From Longimicrobiales bacterium (GTDB lineage Bacteria > Gemmatimonadota > Gemmatimonadetes > Longimicrobiales > Gaopeijiaceae): a DNA stretch of 64,000 nucleotides. Of this stretch, positions 1 through 64,000 are shown piece after piece. Within the stretch, counting starts at the first letter, position 1. Each line of letters starts with the position of its first letter. The stretch covers positions 1,280,001 to 1,344,000 of the forward strand of contig CBDFIQ010000002.1 in the NCBI GenBank assembly GCA_965248195.1, given 5' to 3'. The position numbers were made by a program, and so were the translations under genes. The notes beneath the pieces were generated by a model, which made no database searches, had not been told where the DNA came from, and saw only the letters and a program-made list of their open reading frames with translations.

Positions 1-2
1 GG

Positions 3-890
3 CCGGTCCGTCGGGGCGAGTGGGCGCCGTGGTCCGAGGTGAGGAGCCTCACCTTGGAGATGGTGCCGTTCGGAGCCGCTTTCGTGGCTCTCACCATCTA
101 TTACAAGATCGACGTCCTCCTCCTGGCTGAGTGGCGCTCGCCGGCGGACGTGGGTCTCTACACCGCGGCCTACAAGTTTTGGGACGTGGCCCAGGCCCTC
201 TCCCTGGTGGCCATCGCCGCAGTGTATCCACGCCTTTCCCGGATCGCCCCCCAGAACGGGAGAGGCGAAAGGTGGGCGGGGACGAGAATCACCGAGCTCA
301 TGCTCCTGGCCGTGGTGCCCGCCTGTGCGCTCCTATGGCTGCTCAAGGGACCCCTCATCGAGACCCTCTACGGGGCCTCGTACGTCGATGCGACACCCAT
401 GCTGGGCCGCCTCTCGCCGGCCCTTCCCGCTCTCGCCGTCAACCTCCTCGCCGGATACATCCTCGCGGCCGCCGGAAGGATGACCCATGTCGCCGCATTA
501 TACGCCGTCGGGATTGTGGCGAACGTGGTCCTCAACCTCCTTCTGGTCACGTCCATGGGTCCGCTCGGTGCCGCAACAGCCAAGCTGGGATCGGAAGTGC
601 TGCTGGCCGGCGGGTTCCTGGTGATCCTCCGGATGCAGGTCGCCGTGGCTCCCACGGTGCATATCCTGGTCATCGCCGTCGCGGCTGGCGGGCTCGCTTG
701 GGTCGTGACCTGGATTCCCGACACGACGGGGGGGCTGCTCCAGGCGCCGGTTTATGCGGTGGTCGTCGCTCTCCTTTACTGGCGCGGCAGCGTGATGCCC
801 GAGCGTGAGTGGCTCACCCTGCGGGAAGCCGTCCAGCTCGCGGACGGAGCGGGCAAAGGGCGTGAGCCCGGCGGAGAGGGAGTCACATGA
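3..890 (+). CDS. Wzx/MATE-like polysaccharide flippase, C-terminal part (5' end outside window)
   Basis: Frame is open from the window start; many TM segments; KIDVLLL...VGLYTAAYK..VYPRLSR motif typical of polysaccharide export proteins; ATGA overlap with the next GT. Confidence 0.8.
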   Translation, partial: PVRRGEWAPWSEVRSLTLEMVPFGAAFVALTIYYKIDVLLLAEWRSPADVGLYTAAYKFWDVAQALSLVAIAAVYPRLSRIAPQNGRGERWAGTRITELMLLAVVPACALLWLLKGPLIETLYGASYVDATPMLGRLSPALPALAVNLLAGYILAAAGRMTHVAALYAVGIVANVVLNLLLVTSMGPLGAATAKLGSEVLLAGGFLVILRMQVAVAPTVHILVIAVAAGGLAWVVTWIPDTTGGLLQAPVYAVVVALLYWRGSVMPEREWLTLREAVQLADGAGKGREPGGEGVT

Positions 891-2008
891 AGGTCCTCTA
901 CGTGTCAAAGGCCCTTTGCGTGGCGGCCTATCGGGACAAGCTGCGGAGCCTCTCCAGCCACGTGGACATCGTCGGTGTCATCCCGGAAAAATGGGGCGAC
1001 CAGGGCATCGAAGAGAGTGACGGCTCGGTGCCGGATGTCGTCTCCTGGCCCGTCCGCTTTCACGGTCACAACCACTTCCACCTCTACCGACGACCGGGTG
1101 GGCTCGTCGACGAGATGGCGCCGGACCTGGTTCACATCGACGAGGAACCCTTCAGCGCGGTGACCTTCCAGCTCACACTGGTGTGCCGGCGCCGGCGAGT
1201 CCCGTCCCTATTCTTCACCTGGCAGAACCTGGAGAAGCCGGTGCCTCCGCCGTTCGGCGCCATGAGGTGGTACGTCTTCCGCCATTCCGGAGGGGCCATC
1301 GCCGGAACCCCGCGCGTCGCCGATGTCGTCCGCCGCGTCGGTTACGTGGGTGAGCTGAGCGTCATCCCCCAGTTCGGGGTGAACACGCAGTGCTTCGCCC
1401 CGAATGAAGAGGCCCGCCCGGCGGTCCGCGAGCGGGTCTCGGCTGGAAGCGCCGATCTGGTGGTGGGCTTCGGTGGGAGGCTGGTGCCCGAAAAGGGCGT
1501 GGACCTGCTGATTTCGGCCACGGCGAAACACAGTCATTTCCGGCTCGTGATTCTGGGCGACGGCCCCCAACGGGCCGCCCTGGAGGCAGCCGCGAGACGG
1601 GCCGGGGTCGCGGATCGGATCCACTTCGCTGGGCACGTGCCTTCCCTCGAGGTCCCGCGATGGCTGCCGGCCTTCGACGTGCTCGCCCTTCCGTCGCTCA
1701 CCACGAAGCGCTGGACCGAGCAATTCGGCCGCATCCTGGTGGAGGCCATGGCATGCGGCGTTCCCGTGGTGGCCTCGAACGCCGGTGAGATTCCACGAGT
1801 GGTGGGAGACGGCGGGATCATCGTACGGGAGGGCGACGCGTTCGCCCTCGGTGCCGCCCTCGAGGGCCTGGCGAAGGATCCCGGCGCGCGTGCGACGCTG
1901 GCGGAACGGGCCCGCACGAGAGCCGAGACAAGGTTCAGCCAGGAGGGCGTCGCCACCGCCACCTTCGAGTTCTATGAACAGGTCCTGGCCAGAGCGACAG
2001 GCTCATGA
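887..2008 (+). CDS. Glycosyltransferase family 4
   Basis: GRLVPEKG and EQFGRILVEAMACGVPVV motifs. Confidence 0.9.
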   Translation: MKVLYVSKALCVAAYRDKLRSLSSHVDIVGVIPEKWGDQGIEESDGSVPDVVSWPVRFHGHNHFHLYRRPGGLVDEMAPDLVHIDEEPFSAVTFQLTLVCRRRRVPSLFFTWQNLEKPVPPPFGAMRWYVFRHSGGAIAGTPRVADVVRRVGYVGELSVIPQFGVNTQCFAPNEEARPAVRERVSAGSADLVVGFGGRLVPEKGVDLLISATAKHSHFRLVILGDGPQRAALEAAARRAGVADRIHFAGHVPSLEVPRWLPAFDVLALPSLTTKRWTEQFGRILVEAMACGVPVVASNAGEIPRVVGDGGIIVREGDAFALGAALEGLAKDPGARATLAERARTRAETRFSQEGVATATFEFYEQVLARATGS

Positions 2009-3471
2009 GAGCAGTGCATAGGGTCCTCACGGACTCGAGCAATCAGTGGATCGCTGTGCTGTCCGTGGCCGCACTGGGCTGCGGTGCACTGTTGGCCCTC
2101 CATGGGATCCTATCCGGCCAGATCAACGCAGCAGCGGCAGGAGGTGCGCTCGGCGGTGCCGGCCTGATCTTCCTGGTGGTGGGCGGGTGGGTCGACGGCC
2201 TCATCCTTGTCGCGCTCTCGCTTCCCCTTCCCGCCCTCTTTGGCGACGACGGGATTCGAATCACGACGGCGGCCCTCGTGACGGCGGCGGTGGTTCTGGC
2301 GTGGGCCCTCGGCCTGGGGTCTTCCCGCCACACGGTCGCGCTGGGCCGCTTCCCGTTGAAGGCGACGGTGGCGCTGGTCGCCGTCTTCGTGGTGGCGACA
2401 CTGCTCGGACAGAGCCCGGTGACGTCGGCCCGAGAGACCCTGAACTTCGTTGTGCTCCTGGCACTCCTGGTGGTGGCGACGGACCTCTTCACGGGAGATC
2501 CGGGCCGGATGGAGAGGGTCCTGGCCGTACTCGTGTGGGTAGCCGCCCTGTGTGGGGTGCTGGCCCTACTGGAGACCCTCCGGATTCTCCCGGGGGAGTT
2601 TCCGCGATTCGACACGAGATTCAATCGCGCCGCCCTGGGGTTCGGGCAGCCCAATGGCCTCGGGCTCTTCTTGGCGGTGATGATTCCGCTGGTTGCCCAC
2701 CGATACGGGGTGGCCCGCACCCGGATCGGGAGGGCACTCCACGCCCTCGCGATCGGAGCCGTCGTCATCGGTCTGATAGGGACCTTCTCGCGCGGTAGCT
2801 GGCTCGCGGTCCTGGCCGGCTCAGGGGTGTTCCTCCTGAGCCGGGACTGGCGGTTGGCGGGCCGTATCTGGCTCGTGGCGGTGGTTTGTGTCGTCGTGGT
2901 GGACCTGGGGTCGGGAGGGGCTCTCCGAGACACCGTAGAGCGGACGCTGGGCGACTGGGTGTTGGAGCAGCGTGCGGCCCTCATGCTCACGGGCGTCCTC
3001 ATGTTCCTGGAGCACCCGATCATCGGGGTGGGCCCCGGCGGATTCGCCGACAGCCTGGATCGGTTCGGGGCCCAGGTGAGCCAGTTGTTCGACATCCAGC
3101 CGACGCCCCACAACGCCTACGTACAGATGGCTGCCGAGACCGGTGTGATCGGGCTCGTGGCTTTCGTCACTTTCCTCGCGGTGACCCTGTGGGCCCTTCT
3201 CAAAGAAGTTCGACGATCCGGCCGCAAGACGGGCCAACGAAACACGCTCGACCTGCGGCGGGCCCTCCTGTGGTCGCTCGCGACGGTGTGCGTCGCGGGT
3301 ATGGTGGTCTGGCCCTTCGCGCACGGCCCCGGCCAGCTCGTCATGCTGGTGGCCGCCATGGCGTACGTGCGGCCGCGGGAGCCCGAGGTGAAGGCCCCGG
3401 AGGAGTCGAAGGCAGCGGGGGTGATGGAACCCCATGGGGAAACCCGAGCGAACCCGGAGGCCGAGTCGTGA
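2005..3471 (+). CDS. O-antigen ligase / Wzy polymerase family membrane protein
   Basis: Multi-TM protein with TFSRGSW, HPIIGVGPGGF and PHNAYVQMAAETGVIGL motifs. Confidence 0.85.
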   Translation: MRAVHRVLTDSSNQWIAVLSVAALGCGALLALHGILSGQINAAAAGGALGGAGLIFLVVGGWVDGLILVALSLPLPALFGDDGIRITTAALVTAAVVLAWALGLGSSRHTVALGRFPLKATVALVAVFVVATLLGQSPVTSARETLNFVVLLALLVVATDLFTGDPGRMERVLAVLVWVAALCGVLALLETLRILPGEFPRFDTRFNRAALGFGQPNGLGLFLAVMIPLVAHRYGVARTRIGRALHALAIGAVVIGLIGTFSRGSWLAVLAGSGVFLLSRDWRLAGRIWLVAVVCVVVVDLGSGGALRDTVERTLGDWVLEQRAALMLTGVLMFLEHPIIGVGPGGFADSLDRFGAQVSQLFDIQPTPHNAYVQMAAETGVIGLVAFVTFLAVTLWALLKEVRRSGRKTGQRNTLDLRRALLWSLATVCVAGMVVWPFAHGPGQLVMLVAAMAYVRPREPEVKAPEESKAAGVMEPHGETRANPEAES

Positions 3472-4568
3472 AGCTCGGCATCAATGGCCTCTTCTACGGG
3501 GCACCCCTCACCGGTGTGCAGCGGTTCTCCCGCGAGCTCTGCGCCCGGATCTATGATCGACAGGGTGCCGTTCTTTTCCTGCCCCGTGGAACCGAGCCGC
3601 CTCTGGGGCTCCCCAAGCAGGTTGAGGTGGTGGTAGGAAGGACCCCCAGGCACTTGTGGGAGCAGCTCGAGCTTCCGGGAGCGGCGGCATCTTGCGACGT
3701 CCTCCTGCACCCGGCCAACACCTGCCCACTTCGGGGCGCGGGAGACGTGGTCGTCGTGCACGACGTTCTCCCCCTGAGTCACCCCGCCTGGTTCGATCAG
3801 GGGTTCGTGTTGTGGTACCGCTGGGTCGTCAAACCCGCCATAAGAGGGGCGGAGCGAGTGCTCACCGTGTCGCGGTGGAGTGCCGACCAGCTGATTCGAC
3901 TCGTCGGCGTGGATCCCGACAGGGTGGAGATCGTGACCCAGGGCGTGGAGCCGTTCAGCCAGCCGGCCTCGGCGGACGTGGTTCGGCGTGTGCGTGAGCG
4001 TTGGAGCCTCCCCCCCGAATACTTACTCACCCTCGACGGGAGTGATCCCCGAAAGAACCTGACCTTTCTCACGGGCGTGTTGAATGATTTGTCTTCGAAG
4101 TCGGGCCGGACCCTTCCCCTAGTCGTCGTGGGGCGGCCCCGACGGCAGGTCCACCGGTCACCGTCGTCGATCGAGCCCGCGTCGAAGAACGTCGTGGACG
4201 TGGGGCCGGTGACGGACGAGGAGCTCCACGGCCTCTATACCGGCGCGTCCGTCTTCTGCTTTCCTTCGCTGGCCGAGGGCTTCGGGCGTCCCCCACTCGA
4301 GGCGGTCGCATGCGGGACGCCGGCAGTCGTGGCTGAGTACGGTCCGGCGCGTGAGGTGATCGGGGGCGGAGCGGAGATTCTGCCGCTGGACCGGGCAGCC
4401 TGGACTGCCACGCTGGACGACCTGCTCGGCGATGCGGATCGAAGACGAGACCTGGCCGCCCGCGGACGTCAAGTGGCGGCACGGTATCGGTGGGACCGGA
4501 CCTGCGACCAGGTGCTCGAGGCGTGTGGAAGGGTGGTAAGACGGGCGGCCAGGGTGAGCGCGCGCTGA
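3468..4568 (+). CDS. Glycosyltransferase family 4 (mannosyltransferase-like)
   Basis: GTG start overlaps the upstream stop (GTGA); TGVQRF, DPRKNL and FPSLAEGFGRPPLEA motifs. Confidence 0.88.
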   Translation: MKLGINGLFYGAPLTGVQRFSRELCARIYDRQGAVLFLPRGTEPPLGLPKQVEVVVGRTPRHLWEQLELPGAAASCDVLLHPANTCPLRGAGDVVVVHDVLPLSHPAWFDQGFVLWYRWVVKPAIRGAERVLTVSRWSADQLIRLVGVDPDRVEIVTQGVEPFSQPASADVVRRVRERWSLPPEYLLTLDGSDPRKNLTFLTGVLNDLSSKSGRTLPLVVVGRPRRQVHRSPSSIEPASKNVVDVGPVTDEELHGLYTGASVFCFPSLAEGFGRPPLEAVACGTPAVVAEYGPAREVIGGGAEILPLDRAAWTATLDDLLGDADRRRDLAARGRQVAARYRWDRTCDQVLEACGRVVRRAARVSAR

Positions 4569-5749
4569 TGCCGGGCGCCGAATCGATCGGGCGGCCCGAA
4601 GATCGATTGCGGGTGGTGCAGGTGAGCCCGTTTCTCGATCCGGCGGAGCGAAGTGCCGAGGATCTGCTCTCGGCATGGCCGACCCTGGTGCAGGTGGCCG
4701 AGGCCGTGGCGAGAGCCGGGGCAGAAGTGACGGTTCTTCAGCCCGCTGCGGCGGACGACTTCGTGGAGAGCGCCGGTGTTCGTTACCACTTCGTGCGTGA
4801 GCGCCCGCCGAGCAGAGTGAGGCGTCGTGCCGGACTCTGGGCCTCCCCGCTCCCCCGTCGTCTGGCCAGGAAGCTGGCCGATCTCGACGCGGACGTGATC
4901 CACTTCCAGAGCCTTTCCTTCCCGGTGCACCTGGGCTTCATCGGCAAGACCACTGGCGGGACCCCTATTCTGGTGCAGGATCATAAGGATCACCCCCCTC
5001 CACGTTGGCGAGCAGGCCTACATCGCCGCGGTCTCAAAGCAGCCGCAGGCGTGAGCTTCACCCACCGGGAGCAGGTCCGGCCCTTCGTCGAGGCGGGCGT
5101 GCTCCCCAAGGCCGTTCGGGTCTTCGAGGTCCTGGAGTCCTCGAGCTGGTTCACCCCGGGAGATCAGGACCATGCACGGAGGGCCACCGGATTGGCGGGT
5201 GATCCGTGCCTGCTGTGGATCGGGCATCTCAACCGGAACAAGGACCCGCTCGCGGTTCTGGTCGCGCTGGAGGCGGCGGCACCGCACCTCCCCGACCTGC
5301 ACCTCTGGTGTTGCTACGGATCCACAGGGCTGCTTACGGCGGTCCGAGATCGCATCCGGTCCAGCGACGTTCTCCGGGATCGTGTCCATCTCCTGGGAAG
5401 GGTGCCCCACGAGCAAGTGGAGTTCCTGTGTCGGGCGGCAGACTTCCTGATCACTGGCAGCCACAGCGAAGGAAGTGGCTACGCGGTGCTGGAGGCCATG
5501 GCGTGTGGCGCCGCTCCTCTGGTCACGGACATTCCGTCGTTCCGCCGTATCACGGACGAGGGCACAGTGGGCGCCCTGAGTTCTCCAGGTGATTCGGTGG
5601 CCATGACCCAAGCCCTGCTGGAGTGGTCCGCGATGGATCGGCGCGAGCTTCGCCGCCGTGTGGTGGGGCACTTCCGGGAGCGGCTGAGCTTCGACACCGT
5701 CGGCACGGAGCTGAGAGCTGCGTACGAGGGAGTGCGGACCATCGCATGA
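4568..5749 (+). CDS. Glycosyltransferase family 4
   Basis: TGATG coupling; GHLNRNKDP and SHSEGSGYAVLEAMACG motifs. Confidence 0.88.
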   Translation: MPGAESIGRPEDRLRVVQVSPFLDPAERSAEDLLSAWPTLVQVAEAVARAGAEVTVLQPAAADDFVESAGVRYHFVRERPPSRVRRRAGLWASPLPRRLARKLADLDADVIHFQSLSFPVHLGFIGKTTGGTPILVQDHKDHPPPRWRAGLHRRGLKAAAGVSFTHREQVRPFVEAGVLPKAVRVFEVLESSSWFTPGDQDHARRATGLAGDPCLLWIGHLNRNKDPLAVLVALEAAAPHLPDLHLWCCYGSTGLLTAVRDRIRSSDVLRDRVHLLGRVPHEQVEFLCRAADFLITGSHSEGSGYAVLEAMACGAAPLVTDIPSFRRITDEGTVGALSSPGDSVAMTQALLEWSAMDRRELRRRVVGHFRERLSFDTVGTELRAAYEGVRTIA

Positions 5750-6864
5750 AGATCGCCATGCTCCTTCCCGGGGGCGTTGATCGGTCCGGGACCCACCGGG
5801 TGATCCCCTGCAACCTGTGGCTCATAGAGCGGGTGGCCCGTGAGCACGATCTCCACGTCTTCGCCTTCCGGCAGGAGCCGCGACCCTCCCGATACGAGCT
5901 CCTGGGTGCACAGGTCCACAACATCGGGGCCCGGCCACGGCGGCTAGGGGCTCTCATCGCGGTGGTGCGCGAGCATCGTCGAGCGCCCTTCGACGTCCTT
6001 CACGCCCTATGGGCCGCTCCGTCCGGCCTGGTGGCGGCCGTGGCCGGCCGGCTTCTCGGTCGACCCGTATTGCTCCATCTGATCGGGGGCGACCTGGAGT
6101 CCATGCCCGACATCGACTTCGGCCTCCGATCCTATGATAGAGGGCGTCTCTGGCTCAGGGTCGCCGTAGCCGGAGCGGCCGAGATCCTGGTCTCGAGCAC
6201 GTTGATGCACGAGCACGCAGCCGCACTCGGGATCGAGACGGCCCGGGTCCCCTTCGGTGTGGCGCTGGACCGATGGCCGTCCACCCCTCCGAGGCGTCGT
6301 GACCCGGGCCGACCGGCCCGCCTCATCCACGTGGGTAGCCTGAATCGTGTCAAGGACCACCCGGTCCTCCTGGAGGCGCTTCGGATCCTCGTCGCCGAGG
6401 GAGTGGACTGCCACCTCGACATCGTTGGGGAGGACACGCTGGACGGCCGAATCCAGAGGATGGCGGAGTCGTTGGGCCTCCAGGAGCACGTCACTTTCGA
6501 CGGCTTCCTGCCGCACTCGGAGCTGAGGCCCCTCATGGAAAGCGCGGACCTGTTGCTGCTCACGTCCAGGCACGAATCGGGTCCCTTGGTGGTACTGGAG
6601 GCGGCTATCGCAGGCGTGCCCGCGGTGGGAACGGCCGTAGGGCACCTCATCGACTGGGCCCCCGAGGCGGCCGTCACGGTGCCTGTGAGCGACTTTCAGG
6701 CCCTCGCCCGGGCCACCGCCGCTGTGCTGTCGGACGAGGAGCGCCGCCTCCGGCTGGCAGAGGCCGCGCAGGCGCGCGCGAAAGTCGAGGACGCGGACTG
6801 GACCGCCATGCAGATCCTCGAGAAGTACGAGATTCTTGCCGGAGGACCGCTACGGAGTGCCTGA
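5746..6864 (+). CDS. Glycosyltransferase family 4
   Basis: ATGA coupling; VGSLNRVKD and SRHESGPLVVLEAAIAGVP motifs. Confidence 0.88.
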   Translation: MKIAMLLPGGVDRSGTHRVIPCNLWLIERVAREHDLHVFAFRQEPRPSRYELLGAQVHNIGARPRRLGALIAVVREHRRAPFDVLHALWAAPSGLVAAVAGRLLGRPVLLHLIGGDLESMPDIDFGLRSYDRGRLWLRVAVAGAAEILVSSTLMHEHAAALGIETARVPFGVALDRWPSTPPRRRDPGRPARLIHVGSLNRVKDHPVLLEALRILVAEGVDCHLDIVGEDTLDGRIQRMAESLGLQEHVTFDGFLPHSELRPLMESADLLLLTSRHESGPLVVLEAAIAGVPAVGTAVGHLIDWAPEAAVTVPVSDFQALARATAAVLSDEERRLRLAEAAQARAKVEDADWTAMQILEKYEILAGGPLRSA

Positions 6865-7957
6865 CTTGATCGAATTCGAACGAACCGACGATCCCCTCCT
6901 CCGCGACGTTCCTCTGGAGCATCGCGTGGCCCTTCCCGTGTTGGGCATCCCGGTGGAATACCGCACAAATTCCCCGGACGTCCTGTCGGTGATCGAGGAG
7001 TCCTACGGCGGCTGGCGAGTCCTCGAGGATCGGCCCGAGCTCCTGGAGACGGATCCTGTTCAGGTGACGGTGATCGTATACGCCGGCGGAGAAGACCTCT
7101 CTCGGGGTGACCCTACTGCCACGGAGGAGCACGACGGGGACCCCCCTCGGCACTTACGCGTTCAATACCGAGCGCCCGACGCGGAGCGCGTCTACGTCGC
7201 TGCACCGGGTTGTATGGGCGTCACGGACGCGCGTCGCCGTGAAGCCGTCGCATACGTAACGCCGGCCCTCGTGTCCGATCGGGAGCACTTCCGCTACACC
7301 TTCATTTCGGCGCTGACGATGGGACTCCTGTCCCCGTTGGACCGACAGCCCCTCCATGCGGCCGCCCTGGTGCGGGGTGAAACGACCCTCCTGCTGGCGG
7401 GTCCCAGCGGCACCGGAAAGAGCACACTCTGTTACTCCGGAGCCCTGAACGGGCTCTCGGTGCTCTCGGATGACTACGTCAATCTGCAGCGCCACCCCCA
7501 CCCTCGTGTGTGGGGAATGCCGGATCACCTCCACCTGCCGTTGGACGCCCGGGAGCACTTTCCGGCCCTGGCCCAAAACCGTGCAAGGCTCCTCCACACC
7601 GGAAAGGAGAAGATCGCCATCAACCTCCGGGAGATGGGAGCCGAGGCGCCGCTGCCGGTGGTGGAGCGGGCCGGCATCTGCATCCTGACCCGAACGAAGG
7701 CCGTGCCGGCACTCGTGCGTCTGAGCGCTGAGGAGCTGCAGACGAGGCTCCTCGCGAGCCTGGAGTACGGCTTCGACCAATACTCGGATACCATCGGCGA
7801 GAGCATGCACCAGCTCGCGAAAAACGGTGGGTGGGAACTGGACCTGGGGAGCCGACCCGATGCGGCGATCCCATTTCTTTATGAGATGTTCGACGAGATC
7901 GACCGGACGTTCGCAGAAGACCTAGAGGCGGCGCGTAGCAGTACTACGGGCAGGTGA
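6857..7957 (+). CDS. HPr kinase-like P-loop kinase
   Basis: LHAAAL, Walker A GPSGTGKST and LSDD motif of the HprK-related family; probable GTG start at 6857 after GGAGG. Confidence 0.75.
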   Translation: MPDLIEFERTDDPLLRDVPLEHRVALPVLGIPVEYRTNSPDVLSVIEESYGGWRVLEDRPELLETDPVQVTVIVYAGGEDLSRGDPTATEEHDGDPPRHLRVQYRAPDAERVYVAAPGCMGVTDARRREAVAYVTPALVSDREHFRYTFISALTMGLLSPLDRQPLHAAALVRGETTLLLAGPSGTGKSTLCYSGALNGLSVLSDDYVNLQRHPHPRVWGMPDHLHLPLDAREHFPALAQNRARLLHTGKEKIAINLREMGAEAPLPVVERAGICILTRTKAVPALVRLSAEELQTRLLASLEYGFDQYSDTIGESMHQLAKNGGWELDLGSRPDAAIPFLYEMFDEIDRTFAEDLEAARSSTTGR

Positions 7958-8010
7958 CCGCCAACGTTATGCTCGGCCGGCGATCCGCCATTGGCGTGGC
8001 CCCCCCCTTT

Positions 8011-8163
8011 CTCGTGGAACCCCACGACGCCTGGGCAAGTTATATGGGTGCAAACTGAAGAGGCGCCACGTTGGGGACCGGATGCCCTCGAACCGAACCC
8101 CCTTGGACGACATCACCTGACCGACATCGAGAACTGGATCAATACCGTGGCCCCGGACAACTG
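8011..8163 (+). pseudogene. Decayed C-terminal fragment of a planctomycete-type cytochrome c domain protein
   Basis: Read across frameshifts it gives LVEPHDAWASY...GDRMPSNRTPLDDI..TDIENWINTVAPDN, resembling the ...RMP...I..WI..GAP.N end of these domains; it sits just upstream of YceI and DUF5777. Confidence 0.5.
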
Positions 8164-8238
8164 TTTGCGGCCGTTCCCCATATGAGTCCGTTCAACGCTT
8201 CCCGTGGAGTAGGGTCCGTTCTCTCAGGCCGGTCCCCG

Positions 8239-8832
8239 ATGGGAATTCGTATTTTCCTCCTGGCCTACGGCCTGTTGATTTACTCGCCGATGAGCGCCAT
8301 CGGCCAGGAGTATCATGTCGATCGCGATGCGGATAATGAGGTCCGGTTTATTTCGCGCGCACCTTTCGACGAGTTCGAGGGCGTCACGGATCGCATCGAC
8401 GGCTACGTGCTGCTCGACGGGCCGAGGCTTCAGGAGGGGGCTCCACAGGAAGCCCAACTGTACCTCGAAGTCGATCTGGGGAGCCTGGACACCGGCATTG
8501 GGCTGCGGAACCGGCAAATGCGGGACCACTACCTCGAGGTCGAGGAATTCCCGTACGCCTTCTTCGATGCCACCATCGGGAGTGTCGAGGCGGCCGCCGG
8601 CGGCGTGTTCCGCGTTACCGCCCAGGGGACGATGAACATCCACGGGGTGGAACGTGAAGTGGACATCCCCTGCGACGTGTCGGACCGGGGAGAGGGCTAT
8701 CGCGTCCGGTGCACGTTCAACGTACTGCTTTCGGACTTTGATATCGAAATTCCGAAAATCATGTTTCTCAAGCTGGCCGAGGAGATCCGGCTCGAGCTGG
8801 ACTTCGCGGTGCGGCCTGCACCCGATCTGTAG
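8239..8832 (+). CDS. YceI family secreted protein
   Basis: Signal peptide; LDTGIGLRNRQMR and GTMNIHGVER motifs. Confidence 0.85.
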   Translation: MGIRIFLLAYGLLIYSPMSAIGQEYHVDRDADNEVRFISRAPFDEFEGVTDRIDGYVLLDGPRLQEGAPQEAQLYLEVDLGSLDTGIGLRNRQMRDHYLEVEEFPYAFFDATIGSVEAAAGGVFRVTAQGTMNIHGVEREVDIPCDVSDRGEGYRVRCTFNVLLSDFDIEIPKIMFLKLAEEIRLELDFAVRPAPDL

Positions 8833-8843
8833 AGGAGATCAAC

Positions 8844-9692
8844 ATGCTGCGTCGAGGGTTTTTGGTTGCGGTCGTGGTCCTCGCTCCTTTGGGAGCCCGG
8901 GGGCAGGATCGCCCCGTTCGGTGGCAACGGACTTCTGAACCCGCTGAGATTCCGATCACGATCTTCCACTCCCCCCAGTCCGCGAATCTTCCGACGGCGG
9001 AAACGCTGCTACAGGGCGAATTGCAGTTTGAGATCTCTCACCGATTTTTTCCGCCCCTATCCGCCGGGGTGGATGATCTCTGGGGTTTGGACGGACCGGT
9101 ATACAACCGGCTGGGACTGGCCTTCGCCTTCCACGATCGGGGAATGTTGACGCTTCAGCGCACGAACTGGGACGACAACCTGGACTTCAATGTCAAGGTT
9201 AGGGTGTTCGAGGCCGGGCGGGGATCGATTCCGGTGATGTTTGCGGTGATCGGTGGAATGGCTTGGAATCAAGATGCACCTTTGCTCTTGGACGGGTCGA
9301 CTCGCGCCTGGCAGTACTACGGGCAGTTGACCGCCAACGTGATGCTCGGCAGGCGATTCGCTCTTGGGGTGGTCCCCTCTTTCTTGCGGAACCCGCGCCT
9401 GGATGCACCGCAGGTTGAAAATACGTTGTCGGTCGGGATCCTGGGTCAGCTCTACCTGTCACAGCACGTGAGCTTGCTTGGTGAGTGGAACATCAGTGAA
9501 GAACGGATTGGGCAGGAGTACGACGCCGGGACGTTCGGTGTCGAACTCGAGACCGGAGGGCACTTCTTCAAGCTCGTGATCTCGAACTCTGTTTTCTTCA
9601 ACCCGGCTCAGTTCGTAGCGGGTACACCGTTCTCCTTCGACACGGACGAATGGCGTCTCGGCTTCAACGTCACTCGACTGCTCCAGTTCTGA
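8844..9692 (+). CDS. DUF5777-like outer-membrane beta-barrel protein
   Basis: GGAG RBS, signal peptide, FEISHRF..WGLDG and ELETGGHFF motifs, C-terminal Phe. Confidence 0.75.
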   Translation: MLRRGFLVAVVVLAPLGARGQDRPVRWQRTSEPAEIPITIFHSPQSANLPTAETLLQGELQFEISHRFFPPLSAGVDDLWGLDGPVYNRLGLAFAFHDRGMLTLQRTNWDDNLDFNVKVRVFEAGRGSIPVMFAVIGGMAWNQDAPLLLDGSTRAWQYYGQLTANVMLGRRFALGVVPSFLRNPRLDAPQVENTLSVGILGQLYLSQHVSLLGEWNISEERIGQEYDAGTFGVELETGGHFFKLVISNSVFFNPAQFVAGTPFSFDTDEWRLGFNVTRLLQF

Positions 9693-9802
9693 GGACGTCC
9701 GTTCTAATGACATCCACGACTCTAGCTGGCTTTCTCAACACCCGGTCCGTATCTTAACTGCTTCCCTCCCCCAGGTGGCGCACCTTATGGCCGGATCCGC
9801 TC

Positions 9803-10232
9803 ATGGCCTCGAAGGATTCTGACGACCGGACCGATTCGAGAGGGGGTCGTGGCCCCTCGCCTCCCGATCGCTCTCCCGCAGATCTAGCTGCGTCCAACAA
9901 GGAGGGTGCTCCGGGTCATCCCGAATCTAGCGATCCGTCGGGGAGCCCCTCCTCTGATCAACTCTCGTACACTCCGAAGCAGATCGGTCCCTATTTGCTA
10001 CGTGAAACGCTCGGCAAGGGTGGGATGGGGGTGGTGTACGGGGCGGAGCAGACCGAGCCCGTCCGTCGGGAAGTCGCCCTTAAAGTCATCAAGCTCGGCA
10101 TGGACACCAAAGAGGTCGTGGCCCGCTTCGAGGCCGAGCGGCAGGCCCTGGCGGTCATGGAGCACCCCTCCATCGCCAAAGTCTTCGATGCTGGGGTTAC
10201 CGACACGGGCCAGCCCTACTTCGTCATGGAGC
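9803..10232 (+). pseudogene. Hanks-type Ser/Thr protein kinase, truncated by IS256
   Basis: [38 protein letters not shown] and PYFVME, then an abrupt switch to the IS end; HRD and DFG subdomains are absent. Confidence 0.9.
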
Positions 10233-11608
10233 GGTCAAGTCCCGATTTGTGTGTAAAAGCGGAGGAAGCTCCTCGCCTTCGGCTAGGCTGCTTGGGCGAC
10301 CTCCTGTTTCTGGAGGAGTGAGAGGTCGAGGTAACGCCGGTCGCCCCAGACGTGTGTGGTCCTGAGTGCGACGGCCGTGATGAGCCTGAGGGCGCTGGCC
10401 CGGTCCGGGAAGGCGCCGGCGGCCTTGATCCTGCGTTTGATCTCGCCGTGCAGCCGCTCGAGGCTGTTGGTGGTACGCAGCCGGGGCCAGTGCGCCTCGG
10501 GGAACGCGTAGAACTGCGTCGCTGCCCCGAAGCCCCGCTCCAGGACCTCCACGGCCTCGGGCAGCTCCTTCTTCCAGCGTGCGCCGAACTCGCCCAGGAG
10601 CTTCTTCGCCTCGGCGAGTCCGGATGTCTGGAAGATCACCGAGACCTCACGCGCCACGCGCTTGCGTAGGCGGTGGGGGACCCTCGCCCCCACATTACGC
10701 TGCAGATGGACCGTACACCTCTGACGGCGTGCCTCGGGCAGGAAGCGGCGGACCGCAGCTGCCAGGCCTGCGTGCTCATCGGCGATCACGAGCTCGACAC
10801 CGCCGAGGCCGCGGTCCTGGAGTTGCTCGAGGAGCTCCGACCAGCTCTGCTGCGACTCCTCAGCGCCCAGCGTGACGGCCAGGAGCCGTCGGTGACCCTC
10901 AGGGCCCACTGCATACGCCACGAGCGCACTCACGTTCTCGACTTTGCGGGCCCAGCGGGCGTCCAAGAACGTGGCGTCCAGGTACAGATAGGGGTGAGGC
11001 CCCTCGATCGGCGCACGGCGCAGCCCTTCCACGGCCTCGTCGAGCCGTTTTGCCACACGACTCACCGTCGAGCGCCCAACACGCTCGCCCATCAGCGCCT
11101 CGGTGACGTCGCCCATCTTGCGCTGTGACACGCCGCTCACATACGCCTCGACCATCATCTCGTCGAGCTCGGGGCTCCTGCGCTGGTAGCGGCCGATCAC
11201 GTCGGCCGGCGAACCGTTGTCCCGGCTCCGGGGCATGGCGACCTCGATCTGCCCCAGGCTCGTCAGCAGCCGCCTCAGGTATGTGCCGTTCCTATGGTCC
11301 TTCCGGCTTCCCACCCGCTCGAAGCGGCGTGCACCTACCATGGCCTTCAGCTCCTCTTCCAGCACCATCTCGAGCGTCAGCCGGATCGCGCCTTGAAACA
11401 GCTCGCGCAAATCATCGCGTAGCTCGTCTTGCGTGGCCCGACCGATCTCCACAATCTCTTGCATCGGAAGCTCCTCTCCGGTTCCGAGCCTGCTCTGCAG
11501 ACCCGGACTCCCGGGTTCATGTGACAGTGAACAACAACAGAGGAGCTTCCGTTTTTCTTTCCCTCCTGTCCAGCTTATCCGCTTTTACACAAATCTAGGG
11601 ACACTACC
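10233..11608 (-). mobile_element. IS256-family insertion sequence (~1376 bp)
   Basis: Imperfect terminal IRs GGTCAAGTCCCGATTTGTGTGTAAAAGCGGA / GGTAGTGTCCCTAGATTTGTGTAAAAGCGGA flank the transposase; no target duplication. Confidence 0.9.
10283..11464 (-). CDS. IS256-family (mutator-type) transposase
   Basis: [25 protein letters not shown] and [16 protein letters not shown] motifs. Confidence 0.95.
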
Positions 11609-11646
11609 ATCACTAGAGGGAAGCGGGACGGAGGGGCCAGAACTGA

Positions 11647-11865
11647 CTAATGCGCTGACCCGATCCGGGCGAGCACTGCCCGGTACAAGCTACGACATTT
11701 CGATCCGGCGAAAGAGACGAGTGCGATCGTCAGGAGCACGGGCCAAAACAGGCCCATTAGCACAGCCGACTCGATGTTGTCTTTCTGGCCCTTGCCAATG
11801 ACAGCCATCGTGAGGAACACGAGCCAGGAAATCGCCGGGTAGATCCAATACGCCCAAGGGGGCAT
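11647..11865 (-). CDS. Small hypothetical membrane protein (island relic)
   Basis: 72 aa with two hydrophobic segments; no family recognised. Confidence 0.35.
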   Translation of the reverse strand: MPPWAYWIYPAISWLVFLTMAVIGKGQKDNIESAVLMGLFWPVLLTIALVSFAGSKCRSLYRAVLARIGSAH

Positions 11866-12027
11866 CCGTCCACAAGGCTCCGGTGTAAGATTCCGCGCCA
11901 GGGTTTTGAATCGCCACTCAGCCCCAGGCCGTTGTCCACTGGCATTGATCCGAACGTGCGGTCCTCACGGGCGAGGGGCAAGAGTGCGGGACGGCCATCG
12001 CGGTTCCTCCGATCGTAGGGAAGGGGG

Positions 12028-12049
12028 GTGTTACCCGGAGTGTTACCCG
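12028..12049 (+). repeat. Tandem GTGTTACCCG x2, probable integrase arm-type sites
   Basis: Exact 10-bp repeat at 12028 and 12040, about 115 bp before a tRNA 3' fragment. Confidence 0.5.
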
Positions 12050-12164
12050 ACAAGGCGGAACTAAGGGGACTCAGACGGAAACCCACGGAATGGGCAGCCC
12101 CCGAAACTCCACGTAATACGGACGCTTCAGGACTTACGCGGACGTAGCGGGAAAGCTCCAATCC

Positions 12165-12378
12165 GTCTTGAAAACTGGCGGGCGTAAGCCCACGCGGGTT
12201 CGAGCCGAGCGGTCAGAATCGCTTACCGCGTTAGCGGGCGAGGGGGTTTCCCGCGAGCCGACCGAGGATCGCCGCGAAGCGCCAACCGGAGCTCAGCCGA
12301 GGAGCGGCACATCCTCGAAGAGCTTCAGGTGGACCGACGAGCCCACCGACCGGAGGGAGGTGAATCCCGCCCCCTCTG
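12165..12378 (+). pseudogene. 3' half of tRNA-Ser(UGA) (att-site relic) with a 160-bp insertion in the T-loop
   Basis: GTCTTGAAAACTGG (anticodon loop and 3' stem), variable arm GGGCGTAAGCCC, then GCGGGTTCGA [12204-12363] ATCCCGC-CCCCTCTG; no D-arm or 5' acceptor strand upstream. Confidence 0.75.
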
Positions 12379-12569
12379 TCTAGCCCATCGCCAAGCCGGC
12401 CCGTGGGAGGGCAAGCGAGCTGGTGAAGCTGGCCGAGGAGTTGGAGGAGTCGTAACCTTCCGCGGTACCCAGAAAATAGAGAGAGGCTCAGGGGAGCCGA
12501 TGAAGCTGGCCGAGGAATTGCAGGGGTAGTGGAGGGGCTTGGAAGGCGCCAACAACCAGGAGGGGGCTA

Positions 12570-12824
12570 GTGAAACGGAACTGGACTGACTTGCGAGACG
12601 GCTTGGTGTGGGAGATCGAGGCCATTCCGGTACAGCCGCAGCCGGGTGACGGCGAACCTTTCCCGACAAATGGTGAAACGGCATATACCCTACGGTTTTC
12701 TTCGCAGGGTGGTGGAGTCCATCGCTTGGTCGTGGACCCTGACGTGGGGTCTCGGTTGGGCGAGCTTTCCGACGCGGAATTGGCTGGGTATCTGGACGAA
12801 GCCAGCAGCGGGGGACAACTATAG
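12570..12824 (+). CDS. Hypothetical protein (84 aa)
   Basis: Strong RBS (AGGAGGGGG) before GTG; protein-like composition. Confidence 0.6.
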   Translation: MKRNWTDLRDGLVWEIEAIPVQPQPGDGEPFPTNGETAYTLRFSSQGGGVHRLVVDPDVGSRLGELSDAELAGYLDEASSGGQL

Positions 12825-12938
12825 TCTCCCATCCCTGGCAACGTTCTGGCGTCGGCCCTGCATCTTGACGCCCAGGGACGAATTGCCTCTTTTGGCCCGA
12901 CCCCCAATCGTGCTCCTCCGCTCGACGGTGAGTGTCCA

Positions 12939-14285
12939 GTGATCACTGAAAGCATTCTCATTGCCCTGGCGGGCCTACTTGCCGTGGTCGCTCTCCTGTT
13001 TCTGGCGATCACCCTCTACAAGTGGCACGTGTTTATCGCGCTCCTTGTACCGATCCTCCTGTTTGCGCTCCTGCCCGGGGTGGACCGGGAGGTGTTCATC
13101 ACCGCCTTCGAGGAGGGCTTCGGACGTACAATCCAGAGCATCGCCGTGATCATCGTCCTCGGCTCGATACTGGGGGAGGCGCTTAGACACACCGGTGCCG
13201 TGGAGAAGATCACGGCGACCATGATTCGCTGGGTGGGCGAGAAGCGCATGCCTCTCGCGCTGACGCTCAGTGGTTTCGTGATCGGGGTCGCCATCTTCTC
13301 GGATGTGGGCTACGTGATCCTGAACCCACTCGTGCACTCCGCGGCGTTACAGACCGGTCTGAATATGAGCGTCATGTCCACCGGACTCGTGGGTGCCATG
13401 CAGCTCACGCATGCCATGGTTCCCCCGACGCCCGGGCCGCTCGCGGCTGTCGCCCTTGTGGGGGCGGACCTCCCCACGGTAATCCTCTTCGGCTCGATCG
13501 CCTGTCTCGTGGGGGCGCTCGCGGGTTGGGGGTTCGCGCTCCTGGCTGGGCCGCACATCGAGTCCCCGCCATCGGACGAATTCGTGGGTCAGTCCTTCGT
13601 CGACCAAGGTCGAGAATCGGAGCTCCCTTCGACCTGGAGAGCCTACGCACCAATCCTGATCCCGCTCGCACTGATCGGAGGGCAGGGCGTCGCGGCTCTC
13701 ACCCTCCCTGCCGAGCACCTCGTGAACGCCGCCCTGCTCTACCTGGGCTGGCCGGTCGTGGCTCTCGGCATCGGCGTGTTATTGGCGTATCGAAACACCA
13801 AGCCCGAACACTCCGAGGCTCGGACCGCCACGTGGGTAGAGGACGGGCTTCGCGCTTCGGCAATGATCATCATGGTGACTGGGCTGGGTGGGTCGCTGAG
13901 CCAGATCCTCCGTGGGACTCCTGCCGTGGATGCGATCGCCAACGCTGTGGCCTTTACGGGGCTTCCGCCGATCTTCCTCCCGTTTGTGTTAGGGATCGTT
14001 GGAAACATCATCACCGGATCGACTACGGTCGGCGTGATTACAGCGGCCTCCATCGCCGCACCCATGATGGATACACTGGGGCTGTCCCCAGAAGCGACGA
14101 TGCTCGCGGGCGCGGCGGGCTCGATCATCATCAAATACGTAAACTCGAGCTACTTCTGGGTGTGCGCCTCTCTTTCCCGGATGCCGCTGAGATCTGCGCT
14201 GCTCTCCTATGGAGGGGTCACGTTCGTCAACGGCGTATTCGCTATGGCAGCGGTCTACTTCATGTGGGTGATTGGCTGGGTCTGA
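12939..14285 (+). CDS. GntP-family permease (gluconate/organic acid:H+ symporter)
   Basis: Multi-TM; THAMVPPTPGPLA, GSTTVG and VNSSYFW motifs. Confidence 0.88.
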   Translation: MITESILIALAGLLAVVALLFLAITLYKWHVFIALLVPILLFALLPGVDREVFITAFEEGFGRTIQSIAVIIVLGSILGEALRHTGAVEKITATMIRWVGEKRMPLALTLSGFVIGVAIFSDVGYVILNPLVHSAALQTGLNMSVMSTGLVGAMQLTHAMVPPTPGPLAAVALVGADLPTVILFGSIACLVGALAGWGFALLAGPHIESPPSDEFVGQSFVDQGRESELPSTWRAYAPILIPLALIGGQGVAALTLPAEHLVNAALLYLGWPVVALGIGVLLAYRNTKPEHSEARTATWVEDGLRASAMIIMVTGLGGSLSQILRGTPAVDAIANAVAFTGLPPIFLPFVLGIVGNIITGSTTVGVITAASIAAPMMDTLGLSPEATMLAGAAGSIIIKYVNSSYFWVCASLSRMPLRSALLSYGGVTFVNGVFAMAAVYFMWVIGWV

Positions 14286-14335
14286 TCGCTCGGCAGGCTC
14301 GGTCGCGCCCTCAAGTCCGCTGAAAGGAGCCGGGT

Positions 14336-15214
14336 ATCAAACAACGCTCATGCGCAGTGATCATCGCCCTCGCTCTATTGAGTGCCTGTGGTGGAGGGTC
14401 CGACGCCGATCTCTCGGGCCAACCCGCAGGATGCCCGAGCGATGAAGACGTGGAGAGCTTTCTTGCCGATTGGCGGGCGGCTCGTCCAACGCAGCCGCTG
14501 GCCGGTGAGGGTACGATCGAGGATGCGCTCTGCGCTCAGCAGAAGATCCTTCAGCGCTTGGAGCCGAGTCTCGGTGCACCCGTTGGGTTTAAGGCGGGTC
14601 TCACGAGTGCGGCTGCACAGGAACGGTTCGGCGTGGAAGACCCCGTGCGCGGAGTACTCCTCGAGGGGATGTTACTCCAAGACGGAGCAAGCGTACCGGC
14701 CACTTTTGGAGCGCAGCCCCTCTACGAGGCGGACTTGCTCGTCGTCGTAGCCGACGAGGGTGTCAACGACGCCCAGAGCCCGGAAGAGGTTTTGAGCCAT
14801 CTCTCCGGAGTCATTCCGTTCATCGAACTGCCAGACCTGGCCGTTGTTGGGGGAGTGGCGGCTCTGAATGGACCGGCACTGACGGCCATCAATGTCGCTG
14901 CACGCTTGGGAGTCGTGGGTGAGACCATCGCCGTAGAGCACTCACCCGAGTTTTTGCAAGCTCTAGCAGATATGACAGTGCGTGTCTTCGACCAGAATGG
15001 CGACGAGCTCGCGACGGCTCAGGGAAGCGCGGTCCTCGGTCATCCTCTAAATGCCGTCTTGTGGCTGGTGGAGAGCGGAGTCCGCCTTGGCGCAGGTGAC
15101 TACGTGAGCGTCGGGTCGATCGGACCCCTGTTGACTCCGGAGCCCGGACAGCGGATCTCAGTGACCTACGAGGGACTGCCAGGGAATCCAACGGTATCGG
15201 TCGAGTTCCGATAG
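14336..15214 (+). CDS. FAH-superfamily (2-keto-4-pentenoate hydratase-like) lipoprotein
   Basis: GFKAGLTS, YEADL, PFIELPD and VLGHPLNAV motifs; lipobox LSAC. The start is either GTG 14357 or an in-frame ATC at 14336 placed 6 nt after AAGGAG. Confidence 0.8.
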   Translation: MKQRSCAVIIALALLSACGGGSDADLSGQPAGCPSDEDVESFLADWRAARPTQPLAGEGTIEDALCAQQKILQRLEPSLGAPVGFKAGLTSAAAQERFGVEDPVRGVLLEGMLLQDGASVPATFGAQPLYEADLLVVVADEGVNDAQSPEEVLSHLSGVIPFIELPDLAVVGGVAALNGPALTAINVAARLGVVGETIAVEHSPEFLQALADMTVRVFDQNGDELATAQGSAVLGHPLNAVLWLVESGVRLGAGDYVSVGSIGPLLTPEPGQRISVTYEGLPGNPTVSVEFR

Positions 15215-15245
15215 GGAACCGAGAACCGACGACGCCCTCTGGCGC

Positions 15246-15275
15246 TTGCACGTCACCCGAGCCCGGCGATAGAAT
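15246..15275 (+). promoter_or_regulatory. Candidate sigma70 promoter TTGCAC-N18-TAGAAT
   Basis: Near-consensus hexamers upstream of the response regulator. Confidence 0.4.
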
Positions 15276-15344
15276 CAGCGTGTAGATCGGCACCAAAACA
15301 CCCAGCCGTCCCCCCCCCGGCGGCAATTGGAGGCTGCACGAGTC

Positions 15345-15794
15345 ATGGCCGAATCGAGCGAGCCGTTCATCCTTGTTGTCGAGGACGACCCTGGCGACTC
15401 CGCTCTCATCCGGGCGGCGTTCGAGAAGAGCCTGAACCATGCGAAGCTTCATTTCGTGCTCAGTGGCTGGGAGGCTCGGGCCTACCTCGCTAGGGAGTCG
15501 CCGTACCACGACTGGGACCGGTGTCCAGCTCCGTCGCTCGTCGTCCTAGACCTCGGGCTGCCTGACATGAACGGGATTGAGATTCTCGAGTGGATGGCCG
15601 AGTGGGAGTGGCTATCCAAGATCCCGGTGATCGTGTTCACGGCCTCTGAAGACCCGGAGCACGAACGAAGCGCCTACGCTTTGGGCGTGCGCCGCTACAT
15701 GCGAAAGCCCGAGGACTACGGCGCGCTGGTGGAGGCGGTCAAAGAGGAGCTGCGCCCGCGGACCGACAGGGAGCAACGTGAGGCTGGCGCCTGA
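15345..15794 (+). CDS. Stand-alone response regulator (Rcp1-like receiver)
   Basis: ILVVEDD, LDLGLPDMNG, IPVIVFTAS and YMRKP motifs. Confidence 0.9.
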   Translation: MAESSEPFILVVEDDPGDSALIRAAFEKSLNHAKLHFVLSGWEARAYLARESPYHDWDRCPAPSLVVLDLGLPDMNGIEILEWMAEWEWLSKIPVIVFTASEDPEHERSAYALGVRRYMRKPEDYGALVEAVKEELRPRTDREQREAGA

Positions 15795-15930
15795 TTCTCG
15801 CCACCACCCATAGGTAGGTCCCACCCCCTCCGCCGTCGAGGGTCAGTTTGTGCGAACCCACTAGGAGGGTAGCTTCCAGCCGAACGTTCGAATATCGGAG
15901 CGCCTCCGATTCGGGACAGAGGGAGCGATC

Positions 15931-17382
15931 ATGAAATCATGGCGTGGCTTGACCGTAATCTTCTTGTTGGTCTCGGCGTCCCCGTTGGCCGGCCAGATAC
16001 CGGTTGGAGAGTACGCCGTGCGCCGCACCGCACTCGCTTCCCGTATCGGTGATGGAGTAGTGGTCGCCTTTGGAGGTCGGGAACCGGTCCGCCACTGGCC
16101 GCCCTTCTATCAGCTGCCCGCCTTTCGCTACCTCACCGGGTTCCTCGAATCCGACGCCGCCTTCGTCTTGGCCACCAGAGGCGGGGACGTGGTGTCGACA
16201 CTCTTTCTCGCACGCCCGGATGCGCGTACGGCTCTTTTTAACGGTGAGCGGGTGACCGCAGATGAGGTGAGTCGGACCTTGGGACTTTCTGCCCGCTACG
16301 CCGACGAGCTGCCGGCCTTTGTCGACTCTCTCCTAGCGACCGGGCTTCGCCTTTATTCGGTGGCCGATTTCCAGTCGAACGAGTACAGCACCAGCGACTC
16401 CTTGACGGCGGGACGGGCATTCATCCGTAGAGTACGAGCCAGGCGACCGGGCCTACGAGCGGGGGAGATCAACCAGCGGGTCGACGAGCTGCGGGCTAAA
16501 AAGAGCGAGGCGGAAGTGTCACTCCTCAGGACCGCGGTCGAGATCTCCTCCAGGGCCCATGAGGCGGCGATGCGTGCCATTCGCCCGGGAATTCGGGAGA
16601 ACGAGATCCAGGCTGTGATGGAGGCCGAGTATCGCAAGCTGGGCGCCGATTCTCCCGGGTATTCGTCGATCGTCGGATCAGGGCCCAACTCGACCGTGCT
16701 CCACTATCCGGCGGGCACGCGTGAAGCGATGTCGGGCGAAGTTGTTCTCATGGATGTCTCGGCCTACTACCACGGGTACACCGCCGACATCACGCGTACC
16801 GTCCCCGTCGATCCCAGGTTTTCGCCCGAGCAGCGAGACGTCTACGAGATCGTGCTGGAGGCCCAGAAGGCCGCGGAGGCTGAGATCGGGCCGGGCGTTT
16901 CAGGCGGAGTACCCACCGCAGCAGCGAATGCGGTGCTTTGGGCCGGGCTCGAGCGACTCGGCCTTATCGAATCGGCTGACGCCACCTTCGACCCACCCCC
17001 TGGGCTGTGCCCAGGCGCAAGCGGGTCGTGTCCGCAGTGGTACCTCTACGTCTACCACGGGTTCTTCCATGGCATCGGACTCGATGTCCATGACCCCACG
17101 CACTTCGGTGACGTTGCGCCGTACCGCTACCAACCGGGCGACGTATTCACGATCGAGCCCGGTATCTATGTACGTGAGAACGTCTTCGACGGACTGCCCG
17201 ATACGGATCGGAATCGTAGGCTTATCGAACGTACGAGGGATGCGACCCTCAAGTATCGGAATATCGGCGTGCGTATCGAAGACAACTACGTCCTCACGCC
17301 CGAGGGGCTTGTGCGTCTATCGGACGCGCCACGCGAGATCGCGGACATCGAGGCTTTACGCGCGAGGCCGATTTCGCAGTAG
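15931..17382 (+). CDS. Xaa-Pro aminopeptidase (M24B), secreted
   Basis: Signal peptide; GYTADITRT, HGIGLDVHD, TIEPGIY and GVRIED motifs. Confidence 0.92.
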   Translation: MKSWRGLTVIFLLVSASPLAGQIPVGEYAVRRTALASRIGDGVVVAFGGREPVRHWPPFYQLPAFRYLTGFLESDAAFVLATRGGDVVSTLFLARPDARTALFNGERVTADEVSRTLGLSARYADELPAFVDSLLATGLRLYSVADFQSNEYSTSDSLTAGRAFIRRVRARRPGLRAGEINQRVDELRAKKSEAEVSLLRTAVEISSRAHEAAMRAIRPGIRENEIQAVMEAEYRKLGADSPGYSSIVGSGPNSTVLHYPAGTREAMSGEVVLMDVSAYYHGYTADITRTVPVDPRFSPEQRDVYEIVLEAQKAAEAEIGPGVSGGVPTAAANAVLWAGLERLGLIESADATFDPPPGLCPGASGSCPQWYLYVYHGFFHGIGLDVHDPTHFGDVAPYRYQPGDVFTIEPGIYVRENVFDGLPDTDRNRRLIERTRDATLKYRNIGVRIEDNYVLTPEGLVRLSDAPREIADIEALRARPISQ

Positions 17383-17418
17383 GAATCGGCCAGATCACTT
17401 GATGGCAAAGGTCGCGAG

Positions 17419-20016
17419 ATGAACATGACACGCAGAGTCCTACCTACGTCTCTTCTCTTCGGTCTGGGACTTGCCGCCTGCGGTGGCGTCGAGACCACAC
17501 TCCCCGACCAGGAGCGTTCCACCGTGTTGGACGCCCCACCCCCTCGGAGATTCGGCAATTATCCGTGGGCTCGCCACGGCGGCAACTACATGTACAATTT
17601 CTACTTACCGCCGGCGCCCAGCTCGACGCCGTGGGCGCCGGCATGGTCCCCCGACGGGACGGCGATCGCGGTCGGCATGAGCGGCTCCATATGGTCGATC
17701 GACCCTGCGACGAGCGTTGCCACAGAGCTCACCCGTGGCGCCAAGTACCACTCCTCGCCAACCTGGTCGCCGGATGGCCGCTGGATCATCTACACGGCCG
17801 ACGACGGTGGGAATACGATTCAACTGGAGATCCTCGATATCGAGTCCGGTGAGACCCGACCCCTGACAGACGACGAATTCGTTTACGTGGATCCCGTGTT
17901 CTCCCCCGACGGAACCCGGGTCGCCTACGTCTCCACCGCACCGAGCGGATACTTCAACCTCTACATTCGCTTCATCCGTGACGGCCAGTGGAGTGGAGAG
18001 GAGGTTGCGGTCTCTTCGGACAACAACTTCGGCCGCTCTCGCCTCTATTTCGGCGACCAGGACATGCACATCAACCCGTCGTGGCTGCCGAACGGGAACG
18101 AGCTGTTGTTGGTTTCGAACCGGGATGTGGCCTTGGGCTCCGGGAACGTGATTCGTGTCCCTGCCGAAGCCAACGGCATGGCGCGGCGCCAGACCGTGCT
18201 CGCCGAGCAAACCCTCTACCGGACGCGGCCCGACGTGTCTCTCGACGGCACACGGTTCGTTTATTCCTCGACGTCGGGGACTGCCGACCAGTTCAACAAC
18301 CTCTATGTTCAGCCGACGGTGGGGGGTGAACCCTACAAGCTCACCTTCTTCCAACACGACGCCTTCCACCCCCGCTGGTCTCCAGATGGCGAATGGATTG
18401 CGTTCATCTCGAACGAGGGCGGGTTGCCTCAACTCGAGCTCCTGGAGACGTACGGTGGGGCCCACCGCCGGATCGACATTACGGAACGTCGGTTCAAGGA
18501 GCCGATGGGAACCCTGCGGGTGACGGTTCGAGCCGACGGTGCGCCCACGGCCGCCCGTGTTTCGCTGACGGCGGCGGACGGAAAGTCCTACGCCCCAACC
18601 GACGCTTACGCCCGCATGGCTCAGCGGGGCCGGTTTCACCTGTTCCACACGACGGGAGCCTTCACCGTCGAGCTTCCGCCCGGTACGACGGATCTCACCG
18701 TCATGAAGGGCTTCGAGCTCTACCCGGAGCGCAGGCAGGTCGAAGTGCGAGCCGGTGAAATCACCGAGGTGGCGGTGACGCTTCGGCGGATGGCCGACCT
18801 CTCCGCCGATGGCTGGCACAACGGGTCCACCCACCTCCACACCAACTACGCGGGCAACCTCCACAATACGCTGGAGAACATGATGATGATGTCCGACGGC
18901 GAGGATCAGGACATCGTCAACGAGCTCATCGCGAACAAGGACAACCGAATTCTCGACTACCAGTTCTTCATCCCGGGGGGTGAGGCGCATCCGCTCTCCA
19001 CGCCCGACCGTGTCCTGATCGTGGGCGAGGAGTACCGGCCGCCTTTTTATGGTCACGTGTTCATGTTGGGCTTGGAGGACCACCTCATCTCGCCGTTCAC
19101 GACCGGCTACGAGGGGACGGCTATCGAGAGCCTGTATCCCTCCAACACCGACATGTTCAGGAAGGCGCAGGCGCAGGGTGCGACAACGGGTTACGTGCAC
19201 GCGTTCGGTGGGAGCGCCGACCCGCTCGAGGGCAATCTCGGTGGAGCCAAGGGGTTTCTCGTGGACGCCGCGCTCTCGACCATCGACGCAGTGGAATGGG
19301 CGAGCGCGGGCTCGGGCGGATTCTTTCCCGTTTACGCCGCTTGGAATAACGACATCCGAATCACTGCCGTGGGCGGTGAGGACGCGATCACTAGCATGCA
19401 TGTAACGGCTACCGTCGGTGCCATGCGCACGTACGTGCGGCCCGACGACAGTAGGCGAACCATGGACGGCTGGCTCGATGGGCTGCGGGACGGTCACGCG
19501 TTCGTCACCAATGGGCCCCTCGTCGAGATGACCGTCAACGGAAGTATTGCCGGGGAGACCTTGGACCTGGCCGCCGGAACCGGAACAGTCCTGGTCTCGG
19601 CTCGAGTCCGATCCATCACGCCGCTCACGCGGGCGTTCCTGGTCTACAACGGCCAGGAGGTCGCCGAGGTCTCGCTCTCCGAGAACCGCCAAAGCGGTGA
19701 ATTCCGGGGCGAAGTGGAGATCGTCGGAAGCGGCTGGATCCACCTGAGGGCAGTGGGTGAGCCCGAGGAGCACTTCCCCTTGGACGCCCGCTTTGCCCAA
19801 GGGTTCACGAACCCCGTGTGGATCATCGTAGACGGTGCGCCCATCCGAGACCGAGCCTCGGCCGAATACGGCATCCGGTGGGTCGACAAGCTCACGGAGA
19901 TGGCGCTGGAGTGGCCCGGCTGGCGCTCACAGGCCGAGATCGACCACGTGCTGGGCCAGTTCCAGGAGGCTCGAATGGTCTACCAGCGCCTGGCGGACGG
20001 GGCGGGGGGGATGTAG
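17419..20016 (+). CDS. Lipoprotein with TolB/PD40 beta-propeller and CehA/McbA-like (PHP-type) metallohydrolase domain
   Basis: LAAC lipobox; repeated P.WSPDG; HLHTNY, GEEYR, GYVH, GGEDA and FVTNGP motifs. Confidence 0.75.
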   Translation: MNMTRRVLPTSLLFGLGLAACGGVETTLPDQERSTVLDAPPPRRFGNYPWARHGGNYMYNFYLPPAPSSTPWAPAWSPDGTAIAVGMSGSIWSIDPATSVATELTRGAKYHSSPTWSPDGRWIIYTADDGGNTIQLEILDIESGETRPLTDDEFVYVDPVFSPDGTRVAYVSTAPSGYFNLYIRFIRDGQWSGEEVAVSSDNNFGRSRLYFGDQDMHINPSWLPNGNELLLVSNRDVALGSGNVIRVPAEANGMARRQTVLAEQTLYRTRPDVSLDGTRFVYSSTSGTADQFNNLYVQPTVGGEPYKLTFFQHDAFHPRWSPDGEWIAFISNEGGLPQLELLETYGGAHRRIDITERRFKEPMGTLRVTVRADGAPTAARVSLTAADGKSYAPTDAYARMAQRGRFHLFHTTGAFTVELPPGTTDLTVMKGFELYPERRQVEVRAGEITEVAVTLRRMADLSADGWHNGSTHLHTNYAGNLHNTLENMMMMSDGEDQDIVNELIANKDNRILDYQFFIPGGEAHPLSTPDRVLIVGEEYRPPFYGHVFMLGLEDHLISPFTTGYEGTAIESLYPSNTDMFRKAQAQGATTGYVHAFGGSADPLEGNLGGAKGFLVDAALSTIDAVEWASAGSGGFFPVYAAWNNDIRITAVGGEDAITSMHVTATVGAMRTYVRPDDSRRTMDGWLDGLRDGHAFVTNGPLVEMTVNGSIAGETLDLAAGTGTVLVSARVRSITPLTRAFLVYNGQEVAEVSLSENRQSGEFRGEVEIVGSGWIHLRAVGEPEEHFPLDARFAQGFTNPVWIIVDGAPIRDRASAEYGIRWVDKLTEMALEWPGWRSQAEIDHVLGQFQEARMVYQRLADGAGGM

Positions 20017-20033
20017 GGCTGGATAGGATTCGC

Positions 20034-20450
20034 TCAGCAGCCAGACCCCTCGCTCTTCAAGAACGCGATGATCTTCCAGATGTCTTCGTCGCCGTCCGGC
20101 AGCCTGCCAGCGAATGCGACCATGCGCGAGCCGGAGACGCCGTTGGCGATCGTGTTGTAGATCTCTTGGTTGGAGCCGCCGTGTATCCAGGTGCAATCGA
20201 ACAGGTTGGGTACGTCGGCGATCGTGACGTTCCGGCCGTGGCAGTACCCGCTGCACGTGCCCGTGAAGACCGACTCTCCCCTTGCAAGAGCCTCCGGGTC
20301 CTCTAGGAACCCGCTGGCGGGGTCGGGCCCGGCGCACCCTGCCAACGTCAGGACCACCAACGACCACAGAAGCCTGGCGGCCCGAATGCGGGGCGTCACT
20401 CGAGATCTACACACGCCTGTCTGGGTTTGGGCGGTCGGTGCGCGAGTCAC
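20034..20450 (-). CDS. Class I c-type cytochrome lipoprotein with atypical CxxxCH motif
   Basis: LAGC lipobox; CSGYCH; PNLFD..WIHGG; distal Met in GSRMVAF; abuts the PQQ dehydrogenase. True start may be slightly downstream. Confidence 0.8.
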   Translation of the reverse strand: MTRAPTAQTQTGVCRSRVTPRIRAARLLWSLVVLTLAGCAGPDPASGFLEDPEALARGESVFTGTCSGYCHGRNVTIADVPNLFDCTWIHGGSNQEIYNTIANGVSGSRMVAFAGRLPDGDEDIWKIIAFLKSEGSGC

Positions 20451-22220
20451 TCAGGGCAGCTCAAAGACGAACAACTCCCCCCCTTCGGGGAGGATGTCGG
20501 GCGCGCCCGTCGACTCGAGGAACGTCCCGTTGCCCGCCCCGATCGCGACGAAGACTCGCCCGTCGGCTTCATAGGCGATGGGCTGACTGCGCACGCCTGC
20601 TCCGAGCCGGTGCCGCCATACCTCCTCACCCGTTTCTGCGTTGAACGCGAGGGCGAAGCCGGACTGCGTGCCCGTGAACACCACACCGCCCTCGGTGCTG
20701 AGTGTGCCGGCCATCAGCGGGATGGGGTCCTCGTAGCGCCACCGGGTTTCGCCGGTCGTGACGTCGATGGCGGCCAGTACGCCGAATGAACGCTCAGCCT
20801 CCACGTCGATGAGTTCATAACCTCCGCCCAGAAACATCTGGCCCGGGACAAAGGCCACGACCCCTTTTTGATAGAGCTCGCAGCTCTCGACCGCTGGGAT
20901 GTACGCCAGGCCCAGCCCAGGGTTGTACGCTCCCGACCACGCTCCGTTCATGCCACCGAGGTGACTGGGGCAAACACGGACGCTGGGATCCTCCGAGGGG
21001 AACGCCTCGGGATTGACGATCGGCCGGCCGTCTTCGGCGATCGTTGCCCAATTGGCCTGTACGTATGGAGTGGCCGAGATGAACCGGCCGTCGGTACGAT
21101 CGAGGATGTAGAAATAGCCATTGCGATTGGCCTGGACGAGGGCCTTGACCTCCCGACCGTTCCGCATGAGATCGACCAGGAACACCTGGGTGTTGCCATC
21201 GTAATCCCACACATCGTGCGGCGTGAACTGGAAGTACCACTTTCGTTCGCCAGTGTCGGGGTCGAGAGCAATCACGGCGTCGGCGTAGAGGTTGTCTCCC
21301 TCCCGCTCGTCACCGTTCCAGTCCGGCGCCGGATTTCCGGTCGTCCAGAACAGGGTGTGCGTCTCCGGGTCGTAGGCACCGGCGTTCCAAGTGGGAGCGC
21401 CGCCGGTCAGATACGACTCACCCGCCCAGGTCTCGACACCCGGCTCACCCGCGGCGGGGACCGTGTAGTGACGCCACACCCGCTGTCCGCTGGCGACGTC
21501 GTATGCGTCGAAGAACCCTCGTATTCCGAATTCACCCCCGGCGATACCGATGATCGCGAGGTTGCCCACGATGAGCGGGGCGGCGGTCGCGGCATAACCC
21601 TCGCGATGGTCGATGATCTCGGTGTCCCAGAGGATCTCACCGGAGAGTCGATGGAAGGCGATCAGCCTGGCATCCAGTGTGGCCATGAGCACGGCGTCGC
21701 CCGCTATCCCCACGCCGCGATTCACGGGTCCGCAACAGACCCGAAGGTCGTCTGGCTGTTGATGATCGTACCTCCAAAACAACTCGCCGGTAACGGCATC
21801 GAGGGCAAAGAGGCGGTTGTACGAGGCGCTGATGTACATGATGCCGTCGTAGACGATCGGCGAGACCTCGAACTGTCGGTCGGTGCCGGTCGGGAAGGAC
21901 CAGGCAACCCTGAGATTGGGTACGGCGGCAGGCGTGAGCTCCTCGATCGGGCTGTGCCGGTAATTTGCATAGTTACCCCCGTAGAGGAGCCACTTGGTCG
22001 GGTCGTCCAGGCCACTCTCGAGCATCGCGGCGTCCACTCCAGCCATTCCGAGGCCGATGGGCCGGTCATTGATCCAGTGCGTTTGGCCGCCGGTCGCTGC
22101 AGCCTCGCCCTCCTCTCCGCCCGCGGATTCGGAGCCGCCGGGTCCAGGCCCGCCACCATCTGCGCAGGCGACGATGAACACGAAAAGGAGGGTGGTGTGC
22201 GTCGAGAGTCGAAAGGCCAT
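20451..22220 (-). CDS. PQQ-dependent alcohol dehydrogenase (methanol/ethanol family), probable lanthanide type
   Basis: Vicinal CC (VCCGPVNRG), GGEFG, GNPAP, TPHDVWDYDG; lipobox-like IVAC. Confidence 0.9.
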   Translation of the reverse strand: MAFRLSTHTTLLFVFIVACADGGGPGPGGSESAGGEEGEAAATGGQTHWINDRPIGLGMAGVDAAMLESGLDDPTKWLLYGGNYANYRHSPIEELTPAAVPNLRVAWSFPTGTDRQFEVSPIVYDGIMYISASYNRLFALDAVTGELFWRYDHQQPDDLRVCCGPVNRGVGIAGDAVLMATLDARLIAFHRLSGEILWDTEIIDHREGYAATAAPLIVGNLAIIGIAGGEFGIRGFFDAYDVASGQRVWRHYTVPAAGEPGVETWAGESYLTGGAPTWNAGAYDPETHTLFWTTGNPAPDWNGDEREGDNLYADAVIALDPDTGERKWYFQFTPHDVWDYDGNTQVFLVDLMRNGREVKALVQANRNGYFYILDRTDGRFISATPYVQANWATIAEDGRPIVNPEAFPSEDPSVRVCPSHLGGMNGAWSGAYNPGLGLAYIPAVESCELYQKGVVAFVPGQMFLGGGYELIDVEAERSFGVLAAIDVTTGETRWRYEDPIPLMAGTLSTEGGVVFTGTQSGFALAFNAETGEEVWRHRLGAGVRSQPIAYEADGRVFVAIGAGNGTFLESTGAPDILPEGGELFVFELP

Positions 22221-22260
22221 GGATGGGTCCTCGTAGTGAGGGGCGTTCAGGGAACAGTGA

Positions 22261-22292
22261 ACGAGAACCTCAGTTCACGAGAACCTCAGCTC
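22261..22292. repeat. 16-bp tandem repeat upstream of the PQQ dehydrogenase
   Basis: ACGAGAACCTCAGTTC / ACGAGAACCTCAGCTC. Confidence 0.7.
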
Positions 22293-22391
22293 AAGTGAAA
22301 GGCTCCGACCAGTCCATGCAAGCACCGGCCGGAGAACGACGAGTCCACTCCATGGAGGCAAGCTTGCCTCCCTCGACGTAGCGCGACAATG

Positions 22392-23876
22392 CTACACGAA
22401 GTAGTCGGACACATTAATCAAATACTTGTCCGGATCCGTGACCTTAATGATGGAGCGGCTAAACGAGCCGTCGGGCTCGGTCACGGCCAGGTCCACGAGC
22501 GGTGGATCAGCTAGCCATGACCCATCCCCGGCGCCGAGGACGCGAACAATGGGTCGATCGATTTGCGTGGCATCTGAGTTGGCGGCGTGGACTAGGCCGA
22601 TCTCGAACGTGTCGAGTATGACACACGTCCCAACCGGGTAGATCCCCAGGAGGTTGATGAGGGCCTTTACGAGGACGGGATCGTGTCCGTAGCTCGGATC
22701 CTCCCAGAGCTCTCGAAGAACGACGTCCGGCGACTTGGCCTCCGCATGAATACGGGCGGTCGTGGCACTATTATAGGCGTCGGCCACCGCGACGATCTTC
22801 GAGAATACGGAGAGCTCCCGGGGTCGCCGACCTTTGGGGTAGCCCGAGAGGTCCACTTTCATATGGTGCTCGTATGCGGTGATCATGCTCCGGAAAGGGA
22901 TCTCACCAAACTGTCGTAGGCCGAATGTGCTCAGAGCGCCGAGCCATGTGTGGGCCTCCATTCGGCTGAATTCCTCGGCCGTGAGCTTCCCTGGCTTCAG
23001 GATGATATCCACGTCGACGCGGCTCTTGCCGACGTCGTGGAGAAGCGCCGCTATCCCAAGATCGAACAGTTGAGACTTGCTCAGACCGAGTCTTCGGCCT
23101 ATGGCAACGCTGAAGATGCACACGTTGACCGTGTTCGTGTACGTGTAGTCGTCATAGCCCCTGAGCGTACTGAGTCCCATCATCGTCACCTCGTTGGTCA
23201 GCGCCTGATCGACGATGGCCTGGACGGCGTGTGTGATGTGCCGGAGTCGAGGCGTGCGACCCATGCGGGCGCTTTCGAACAACTCTTTCGTCACGGCGAC
23301 CGACTGCTGGTAGGTCCGCTTGGCGGCCAGCTTCCGTGCGGACTCATCCTCGAGCTCGGCATCTCCTTCCGAGGGCGGCCCTACAATGACGTGCCTGACG
23401 CCGAGGTTCAGAATCAGCCTCTGGAACTCATCGGCGCGGTGCTCGCCGTTCGCTTTGGACCCGAAGCGGAGCAGCTCGGCGACGAAGGCCTTCCACTCCC
23501 GTTGGCCAGGGGGGGCGTCGACACGGAGCACGCCGATCCCGGCTCCGGAAAAAGCCCTGATCACATGACCGAATGACGCGAAGTTGTCTACGTCCATGCG
23601 CAGCCGTACGTCGTTCACGTAGAAGAGTTCGCTGCTGATCCTCACTTCCAGCCCCCCGTCGACCGTGACAATATCCGAGGTCGTTGAGGTCAGCTCATCG
23701 AGGCTTTGCCTCACCCGAGCGTTTTCGATGGGGTAGAGCGTGATGCTCCTCAGCGTCTTATAGAGCGCCAAGAGGAAGCTACGGCCTCGGATGCGCAGCG
23801 CCGCATCGTGGATTTCAGGGCCGTCCGTGGCGGTTGGGGCGGGGGTCTCGCCCGACCCGTTGGTCGCCTGGCTCAC
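22392..23876 (-). CDS. HD-GYP domain protein
   Basis: LLHDVGKS, HHMKVDLSGYP, VAVADAY and LGIYPVG motifs; the GTG start overlaps the upstream stop (the 713-aa ORF is over-extended). Confidence 0.85.
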   Translation of the reverse strand: MSQATNGSGETPAPTATDGPEIHDAALRIRGRSFLLALYKTLRSITLYPIENARVRQSLDELTSTTSDIVTVDGGLEVRISSELFYVNDVRLRMDVDNFASFGHVIRAFSGAGIGVLRVDAPPGQREWKAFVAELLRFGSKANGEHRADEFQRLILNLGVRHVIVGPPSEGDAELEDESARKLAAKRTYQQSVAVTKELFESARMGRTPRLRHITHAVQAIVDQALTNEVTMMGLSTLRGYDDYTYTNTVNVCIFSVAIGRRLGLSKSQLFDLGIAALLHDVGKSRVDVDIILKPGKLTAEEFSRMEAHTWLGALSTFGLRQFGEIPFRSMITAYEHHMKVDLSGYPKGRRPRELSVFSKIVAVADAYNSATTARIHAEAKSPDVVLRELWEDPSYGHDPVLVKALINLLGIYPVGTCVILDTFEIGLVHAANSDATQIDRPIVRVLGAGDGSWLADPPLVDLAVTEPDGSFSRSIIKVTDPDKYLINVSDYFV

Positions 23877-25657
23877 CGACGGTCCCCTCCGAGGGCTCTC
23901 ATCGCCGCGCTCCGCACCACCAGATCCCGATCCTTCGTCGCTCGTTGAAGTGCGCCCCGCGCCGATTGGCTGGACACATGTCCGAGGGCCAGTGCCGCAC
24001 ACGCACGGGTATCCGAATCCACGGACCGCCGGAAGGTCTTGTGAAGAAGCATCTCCTTCAGGTTGGACACGCCAGACTCGCCGGCGATGGTCCCGTAGGC
24101 CTCGAAGAATGCTCTCCTTTCCGTCAGGTCGCGAGACCGTAGCTCCGTTCCGAGCACAACCCTCTCGAGTACGGACAACGCTCCCCGGAAGCGTCTCATG
24201 GCCAGGGCCCTGACGGCGGCGGTCCGCACTTCGGAATCGGTGTCCTCCATGAGCCTGACCAGTGCTTTCATGGTCTGAGAAGTCGGTGCCGCGGCCAGGG
24301 CCCGAACCAGAGCGTTGCGGATGCCGACGTCGTCGTGCCTCATCAGGCCGACCAACTGAGCTCCGACGCCTTGAAGACCTCCCTCCTCGACCAGTCGGAG
24401 GGCCTCGATAACGACGATTCGCTCCGACGACTCCAGGGCGACGCCCACGGCAGCCGGTTTCTCCTCGGCCATCCGGTCTACGGCCCTCTCCAGAGTCTGC
24501 CGCACCTCCTTGTTCGAAAGGCGCCCATGCCACTTGAGGACCGTGCTCAAGATTGCCGGCGTCAGATGTGCGAACAGCTCCTTGGCTCCATCGGTTGATG
24601 CCTCGATCGTGGCCACCTCCAGGGCCTCGAGGAGTTGCTCCACGGCTTCCGGCCTCGAAAACGTGCTCGTAAGCCCAGCCAGGACCTGCTGGTGCTCCGG
24701 GAGCATCTCTTCCGCCCGACTGAGCACGACCTGTGTTTCCGAGATGAGGTAGGCTACGGAGTGGAAGTCCCCGGCGTTGAGCAGATGGGGGAGGAGGTCG
24801 CTGAGAATCGAAATTATCTCCGCACGGGCTCCGGCATCGGGCTGTTCCTCGAAGATATCGAAGAGCATGGAGAGCACATTTTCATTGAGGTTCTGCTCGT
24901 ATTCACGTTGGACCCCACGCCTGAGATAATCGATCTCCGGCTCGTCCAGGAAGTAGAGTGTCGACTCGTACTCCGCCAGGTTGACGACTTCCTTGGGGCG
25001 CGGCGCACTGCTTTGGCTGTCTCCACCTTGGCCATCTTCTTGGCGATCGCCCTGGCTGTCTTCCTGGTCGTCTTCCACTTGGTCGGCAGTATCCCCCAAG
25101 AGGAGTTCCCGGAGTTGCTCCGCTGTCAGTCGTGCAGCGGAGTCGGCCGCTGGCGGGCCTCCGATCGGTTCGCCGTCGGTCGGTCCCAACTCGGCCACTT
25201 TGTAGCGAATGAACTGGAAGTCCGCGGACCAGAGGAGCGTACGGAGGTCGTCTTGGTCTTCGTCCGTGAGGGTCCGGGCCCGCTGAACGAGGCCCAGGAA
25301 GGTGACGATCTCCTGCTTTTCCGCCCCCAGGGAGAAGGCGATCCACCTGATTCCGTCCTGAAAAAGGGTCCACGCAAGGCTCTCCGACTTTTCCTCGACA
25401 GGAAGGACGATCTCCGACTCCCATTCAAGGCCTGCCTCGGAAACCGTGAGCGTAAAGTCCGGAAGCCGTTGCCAGATACCGGACAGCCCTTCCCGCAGCG
25501 CGTTGATTGTCTGTTGACGCACCGGGTTGTTGGGGAGGTACATCGAGAGGGTTCGCAGGCCCTTTTCCCAGGATTGAAGAAGGGTCCGGAGAGCGGGTAG
25601 GTCGGTGGTGGTAGAAGGAGCCATTCCCCCCTCAGGTAGCTGTGGATGCGCGGCCAC
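23873..25657 (-). CDS. HEAT-repeat protein
   Basis: C-terminal repeats such as D.D.EVRTAAVRAL and D.D.VVRSAAMRAL; N-terminal MYLPNNP. Confidence 0.8.
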   Translation of the reverse strand: MAAHPQLPEGGMAPSTTTDLPALRTLLQSWEKGLRTLSMYLPNNPVRQQTINALREGLSGIWQRLPDFTLTVSEAGLEWESEIVLPVEEKSESLAWTLFQDGIRWIAFSLGAEKQEIVTFLGLVQRARTLTDEDQDDLRTLLWSADFQFIRYKVAELGPTDGEPIGGPPAADSAARLTAEQLRELLLGDTADQVEDDQEDSQGDRQEDGQGGDSQSSAPRPKEVVNLAEYESTLYFLDEPEIDYLRRGVQREYEQNLNENVLSMLFDIFEEQPDAGARAEIISILSDLLPHLLNAGDFHSVAYLISETQVVLSRAEEMLPEHQQVLAGLTSTFSRPEAVEQLLEALEVATIEASTDGAKELFAHLTPAILSTVLKWHGRLSNKEVRQTLERAVDRMAEEKPAAVGVALESSERIVVIEALRLVEEGGLQGVGAQLVGLMRHDDVGIRNALVRALAAAPTSQTMKALVRLMEDTDSEVRTAAVRALAMRRFRGALSVLERVVLGTELRSRDLTERRAFFEAYGTIAGESGVSNLKEMLLHKTFRRSVDSDTRACAALALGHVSSQSARGALQRATKDRDLVVRSAAMRALGGDRR

Positions 25658-25958
25658 CGCGCTGCAACTCGATCTACCCGACCGTTTCCGGTTCTCTGAT
25701 CAGGGTGGTCTCGGGTTCCGCGGTGGGCCTGCCCGCCGCTCGGCGGACGTCAGTGATCATTTCCCTGATCTTGTCCTCGATTGCGTCCATTTCACGCACC
25801 GAAAACCTATTTTACGATTCACCAGAATCCGAGCAATGTCAAGAAAGTTTTGGGCGGGAGCAAGCCGAATTCTTGGTAAACATTTGATGGAGTTATCGGT
25901 CTACCGCCTGGTGGTAAACTAGCTTTCACTCAAGGTGATGTCGGCCATATCGGTGAGG

Positions 25959-26171
25959 TCACGCCCACGTCACCGGTTGTCCGTCTGTGAACGCTCGGCC
26001 AGAATCGTGGCAGGTGGCGCACGCCACGGACCGGTCTTCCGACAGCGGCGAATCAAAGAAAAGCATCCGGCCGAGGGCGACCTTCGCCGGGGTCAAGGGA
26101 TTGTCGTCGGGGACACGCATGTAGAGGTCGAGGCCCAGAGGAAGCTCCGGGCGCTGCGGAGCGGGCGAGAC
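25959..26171 (-). pseudogene. N-terminal fragment of a di-haem cytochrome c peroxidase (CcpA/MauG family)
   Basis: Reads ...ELPLGLDLYMRVPDDNPLTPAKVALGRMLFFDSPLSEDRSVACATCHDSGRAFTDG then stop; an in-frame TAG also lies upstream. Not in the ORF track. Confidence 0.8.
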
Positions 26172-26295
26172 CTACGCGACGCCGATGTGCTTGTGAGACC
26201 ATGTCCTTGCGGCTGCGTCAGAGGATCGGGTCTATTGAGACACCTGATCTCCCTGAAAATTTCACGGAAAGGCCACGGAAGCGTATTATCAACTC

Positions 26296-27000
26296 ATGTT
26301 CGGTCGACCTCGAACAGCGCTACTCCTCTATGCCGTCGCGATGGGCTATCTCGAAGCGGCGGTCGTCGTCTATCTTCGCGCTCTTTACTACCCTGAGGGA
26401 TTCTCCTTCCCGCTGAATCCCATCGACGCCGGGATCCTGCGCGTGGAGATCGGCCGGGAAGCGGCGACCGTCGTCATGATCTTCGCCGTTGCGTGGGCGG
26501 CGGCCCGCTCGTGGTGGCAGACGCTGATCGGCTTCGCGCTCGTCTTCGGCCTGTGGGACGTCGCGTACTACGCCGCACTCCAGATTCTGCTGGGCTGGCC
26601 GGGATCTCTCTTGGAGCCGGATTTGCTCTTCCTCATTCCGGTCGTCTGGGTCGGGCCGGTGTGGGCTCCGTCGCTGATCGGCCTCTCCATGTCGGCGGCG
26701 GCCTGGGCGCTCTGGCCGATGGATTACGGAGTCATTGCCCCACGTGCGTGGGAGTGGTCCCTCTTGATCGTGGGGGTCTGCATACTTCTCGCGACGTTCA
26801 TCGTGCCCGCTGCGTTGGCCGGGGTGACGGGATTGGGGGAGGGAGTCTCACTGCCGGCGGTGAGTTACCCGTGGTGGGGATGGATCGCAGGGGAGTCTGC
26901 GGCCCTGTTCGTGGCGGTGCGATGGTGGATGAGAGGGACGGACATCGACAGGGAGGGTTCCCTGAGACCGACGCAACTTTCTGGGCCAACGCCGAGTTAA
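26296..27000 (+). CDS. Hypothetical integral membrane protein
   Basis: About 6 TM segments; YLEAAVVVYLR, EIGREAAT, WDVAYY and DLLFLIPVVW motifs. Confidence 0.7.
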   Translation: MFGRPRTALLLYAVAMGYLEAAVVVYLRALYYPEGFSFPLNPIDAGILRVEIGREAATVVMIFAVAWAAARSWWQTLIGFALVFGLWDVAYYAALQILLGWPGSLLEPDLLFLIPVVWVGPVWAPSLIGLSMSAAAWALWPMDYGVIAPRAWEWSLLIVGVCILLATFIVPAALAGVTGLGEGVSLPAVSYPWWGWIAGESAALFVAVRWWMRGTDIDREGSLRPTQLSGPTPS

Positions 27001-27027
27001 TAGAACCGGTCCGACCGGCGTACCCCG

Positions 27028-29943
27028 TCAGGACGCTCCCCCGACCCCCCCGAGCGAGACCTCCAGCGCCTGTGCCAGCGTGAGGGTTGAACGCCCGGCT
27101 CCGTCGGCGATCTGGTGCCGACAGCTCACACCGGCCGCCAGCACCCAGGCGTCGGGAGCGGCGTCTCGCACCGCCGGGAGCAGATCGAGCTCGCCCATGG
27201 CCATCGATATCTCGTAATGCTCGGCTTCGTACCCGAACGCCCCGGCCATGCCGCAGCATCCCGAGCGTATCGTGTGGACCTCCAGCCCGGGGATCCGACG
27301 AAGCACCGTTTCCGTCGCCCCCTCCCGGCCCAGTGCCTTTTGATGGCAGTGTGTGTGAACGAGCGCCGTCTGGGCTTCCACCGGGCCGAGATCGAGCGGA
27401 GCTCGGCCGGCCTCCTCCTCTTTCACCAGGAATTCGTCGAGGAGTAACGATCCGTCCGCGAGGCTTGCGCTCTCCTCACCGGGGAGGAGGATCGGGATCT
27501 CGTCGCGGAGGGTGAGGAGGCAGGACGGCTCCAACCCCACCACGGGGACCCCACGCTCAACCCATGGCGAGAGGGTGCTCAGAAGACGTCGAGCCTCATG
27601 ACGGGCCTCATCGACCAGACCCGCATTCAAGAACGTGCGACCACAGCACGCTGGTCGTCCGGACCGGGTCGGGAGGCGAACTCGGTATCCCGCCGCTTCG
27701 AGGACCCGGAGCGCCGCGTGGGCGTTCTCGGGCTCGAAGTAGGTGTTGAAGGTATCGACCCAGAGGAGGACCTCCGGCCTGTCACTGGCATCGGAAGCCG
27801 GGCTCGAGCTGGTCTCCGTGGTGCTTTCCCGGAAGACGTCTCTCCGCCACCGCGGACGCTCACGGCGGGCGGTGAGGCCCAGCAGCCGCTCCCCGGCGCG
27901 TGCCAGGAACCCGTTGGGCCGGCCCAAGTTCATCAGCTCCGGTAGGCGCGTCGCCCATGGCGCCAACCGGGGAAGCCACGCCACCAGGCGCTCACGAAGG
28001 GGAAGTCCATGGCGTCGGTGGTAGTGGTGCAGAAACTCGACCTTCATGCGCGCCATGTCGACGCCGGTGGGACATTCTTTTCCGCACGCCTTACACCCCA
28101 CGCAAAGCGAGAGCGTGTCGTACATCTCGGAGGATGTGAGGGCGTCGGCGCCGAGTTGCCCCGTGAGGGCCAGGCGCAGCGAGTTGGCCCTACCGCGCGT
28201 CGTGTGGCGCTCGTCTCCGGTGGCGCGGAACGAGGGGCACATGACTCCGGGGTCGGTCTTCCGGCAGGCTCCGTTGTTGTTACACATCTCGGTGGCGCCC
28301 ACCCACCCGCCCAAGGCCGACCAGTCCAGCGCGGTGGTCAAGGGCAGGGGACGGTACCCGCCGTGGTAGCGCATGAGCGATCGGTCGTCCATGAGGGAGG
28401 GGTTTACGATCTTCCCAGGGTTGAGCGTGCTCGACGGATCGAACGCCGACTTGATCTCGCCGAAGGCTCCCACGAGCCGACTCCCCAACATCGGCTCCAG
28501 GAACTCGGATCGAACCATGCCGTCACCGTGTTCGCCCGAGTGCGTTCCCCCGAAGCCCCGCACCAGCTCATGCGCCTCCTCTGCGATGGCGCGCATGGCC
28601 CTCAGATCCTGGTCCTGCTTGAGGTTCAAGATGGGCCGAACGTGTAGGCACCCGACCGAGGCGTGGGCATACCATGTGCCCGACGTGCCATGACGGCGGA
28701 AGACTTCCTCGAGGCGCGCCCCGTACTCGGAGAGGTGCTCGAGGGGCACCGTGCAGTCCTCGATGAAGGAGACGGGCTTTCGGTCGCCCGTCATCGACAT
28801 GACGACATTCATGGCGGCCTTCCTCACGCCCCAGATCCGTCTCTGAAAATCCTTGGGCTCAGCACGGGTGAGGGCGTCGGGATGTCCGAGATCCGCCAAC
28901 AATTCCCCGAGCCGGTGAAGATCGTCGGAAACCCGGTCTGCGTCCGGTCCCGCGAACTCGACGATAAGCAGGGCGCGAGGATCGCCCCGGACGAATTCCC
29001 GCACCGCGGCGCTCAGAGTCGGGATCTCGCGGGCCAGATCGAGCAACGTGCCGTCCACCAACTCCGCGGCGGAAGGCTCGAGATCCATGATCGAGGGGAC
29101 CGTGTTCAGAGCAGACTCCAGATCGGGGAAAGCACATACACCGAGAACGGTCTTAGACGGGATGGGCACGAGTTGGAGCTCCAGCTCGGTGAAGAACGCG
29201 AGCGTGCCCTCGGAGCCGACCAGAAGGCGCACGATCTCAGCGCCGTCCGGGGAGATGCGATCGAGGTTGTAGCCGGCGACCCTGCGCATGACCTTCGGGA
29301 TCCTGCGCTCGAGCTCGGCGTCTTCGCGCCTCCGAAGCGTGGCGAGGGTCGAGGCGAGCTCCGACTCCACGCCCTCCGTCGGGACCTCCAGGCCGAAGCT
29401 CACTGGGGTGCCGTCGGCAAGCGCCCCACTCACGCGGCGCACGTTGTCGACCATCATACCGTAGCGGATCGAGCGTGCACCCGCGCTGTTGTTGGCTGTC
29501 ATCCCCCCGAGCGTGGCTCGGCTCGCGGTGGACACGTCGACCGGGAAGAAGAGCCCGTGGGGCTCGAGCTCGCGGTTGAGGCGATCCAGGACCACCCCAG
29601 GCTGCACGCGAACGGTCGCGGCGTCGCGGTCGACCTCGCCGATTCCGGTCAGGTACTTGCTCGTTTCCATCACGAGCCCCTCGCCGATGGCCTGACCGGA
29701 CTGGGAGGTGCCTGCACCTCGGGGGGTCACCGAGAGGCCCGCTTCGGTCGCGATTTCCAGGGCACGGAACACGTCCGCAGTGTTCTTCGGAACCACAACA
29801 CCGATCGGCTCGATCTGGTAGATGGAGGCGTCGGTGGAGTAGAGCCCTCTGCTGACGGAATCGAAGAGCACGTCGCCTTCCAATTCGCTCCCGAGGCGGG
29901 TGGCGAGGGAGGGCTCGGAAGGGGGTCCTGCGCGGCTCGTCAT
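27028..29943 (-). CDS. FAD-linked oxidase / 4Fe-4S / CCG fusion (GlcD-GlcF-like 2-hydroxyacid dehydrogenase)
   Basis: RGAGTSQSGQ, GSEGTL, SGEHGDG, CNNNGACRK, CVGCKACGKECP and CCGMAGAFG motifs. Confidence 0.9.
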   Translation of the reverse strand: MTSRAGPPSEPSLATRLGSELEGDVLFDSVSRGLYSTDASIYQIEPIGVVVPKNTADVFRALEIATEAGLSVTPRGAGTSQSGQAIGEGLVMETSKYLTGIGEVDRDAATVRVQPGVVLDRLNRELEPHGLFFPVDVSTASRATLGGMTANNSAGARSIRYGMMVDNVRRVSGALADGTPVSFGLEVPTEGVESELASTLATLRRREDAELERRIPKVMRRVAGYNLDRISPDGAEIVRLLVGSEGTLAFFTELELQLVPIPSKTVLGVCAFPDLESALNTVPSIMDLEPSAAELVDGTLLDLAREIPTLSAAVREFVRGDPRALLIVEFAGPDADRVSDDLHRLGELLADLGHPDALTRAEPKDFQRRIWGVRKAAMNVVMSMTGDRKPVSFIEDCTVPLEHLSEYGARLEEVFRRHGTSGTWYAHASVGCLHVRPILNLKQDQDLRAMRAIAEEAHELVRGFGGTHSGEHGDGMVRSEFLEPMLGSRLVGAFGEIKSAFDPSSTLNPGKIVNPSLMDDRSLMRYHGGYRPLPLTTALDWSALGGWVGATEMCNNNGACRKTDPGVMCPSFRATGDERHTTRGRANSLRLALTGQLGADALTSSEMYDTLSLCVGCKACGKECPTGVDMARMKVEFLHHYHRRHGLPLRERLVAWLPRLAPWATRLPELMNLGRPNGFLARAGERLLGLTARRERPRWRRDVFRESTTETSSSPASDASDRPEVLLWVDTFNTYFEPENAHAALRVLEAAGYRVRLPTRSGRPACCGRTFLNAGLVDEARHEARRLLSTLSPWVERGVPVVGLEPSCLLTLRDEIPILLPGEESASLADGSLLLDEFLVKEEEAGRAPLDLGPVEAQTALVHTHCHQKALGREGATETVLRRIPGLEVHTIRSGCCGMAGAFGYEAEHYEISMAMGELDLLPAVRDAAPDAWVLAAGVSCRHQIADGAGRSTLTLAQALEVSLGGVGGAS

Positions 29944-29983
29944 GGCGGGAAAGGTAACGCCGTGCCATTATTTGCGCCCGACA

Positions 29984-30038
29984 CTCGACCTACGCTCGAC
30001 ATACGATTCGCGCCCGGTACTCGATTCGCCTCCGGTAC
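29984..30038. repeat. Two adjacent tandem repeat pairs in the divergent intergenic region
   Basis: CTCGACCTACG/CTCGACATACG, then CGATTCGCGCCCGGTAC/CGATTCGCCTCCGGTAC. Confidence 0.55.
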
Positions 30039-30074
30039 GGGCACGGAGTCACCCTTACCCGAGATTGCCGACCC

Positions 30075-31253
30075 ATGACGTTTCGGTCCGGACGACACTT
30101 CCTTCAAATTCCCGGCCCCACCAACGTTCCGGAGCGGATCTTGAGGGCGATGGGCCGGCCTACGATCGACCACCGCAGCCCCGAGTTCGCGGAGCTGGGC
30201 CAGCGGATCCTTGCGGGGTTGAAGGAGGTCTTCCAGGCCTCCGAGTACGTCTTCGTTTATCCGGCGTCGGGAAGCGGAGCGTGGGAGGCGGCTCTGGTGA
30301 ACACCTTGTCGCCCGGCGACAGGGTCGTGCGCTACGACAACGGCCACTTCTGCGCGACTTGGGGGGCCGTGGCCCACGCCTTGGGGCTCACGGTCGACGT
30401 TCTGCCGTGGGATTGGAGGAGACCGGTCGACCCCGCTCTTCTGGAAGAGCACCTCAGCGGCGATGAGGATCACCAGATCAAGGCGGTTCTCGTAACCCAC
30501 AACGAGACGTCCACCGGTGTGGCGAGCGACGTTCCCGGCATACGGGCGGCCATCGATTGGGCCGGCCATCCAGCCCTTTTCATGGTCGACGCGGTGTCGT
30601 CCCTGTGCGCGATCGAGCTGCGCCATGACGATTGGGGCGTCGACGTGACCATCACGGGTTCCCAGAAGGGTCTCATGCTGCCTCCGGGTCTGAGCTTCGC
30701 GGCGGTCAGCCGGAAAGCGCTCGAGGCTCACGAAAACGCAGGCCTGTCGCGGTCGTACTGGGACTGGAGCGCAATGATGACCCCCAACGAGAGCGGCTAC
30801 TTTCCGTACACGCCCGCCACGAACCTGCTGTACGGCCTCGACGAGTCGCTCACGATGCTCCGCGAGGAGGGTCGTGAGAACACCTTGAAGCGGCACGCGC
30901 ACTTGGCGAGGGCGACTCGGGCTGCGGTGGCGGCTTGGGGACTCGAGAACTTCTGCCTCGAGGAGTCGGGGTTCAGCTCGGCCCAGACGACCGTGAAGAT
31001 GCCGGATGGTACGGACGCCGACGCGCTCCGCAAGGTCATCCTAGAGCGCTTCGACATGGCGCTGGGTAGCGGGTTGGGCAAGCTCAAGGGAGAGGTCTTC
31101 CGGATCGGTCACATGGGGGACATCAACGCGCTGATGGTTGCGGGCACACTGTGTGGCGTCGAGATGGGGCTAGAGCTTTCTGGAGTGCCCCATCGGCCCG
31201 GGGGCGTTCGGGCGGCCCTCGAGGTTCTGTCCGGCGAAGTAGGAGACGCATGA
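30075..31253 (+). CDS. Serine/alanine--glyoxylate aminotransferase (class V, SgaA/BhcA-like)
   Basis: GRHFLQIPGPTNVP, HNETSTG, VDAVSS, GSQKGLMLPPG and FRIGHMG motifs. Confidence 0.92.
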   Translation: MTFRSGRHFLQIPGPTNVPERILRAMGRPTIDHRSPEFAELGQRILAGLKEVFQASEYVFVYPASGSGAWEAALVNTLSPGDRVVRYDNGHFCATWGAVAHALGLTVDVLPWDWRRPVDPALLEEHLSGDEDHQIKAVLVTHNETSTGVASDVPGIRAAIDWAGHPALFMVDAVSSLCAIELRHDDWGVDVTITGSQKGLMLPPGLSFAAVSRKALEAHENAGLSRSYWDWSAMMTPNESGYFPYTPATNLLYGLDESLTMLREEGRENTLKRHAHLARATRAAVAAWGLENFCLEESGFSSAQTTVKMPDGTDADALRKVILERFDMALGSGLGKLKGEVFRIGHMGDINALMVAGTLCGVEMGLELSGVPHRPGGVRAALEVLSGEVGDA

Positions 31254-31275
31254 GGGTAAGAGGGAGGCGCTCCGA

Positions 31276-31977
31276 CTAGAGACCTTTGGCCTGAAAGACG
31301 GTCTTGACGGACCAGAACAGGATCCTGAGGTCGAACCTGAGCTTCACCCAACCGCTTCGACTCGACGCCATGAATCCGATGTAGGCGTAGTCCAGGCTCC
31401 ACTCATCACGCGCGTCCGGATTTCCCTTGCTCGCCTGCACCAGTCCCGTCAGCCCGGGCCTGATCAGCTTCTTCCGGAGGATGCCGCGCTCGAGCTCCTC
31501 ATAGTAGGGCTCGAGCGGCCAGGGTCGGGGACCGACGAAGCTCATGTCGCCCCTCAGTATCGAGAAGAGTTGAGGAAGCTCATCGAAGTAGAACTTCTTC
31601 AAAAAGCGGCCTACCGTCGTAAGGTGTTCGGGCACCCGTTCCATCGGTTTGATGTGAAGGTATTTCTGTTCTCTGGAGATCCTTCGGTATACATCCATCC
31701 GGATGATCCGGAACTTGGGGATTCTGAAGACCCTCCCCTCCGAACCCCGCGGCTCTGAGAGGAAGATCGGGCCCTTGCTCTCGGGTCGGATGAGTCCCTC
31801 CAGCAGGATCCCCGCTGCGATCAAGGCGATCAGGGGCGAGAGCAACAGGAGAAGGCCCAAGGAAAGGGCGACGTCCAGCATCCTCTTCTGCCAAGGAAGG
31901 GAGGCCAGCCCCTTCTGCTCACGGCCAGCCCGATCGAACTCATCGAACTGCTCACGGCTCATAGGTCCGATCGTCAT
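31276..31977 (-). CDS. Bacterial sugar transferase (priming phosphoglycosyl transferase)
   Basis: KRMLDV, DELPQL..ILRGDMSFVGPRP and RPGLTGLVQ motifs; start taken at ATG 31977. Confidence 0.85.
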   Translation of the reverse strand: MTIGPMSREQFDEFDRAGREQKGLASLPWQKRMLDVALSLGLLLLLSPLIALIAAGILLEGLIRPESKGPIFLSEPRGSEGRVFRIPKFRIIRMDVYRRISREQKYLHIKPMERVPEHLTTVGRFLKKFYFDELPQLFSILRGDMSFVGPRPWPLEPYYEELERGILRKKLIRPGLTGLVQASKGNPDARDEWSLDYAYIGFMASSRSGWVKLRFDLRILFWSVKTVFQAKGL

Positions 31978-32010
31978 GGTAGGGAAGGTTCTGCGCGGAA
32001 GACGCAGGTG

Positions 32011-32131
32011 CAAGCTGCCTCAGGTGAGCAAGGTCAACCTCTACTTCGTGGCGGTGCTCGTGGCCATGCTCCTCATGGTCACTTACGTTCCCGTGATTCC
32101 TACGTGGCCTGTGGAGCTGTTTTTCCGGTGA
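32011..32131 (+). pseudogene. Relic of a TRAP DctM-like C-terminus
   Basis: KLPQVSKVNLYFVAVLVAMLLMVTYVPVIPTWPVELFFR* resembles the last TM helix of DctM; a second diverged copy lies at 35051-35116. Confidence 0.55.
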
Positions 32132-32324
32132 GCCCCTAACCCACCCCTGCCAAAGGCAATAAAACAAGAGCGTTTGAATATGACTGCACGCACTTATACG
32201 GCCTCCGGGCCTGGTACCTGGGCGCAGGACCCCACGCACTGGCAACGCATGGGAATCGCCGGGGAGCCGATCACCCGCTGAGGCCTCCGAGACTGTCGCT
32301 TGTGAGCCCCTCGAGACGATCACC

Positions 32325-33811
32325 TTGACCCCGCACGAAGCCGCCTCGAGACCGCTCGAACCTCCGGCCCAGAAGCGCGTTTCCGCGTTGTTCTACTGCG
32401 GAATGTTCCTCGCCGCTTCCCTGTCTCCACTGGGGTCCACGATGATTGCGGTGGCGCTGCCGTCGATCGGTTCCGAGCTTGGGGTCGGAAGCGGATTGCT
32501 GACTCAGTGGCTCGTCAGCAGCTATCTCATTGTTGGAATCGCCACCATGAGCCCCGGCGGAAAGCTCGGGGATCGGATCGGTCACAGGCGAGCGCTCGTC
32601 ATCGGCATGACCATCTACGGGGTCGGCTCGATCGCAGGGTTTTCGTTGGCGAACCTGCCCAGCCTGGCCTTCGCTCGGATCGCGATGGCCGCCGGCGGAG
32701 CCATGACGATCCCGGCGACCATGGCGTTGCTGCGGAACCTGGTCCCCCCCGAGAAGCGAGCGCGGACGTTCGGCTATTTCGGTTCCGTGATGGGCGTCGC
32801 GGCCGGAATCGGCCCTCTCGTCGGAGGGGAGCTGACGGCCCTCTTCGGGTGGCGGTCCGTGTTCATCGCCAACATTCCCGTCATACTGCTCGCGCATTTC
32901 CTGATCCGACGGGCCACCGCATCCGGGTCGTCCTCACGGATCGCGAGTGAATCCGACTCGTCCTCGAGGATCGCGAGCGAATCCGAGGCGTCCTCGGGGA
33001 TCGCGACCGACTCGGAAGTGTCTTCTCCCGGCGTGGACCGCCAGTCGCCTCGCTTCGACATACTGGGCAGCGTGCTGCTGGCCTTTGGCCTGACGCTGCT
33101 CGTTGTGGCGGCTCAGACTTCGGGTTCGACTACTCTCGGGGCGGCGTTGGGCGCCGCCGGGTTGCTGACGGTGTTTGTTTGGTGGGAGCGCCGTGTAGCC
33201 GAGCCCGTCCTGGACCTCAGGCTGTTTCTGCGCCCCACGTTCGCGGCGTCGAGTGCCGTCATCGGGTTGCAGAACCTGGCCATGTACGCGCTTCTCTTCC
33301 AACTCCCGATCTTCTTCGAGCAGGTGCGCAACGTCGAAGCCGGGACTACCGGGCGAACCATCATCGGCATGATGATCGCGATGGTCGTTTTCTCCCCTTT
33401 GGGGGGCCGGGTGTCGGAGTCGGTCGGCATCCGCGCGACCGCCTTCGTCGGCACGCTGACCTCGCTGGCCGGGCTCTACCTCGTGTCCGATTTCGAGGCC
33501 CTCCGGTCACCCGGCGACGCCCTCGTCGGCCTCGTCGTGATCGGAGTCGGCCTGGGACTGACTTCGGCGCCGTCTCAAGCCGCCGCGATGAGCGCGGTGG
33601 ATCGGGCCCACGCCGGAATGGGCGGAGGTGCCGTCTCCACGGCGCGCTACATCGGAGGGGTGATCGGCATCTCAGCGCTCGGATATCTACTGGGGGGGAA
33701 CAGGCGGGTGTCGAGGCGCACGGCGCTGCTATAACCGTTTATGCAGCGGCCTTGGTCCTTGCCGCCATCAGCGCGCTGATTTTGCCCGGAAGGGGCGCTC
33801 TCGAGCGGTGA
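32325..33811 (+). CDS. MFS transporter (DHA2-like), frameshifted in a G7 tract near the 3' end
   Basis: GKLGDRIGHRR and GPLVGG..GWRSVF motifs. The frame stops at 33734, but the final TM helix (AAITVYAAALVLAAISALILP) continues in another frame to 33811; one extra G at 33692-33698 restores it. Confidence 0.85.
32928..33017 (+). repeat. 30-bp x3 coding tandem repeat in the MFS central loop
   Basis: SSSRIASESD/SSSRIASESE/ASSGIATDSE. Confidence 0.85.
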
Positions 33812-33929
33812 ATCGGCCGCCCGGCTGATCACGTGATGGGGAGGAGGCGTGAGGGCAACCGAGCCGATCAGCTGCCGTCCTTGCTCCTTTCAGCCCGGAA
33901 ACGTGCTGTACGGATTCCGGGTCGCCCTC

Positions 33930-34436
33930 CTAGCACCAGAAACACCAGTGATACGGCGGGCGATAGTAGGTGATCAAACGACCACACACGATGACACCTA
34001 TCCAGCAGCTCAGCGAAACGGCCGCCGCAACTTTGGCCGCCCGTGGAGCGCTGGCACCGGCGCCGGCACGCTTGACCGGGCCGAACACGAATCGATAGAA
34101 GAACAACACGTTGATTCCAGCGATTCCCATAAGCGCCAGCTTGGTCTGAAAAGCTGGATTGAACAGATACTGGTCTGGGGCGCTCGTGACGAACATGACA
34201 CCCGTCATGACGTTCAGCACGTACCCGGCTACCCCCCACGGCACCAGCCTGTGAAGCGCACTCATGGAGATGCCGCTTGCCAGACCCATCATGCGCAAAT
34301 CGAACAGGCCAACGGTTCCAATCAGCAGAGACAACCCCATGAAATGCAGCGTTTCGACGGCCGGCCACCCCCACGTCGAATGCATGAAGTCATAGATCCC
34401 CCTCTGGTGGGAAAAATCGAGAAGCGCCTGCACCAT
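33930..34436 (-). CDS. DUF6644-like membrane protein
   Basis: ETLHFMG...DLRMMG, YLFNPAF..K and GRLITY motifs. Confidence 0.7.
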   Translation of the reverse strand: MVQALLDFSHQRGIYDFMHSTWGWPAVETLHFMGLSLLIGTVGLFDLRMMGLASGISMSALHRLVPWGVAGYVLNVMTGVMFVTSAPDQYLFNPAFQTKLALMGIAGINVLFFYRFVFGPVKRAGAGASAPRAAKVAAAVSLSCWIGVIVCGRLITYYRPPYHWCFWC

Positions 34437-34445
34437 GATACGCCG

Positions 34446-34943
34446 TCAGTACTGATGGGAAGCCATCAGCATGTTGTGGGTATAGGCGAGCAACCGTCCC
34501 GATGTGACGGCTCCAGCCCACAGCAGGAGGGAAAGCGCGGCCAGCACCCGGGCCTTCGTTGGAGCGCGGCCGGCGTCATAGCTGGGGTCCCGCAACACCC
34601 CCTTCGCCAACGACCTGGTGATGAAGAGCGCAGCCAGTACGGCAGTCAGCTTGAGAAAGAACACCGGATTGGTCAGCGCCTTGGCCGGATAGGCCACCAG
34701 GAGTAGCCCGCCCGACAGTGAGACGACAACGAGGCTGACCCAAAGGACAGGGAAGAAGCGCCTCATCAGAGACAAGGGAACGCTAGGTGCAACGCCCAGG
34801 ATACGGAGATTCGTCGCCACATGTACTCCGACTACAAATCCCATCGCAACGGAATGGAAGACCAAGGTAGAGAAAAACGCCGGCCCGGATTCACGCATCC
34901 ACGTACTGAAGGGCGTCTCTTCTAGCCAGACGAGGTGGTCCAT
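34446..34943 (-). CDS. DUF6644-like membrane protein (paralog)
   Basis: H..AMGF...NLRILG, NPVFFLK and GRLLAY motifs. Confidence 0.7.
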   Translation of the reverse strand: MDHLVWLEETPFSTWMRESGPAFFSTLVFHSVAMGFVVGVHVATNLRILGVAPSVPLSLMRRFFPVLWVSLVVVSLSGGLLLVAYPAKALTNPVFFLKLTAVLAALFITRSLAKGVLRDPSYDAGRAPTKARVLAALSLLLWAGAVTSGRLLAYTHNMLMASHQY

Positions 34944-35144
34944 ACGGTCTCAGCTCAGGATGGCATCACGTGCAAGGGATACGAGTCCAACCCGGGTATC
35001 GGGGCGAAAACGCACGGTAGGTCGGGGCGCGGCATGAGACAACCCGCGAAGTGGCCATGCTCCTCATGGTCACCTACGTTCCCGCAATTCTTATGTGGCC
35101 TGTCGATCTGTTTTATCCTCGAGCCCCCCTCGTAAGGAGTACGA

Positions 35145-35924
35145 ATGTCGGACCGAGTGACGGTCAGCCGTGAGGATCATCTGGCCATCGTCTCCCTGAG
35201 TCATCCAGACCGGCTGAATGTCCTGGATCGGCAGGGGTGGGAAGCACTTGCCGACATCATGACCACTCTGGGAGAGGACGCGGAGGTCCGCTGCGTCGTG
35301 ATCGAGGGTTCCGGGAATCGGGCGTTTTCCGCGGGCTCCGACATCGGGGGATTTCCACAAGAGCGGCAGACGCCCGAGCAGGTTCAGGCGTATGCCTCGG
35401 CTCTCGAGGGTGCGCTTTCGGCCCTCCAGAGCTGCCCCCACCCGACCGTGGCATTGATCCATGGTGTGTGTGTGGGTGGTGGGCTGGAGATCGCCGCGTG
35501 CTGTGACGTGAGGATCTGCAGCGAATCGAGCCGCTTCGGAGCACCGATCAACCGGCTCGGTCTCACGATGTCCTACAACGAGCTGGGTCCGCTCGTCGAG
35601 CTGCTCGGCGCTTCGGGTACCCTAGAGATCCTGCTCGAGGGCGGTCTTCTCGATGCTACACAGGCACGCCAGAAGGGTCTCGTGACCCGAGTCGTCCCTG
35701 ACGAGAAAGTCGAGGAGGAAGCGCGGGCCACGGCTCATCGCATCGCCGTAGGCGCGCCACTCGTGAACCGATGGCACAAGAAGTTCGTGCGGAGGCTGAC
35801 CGATCAACGTCCGCTTACCGGGGATGAGCGACAGGAGGTGTACGAGGCGTTTCAGACCGATGACTACCGGGAGGGCGTCCAGGCCTTTCTCGAGCGACGC
35901 GACCCGCGATTCGAGGGTAAATAG
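35145..35924 (+). CDS. Enoyl-CoA hydratase/isomerase
   Basis: AFSAGSDI, CVGGGLEIA and DYREGVQAF motifs; AAGGAG RBS. Confidence 0.92.
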   Translation: MSDRVTVSREDHLAIVSLSHPDRLNVLDRQGWEALADIMTTLGEDAEVRCVVIEGSGNRAFSAGSDIGGFPQERQTPEQVQAYASALEGALSALQSCPHPTVALIHGVCVGGGLEIAACCDVRICSESSRFGAPINRLGLTMSYNELGPLVELLGASGTLEILLEGGLLDATQARQKGLVTRVVPDEKVEEEARATAHRIAVGAPLVNRWHKKFVRRLTDQRPLTGDERQEVYEAFQTDDYREGVQAFLERRDPRFEGK

Positions 35925-35928
35925 CACG

Positions 35929-37143
35929 ATGAGCTCCCCGGATCGGAGCGGTCCCCTGGCAGGCCTTCGTGTGGTCGAGTTCGCGCACATCATGGCCGGT
36001 CCGACGTGCGGGCGGATGCTAGCCGACATGGGGGCGGACGTGATCAAGGTGGAGCCGGTCACGGGGGGAGACGCCTCCCGTCAGTTCCGTCCCCCCGACC
36101 TGAACGGTGAGTCGGCGGCGTTCATGATGTTGAACCGCAACAAGCGTGGTGTGGCCTTGGACCTCAAGTCGACGGGGGGGCTCGAGGTCGCTCGCCGGCT
36201 GGTAGATCGAGCAGATGTGTTGATCGAGAACCACCGCACGGGCACGATGGAACGTCTGGGGCTCGGGTACGATCTGGTGAGGGAGAGCAACCCCCGCCTC
36301 ATCTACTGCGAAATTTCAGGCTTCGGTCGGACCGGGCCCATGGCGCACCTCGGTGGATTCGACCTCATTTCCCAGGGCTACAGCGGGATCATGAGCGTGA
36401 CGGGGGAGGGGGAGGGAAGACCCCCCGTGAAGTGTGCTCCACCCCTTACCGATATCACGGCGGGCGTACTCGCCGCGATGGGGATCCTGGCCGCCTACGT
36501 CGAGCGACTCGAGACGGGCAGGGGCCAGAGGGTCGACACGTCCCTTTTCGAGGCGGGCGTCACGCAGTCGTTTTGGCAGGCAGCCGTAACGCTGGCCACC
36601 GGCGTGTCGCCGGGGCCCCTCGGGTCGGCTCATCCATTGACCGCTCCCTATCAGGCATTCCAAACCTCGGACGGATGGATCACGGTCGGGGGCTCGAACC
36701 AAGCGACCTGGCACCGGCTCGTCGAGGTCGTGGAGATTCCCGAGCTCGGCGAGGACCCCCGCTTCCTGGAAAACGCCGATCGTATGCAACACGTGGCCGA
36801 GCTCGCCTCGATCCTGGGCGAGCGCTTCAAGACGCGGCCGACCGCCGAGTGGCTCGGGCTTCTCGAGGAGGGTGGCGTGCCGGCGGGTCCGGTCGCGAGC
36901 ATCGGCCAAATGCTCGAGTTCCCCCAGACGCTCGCCCGGGACATGGTCGTCGAGGTGGAGCACTCCAAGCTCGGGCCAGTCCGAACGGTCGGCTTTCCGG
37001 TGAAGTTCTCCGAGACGCCCGTGTCCATCGCACCGGGGGCCCCACTTCTGGGCGAGCACACAGCGGAGGTCTTGTCCGAGTTAGGCTACACGGACGACGA
37101 GATAGAGGAGCTCATTCGGAGCGGAGCGGCGACGGCTGAGTAG
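35929..37143 (+). CDS. CoA-transferase family III (CaiB/BaiF)
   Basis: LADMGADVIKVE, NRNKR, GFDL..QG.SG and PLLGEHT motifs. Confidence 0.93.
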   Translation: MSSPDRSGPLAGLRVVEFAHIMAGPTCGRMLADMGADVIKVEPVTGGDASRQFRPPDLNGESAAFMMLNRNKRGVALDLKSTGGLEVARRLVDRADVLIENHRTGTMERLGLGYDLVRESNPRLIYCEISGFGRTGPMAHLGGFDLISQGYSGIMSVTGEGEGRPPVKCAPPLTDITAGVLAAMGILAAYVERLETGRGQRVDTSLFEAGVTQSFWQAAVTLATGVSPGPLGSAHPLTAPYQAFQTSDGWITVGGSNQATWHRLVEVVEIPELGEDPRFLENADRMQHVAELASILGERFKTRPTAEWLGLLEEGGVPAGPVASIGQMLEFPQTLARDMVVEVEHSKLGPVRTVGFPVKFSETPVSIAPGAPLLGEHTAEVLSELGYTDDEIEELIRSGAATAE

Positions 37144-37225
37144 GCCCCTGGAGGACCTGGAAGCCGAGTTGGAGGAGGTTCGTCACGCGCGGAAGGTCGA
37201 TCTCGCCAGCGCCTCCTGCGCCCCT

Positions 37226-37585
37226 CTAGAGGCCCAACTCCTTCCGCATCCGCTCCTCTCGCCGACCGAGTGCCACGGCGATGAGGATGGCCCAGAGCGC
37301 ATAACCCCCACACGCCCAGTACAGGGCCTCGGTGCCCATCCACCGGAACCACATGAACGGCCACACGGACGCCATCAGGGTATTCACGATGGACTCGATG
37401 GCGAAAGTGAACAACTCACTGACGAGGAAATCCCCAATGCCCGCGGCCTGTCGGATGGAGTTCGTGAGACTCGTGAACTCCAAGTACATGAAGGTGCCGA
37501 CGGCGAGGAGGGCGTAGTATCCCCCTCCGTGCTTTCGCCAGAGCTTTCCGACGGCACCGCCGCCACCCTCCTTCGTCTTCGTCAT
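37226..37585 (-). CDS. Hypothetical membrane protein
   Basis: 119 aa with 3 hydrophobic segments. Confidence 0.55.
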   Translation of the reverse strand: MTKTKEGGGGAVGKLWRKHGGGYYALLAVGTFMYLEFTSLTNSIRQAAGIGDFLVSELFTFAIESIVNTLMASVWPFMWFRWMGTEALYWACGGYALWAILIAVALGRREERMRKELGL

Positions 37586-37606
37586 ACGGAACCGGCTGGA
37601 GTGAGA

Positions 37607-38839
37607 TCAGCGATTCCCTCCGCTCGATACCGATCCCGCCACGGTGGCTGGATCATGCATGTGATTCGGGTCGTTCGCGTGCTCCTCGTAGTGCTGCCTC
37701 AACAAGTCCTTCCCGTAGTCGTTCCCGTTCGGAGTCCGAACGGCGATGTGGATGTGGCTCCGGGAAGGCGGGTTCGGCTCGGTGCGGAAACTGACTGGAG
37801 TCGTGTGGTCGAACTCGATAAAGATGATGGGGCTCTGAACCCGGTAGTAGTAGAGGGCGTCGGGTCGCACATCGCCCACCCAGGTAAATCGGGTCTCACC
37901 GAGGTACTCCTGAATTTCCTCCATCCGGATGCTCGCCTGGTCATACCTCATGGCGCCGATATAAACACCGATTACATCCATCAGGCGCTCGCGCTGGACA
38001 GCGTCCAGCTGGTCCCCGCGGATGCCTGCTTCCTGCATGACCAAATTGTCTCTGAACGCCGCGCCTCGCAGGTTATTGCGCGTTTTCTCAGGGTCCACGA
38101 CGGCGATTTGACGTTGATCCCGTCGGAGCGATTCCATGAAGGCCAGGCCCACGTCTTGCTCCTCCTGGAGAACCTCGATGTCCGGGTACCTGCCCGTGTC
38201 GATCGAGACCGGCTCGGATCCCCAGAAGTTAGGCGACATCACCACCTGATCCCCCATCACGAAGTAATTGACCACCAGGTGGTGCCCATCGAGTTGCCAT
38301 CCCCAGGGCTCGGTGTCAGATGGCTCTCCGAAGATGTCGATGAAGTAGAGGTACTCTCCGTACCCGTTGTAGTCTTCGAGAACGGCCGCCAGATAACCGT
38401 CTATGCGCATGATGTCGCGCGCCTGCTCGAATCCCCGCGCGCTGAGGCCCGCCCGGACCAGGGCGAAGGCCGCTTCCCGCTGGGGGTCGCTCATGTCCCT
38501 GAAGGATAGCCCCTGCCGTGGCAGGTTGCCGACCGGGACGTTGCTCCAGTGACGCCACTCATCCGCGTCCAATCCGAAGTTGGTCTGTGCCGCTTGCTCG
38601 GGCCTCAGCATCCTGAGGTAGGCCTTGGCCGCTTCCACGATCGGCGCGGTCGAAACCCCCGTGCTGCGAATGGGGAAGAGGTCGGGGATCAGATCGCCAT
38701 CGGTAGTGACCCCAAAGAACGGCTGGTCCCGCGAATTCTGTTGTTGAGCGGCCGCGTCGGGCGGTGGGGTGACCCAGGAGGCCAAGGTGAGGGCAAGTAC
38801 CGGAAACCAGCTGATGCGACCAAAGTGTGCGCGGGTCAT
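37607..38839 (-). CDS. DUF3500-like secreted protein
   Basis: GGAGG RBS and signal peptide; WGWQLDGHHL and HIHIAVRTPNGNDYG motifs. Confidence 0.8.
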   Translation of the reverse strand: MTRAHFGRISWFPVLALTLASWVTPPPDAAAQQQNSRDQPFFGVTTDGDLIPDLFPIRSTGVSTAPIVEAAKAYLRMLRPEQAAQTNFGLDADEWRHWSNVPVGNLPRQGLSFRDMSDPQREAAFALVRAGLSARGFEQARDIMRIDGYLAAVLEDYNGYGEYLYFIDIFGEPSDTEPWGWQLDGHHLVVNYFVMGDQVVMSPNFWGSEPVSIDTGRYPDIEVLQEEQDVGLAFMESLRRDQRQIAVVDPEKTRNNLRGAAFRDNLVMQEAGIRGDQLDAVQRERLMDVIGVYIGAMRYDQASIRMEEIQEYLGETRFTWVGDVRPDALYYYRVQSPIIFIEFDHTTPVSFRTEPNPPSRSHIHIAVRTPNGNDYGKDLLRQHYEEHANDPNHMHDPATVAGSVSSGGNR

Positions 38840-39119
38840 GGCGACCTCCATCGGGGCGAGACATGGATGAACCAACTCTATCGTGTGGACGGCCCTAACG
38901 ACAGCCCTCAGGCCACCCGGGCTGGCTTCACCTTCACGAACTCCTGAATACCGGAGGGCGAGAGCTCTCGTCCGTAGCCGCTCTGCTTGATTGCTAGTGG
39001 CCAGGGGAGAGATATCTTGAAGCCTACTCAATTCCTGAAGGGATCAGCTCCATGTCGACGACGAAATCCTCGGATCAGGTTGGTCCTGTCGTGCCGAGGA
39101 GCCCCCGCTCTTCGACCGG

Positions 39120-39611
39120 GTGACGGAACCGTACGAACGGCGCGAGCCCGCGAGAGTCGAGATCGTCGACTTCCGACCCGAGCATGCCGATGCGTTCCGC
39201 CGAATGAACCTGGACTGGATCACCCAATATTGGGAGGTCGAGGACGCCGACCTCGTTTATCTCGACCATCCGCAGGAGAAGATCCTCGATCCCGGCGGCG
39301 CGATTCTCATGGCGCTGTACGATGGCGAGGTCGTAGGCACGGTTGCTCTCGTCCCCATGGGTAGCGGGTCCTACGAGCTCGCCAAGATGGCGGTCGACCA
39401 GCACGCTCGTGGCAAGGGCATCGGATGGGAGCTCGGCAGGGCGGTGCTGGAGCGCGCCCGCGAGGTGGGGGCTACCAGGGTGTATCTCGAGTCCAACACG
39501 ATCCTCGAGCCGGCGATCAACCTGTACCGGAAACTCGGATTCGAGCCGGTGCAGGGTGGAGCCTCACCGTACGACCGGTGTAACATTCAGATGGAAATTT
39601 CGTTCGAGTGA
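39120..39611 (+). CDS. GNAT acetyltransferase
   Basis: ELAKMAV...RGKGIG and AINLYRKLGF motifs. Confidence 0.9.
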   Translation: MTEPYERREPARVEIVDFRPEHADAFRRMNLDWITQYWEVEDADLVYLDHPQEKILDPGGAILMALYDGEVVGTVALVPMGSGSYELAKMAVDQHARGKGIGWELGRAVLERAREVGATRVYLESNTILEPAINLYRKLGFEPVQGGASPYDRCNIQMEISFE

Positions 39612-40216
39612 GACGGACCATCACTCGAGCTCGGCCACTTCTGAAACCGCTTTACACCCGATTTCGTAGGGATGCATGTCGGATAAACGGTTCGACAGAT
39701 GAAAGTGCAAAAAAAAGGGAACTGAAGAATGAATACAGCAACATCGATACGAGACTTCTTGGGAGGGATCATCCTCCTGGCGACCGGGCTTCTGTATCTC
39801 CTCTAGCTCAAACTACCGCCCAGCATCGGGCTCCCGACGGGGGCGGCTCGACCGCGAGGGCTGCCAGATGGTGGGCCGTCCCTGAGAGGCTGAGCAAAAA
39901 GTCACAGCCGCGCTTGCCCACGCTCTCCGCCAGCCGTATTCTCTAACGCGCAAACGTATCACAGCCCCCAACCGCGCCCCCGCAAGCGGTGACGGATAAG
40001 GATGGATCGACATGGCCGGCCAGGTCATCAACCCGGATGCCACGCCGCCCGAACCTTCGACTTCTCCGCCCGAGTCTTCGGTTTCCCCGTGCGAGCGCCT
40101 TTGGGCTCGGTATCACAGCGGTCCCGAACGGGACAAAGTCGAGATTCTCGAGGAGCTGATCCAGTACGGGTGTCTAGAGCGGACACGTAGAAGCATCGCA
40201 AGGCCCGACGTACCGG

Positions 40217-41354
40217 TCACGTAGCGGCTAGGATCTCCCGTAGTGCCGCCAGCAGGTAGTGCACATTGCGCTCACTACAGCTGTAGCCCATCAACCCGAT
40301 CCGCCATGCTTTACCCTTGAGGGACCCAAATCCACCGGCGATATCGATCCCGTAGTCTCCGAGGAGGCGACCTCGTACCGCGGCATCGTCGACGCCGTCG
40401 GGGATCATCACGCAGGTGAGCATGGGCAAGCGGTGCTCCGGATCCCCGAAGAGCTCGAGTCCGAGGTCGGTGAGCCCGGCCTTCAAGAGGTCTCCGCACT
40501 TCTGATGGCGGGCAAACCGCTGCTGGAGGCCCTCCTCCTGGATCAGCCGAAGCGCCGCGTGGAGGGCGTAGATGAGCGATCCCGGCGCCGTGTGGTGGTA
40601 GGCGCGATCGGGGAGCCAGTATTTCCGAATCATCATGAGGTCGAGGTACCACGTGTCGACCGGGCGGCCTCGAGAGTCGATCACTCCCACCGCCCGATCG
40701 TTGAGGGTAATGCACGCGATTCCCGCCGGTCCCCCGATGCACTTCTGTCCCCCACTGAAACAGATGTCGATCAGGCACTCGTCTACCGGAATGTGGGCGC
40801 CGCCGAGCGAGCAGACTGTGTCGACGAGGAAGATCTTGTCCCGCTCCCGCACGAGCTTGCCGATGTCCTTCAGCGGTTGCCGGATTCCGGAGGAGGTCTC
40901 ACCGTGTACGACGGCCACCATACTTGGCGTTGGGATGGGCATCGAGAGCGGTCTCGATCTGATCGGTACCCACTACCTGGCCGAAGGCGACTTCAACTCG
41001 TAGGGCCGTGCCGCCGTGCCGTTCCACGATTTCGGCCAGCCGCTGGCCGAAGAAGCCGTGGATCCCCACGACCACTTCGTCACCGGGCTCGACAACATTA
41101 CAAACGGCGGCCTCCATCCCAGACATCCCCGTGCCCGGAAGCGTGATGGCCAGCGCGTTGTCGGTCTGAAAGAGGTGGCGTAAGAGAGCCATCGTTTGGT
41201 CCATGATCGCCAGGAAATCCGGGTCGAGGTAGCCCAGGATCGGACTGGCCATGGCGCGGAATACGTGCGGATGCAGGTTGCTGGGACCCGGCCCGAGCAG
41301 GACGCGCGGGTCGTGCCCCAATTCGCCGGTCGATCCATCGTTTGTGGTTGCCAT
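40217..41354 (-). pseudogene. Alanine--glyoxylate aminotransferase (class V), split by a +1 frameshift at ~40922
   Basis: LLGPGPS..., then HPNAK | extra base | MVAVVHGETSSG..DTVCSLGG..QKC..WRIGLMG; may be a sequencing error. Confidence 0.85.
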
Positions 41355-41523
41355 GGCTGGCATTTACTCCCGTGTCAACGTCCCCTCGAACCCGTTCGCC
41401 TTGTTGCTTCGGTCGCAGAACGGCTTCCGGCTCGAGAGGGTCTCTTTTTGTGATCTTGGAGCGGTGCCCCGCATCCCGTAAATTGCGGCGACGCTTCCCA
41501 CACCCGAACACACAAGGTGCTAC

Positions 41524-42735
41524 GTGAGTCAATGGACGAGAAGGCCGTCTGTCGTCGTGGACGTCGGCGGGGTCGATATCGGCGGAGAAAATCCGATCGT
41601 CGTCCAATCGATGACGAACACCGACACCTCGGACGTGGACTCCACCGTCGCGCAGATCATAGCGTTGGTGCAGGCCGGAAGCGAGTTGGTCCGCGTGACG
41701 GTCAACGATGACGCCGCCGCTGAGGCCGTCCCCGAGATCGTAGCACGGCTCTCAGACGAGGATGCCGCCGTGCCGATCGTCGGCGACTTTCACTACAACG
41801 GGCATCTTCTTCTCATGAAGTACCCGGCGTGCGCCGCGGCCTTGGCGAAGTACCGCATCAACCCCGGCAACGTCGGTACCAAGCACCGGGACTCAAACTT
41901 CCAGAAGATCGTGAAGGTGGCTATCGAGCACGCGACGCCCGTGAGGATCGGGGTGAACTGGGGCTCGCTCGACCAGCGTCTGCTGACTGAAATGATGGAT
42001 GCGAACGCCGAGCGCTCCGACCCCAAAGAGGCGCGGGTGGTCCTGTTGGACGCGATGGTGGAAAGTGCGACCCGCTCGGCGATCCTGGCCGAGGAAACCG
42101 GGCTGGGGCACGATATGATCGTGCTCAGCGCCAAAGTCTCCGAGGTGCCGGATCTCGTCGAGGTCTACCGGATGCTCGCCGACCAGTGCGATTACCCGCT
42201 TCACCTGGGTCTGACAGAAGCGGGTATGGGCACCAAGGGAATTGTCGCGACCACGGCGGGAATCACCCCTCTTCTCATCGACGGGATCGGGGACACGATT
42301 CGTGTCTCCCTCACGCCGGAGCCGGGCGGCGACCGCACGGAGGAGGTTCGGGTAGCGCGGCAGATCCTCCAGTCGCTTAAAATTCGCAGTTTCGAGCCCC
42401 AGGTCACGGCCTGCCCGGGGTGCGGTCGTACGACCAGCAGCGTCTTTCAGGAGATGGCTCAGGACATCGAGACCTATATCCGTGAAAAGATGCCCGCGTG
42501 GAGTGAGGAGTTTCCTGGTGTCGAGAATCTGACGGTGGCGGTAATGGGGTGTATCGTGAACGGCCCGGGCGAGTCGAAGCACGCCGATCTAGGGATCTCA
42601 TTGCCCGGGACGGCCGAAGACCCGAAGGCCCCGGTGTACGTGGACGGCGCGCATCATTCGACGCTCCAGGGAGAGGGCATGGTGAAAGAGTTCAAGGGGA
42701 TTGTCGAAGAGTACATCCGGGCACGGTACGGGTGA
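41524..42735 (+). CDS. ispG: 4-hydroxy-3-methylbut-2-enyl diphosphate synthase
   Basis: [28 protein letters not shown] and [11 protein letters not shown] motifs. Confidence 0.97.
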
Positions 42736-42869
42736 TCGGCGTACTCTTCTCCCTCCTCCGTCGTGCTCGGGAGATCCTCGGCGGGGCCATCGCTCGAAGT
42801 GACCCAACCTGAGCACGCATCATAAGGTGATAAATAACATTATACGACATCCAAAAAGTATTAATATAC

Positions 42870-44312
42870 ATGACGATACAAGTTCGCTTCGCTCCCTCTC
42901 CTACGGGATTCCTTCACGTCGGCGGCGCCCGTACCGCTCTCTTCAACTGGTTGTTCGCCCGGCACCACGGAGGCGTGTTCGTCCTCCGTATCGAGGATAC
43001 CGACCGCGACCGCTCCAAGCCCGAGCATACCGAGGCCATCCTGGGAGCTCTTCGCTGGTTGGGTCTCGATTGGGATGAGGGTCCCTTGTTCCAGAGCGAT
43101 GGGGGGGACCGTCACCGAGCCGACGCACAGAGGTTGTTGGAAGCGGGGCTCGCCTACCGGGATTTCACCACCGCGCAGGAGCTGGCGACGGCAAGGGAGT
43201 CGGCCAAGGAGGAAGGAGCCGATCGCCGTCTTCCGAGGCGCCGGGCAGAGGCCCTACCGACCGGTGAGGCGGAGGAGCGTGCCGAGGGCGGAGAGCACCA
43301 CGCCGTTCGGTTTCTGGTCCCTGAGGGAGAGACTGTGTGGGAAGATATGGTCCACGAGGAGATGCGATTTCAGAATACGGACATCGACGACCTCGTGATC
43401 CTGCGGAGTGACGGCAGACCCACCTACAATCTGGCGGTCGCGTCCGATGATGCGGAGCACCGCATCACCCACGTCATCCGCGGAGACGACCACCTCTCGA
43501 ACACGCCCAAACAAATACTTCTGTCTGAAGCGCTCGGACACCCGGTCCCGACGTTCGGCCACGTGCCGATGATTCTCGGGTCGGACGGGAAAAGGCTCTC
43601 CAAGCGGCACGGCGCCACCTCGGTAGGCGAATACGGGAGTCAGGGCCTCCTCCCTGAGGCCATGGTCAACTTCCTCGCCTTGCTGGGATGGAGTCCAGGG
43701 GACGACCAGGAGGTGATGCGCGTGGAGGAGCTCGTCCAGCGTTTCAGCATGGAGCGTGTTCTCAAGAAGGGGTCGATTTTTGACCTGAAAAAGTTGGACT
43801 GGTTGTCGGGCCAGCACTTCAACGCCAGTACGGCCGAGGCGTTGGAGCCTGCTCTAACGGAAGGGATCGAGGCTGCCGGTCTCACGACGCGAGAGGAGTT
43901 GGAGGAGCGCCGGGAGTGGTACCTGAGCCTCATCGATCTACTGAAGACCAGGGCCCGGCGGATTCCCGACCTGGTCGACCTGGCCCGCCCCTTCCTAGTG
44001 GAGGAGCTGGAATTCGATCCCAAGGCAGTGGCGAAGCACTGGTTGAAAGCGCCCGCCGAGGTCCTCGAACAGCTCATGGCCCTCCGGACAACACTCGAGG
44101 CCGCCACATGGGAGCCGGAGTCCCTGGAAGAGGTGATTCGAGGGTATGCCGAGGAAATCTCGGTCGGAGCCGGTAAGGTCATTCACCCCTTAAGGGTAGC
44201 GGTGACCGGGCGCGATGCGAGTCCGGGGATCTTCGAGGTGCTTGCTTTCCTGGGAAGGGTCACCGTGCTGGCTCGACTCGACGACGCGATCGTCCGGCTA
44301 GAAAGCGAGTGA
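42870..44312 (+). CDS. gltX: Glutamate--tRNA ligase
   Basis: RFAPSPTGFLHVGG, LRIEDTD and RLSKRHG motifs. Confidence 0.97.
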   Translation: MTIQVRFAPSPTGFLHVGGARTALFNWLFARHHGGVFVLRIEDTDRDRSKPEHTEAILGALRWLGLDWDEGPLFQSDGGDRHRADAQRLLEAGLAYRDFTTAQELATARESAKEEGADRRLPRRRAEALPTGEAEERAEGGEHHAVRFLVPEGETVWEDMVHEEMRFQNTDIDDLVILRSDGRPTYNLAVASDDAEHRITHVIRGDDHLSNTPKQILLSEALGHPVPTFGHVPMILGSDGKRLSKRHGATSVGEYGSQGLLPEAMVNFLALLGWSPGDDQEVMRVEELVQRFSMERVLKKGSIFDLKKLDWLSGQHFNASTAEALEPALTEGIEAAGLTTREELEERREWYLSLIDLLKTRARRIPDLVDLARPFLVEELEFDPKAVAKHWLKAPAEVLEQLMALRTTLEAATWEPESLEEVIRGYAEEISVGAGKVIHPLRVAVTGRDASPGIFEVLAFLGRVTVLARLDDAIVRLESE

Positions 44313-44345
44313 GCCGTTCTCAGGCGCCGACGCCTCCCGCCTTTC

Positions 44346-44424
44346 TTGACGAGGTGGATCGTCTCGCATTAGGATAGCCCCCTCCTAGCAAACAACGCTC
44401 TTTCAAAGTTGGGAACAGGTGTTT
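44346..44424 (+). promoter_or_regulatory. Candidate lexA promoter (TTGACG-N18-TAGGAT) and downstream GAAC-AGGT-GTTT operator-like site
   Basis: Hexamers at 44346 and 44370; GAAC-N4-GTTY at 44413-44424 resembles the Gram-positive (Cheo) SOS box. Confidence 0.45.
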
Positions 44425-44486
44425 ATTCTGGAATTAAGCAGATCTCTATCAAAACGCCTGAACACGGCGCACCGTTGGAGTCCCGG

Positions 44487-45140
44487 ATGGAGCAAAGCAT
44501 CACCGAAATCGAGAGGAAGATTCTCGACTTCATGGTGCACTACCTCCGGAGCAACACGTACCAACCCTCCATTCGTGAAATCGGCGAGCGGTTTGGTATA
44601 AAGAGCACAAAAACTGTCTCCGAACACCTCCAGGCGCTGGCCGACAAGGGCTTCCTCGAACGCGATCCCTCACGTTCCAGGGGGGTCAAGATCCTCGGTG
44701 TCGACCTGAGCGCGCAGACCGTGTCCGTGCCTTGCTACCACGAGCTTCCCCAGGGGCGTGGCGGCCTGAGAACCGAGCAGGCCGAGATGCATCTGACGCT
44801 CGACCGGCGGCTTGCTGGTTCGAAGGGATCGTTCTTCGTCCGTGCTCAGGGGCCGGAGCTGGCGTCTCTCGACATCAGCGAGGGCGACTATCTGCTGGTC
44901 GAGCCGGCGGAGATCGAGGAGTTGGTCGAGGGGGCCATCGTGGTGGCGCGTGTCGAGGGCGGCCCGTCTTTCTATGAATTTTCGAAGAACGGGCGTAGCG
45001 TCTATTTGATGCCGGCCGAAGGGAATGGCCCCACGACGGCTATCGAGGATCCCGACAAACTTCATTTGATCGGGCGGGTGGTCGCGCTGTACCGCCGGTT
45101 CGACGACGCTTCGATTCTGGTCAGTGCGACGGCCCACTGA
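44487..45140 (+). CDS. lexA: LexA-family repressor with a degenerate peptidase domain
   Basis: N-terminal wHTH (QPSIREIGERFGIKS..TV..HL..L..KGFLER...SRG). The S24-like C-terminus lacks the Ala-Gly site, the catalytic Ser and the catalytic Lys. Confidence 0.8.
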   Translation: MEQSITEIERKILDFMVHYLRSNTYQPSIREIGERFGIKSTKTVSEHLQALADKGFLERDPSRSRGVKILGVDLSAQTVSVPCYHELPQGRGGLRTEQAEMHLTLDRRLAGSKGSFFVRAQGPELASLDISEGDYLLVEPAEIEELVEGAIVVARVEGGPSFYEFSKNGRSVYLMPAEGNGPTTAIEDPDKLHLIGRVVALYRRFDDASILVSATAH

Positions 45141-45210
45141 GTGATGTGCGAAGCGGGTTTCGCACGACACTAACCTCACCACCCCTCCTTTTGCCGGGGG
45201 GCGCTTCCCG

Positions 45211-45678
45211 ATGGAGACTGCACCACCGAGTGACGTCCAGTGGATGACCCGCGCCTTGGAGTTGGCCGAATCGGCCGCCTCCAGAGGAGAGGTTCCGGTT
45301 GGCGCTGTACTCACCAAGGACCAAGAGATCGTGGCGGAGGGACATAACCTCACGGTCACTTGCAATGACCCGACCGCTCACGCCGAGGTAGTGGTCATCC
45401 GGGAAGCGGCTCAGAAATTGGGCGACTGGCGGCTCACCGGATGCACGCTCTACGTGACGTTGGAGCCTTGCGCGATGTGCTCGGGTGCGTTGGTTTTATC
45501 TCGAGTCAGGCGGCTCGTCTTCGGGGCTTGGGACCCCAAGGCGGGCATGGTGGGAAGTCTGGGCAACCTGGTTCAAGACGAACGGCTGAATCATCGGATC
45601 GAGGTGACAGGTGGAACGCTCGCTGATGCGTCGGGTGATCTTCTCAAGGCTTTTTTCCAGGCGCGCCGTGGAGCGTGA
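45211..45678 (+). CDS. tadA: tRNA adenosine(34) deaminase
   Basis: EVPVGA, AHAE and TLEPCAMC motifs. Confidence 0.95.
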   Translation: METAPPSDVQWMTRALELAESAASRGEVPVGAVLTKDQEIVAEGHNLTVTCNDPTAHAEVVVIREAAQKLGDWRLTGCTLYVTLEPCAMCSGALVLSRVRRLVFGAWDPKAGMVGSLGNLVQDERLNHRIEVTGGTLADASGDLLKAFFQARRGA

Positions 45679-46981
45679 ACTCCTGGTTGCGGCCAGTCTG
45701 CTCGCTGCGGCTTGCCAGACCGTGGGCGCCCCCCGCGCACCCATCTCCGTGACCGCCGTTGCCGTGCCGGTTGATGAAGCTGTCGACGTGGTCAGGGCCG
45801 CCGGGCCTAGCTCGACGTCCCCCCGAATCTCGGAGACTCGCGGGCTCTGGGTCGTCCGGTCCACGCTCGTCCATCCCGACTCCGTGCGGGCAATGGTGGC
45901 AAGAGCAGCGGGCGCGGGCTTCAATACCCTACTGGTTCAGGTCCGAGGTAGGGGGGACGCCTACTACTCGGGTGGGATCGAGCCCAGAGCCGACGGGATC
46001 CAGGACCAACCGGCATTCGATCCGCTCGCCCTGACCCTTAGAGAGGCACACGCGCGGGGCATCGAGGTCCACGCCTGGATGAACGTCCACCTGATTTCGA
46101 GCGCATCCGTGATTTCCCGAGCCCCGAGGCATCTGGTGAATTCCCGTCCGGGACTCTTGGCTGTCCCCCAGGAGCTCGCCAGAGAACTGTATGACGTGGA
46201 TCCTGCATCCGCTCGCTACTTCGAGCGGCTCGTGGCGCACGCGATGGCCAACCCCGATGGCGTCGAGGGGCTCTACACGAGCCCGTCGGCTCCGGAGGTG
46301 AAGGAGCGAGTGTACGCGGTCGCTATGGACCTCGTGGAGCGATACGAGATCGACGGCATTCACCTCGACTATGTTCGCTATCCAAGCGCGGCATTCGACT
46401 ACTCCCGGGGTGCGCTCGAGCGATTTCGAAGTTGGATTGACGGACGGATCACGGACGATCAGCGAGCCGAATTCGTTTCGGCCTCCGAGCAGAGTCCGCT
46501 GGCGTTCGTGGAGGCGTTCCCTGAGCCCTGGGCCGAGTTCCGGAGAGATCAGATCACGGATCTGGTCGAGAGAATCTATGTGGGAGTGAAGCGTAGGCGC
46601 CCGGAGGTGCTCGTCTCGGCTGCGGTTTTTCCCGATGCGCGGGAATCCTTCCTTCACCGCTATCAGGATTGGGAGGAATGGCTCCGCAGGGGGATCGTCG
46701 ATGTGGTGGCGCCGATGGCCTACAACCCGGACGACGGCTTGTTCGACCAAGCCATCTCCCACGCAGCGGAAGTCGGCGGACCGGAACGGGTCTGGGCTGG
46801 CGTAGGAGCCTATCTGACCACGTACGAGGGCACACTCAGTAAGATCGACATCACTCAGCGTATCGGGGTACGGGGCTTCTTACTCTTTTCTTACGATTGG
46901 TCGGTGGCCTACGGACCGGCCGCGGGTGGGCAGCCGTTCCTCGAACGGGTGGGCCGTGGGGCTCCGACGCTCAATCGCTGA
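45668..46981 (+). CDS. GH10-like / DUF187 (YddW-like) glycoside hydrolase lipoprotein
   Basis: AAAC lipobox; QVRGRGDAYY, EVHAW, DGIHLDY.RYP, QDW..W and PMAY motifs. Confidence 0.85.
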   Translation: MERELLVAASLLAAACQTVGAPRAPISVTAVAVPVDEAVDVVRAAGPSSTSPRISETRGLWVVRSTLVHPDSVRAMVARAAGAGFNTLLVQVRGRGDAYYSGGIEPRADGIQDQPAFDPLALTLREAHARGIEVHAWMNVHLISSASVISRAPRHLVNSRPGLLAVPQELARELYDVDPASARYFERLVAHAMANPDGVEGLYTSPSAPEVKERVYAVAMDLVERYEIDGIHLDYVRYPSAAFDYSRGALERFRSWIDGRITDDQRAEFVSASEQSPLAFVEAFPEPWAEFRRDQITDLVERIYVGVKRRRPEVLVSAAVFPDARESFLHRYQDWEEWLRRGIVDVVAPMAYNPDDGLFDQAISHAAEVGGPERVWAGVGAYLTTYEGTLSKIDITQRIGVRGFLLFSYDWSVAYGPAAGGQPFLERVGRGAPTLNR

Positions 46982-47012
46982 CCGGCCGGAAGCTTCACGA
47001 GGGCTGCGCTCC

Positions 47013-49067
47013 TCACCCCTCCGCCCCTGACCCCTCCGGTACGGCGGTGCCAAACAACTTCAAGCCCCCTGCAAGAATCGCGATCGAACCGAGGAGAGCG
47101 ACCCAGACCGGCAGTCCCACCGCGGTGCCGACGTCGCCCACCACCATCGCGAGCAGCGCCACCACTAAGGCATAGGGCATTTGCGTCTTCACGTGGTCCA
47201 GGTGATCGCACGCCGCAGCTGTAGAGCTGAGTACGGTCGTGTCTGAGATGGGCGAACAGTGGTCCCCGAAAATGGCACCCGCGAGTGCCGAGCTGATGGC
47301 TCCCAACAGGATGGAGTATTCTCCGCCCGCCCCGAAACCCTCTGCACCACCCAGCGTCACCGTCAAGGGGATCACCAGCGGGATCATGATGGCCATGGTC
47401 GCCCAAGAGGTGCCGGTCGCGAACGCCATGGCGGCCGAAGTCAGGAACACGAGCACGGGGATGACTTGAAGTGGCACCGAGTCGTTCAGGATTTGTGCGA
47501 CGTACTGAGCTGTACTCAGATCCTCGGTCACCTGGCCGAGGGACCAGGCCAGCGTCAGGATGACCATCGCCAGAAACATCCCCTTCATGCCGGCCACCCA
47601 TGCGTTCAGCGCCTCCTGGACGGTCAAGATCCGCTGCACCACCGAAAGTGCGATTCCTACGACGCACCCCGCCATGGATCCCCAAAGAAGCGTCACGAAG
47701 GGGTCGGCCGCGCCGAAGATGTCCATCAAGGATGCGTCCGCGCTTGTCGAGGCGCGTCCAGACGTATACAGCCCCCCCAGGACGACCAGGATGACCGTGA
47801 TGATGGGGATCGCCGCATTGTGCCACCGAGGCCTCACTCCTTCGGGCGGCGTCACCTGAGACTCGGTCATGTCCACCGGGAGCTGCGCCCCGGACCGATG
47901 AAGCCCTCCGCCTGAAGCGGCGCGCCGCTCTGCTGCCGCCATCGGTCCGAAGTCCCGGTTCATCACGGACGTGAGAAACACGAACGCGAGTGCCAGGAGC
48001 GCATAGAACCGGTATGGGATCGTGCTGATGAATACCGCGAACGGACTGATCGATGTCAGCGTTGCAGCCAATGCCGGGTCGACGCCGGGCTGCTGTGCCG
48101 CGATGCTCATGCCGTCCGCGATCAGCGAGATTTCGTAACCCACCCACGTGGAGATCGGGAACAGAGCGGCCACGGGAGCGGCGGTCGAGTCGACGATGTA
48201 CGCGAGCTTTTCGCGGGAGATCTTGAGGCGATCCGTGATCGGTCGCATGGTGTTCCCGACGATCAACGTGTTGGCGTAGTCGTCGAAAAAGATGGCCAGG
48301 CCGGCGATCCACGTGGCGATCTTGCCGCGCCGGCTCGTACTGGCGAAGGGGCTTACGGCATCGACGATCCCCTGTGTGCCGCCGTTTCTCGAGACGATCC
48401 CGACGAGGCCTCCCAGCAAGAGGGAGAACACGACGATCTGCGTGTGTCCTCCTTCCATGTCGCCGAGCGCCGGAACGGCGTAAAGGTCGATCGTGCGCCA
48501 TGCAGCAGAGAGAGGGTCATACCCTGCCACCGCGAGCGCACCCAGCCACACACCGGCTAGAAGCGCTGTGATCACCTCCTTGAAGAGCAACGCGAGAAGG
48601 ATGGCCACCACAGGGGGGGCGAGGGAGAACCAGCCCGGCGCGAAAGGACGCGACACCTCTTCGCTCACCTGCCCGAGTTGGACCGTGAGCGGGAGCCCGC
48701 CCCGGCTGGACACCACCAGGTCGCTCACAGTGACCGTTCCACCGGCTCCGACGGAACCCGATCCCAAGACCACCCCCTGCGCGTCCCGCACCTCGAAGTC
48801 GACCGTGGAGCCGGCAGCTCCCTGGAGATCGAGCGAGAAAGGCACGCCTCCAAGGATGACCCTCGGGCCATTGACGACCTGGGGAGCGTCAGAGGTTTCC
48901 TGAGCCGACAGCGACACCGCCGAGGGACAAAGCGTCGAGACCCCGATCAGAAGCCCCAAGGCGCCAATTTTAATGCACTTCGAGGGGCTTGCAGCGGTCA
49001 AAAGACGACCGCGTTCGGAGCTCAGAAGCATGAAAGGAACCTTTCGGGGTACCAGATGCGGCTTCAA
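47013..49067 (-). CDS. NhaC-family Na+/H+ antiporter
   Basis: IFFDDYAN, DSTAAP, ATGTSWAT and GDHCSPISDTT motifs; exact start uncertain. Confidence 0.9.
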   Translation of the reverse strand: MKPHLVPRKVPFMLLSSERGRLLTAASPSKCIKIGALGLLIGVSTLCPSAVSLSAQETSDAPQVVNGPRVILGGVPFSLDLQGAAGSTVDFEVRDAQGVVLGSGSVGAGGTVTVSDLVVSSRGGLPLTVQLGQVSEEVSRPFAPGWFSLAPPVVAILLALLFKEVITALLAGVWLGALAVAGYDPLSAAWRTIDLYAVPALGDMEGGHTQIVVFSLLLGGLVGIVSRNGGTQGIVDAVSPFASTSRRGKIATWIAGLAIFFDDYANTLIVGNTMRPITDRLKISREKLAYIVDSTAAPVAALFPISTWVGYEISLIADGMSIAAQQPGVDPALAATLTSISPFAVFISTIPYRFYALLALAFVFLTSVMNRDFGPMAAAERRAASGGGLHRSGAQLPVDMTESQVTPPEGVRPRWHNAAIPIITVILVVLGGLYTSGRASTSADASLMDIFGAADPFVTLLWGSMAGCVVGIALSVVQRILTVQEALNAWVAGMKGMFLAMVILTLAWSLGQVTEDLSTAQYVAQILNDSVPLQVIPVLVFLTSAAMAFATGTSWATMAIMIPLVIPLTVTLGGAEGFGAGGEYSILLGAISSALAGAIFGDHCSPISDTTVLSSTAAACDHLDHVKTQMPYALVVALLAMVVGDVGTAVGLPVWVALLGSIAILAGGLKLFGTAVPEGSGAEG

Positions 49068-49196
49068 TGGGCGTTCATGATGTCGGGGCGGGATGTCCTT
49101 GTAAAGCGTTGGCGCCTAGTCTACCTTCCGGCGCCTTCGTTAAGTGGGTGAGGGAATCGGGCCTTCGCCAGGAGCTCCTCTCTGCACGTCTCGATC

Positions 49197-49733
49197 ATGG
49201 ACGAACAGGCGGTGCATCGCGCCGTCGCGCGGATGGCTCGTGAGCTCGTGGAGCAAAACGAAGGACCCGCCAATTTGGCCCTCCTGGGTATTCACCGCCG
49301 CGGCGTCCAGATCGCCGACCTCATCCGATCCGAGATCGAACGCGCCGAAGGCGTCAGCGTACCGATCGGATCTCTAGACATCACCCTGTATCGCGACGAT
49401 CTCATGGCCATTGGGCCACGCCCCGTGATCGGTGCGACGGTCCTCCCTGAGGGGGGTGTGGACGAGACGGCGATCGTGATCGTCGACGACGTACTCTTCA
49501 CGGGCCGAACCGTCCGGGCGGCCCTCAACGAACTCATGGACTGGGGCCGGCCGGCGCGGGTCTCGCTCTGCGTCTTGGTGGATCGCGGGGGGCGGGAGAT
49601 TCCGATCCAACCCAACGTCGTGGGAAAGGTCATCACGGTTCTTCCCGACCAGGCCGTAGAGGTGTCCGTCCTGGATCTCGATGGCCGTTGGGGCGTCGAC
49701 ATCGTGCCACTTTCATCGGAGGCGGGGGCTTGA
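49197..49733 (+). CDS. pyrR: Bifunctional pyr regulator / uracil phosphoribosyltransferase
   Basis: [19 protein letters not shown] and LVDRG motifs. Confidence 0.95.
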
Positions 49734-50701
49734 ACCAGCCGAATGCCTCACTCGGCAAGGACCTGGTGGGACTAGAATCTCTCTCCGCCGAGCAGATTCT
49801 CACCGTTCTGAACACCTCCGAGCCCTTCAAGGAAATCTCCGAGCGCCGAATCAAGAAGGTGCCGGTCCTCCGGGGAAAAACGATCGTGAACCTTTTCTTC
49901 GAGGACTCGACGCGCACCCGGGTGTCGTTCGAATTCGCGGAGAAGCGGCTGAGCGCCGACACGGTGAACATTACGTCGACCGGATCGTCGGTGGCCAAAG
50001 GGGAGACGCTGGTCGATACGGCCCGAAACCTCGAGGCGATGCGGATCGACATGGTCGTCGTGCGGCATGGCTCTTCCGGGGCCGCAAAGTTCCTGGCCGA
50101 GCGTATTCCCTCGAACGTGATCAACGCGGGGGACGGCAGCCACGAGCACCCGACCCAGGCGCTCCTCGACATGCTCACGATCCGGGATCACTTCGCCAAG
50201 ATCGAAGCGCTCAAGGTTTGCTTGGTCGGTGACATCCTCCATTCCCGCGTGGCTCGCTCGAATATCTTTGGACTCCTCGCCCTGGGCGCCGAAGTTGCGG
50301 TATGCGGACCCAAGACCCTGCTACCGCTGGGGATCGATGAGCTCGGGGTCACCGTCTTCTCGCACATCGAAGAGGCGATCGAATGGGCCGATGCCCTCAA
50401 CGTGTTGCGTCTTCAGTTGGAGCGGATGGAGGCAGGCTTCCTCCCCAGCTTGCGAGAGTACAATCAGGTCTGGGGCGTCTCACAGGCCAGGCTCGAACAG
50501 GCACCAAAGGAGTTGTTGATCCTCCATCCCGGGCCCATGAACCGCGGAGTCGAGATCGATAGCGACGTGGCCGACGGGCCCCACGCCGTGATTCTCCAGC
50601 AGGTGACGAACGGGGTAGCGGTCCGGATGGCGGTTCTCTATCTACTCGCGGGGGGCGCACCCGACACGGCCGAGGCGGCCAAGGGAGGAGCAGAGGTTTG
50701 A
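49730..50701 (+). CDS. pyrB: Aspartate carbamoyltransferase catalytic subunit
   Basis: [12 protein letters not shown] and HPGP motifs; TTG start overlaps the pyrR stop. Confidence 0.96.
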
Positions 50702-51990
50702 GCGGCCCCCTACTGATCCGGGGGGGACGGGTCATCGACCCCAGCCAAGCGATCGACGCCGCGCGTGACGTCCTCGTGGTGGATGGAGTCGTCGCCGGCG
50801 TCGGTGAGGGGATCGAGGCGCCCGAGGGCGCCCGCGAGATCGACGCGGCGGGACTCGTCGTGACGCCGGGCCTGATCGACGTCCACGTCCATCTCCGCGA
50901 GCCTGGGGGGGAGCACAAAGAGACGATCGCGACCGGTGCAAGGGCGGCGGCGGCGGGCGGATTCACGGCCGTGTGCGCCATGCCGAACACGGACCCGGTC
51001 GTGGACGACCCGGCGGGCGTGGGTTTCGTTCTTGCTCAAGGTGCGGCCGCGGGGGCGGCGCGCGTCTACCCGATGGGGGCCATCTCGGTGGGGCAGGAGG
51101 GCAAGCAGCTCGCGGCCATCGGCGAGATGTTCGAGGCCGGGGCGGTGGGCATTACCGACGATGGGAACCCTGTCATGGACTCGGGGCTCATGCGCAGAGC
51201 GTTGGATTACGCCCAGGCGTTCGGCATTCCGGTCGCGGATCACCCCGAAGATCTGGGGCTCTCGGGTGTAGGCGTCATGAACGAGGGACTGGTGGCCACG
51301 AGGCTCGGTCTCCACGGGAAGCCGAACGCCTCGGAGGACGTACACATCGTCCGGGACCTGCTGCTCGCCGACCTCACGGGGGGACACATCCACCTCCAGC
51401 ACGTCTCCACGGAGTACGGAGTAGATGCGATCCGGCTGGCCAAGACTCGGGGCGTGCGCGTCACGGCCGAGGCCACCCCGCACCACCTCATCCTCACGGA
51501 CGAGCGCATCGAGGGTTTCGACACCGACGCTAAAATGAACCCGCCGCTCCGCTCTTTGACGGACCGTGAAGCGGTCCGCGAGGGGTTGGCCGATGGGACT
51601 CTAGATGTCTTCGCGACGGACCATGCTCCCCATCATTACGATGAAAAGGAGCAGGCGTTCGCGGACGCACCCAACGGGATCATCGGGCTGGAGACCGCGT
51701 TGGGACTCGGGCTTACTTATTTGGTCGGAGAAGGATTCATCGACCTTCCTACGCTCATCCATCGGATGAGCGTAGGCCCGGCGGAGGCCTTCGGTCTGCC
51801 CGGAGGAACGCTGGCCGCTGGCTCGCCCGGTGACGTCACGATCATCGATCCAGAAGAAGCGTGGACGGTCGATCCGGACGGGTTTCTGTCCAAGAGCCGA
51901 AACACGCCCTTTCACGGGTGGGATCTGAGGGGGCGAGCGCGCTACACGATTGTCGGGGGTGAGATTGTCTGGGAGGCGGATCGGGGGTAG
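50698..51990 (+). CDS. pyrC: Dihydroorotase
   Basis: [21 protein letters not shown] and TDHAPH motifs. Confidence 0.96.
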
Positions 51991-52025
51991 GGCCCTAAGT
52001 GATGGTCGATCTGGTGGTCGATCTC

Positions 52026-52280
52026 TCAGCTCATCGCGCGGACCCTGCGGGTCAGATTGCTCTTCATCCGAGCCACGGTATTTGGGTGGAGGAGGTGCCG
52101 TGTGGCAGCCCGATCGAGAAGGATCTGCACCCTCCGGTACTCGACTTCGGCCGTCTTCGCGTTCTTGGCGTTTTCGACGCGCTTCACTGCCGTCCGAAGC
52201 CTGGACCGTGCGGCGCGGTTACGAGCGTTTGCATTTCGGCTCAAGCCGACGCGCTTTTTCGCACTCTTGAGATTCGGCAA
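52026..52280 (-). CDS. rpsT: 30S ribosomal protein S20
   Basis: MPNLKSAKKR...RN...LH.N..AR.KS; TTG start at 52280. Confidence 0.93.
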   Translation of the reverse strand: MPNLKSAKKRVGLSRNANARNRAARSRLRTAVKRVENAKNAKTAEVEYRRVQILLDRAATRHLLHPNTVARMKSNLTRRVRAMS

Positions 52281-52458
52281 TTCGGTTCTTTCGACCCTCT
52301 GGCTTCTGGCCAACACCTACGCTCAGGTTCAGCGGAAAGTATAGACGAAACGCAAGAACCCATCAAGAACCGTGTGGATAAGGGAGGGACCTGACCGATC
52401 TCCCACCGATAGGCCGGCCGGTCTAGACGTCTCTCACCGCCACGGATACCTTCCCGCC

Positions 52459-53112
52459 ATGTTGCTCTTGTCGGTTCTCCCAGTACTCATTTTCTCGATC
52501 GTTGTCCATGAGGTCGCGCACGCGTGGGTAGCTCTCAAGGAAGGTGACGACACGGCCCAATCGCTAGGTCGGATCACGCTCAATCCCCTCTCACATTTGG
52601 ATCCGATCGGATCGTTTCTCGTTCCGGTGGTCCTGTTCTTCATGCCCGGTGGCATTATTTTCGGATGGGCCAAACCGGTCCCGATCGATCCCCGGAAATT
52701 CCGTGACTTCCGCGGCGGAGACATCCGCGTTTCTCTCGCTGGCATCGTCTCGAATCTGATTTTGGCGGTCGTCTTTACGCTCATGACCGTGGTTTTCATC
52801 AACCTTCAGGGCGCCTTCCCCCTCGGGGAATCAACCTTTGGCTTTCTGATTCGGACGGCACGGTTCGGCGTGCTGATCAACTTGATCCTCGCCATCTTCA
52901 ACCTTGTCCCGATTCCACCACTCGATGGTTCCCATGTGGTTTACCACTTCTTGCCCCGAGCATGGCGCACGGCGTACCAGCGGGCCGGACGCTATGGGAT
53001 TTTGGTCATCATCGGGCTTGCGTATTTCTATCCCCCCTTCTTCACCATCGTCCTGTGGCCGGTCTTCGCCCTCTTCGGCCTCGCCGATACCTTCATCGAC
53101 CTGTGGACCTAG
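52459..53112 (+). CDS. Site-2 protease (M50)
   Basis: HEVAH and NLVPIPPLDG motifs. Confidence 0.93.
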   Translation: MLLLSVLPVLIFSIVVHEVAHAWVALKEGDDTAQSLGRITLNPLSHLDPIGSFLVPVVLFFMPGGIIFGWAKPVPIDPRKFRDFRGGDIRVSLAGIVSNLILAVVFTLMTVVFINLQGAFPLGESTFGFLIRTARFGVLINLILAIFNLVPIPPLDGSHVVYHFLPRAWRTAYQRAGRYGILVIIGLAYFYPPFFTIVLWPVFALFGLADTFIDLWT

Positions 53113-53912
53113 CCGTCACCGAGAGTCCCCTCGAGCAGGAGGACTTTCTTGTCATCGACATCGAGCGCTTTCAGGGGCCGCTCGACCTGCTGCTGCACCT
53201 CATCCGTCAGCAGGACATCGATGTCTTCGAAATCCCCGTCGCCCGGATCACCCGTCAATTCCTGGCCGCCATCGAAGGGATCGAGGCCAAGGATCTGGAC
53301 AACGCTGGAGAATTCATCGAAATGGCGGCCGGGCTCATCCACATCAAGGCCCAGATGCTCCTGCCGAGGCATGGGGAGACGGAAGACGAGGACCCGAGGG
53401 CCGAGCTCGTCCGCCGTCTTCTCGAATATGAACAGATCCGAGACATCAGCCAGCTGCTGGCCAGTGCGGAGGCCGAGCGGGCCCGCAGATTCGGGAAGGG
53501 GTTCCTGGAGCCACGTCCGCGCCCCCCGATGGCAGAAACGCCGTTGGAGACGACCTGGGATGACGTATTCGCGGCCGCCCTCCTCGTTACGCCGCCGGAT
53601 CCGGAAATTCGAACTCACCGGGTTACCACCCCTCCCGTGGCGATGGAAGACAAAATGAACCTGATCCTCGGCACGCTCGATCGAGTGCGGCGGATCGAGT
53701 TCAGCCGGTTGGTGAGGCCCTTCAAAAGCCGCACACATGGCGTCATGACGCTGCTTGCGGGGCTGGAGCTTACACGGAGGCGGCGTGTGCGGCTGCGACA
53801 GGTAAAGATGTTCTCGGAGTTGTGGATGTATGCGGGCGTCGAGGGAAGTGAGGCGTCGACGGGTAAGGAAGATACGGCGGTACAGAAAGATAACGCGCTG
53901 GAGGCATCATGA
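53103..53912 (+). CDS. scpA: Segregation and condensation protein A
   Basis: FQGPLDLLLHLI and DPRAELVRRLLEYE motifs. Confidence 0.93.
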   Translation: MDLAVTESPLEQEDFLVIDIERFQGPLDLLLHLIRQQDIDVFEIPVARITRQFLAAIEGIEAKDLDNAGEFIEMAAGLIHIKAQMLLPRHGETEDEDPRAELVRRLLEYEQIRDISQLLASAEAERARRFGKGFLEPRPRPPMAETPLETTWDDVFAAALLVTPPDPEIRTHRVTTPPVAMEDKMNLILGTLDRVRRIEFSRLVRPFKSRTHGVMTLLAGLELTRRRRVRLRQVKMFSELWMYAGVEGSEASTGKEDTAVQKDNALEAS

Positions 53913-54607
53913 ATCCGACCCAGATCGTGGAGGCTGTGCTCTTCGCGAGCGAAGCGCCCTTGAATGCTGAGGAGATCGCCCGCGCCGACGAGGCGCTCGA
54001 CGAAGATCTGATCGAGGAGGCGGTCCAGGAACTCAACGCCGCGTACTCGGAATCCGAGCGAGCGTTCGAGATCCGAGAGCTCGGCGAGGGCTACCAGCTT
54101 CTCACACGGGCGGATTTCGCACCCTACCTGGAACGATTCGACACGATTCCCAGGCCGTCTCGGCTCTCCGGGCCGGCCTTGGAGACGCTGGCCATCATCG
54201 CATATCGGCAGCCGATCGGGCGCATCGAGATGGAGTACATCCGGGGCGTCAGCTCCTCGGGTGTGATTCATACGCTCCAGGACCGGGGGCTCATCGACGT
54301 CGTGGCTCGGGGCGAGGGACTGGGCCGGCCTCTTCTTTACGGAACCAATCAGCGTTTCCTGGAGCACTTCGGGTTCCGGTCGCTGGACGATCTGCCCCGC
54401 CCGGAGGAATTGCCCATAATCTTGAGGGACCGGACGCCGCTCGAGGATCTGGAGGGCTCGGAGCCCATGGAGGAGGCGGAGTCGAGGGAAGCCGACGCGG
54501 ACGAGCCGAAGCCGGGTGTCGACGACGTGCTTTCCGACGCCGGCGACGATCCGGGCGACGGAGCTGAGGATCTGGCCCACGCAGCGGGGAATCCGGCCGA
54601 CGACTGA
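53909..54607 (+). CDS. scpB: Segregation and condensation protein B
   Basis: LETLAIIAYRQP, IRGV and GRPLLYGT motifs. Confidence 0.95.
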   Translation: MNPTQIVEAVLFASEAPLNAEEIARADEALDEDLIEEAVQELNAAYSESERAFEIRELGEGYQLLTRADFAPYLERFDTIPRPSRLSGPALETLAIIAYRQPIGRIEMEYIRGVSSSGVIHTLQDRGLIDVVARGEGLGRPLLYGTNQRFLEHFGFRSLDDLPRPEELPIILRDRTPLEDLEGSEPMEEAESREADADEPKPGVDDVLSDAGDDPGDGAEDLAHAAGNPADD

Positions 54608-54619
54608 GCCTCTTCACGC

Positions 54620-55336
54620 ATGCGTATTCAGAAGTTCCTGTCCAGGGCTGGCGTGGCCTCCCGGCGGAAGGCCGAGGCGATGGTTCTCGATGGCCGGGTC
54701 CGTGTTAACGGAACCGTAGTCACCGAGCTCGGGACGAAGGTCCAACCCTTCCGAGACCGCGTGGATGTGGATGGTGCACCGGTGCGTCTTCCCGACGCGC
54801 GCTGGATCCGTTTTCATAAGCCCGCGGGCGTTCTGTGCACCGCCATGGACACCCGCGGTAGGCCCACCATCTACGATCTGCTTCCCCGTGAGCACTCTAG
54901 CCTCCGCTATGTCGGTCGGCTCGACCTCGACACCGAGGGGCTGCTCCTCTTGACCAACGACGGAGACATCGCAAACCGGCTCCAACACCCGCGCTACCAG
55001 GTGGAGCGCGAATACGAAGTGTGCGTGCGAGGGGTGCCGTCGAAGAAGGACCTCGCACGTCTCCGGTCGGGCGTGGTACTCGACGATGGCCTGGCGCGCC
55101 CGGTCCGAGTAGAGGTCGCCGCCCCGGTCGAGGAGTACGGAAATCTCACACTCGTGATGACCGAGGGCCGAAAGCGAGAGGTGCGGAGGCTCATGTACGC
55201 TGTGGGGTATCCGGTCGTGACATTGAGGCGGGTTTGCTTCGGGCCCGTGAAGCTCGGCAACCTTCCTTCGGGCAAGTGGGAGACGTTGAGCTCACACGAG
55301 GTGTTGGCTCTAGGGAAGCGCACGACGGAGGACTGA
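54620..55336 (+). CDS. rluB: RsuA-family pseudouridine synthase (RluB-like)
   Basis: S4 domain, VGRLDLDTEGLLLLTNDG and EGRKREVRR motifs. Confidence 0.88.
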   Translation: MRIQKFLSRAGVASRRKAEAMVLDGRVRVNGTVVTELGTKVQPFRDRVDVDGAPVRLPDARWIRFHKPAGVLCTAMDTRGRPTIYDLLPREHSSLRYVGRLDLDTEGLLLLTNDGDIANRLQHPRYQVEREYEVCVRGVPSKKDLARLRSGVVLDDGLARPVRVEVAAPVEEYGNLTLVMTEGRKREVRRLMYAVGYPVVTLRRVCFGPVKLGNLPSGKWETLSSHEVLALGKRTTED

Positions 55337-55411
55337 CCAGTAAGAAGGTGGGCTCCGGCGGCCTCGCCCGTGGATGGAAGTTGGAGGGCAGATTACCTTG
55401 AAGTCCAAGAA

Positions 55412-55485
<74 letters not shown>

Positions 55486-55532
55486 CTTGCGATAGGCCAT
55501 GTGCCCGAGGTCGAAATCGATATCGCCCCAAG

Positions 55533-57483
55533 TGGCCTCAGCTACGTGAGATCCTGGAGGATTATCGCCCTGCAGAGTGTAGTCCAAGTGATCTTGTGTT
55601 CCCGAGTCCACGTACTGCACACGGAGGCCGAGAAGGAATGGTCAACGACCTGCGAAAGGTCATGATCGATCTCCGGAAGCACTCCAGCGTTGACCTCCCT
55701 GAAGGCGTGACAATCTTCCGCCACACCTACGCCACTGCCCGCCTCCAAACGACCGATGGCGGCAAGCAAATTTCGCTCTGGACCGTGGCCAAAGAGCTAG
55801 GCCACAAGAACGTGTCGCGAGTGGAACGGAACCTGTCAACGACAATGGGACACTCTACGGGATTAATTAGAGAGCAATATCCTGTGTGGTGAGGGAAGGG
55901 ATGGGAGGATTGATGTAGACGGCCTCCGGGAGCGGTTTGGGCTTCGGCACACCTGTGACGAAGCGTTCGGGATGAGCGGCCCATGCTTCGCGGAGCACGG
56001 ATTTCCTGCCGGCAATGACCTGATCGGCGTTCCCGAAGTGGACCTGCTCGGGGGTTAGCATCGAGATACCGCCATGGCGGTGCTCGGCATTGTACCAGCG
56101 GAAGAACGATCGACACAACGTCTTGGCCTGGCCCTGATCCCCGAACCGCCCGGGAAACGAGGGATGGTACTTCAAGGTTTTGAACTGAGCCTCGGAAAAC
56201 GGGTTGTCATCCGACACCTGAGGCCGGCTCAACGAGCGAGTCACGCCGAGGTCAGCGAGAAGTTGAGCGGTGCATTGGCTCGTCATTGGAGCTCCCCGAT
56301 CCGAGTGCAGGGTCAGGACCCGGGGCTGGACGCCATGCTTCAGGCAGCTCTGCTGGATCAACCGGCCGGCCAGGGCCGAGTTCTCCCGGTCCGCCACCAT
56401 CCAGCCCACGACGTAGCGGCTGTAGATGTCCATGATGACGTAGAGGTAGTAATAGCTCCACTTCTTCGGCCCGAGTAGCCGCGTGATATCCCAGGACCAC
56501 ACCTGGTTCGGCGCCGTGGCCATCAACTCGGGCTTCTTGTACTCGGGATGGGTGCGCTGCGCCCGGCGTTCCTGAACCGGCACCTCGGAGGCCAGAACAC
56601 GATACATCGTGCGTTCGCTGCACAGGTAGACCTCTTCGTCGAGCAGCGTGGCCACCACCTCGGCGGGTGAGCGGTCCACGAACCGCTCCGAACACAGCGT
56701 GTCGAAGACCTCGCCTCGTTCCGTCTCGCTCAATGCCCGGGCGGGCGTCGGGCGGGGCTGCCGTTGCCCGGTCGATGGGCCTCGACGACGGTAGAACGTC
56801 GATCGGGAGACCTCGAGAGCCGCGCACGCCGGTTTTACACCGACGTGCTTAGCCAGCTCATCGGCCGCCTTCAAGAGTTCGTCCCGTCGTCGAGGCTTAT
56901 CCCCAGCAGCCCCGCAACTTTTCCCTGCACGTCGATGATCAGGTGTGCCTTCCTGAGCTCATTCTCGAGCCGTGCGTTTTGCCGCTCCAGCTTGCGTACC
57001 TTCTCATCCAGCGGATTCCGCTCCGGCTTGCGGCCGCGTTTCTTCGACAGGGCCTTCAGCGACCCGCTATGCGCCGCCTTGCGCCACGTCGTCAGGTGCG
57101 ACGAGTACAGGCCCTCGCGCCGCAGGAGCTGACCCACCTCGCCGGGCTCGGTGCACCGGTCCGCTTCTTCGACGATCCGCAGCTTGTACGATGGACTGAA
57201 CCGCCGGCGTAGCGGCCTATCTACTACCTCCGGGTCCGCAGGAGCTGCCGCGCTTCGCTTGGCCTCCCCGATTCCAGGGGCACTACCATTCTCTTCCATT
57301 CTCTCTCGCAGTCCCAACATGTTCGTTTTCTCTGCCTTCGCCCTACTCTAATTCTTTGCGTGCTCCGTGTCTCACGTACGTTGGCAGAGAGGGGAAGACA
57401 CCTATGGCCATCCAAGCCACTATCGCCCAAGAAGTGAGGTCGTGGAGTATCGGATCGATCAGGAGCAGAGCAGGGAAGGCTAA
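55533..57483 (+). pseudogene. Tyrosine recombinase/integrase C-terminal relic interrupted by IS3
   Basis: WPQLREIL...FRHTYAT...ELGHKNVSRVE (to 55826) resumes after the IS as DTYGH...* (57397-57483), restoring the catalytic Tyr; the N-terminus is missing. Confidence 0.85.
55827..57393 (-). mobile_element. IS3-family element, copy 1 (1567 bp), 3-bp target duplication GAA
   Basis: orfA 56871-57320 and orfB 55867-56874 (WSWDIT, HSDRG, DNPFSEAQF); GAA on both flanks. Confidence 0.95.
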
Positions 57484-57519
57484 GCGTCTTAAAGGAAGCC
57501 TTCTAGTCCGTTTAGACTC

Positions 57520-57813
57520 CTATCGCTTGACTGGTCGTACAGCCGGTCCCCCGAGCCGAAGCACTTCCTCTCCAGCGGGGGTCTGAATCACCAGGCTCGA
57601 CTCCGGCCCCGCCACCAAGACCACTGAGGAGGAGTCCGATCCGTTCGTCAGCACAAGGCGCTCGGTTGTCACCACATCCTGCGCATCGGGCACCTGGGCG
57701 GCACCCGTAATGAGTACGACTGCCAGCCCGAGCATAAACGCGAGCAGGCGGCTTCGACGCAGCGATGTCTCAAGCGTGCGGACGCGGCCTTCGAGTTGAG
57801 TCATCGAGTCCAT
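57520..57813 (-). CDS. Hypothetical exported/membrane-anchored protein (97 aa)
   Basis: GGAGGAGG RBS before MDSMTQLEGRVRTLE; short coiled coil followed by a TM segment. Confidence 0.65.
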   Translation of the reverse strand: MDSMTQLEGRVRTLETSLRRSRLLAFMLGLAVVLITGAAQVPDAQDVVTTERLVLTNGSDSSSVVLVAGPESSLVIQTPAGEEVLRLGGPAVRPVKR

Positions 57814-57916
57814 GATCGTGAACCTCCTCCTGAAGTGGGACCATCTTCCTGAGACTCGCAGAACGGCGCAAACGGTTGTCTGATCCACAGCCAGCCACCA
57901 GCCCGCAGCCCTCCAT

Positions 57917-59483
57917 CGGAACCTGTCAACGACAATGGGACACTCTACGGGATTAATTAGAGAGCAATATCCTGTGTGGTGAGGGAAGGGATGGGAGGAT
58001 TGATGTAGACGGCCTCCGGGAGCGGTTTGGGCTTCGGCACACCTGTGACGAAGCGTTCGGGATGAGCGGCCCATGCTTCGCGGAGCACGGATTTCCTGCC
58101 GGCAATGACCTGATCGGCGTTCCCGAAGTGGACCTGCTCGGGGGTTAGCATCGAGATACCGCCATGGCGGTGCTCGGCATTGTACCAGCGGAAGAACGAT
58201 CGACACAACGTCTTGGCCTGGCCCTGATCCCCGAACCGCCCGGGAAACGAGGGATGGTACTTCAAGGTTTTGAACTGAGCCTCGGAAAACGGGTTGTCAT
58301 CCGACACCTGAGGCCGGCTCAACGAGCGAGTCACGCCGAGGTCAGCGAGAAGTTGAGCGGTGCATTGGCTCGTCATTGGAGCTCCCCGATCCGAGTGCAG
58401 GGTCAGGACCCGGGGCTGGACGCCATGCTTCAGGCAGCTCTGCTGGATCAACCGGCCGGCCAGGGCCGAGTTCTCCCGGTCCGCCACCATCCAGCCCACG
58501 ACGTAGCGGCTGTAGATGTCCATGATGACGTAGAGGTAGTAATAGCTCCACTTCTTCGGCCCGAGTAGCCGCGTGATATCCCAGGACCACACCTGGTTCG
58601 GCGCCGTGGCCATCAACTCGGGCTTCTTGTACTCGGGATGGGTGCGCTGCGCCCGGCGTTCCTGAACCGGCACCTCGGAGGCCAGAACACGATACATCGT
58701 GCGTTCGCTGCACAGGTAGACCTCTTCGTCGAGCAGCGTGGCCACCACCTCGGCGGGTGAGCGGTCCACGAACCGCTCCGAACACAGCGTGTCGAAGACC
58801 TCGCCTCGTTCCGTCTCGCTCAATGCCCGGGCGGGCGTCGGGCGGGGCTGCCGTTGCCCGGTCGATGGGCCTCGACGACGGTAGAACGTCGATCGGGAGA
58901 CCTCGAGAGCCGCGCACGCCGGTTTTACACCGACGTGCTTAGCCAGCTCATCGGCCGCCTTCAAGAGTTCGTCCCGTCGTCGAGGCTTATCCCCAGCAGC
59001 CCCGCAACTTTTCCCTGCACGTCGATGATCAGGTGTGCCTTCCTGAGCTCATTCTCGAGCCGTGCGTTTTGCCGCTCCAGCTTGCGTACCTTCTCATCCA
59101 GCGGATTCCGCTCCGGCTTGCGGCCGCGTTTCTTCGACAGGGCCTTCAGCGACCCGCTATGCGCCGCCTTGCGCCACGTCGTCAGGTGCGACGAGTACAG
59201 GCCCTCGCGCCGCAGGAGCTGACCCACCTCGCCGGGCTCGGTGCACCGGTCCGCTTCTTCGACGATCCGCAGCTTGTACGATGGACTGAACCGCCGGCGT
59301 AGCGGCCTATCTACTACCTCCGGGTCCGCAGGAGCTGCCGCGCTTCGCTTGGCCTCCCCGATTCCAGGGGCACTACCATTCTCTTCCATTCTCTCTCGCA
59401 GTCCCAACATGTTCGTTTTCTCTGCCTTCGCCCTACTCTAATTCTTTGCGTGCTCCGTGTCTCACGTACGTTGGCAGAGAGGG
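57917..59483 (-). mobile_element. IS3-family element, copy 2, 3-bp target duplication CAT
   Basis: Same ORFs as copy 1 (57957-58964, 58961-59410); CAT on both flanks. Confidence 0.95.
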
Positions 59484-59701
59484 CATGGGCCCCTAGAGAC
59501 TCCTTTATGGATGTTATAGCCTCGCACGAGTGCTTGTGGGGTTGGATTTAATGGTCAGTGAACATTGTTTGGGTGATGATCGGCTGAGATCGTTGCATCT
59601 TCGCACAGGGCAGGCGCTGCGGGTAGAATGAAGGGGGCTGAAACCGGCTTCATCTCGGGTCCGTAAGGCCCGTTACACGTTGATCGCAAGGAGCCGATAC
59701 C

Positions 59702-59980
59702 ATGGACCTCCAAATGCTCATCCCGATCTTCGGGATCCTCCTCGTGATGATTCCTGTCGCCGGGCTGACGTTGACGCTGACTCTCCGCTTCGCTGTCAAA
59801 CCGTTCGTAGAAACGCTCGCACAGGCGCTTCGCGAGTCAGGAAGCCTAGGGGGTGGAAGCCATCCCCAGATCGAGGCCCTGTCCGAGCAGGTAGAGTCTC
59901 TGACGGCCGAGGTGCAGCGGTTGGGTGAGGCTCAACGGTTCGACCGGGAGCTACTCACCGAGCGCATGAGTCCCGATTGA
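59702..59980 (+). CDS. Small membrane protein with C-terminal coiled coil
   Basis: AAGGAG RBS, N-terminal TM segment, and a ..VQRLGEAQRFDRELL tail. Confidence 0.7.
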   Translation: MDLQMLIPIFGILLVMIPVAGLTLTLTLRFAVKPFVETLAQALRESGSLGGGSHPQIEALSEQVESLTAEVQRLGEAQRFDRELLTERMSPD

Positions 59981-60233
59981 GCGACCGTAGGGATGACGCC
60001 ATCCGCCGCAGAACCATGTGAGCACCTGTGGGTGGCGAAAGCTCTTGAGAGCCGGGCCAGCGCTTCGGCGCTCTTCGCGCTCTGGGGCTGCCACTCATGC
60101 TGCTCTAGACTCGCAGGTGAGCACCGCACAATGGCCTTCTAACCCACGAAATCGCTCCACCCTAGCCCAGATACCGAATAAATACCGAAAAAGAGTGCTG
60201 CGCATTACTCCTCGGCGGAGTAGCTGCGGTTTG

Positions 60234-61800
60234 CCCTCTCTGCCAACGTACGTGAGACACGGAGCACGCAAAGAATTAGAGTAGGGCGAAGGCAGAGAAA
60301 ACGAACATGTTGGGACTGCGAGAGAGAATGGAAGAGAATGGTAGTGCCCCTGGAATCGGGGAGGCCAAGCGAAGCGCGGCAGCTCCTGCGGACCCGGAGG
60401 TAGTAGATAGGCCGCTACGCCGGCGGTTCAGTCCATCGTACAAGCTGCGGATCGTCGAAGAAGCGGACCGGTGCACCGAGCCCGGCGAGGTGGGTCAGCT
60501 CCTGCGGCGCGAGGGCCTGTACTCGTCGCACCTGACGACGTGGCGCAAGGCGGCGCATAGCGGGTCGCTGAAGGCCCTGTCGAAGAAACGCGGCCGCAAG
60601 CCGGAGCGGAATCCGCTGGATGAGAAGGTACGCAAGCTGGAGCGGCAAAACGCACGGCTCGAGAATGAGCTCAGGAAGGCACACCTGATCATCGACGTGC
60701 AGGGAAAAGTTGCGGGGCTGCTGGGGATAAGCCTCGACGACGGGACGAACTCTTGAAGGCGGCCGATGAGCTGGCTAAGCACGTCGGTGTAAAACCGGCG
60801 TGCGCGGCTCTCGAGGTCTCCCGATCGACGTTCTACCGTCGTCGAGGCCCATCGACCGGGCAACGGCAGCCCCGCCCGACGCCCGCCCGGGCATTGAGCG
60901 AGACGGAACGAGGCGAGGTCTTCGACACGCTGTGTTCGGAGCGGTTCGTGGACCGCTCACCCGCCGAGGTGGTGGCCACGCTGCTCGACGAAGAGGTCTA
61001 CCTGTGCAGCGAACGCACGATGTATCGTGTTCTGGCCTCCGAGGTGCCGGTTCAGGAACGCCGGGCGCAGCGCACCCATCCCGAGTACAAGAAGCCCGAG
61101 TTGATGGCCACGGCGCCGAACCAGGTGTGGTCCTGGGATATCACGCGGCTACTCGGGCCGAAGAAGTGGAGCTATTACTACCTCTACGTCATCATGGACA
61201 TCTACAGCCGCTACGTCGTGGGCTGGATGGTGGCGGACCGGGAGAACTCGGCCCTGGCCGGCCGGTTGATCCAGCAGAGCTGCCTGAAGCATGGCGTCCA
61301 GCCCCGGGTCCTGACCCTGCACTCGGATCGGGGAGCTCCAATGACGAGCCAATGCACCGCTCAACTTCTCGCTGACCTCGGCGTGACTCGCTCGTTGAGC
61401 CGGCCTCAGGTGTCGGATGACAACCCGTTTTCCGAGGCTCAGTTCAAAACCTTGAAGTACCATCCCTCGTTTCCCGGGCGGTTCGGGGATCAGGGCCAGG
61501 CCAAGACGTTGTGTCGATCGTTCTTCCGCTGGTACAATGCCGAGCACCGCCATGGCGGTATCTCGATGCTAACCCCCGAGCAGGTCCACTTCGGGAACGC
61601 CGATCAGGTCATTGCCGGCAGGAAATCCGTGCTCCGCGAAGCATGGGCCGCTCATCCCGAACGCTTCGTCACAGGTGTGCCGAAGCCCAAACCGCTCCCG
61701 GAGGCCGTCTACATCAATCCTCCCATCCCTTCCCTCACCACACAGGATATTGCTCTCTAATTAATCCCGTAGAGTGTCCCATTGTCGTTGACAGGTTCCG
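60234..61800 (+). mobile_element. IS3-family element, copy 3 (inverted), no target duplication
   Basis: orfA 60307-60756 and orfB 60753-61760; flanks are TTG / CTC. Confidence 0.95.
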
Positions 61801-61916
61801 CTCGGGGGCTAACCCCCAGTCTCAGCCGAGCGGCCCGAGGCATCCCGTCCGTCTCTCGGCGCTGGATGATGTCACCACTCCGCGGGCGGTGCGATGGCTG
61901 GATGGGACGCTCCTGA

Positions 61917-63432
61917 CTAATTGAGCAGAATCAGCGGAATCCCAGCGAGGAAGATGAGGGTGGTGATCAGTACCGCCGCGAAGCCCAGAGAGCGGAAAGG
62001 CTGCTCATTGAGGTCGGTAAACCCTCTGAGCCAGCGAAGACCGACGTTGAAGCCACCGGCTACTCGGACTGCTGCCCCCGCCGCTAGGTAGAGCCAGAGC
62101 CAAACGGACGTGAGAAAAGTGGAGTAGAAGAAGATGCCAAGTGTGACGGGAGCGAGGGTCGAATCCAATGTGAGGAGGTCACGCATATGATCGATCCACC
62201 ACTCGAAATCACCCGAGAGAGAGTAAAGAACGTCACTGAAGCTTGGAGCGAAAATCCTCTGGACAAACATGAGCAGCACGTGGCCCGCCATAGCGATAAG
62301 AGCGGTTATCACGAGATCGACGACCACCAGGGCTGCGCTTCCCCGAGCTTCGAGCCGCCGAAGGACCCAGCGTGTCTGAAGCAGCGACAGATAGTCTGGT
62401 AGGACGTTCCAAGCCCCCCACATTGCGATGTACGGGAGCACCTCCCCAAGAGAAGCCGGTCCGTCCAAAAGATCCCAACCGACATAGCCATGGATCGACC
62501 AGTAGAGGCACAACAGGACGGCCACGCTCAGAAGGGAGGCGACGGCTGAGCGGCTGATGCACCGCCACGACCAGTGCTTCTCACCGAACAACTTGTCGAA
62601 CGCTACCGCGAAGAGGCTGGGCCAGCGAGCCGCAGTGGCCTCTGGATCAACCTTCCGCAGCCACGCCGAAGCCGATCGCCTCACTGTGGGCGAGACCGCT
62701 TCCTCAGCTCTGTCAAATAGGAACCAAATCCCGCCCGCGAACACCGCCCAAGTGCCCAGATAGGAGAGCACGCCAAAGCTCGTATCCCTGGACTGGGCCG
62801 AGGCGACGCTGGCGATCGCTAGAACCAGAATCCCGCCGACAAGAAGCACCGGCAGGAACGCTACCGTTCTGGCCCTGGTTCCGATTGGCTCTACCTTTGA
62901 TCCCCCGAATTGCTCTTTCTCAGGGACGGCCAGACCATGGCCCTGGACCGCGTGGAGTTGGATCGGTTCGGCTACGTTCTTGAAGTGGAATAGGCCTAAA
63001 GACGCTGTGTCGATATTGGGCTGATTGCGAATCTCGCCCAACACCTTCTCCGAGATCAGAACTCCACGCGGCGGGCTCAGGCTTTCGATCCGAGAGGCGA
63101 TGTTGACGGCGTCACCCGCTGCTCCGAACTCGTCGAGGTGTACATCACCTTGGTGGATCCCGATGCGGACAGGGACCTCTGGCCCCTCGCGGAAGGTCTG
63201 CTGAAGCTCAGTAGCTGCTTTGACCGCGTTCACGGAGCTTGGGAAGATGCTCAGGCCACCGTCGCCGAAAAGCTGGAGGACTTCTCCGCCAACTTCGGGG
63301 ACGATCCGTTCCAGAGCTTCCCGGTGCCGACGACGGGCGTTGCGGGCGACTTCCTCGTCCTCCTGCATCATGGCCGTGTAGCCCACCACATCGGTGAACA
63401 TCACCGCGACAAGGCGACGACCCTTGGAGCTA
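61917..63432 (-). CDS. Class III nucleotide cyclase fused to a multi-TM domain; 5' end disrupted by IS5
   Basis: RRLVAVMFTDVVGYT, FGDG, VRIGIHQGDV and GDAVNIASRIE, followed by about 8 TM helices. Confidence 0.8.
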
Positions 63433-64000
63433 GGGTCTGTTAACACTAAGGGCAATTTGTAGTATATTGGGGCTATGAAAATCACAGAGTCCCAATATCG
63501 TCGGATAGAGGCTTGCTTTCCGCATCAGCGCGGCAATGTGAGCATCTCCAATCTCGAAGTGCTTAACGCGATCCTGTATGTGGCCGAACACGGCTGCAAA
63601 TGGCGGGGGTTGCCTCCGCGTTTCGGTAACTGGCATACGATCTACACCCGAATGAATCGCTGGGCCAGGGCAGGTGTGCTGGATCGTGTCTTTGCGGCCC
63701 TGCAAGACGAGCAAATTATCCGGATCAAGATCCAAGCTCTGTCGATCGACAGTACCATCGTCAAGGTGCACCCTGATGGCACCGGCGCTCTAAAAAAAAA
63801 CGGCCCGCAGGCCATCGGCAAGTCGCGTGGAGGCTGGACCACCAAGATTCATATGGTTGCCGCAGATGCTCGAACCGCGATAACCTTCTCGCTATCGCCA
63901 GGCCACAAGCACGACGCGCCGGAAGGACGGGAACTGCTACGCACGTTGAAGCCGGTACATTCCACAGTGTCCATGATCATGGACCGGGCGTACGAGGGGG
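63433..64000 (+). mobile_element. IS5-family element (IS427-like group), partial; transposase from ATG 63475 runs off the window
   Basis: End GGGTCTGTTAACACT follows a CTA target-like site; translation MKITESQY...GCKWRGLP..FGNWHTIY...IDSTIVKVH...GKSRGGWTTKIH...MDRAYE. Confidence 0.92.

Follow-up and report, generated by a model that had tools for sequence, protein, structure and literature searches.

The window analysed here, a 64,000-nt stretch of a Longimicrobiales genome (hereafter G000), contains a fragment of a tRNA-Ser(UGA) gene whose T-loop is interrupted by 160 nt of noncoding sequence, and the question it raises is what this insert is and how it came to lie there. A first-pass annotation of the same DNA had read it as a small non-autonomous element, either REP/MITE-like or an intron-like RNA, that targets the conserved GTTCGA/ATC motif and might represent an undescribed system.

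When positions 12204-12363 are excised in silico, the flanks rejoin as ...GCGGGTTCGA followed directly by ATCCCGCCCCCTCTG. The 39 nt 5' of the insert are identical at 38/39 positions to the intact tRNA-Ser(UGA) gene (G000:C2:c2033825-2033909) and the 13 nt 3' of it match that gene exactly (14/15 over 15 nt), so the annotated precise insertion in the T-loop stands. The insert carries no transposase, and the ends typical of the units described below (GCCGA... and ...TCA) are not complementary, which agrees with the reported lack of terminal inverted repeats. Its description as a single 160-nt element has to be revised, as it is really two tandem units of 92 and 68 nt (12204-12295 and 12296-12363), each opening with GCCGAG. 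The features of the locus are as follows:

10251-11620, minus strand: IS256-family element (context; Transposase_mut, E=6e-100).
12029-12049, plus strand: tandem TGTTACCCG repeat, with exactly two occurrences in the genome; likely an integrase arm site, to judge from its setting.
12165-12203, plus strand: piece of tRNA-Ser(UGA) that begins with the anticodon stem-loop and reaches into the T-loop as far as A58 (38/39 identical to the intact gene).
12204-12295, plus strand: unit 1, 92 nt, likely a chimera of two units (68.2 bits with covariance model R1, of whose training set it is a member).
12204-12212/12251-12259 (P1, with tandem G·A), 12226-12237 (P2) and 12260-12294 (P3), plus strand: helices of unit 1, from covariation.
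12296-12363, plus strand: unit 2, 68 nt, a short subtype (R1 41.6 bits; also a training-set member).
12364-12378, plus strand: 3' piece of tRNA-Ser(UGA), from A59 to the acceptor strand (first 13 nt as in the intact gene).

Tyrosine-integrase islands that enter tRNA anticodon loops leave attR fragments (Williams-type classes), and the host fragment is the attR-type half of such an island. It is a displaced tRNA 3' half; the other occurrence of the tandem TGTTACCCG repeat is found 66 nt below the intact gene, where an ORF of 390 aa, integrase-like by its motifs, has its 3' end; and in a relative (G005) the genes to the right of the fragment adjoin the downstream side of tRNA-Ser(UGA) in the same sense. 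An island attR accounts for the host fragment (12165-12378) and the arm repeat, but not for the insert. The intact gene lies 740 kb away in the opposite sense, which means that a later rearrangement or a misassembly is needed. The IS256-family element is present in about 100 copies of 99.5-100% identity in this 4.9-Mb genome, with one beside each tRNA-Ser half, and this very recent expansion is a likely driver of rearrangement. Separately, we observed that the start of a Ser/Thr kinase gene is truncated at the end of the IS256 copy (window 9803-10321), and that a short repeat (GAAGCTGGCCGAGGA...) occurs twice at window 12387-12560 and also in other parts of the genome; this window region has deep coverage, with many variants, among the contigs of other studies.

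The insert is not a chance sequence, since related units lie at the same junction behind tRNA-Cys and tmRNA in G000. A covariance model (R1), with 32 units in its training alignment, gives 13 matches in this genome, two of them training sequences, and matches in 9/11 genomes of the same genus, 14/24 of the family and 0/15 of two sister families. A profile HMM recovers 11 units in G000 at E≤0.0011 and the second window unit at E=0.029, while the best score on the reversed genome is 12.4 bits (E=0.83). On a sample of the phylum R1 finds 11/151 genomes at E≤0.01, an under-count since 29 candidates were scored per genome, with strong matches confined to G000 and one family member. A stringent sequence pattern run on species genomes returned at least 116 stretches, and 73/79 among the matches listed carry Gemmatimonadota titles, many of them Longimicrobiales. 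Viral contigs gave 0 units with the strict pattern; with a looser one, the 80 loci screened included four marginal HMM matches (12-15 bits), none of them unit-like. Five units are scattered on C1 of this genome (G000:C1:120824, 158569, 205155, 462303 and 1066587), of which four share a similar subtype, with tRNA-Pro-like 3' flanks; these are possibly the ends of islands once stacked at tRNA-Pro(GGG).

Comparison with Rfam, one of the checks that the first-pass annotation proposed, returned nothing over the insert or the unit at gathering score or E≤2. A weak match to sX4 (RF02223) was set aside because it covers the tRNA-Ser body and not the unit. The sX4 consensus itself resembles a whole tRNA-Ser followed by an antisense-3'-end stretch, so sX4 is possibly no independent sRNA but a tRNA together with the beginning of a tRNA-linked repeat.

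The units are 68-96 nt long, begin with GCCGA after a preceding A, and end in NTCA, NTGA or CTCC, with A or C as the last base. The GA dinucleotide noted at both junctions of the window insert turns out to be incidental and no trait of the family: ends are TCA in 52/64 units and TGA in 12/64, GA is repeated at the junctions in those 12/64 only, and the two junctions have at most one A in common. A covarying structure is present, made up of two or three hairpins per unit and including tandem G·A pairs. In the R1 alignment 88.3% of the cells are paired and 11/21 pairs change on both sides; 0/500 shuffles match this pairing and slid controls pair 27-41%, a shuffle count that overstates significance because the structure was drawn from the same, related sequences. 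The end helix varies, with G-C/C-G in 6/32 rows and C-G/G-C/T-A in 13/32, two Watson-Crick pairs of P1 are swapped for GA·GA in 6/31 units, and a C(GNA)G triloop closes the 3' hairpin in 54/64 units with all four N present. Single-sequence folding is not exceptional (z of −0.4 to −1.9 as RNA and −0.8 to +0.4 as DNA), so the evidence for structure is the covariation and not the folding energies.

Hyperstable GNA mini-hairpins are a trait of DNA, while tandem G·A pairs are common in RNA too, which counts against a DNA reading. Together, the tandem G·A pairs and C(GNA)G triloops lead us to infer a fold in single-stranded DNA, and the register of the stem excludes a UNCG tetraloop on the opposite strand. 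Of the hairpins listed at first pass, CCGC-GTTA-GCGG lies within the covarying fold and three others fall outside the supported structure: CGAGGAT...ATCCTCG would pair across the two units, GAAG-AG-CTTC needs a 2-nt loop, and GGTGG...CCACC cuts the conserved CGAG core. In unit 2, P1 contains G[GA]G/C[GA]C and P3 has a C(GGA)G triloop; G011 and G003 carry this subtype in the corresponding tandem place. A pair that is Watson-Crick in 30/31 units is replaced by a C·C mismatch in unit 1.

Recurrence at the same T-loop junction, which the first-pass annotation proposed to check, is seen in many tRNAs: all four tRNA-Ser, three tRNA-Pro, tRNA-Cys, tRNA-Arg(CCG), tRNA-Val(UAC) and tmRNA. The proposed GTTCGA/ATC target holds as the main site; the full target is wider and can be written (T/C)(G/C)A^A(T/C), with the caret at the junction, which covers T-loops whose position 59 is A or C, the tRNA-Pro(GGG) anticodon arm, the 3' end of the module itself and two non-tRNA sites. 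With a pattern free of flanks, 113 distinct units at 111 metagenome loci have the 5' flanks GGTTCGA (63), CACCTGA (15) and AGGTTCA (4), the remainder being 13 units without the start motif, 7 at a contig edge and 11 with other flanks. Of 83 genome units, whose 3' flank was free, 59 are followed by ATCC, 6 by CTCC and 7 by a further unit; neither GTCC nor TTCC was found behind any of these 83, though G59 or T59 is present in 39/57 tRNA calls of G000. A tally of position 59 (A 180, C 9) is constrained by the regular expression behind it, and we draw nothing from it.

Units of the CACCTGA class follow nucleotide 31 and precede nucleotide 32 in 5'-half copies of tRNA-Pro(GGG), with the intact gene downstream of 12/15 such anticodon-arm units. 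More generally, 44/83 genome units lie within 400 nt behind an intact gene, on the tRNA strand, and the 3' flank is a tRNA or tmRNA end over at least 10 nt (one mismatch allowed) in 64/76 units; these copies of the tRNA end are mostly 14-17 nt long because the genes rarely encode CCA. Tandems occur in several genomes, where the unit end NTCA^AT resembles the target. Both recurring non-tRNA sites read TCGA^A. The first is GACTGATCGA^A, with a partial duplicate upstream (G000:C2:601550-601850, minus strand; also L440, L443, L507 and L516), and the second is GCTCGA^ATGGCCGAGA... (G000:C2:2289650-2289900, minus strand; also L227, L431 and L520), the 3' side of which has a unit-free copy at C2:693534.

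Copies in whole genes bear on the question of mobility. We excised 189 distinct T-loop insertions in silico and obtained six ARAGORN calls spanning the junction, of which four are genuine full-length genes and two are spurious. Two of the genuine ones, both tRNA-Pro(CGG), belong to an accessory tRNA array that G246 carries (L178) and form perfect cloverleaves when rejoined; a third unit in the array interrupts a tRNA-Asn, whose rejoining was assessed by eye. All three lack a duplicate and a leader, and intact Pro(CGG) and Asn genes are present at other places in the host genome. The array (L178:1821-3730) is a dense run of at least 17 divergent tRNA genes, three of them interrupted by the module, and likely stems from a phage or an integrative element. 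In the other two genuine copies the acceptor end is damaged, and an intact gene follows directly downstream. ARAGORN with relaxed settings gave spanning calls in 8/76 cases after excision; the two at L178 are genuine at default settings and six were not reproduced. A unit in a sole-copy tRNA was not seen, as each full-length interrupted gene has an intact counterpart in the same genome. The module can thus stand alone in a whole gene, and is seen only in spare genes.

The anatomy of the family recalls the tRNA-linked repeats (TLRs) of E. coli, of which, according to the portion of PMC8144298 available to us (which cites Egan and Landy 1978 and Rudd 1999), 22 are known in K-12, with no known function. 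The tyrT repeat runs from the tRNA end through a spacer, an antisense 3' end and GGTTCGA to a 67-nt module and the last 19 nt of the tRNA. Its module has four GNA mini-hairpins and opens with CTC-GA-GC...GC-GA-GAG, the same stem of 3 bp plus tandem G·A as P1 of the Gemmatimonadota unit. Of 17 matches to RF00391 in K-12, four were mis-parsed, with the next intact tRNA-Lys taken, and were dropped; the 13 parsed units end in an 18-19-nt tRNA copy from position 58/59, and the T-loop 5' junction is present in 10/13, of which 7 were recognized by script and 3 by eye. E. coli thus shares the GGTTCGA junction, then a C(GNA)G mini-hairpin module (65-73 nt there), then tRNA positions 59-76, and TTCGAAT is the T-loop sequence in all five of its target types.

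The window copy has the tRNA-end copy of a TLR (13 nt exact, 14/15), the junction and the module, but no leader, whereas the family shows junction, GNA module and leader; and where 44/83 units adjoin the repeated gene downstream, the window copy is 740 kb off in an attR half. Gathering score for RtT (RF00391) is 45 bits, and the best match in G000, away from any unit, reaches 24.6 bits; conversely, R1 on the tyrT region gives a best E of 0.1, no significant cross-match. With this anatomy and no cross-match between models, the family fits the definition of the TLR class, but not RtT, and the suggestion of an undescribed system in the full sense falls away, the architecture being that of E. coli repeats known since 1978. 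The differences lie elsewhere: TLRs are described in the available part of PMC8144298 by their 18-19-bp 3' repeat, which copies the end of a tRNA or rRNA gene, and not as a T-loop-inserted module, while the Gemmatimonadota module also occurs unduplicated in full-length genes, in the tRNA-Pro anticodon arm, in tandems and at non-tRNA sites. In the literature searched, which was mostly outside subscription journals, we found no paper describing a T-loop-inserted module.

The other known classes are more distant. With no terminal inverted repeats and no target duplication the insert is not a MITE. REP/RAYT and IS200/IS605-type elements include small non-autonomous hairpins of fixed orientation that insert at short motifs without target duplication. 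The gene-less module shares these traits, but shows no GTAG/CGTC-type tag and has a copy number of about 13, not hundreds; those elements also have a cognate Y1 HUH transposase that the repeat usually flanks, and PF01797 is absent from G000.

The linked HUH, GIY-YIG or recombinase gene that the first-pass annotation advised looking for was not found beside the units. Clustering of ORFs at about 100 genome loci and the 111 metagenome loci gave no recurring neighbour other than syntenic housekeeping genes and shadow frames. A motif screen of 1295 ORFs around the 111 metagenome loci returned 0 GIY-YIG-like and 0 HxxRH matches, with two HUH-like and two YADD matches. The Y1/HUH transposase (PF01797) has 0 matches in G000, is present in 2/36 family genomes, and none recurs beside units.

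As for the age of the copies, 20 hand-picked units have a pairwise likeness of 0.80 for the same target in different genomes (22 pairs), compared with 0.70 for different targets in one genome (26 pairs) and 0.71 for different targets in different genomes (142 pairs). Since units are more alike by locus than by genome, there has been no recent burst and most insertions are probably old. The unit behind tRNA-Ser(UGA) in G011 and on contigs of three other studies is preceded by a hairpin leader with an antisense T-arm. Up to 12275 these contigs show no letter that differs from unit 1, and beyond it they diverge, one contig of another study spans the whole tandem with 11 differences, and the second half of unit 1 plus unit 2 is 88% identical to a separate tandem in G011. 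The divergence after 12275, the G011 match and the C·C mismatch make unit 1 a likely recombinant. A contig joint skipping the insert was not seen among the matching contigs, which can show presence but not absence. The leader could have been lost by deletion between T-stem copies in a dead fragment, so the window copy alone is no proof of direct insertion, and the G246 array is the better evidence for it. Also in G011, an element of about 1.9 kb with a 500-aa ORF (L044:7450-9340) separates tmRNA from the associated repeat unit and is placed right behind the terminator; its ends are presumably group II intron-like.

Taken together, we think it somewhat probable (roughly 0.55) that the insert is two tandem copies of a gene-less module that is likely non-autonomous, folds as single-stranded DNA and is inserted in trans; on our analysis, this module is the core of the Gemmatimonadota tRNA-linked repeat. 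The small non-autonomous structured element of the first-pass annotation is retained here, as the unit both recurs at the T-loop junction and covaries. Mobility is argued for by the clean insertions in the G246 genes, the anticodon-arm units, the tandems and the TLR-like junctions. An enzyme acting in trans would nick the exposed target strand, and the module would be copied or joined in. Insertion would destroy the tRNA, and copies would persist in redundant genes, in displaced fragments or beside a duplicated intact gene, where a local duplication that leaves an intact gene next door would produce the classical tRNA-linked repeat. Most copies would then be old and inherited with their locus. 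The window copy would descend from the unit that sits behind tRNA-Ser(UGA): an integrase island entering the anticodon loop would have taken it along with the attR half, and the copy would have lost its leader and recombined with a second, tandem unit.

The most serious competitor, which we nevertheless regard as unlikely, is that the module belongs to the host as an RNA element of the tRNA transcript, set free in processing as a trailer or small RNA like those proposed for E. coli RtT and RrB, and that it spread from one tRNA operon to another by recombination at the tRNA ends they share, without being mobile itself. The many units directly behind intact genes on the tRNA strand (the 44/83 above) and the clustering of copies by locus speak for it, strong covariation implies selection, and the E. 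coli units are, in the part of PMC8144298 available, transcribed and processed, with the 18-19-nt repeat proposed as an RNase E site and the rRNA-linked ones being processed RNAs that bind CsrA. It leaves unexplained the clean insertions in full-length genes, the units in 5'-half copies upstream of tRNA-Pro, the unit-on-unit tandems and the non-tRNA sites, and the loops are GNA triloops, not GNRA or UNCG tetraloops.

We hold it less probable still that a cassette with a small ssDNA nuclease of GIY-YIG (Ssn-like) type used the module as its recognition hairpin and that its gene was lost from the clade, leaving the units as fossils; this would be a specific form of the mobile-module explanation. 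According to PMC11893778, the hairpin repeat to which an Ssn nuclease binds lies a few nt downstream of the place where the enzyme cuts ssDNA, and P2 (CCGC-N4-GCGG) is loosely like the core of their NTS (NTS/SRM), likewise an ssDNA hairpin repeat. Yet the 1295 ORFs hold 0 GIY-YIG motifs and no ssn-like gene is linked; small GIY-YIG ORFs in relatives do not track the module, being found mainly in a genus without R1 matches (5/5 genomes); the sole one in G000 is frameshifted, with no unit nearby; and tRNA has 0 occurrences in PMC11893778.

That the module is the att-site arm of tRNA-targeting tyrosine-integrase islands seems improbable. Several copies, the window's included, do sit in attR/attP-type fragments, and the targeted tRNAs are island hotspots. 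Against this, the island crossover lies in the anticodon region and the arm repeat about 115 nt upstream of the fragment, the module is found in many unrelated tRNAs and in an array without att context, and the neighbouring ORFs have 0 HxxRH motifs. A short tRNA intron removed at the RNA level, the intron-like RNA of the first-pass annotation, is very improbable despite the exact T-loop position and the two array tRNA-Pro genes that rejoin in silico, because only 4/189 excisions rebuild a genuine full-length gene (two of those with damaged acceptor ends), all four and the interrupted tRNA-Asn have intact counterparts, most copies lie in fragments and the window host is itself a half gene, Rfam detects no group I core, and the units follow A and end in A or C where group I introns have U before the 5' splice site and a terminal G.

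The duplicated tRNA end looks like a by-product of survival and the module like the agent, since the module also occurs alone, in tandem, at two tRNA sites and in whole genes. According to PMC8144298, no function or origin has been assigned to the E. coli TLRs since 1978; the present family contributes insertions that stand alone, another tRNA site besides the T-loop, tandems, and a match to those TLRs at the level of the junctions. Such inserts hide or mis-call tRNA genes and att sites, which calls for care in annotation. We offer as a speculation, rather doubtful at present, that TLRs across bacteria are footprints of undescribed minimal ssDNA transposons, in which a tandem-G·A/GNA-hairpin module of about 70-95 nt would be moved by an enzyme, base-precise at YGA^AT in tRNA-gene hairpins, and insertion could trigger the local duplication that rescues the gene. 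In copies with a leader, its antisense T-arm stretch might bridge the two tRNA pieces around the two hairpins, forming a four-way junction where strands are cut and joined; such a leader reaches across the junction on both sides in just 8/47 units, and it matches the unit's own 3' fragment at a score of at least 10 in 7/47, compared with 1.5% for other targets. The ends of the module and the target junction provide defined substrates with which to search for that enzyme, and the whole could be a compact, site-specific system of ssDNA insertion.
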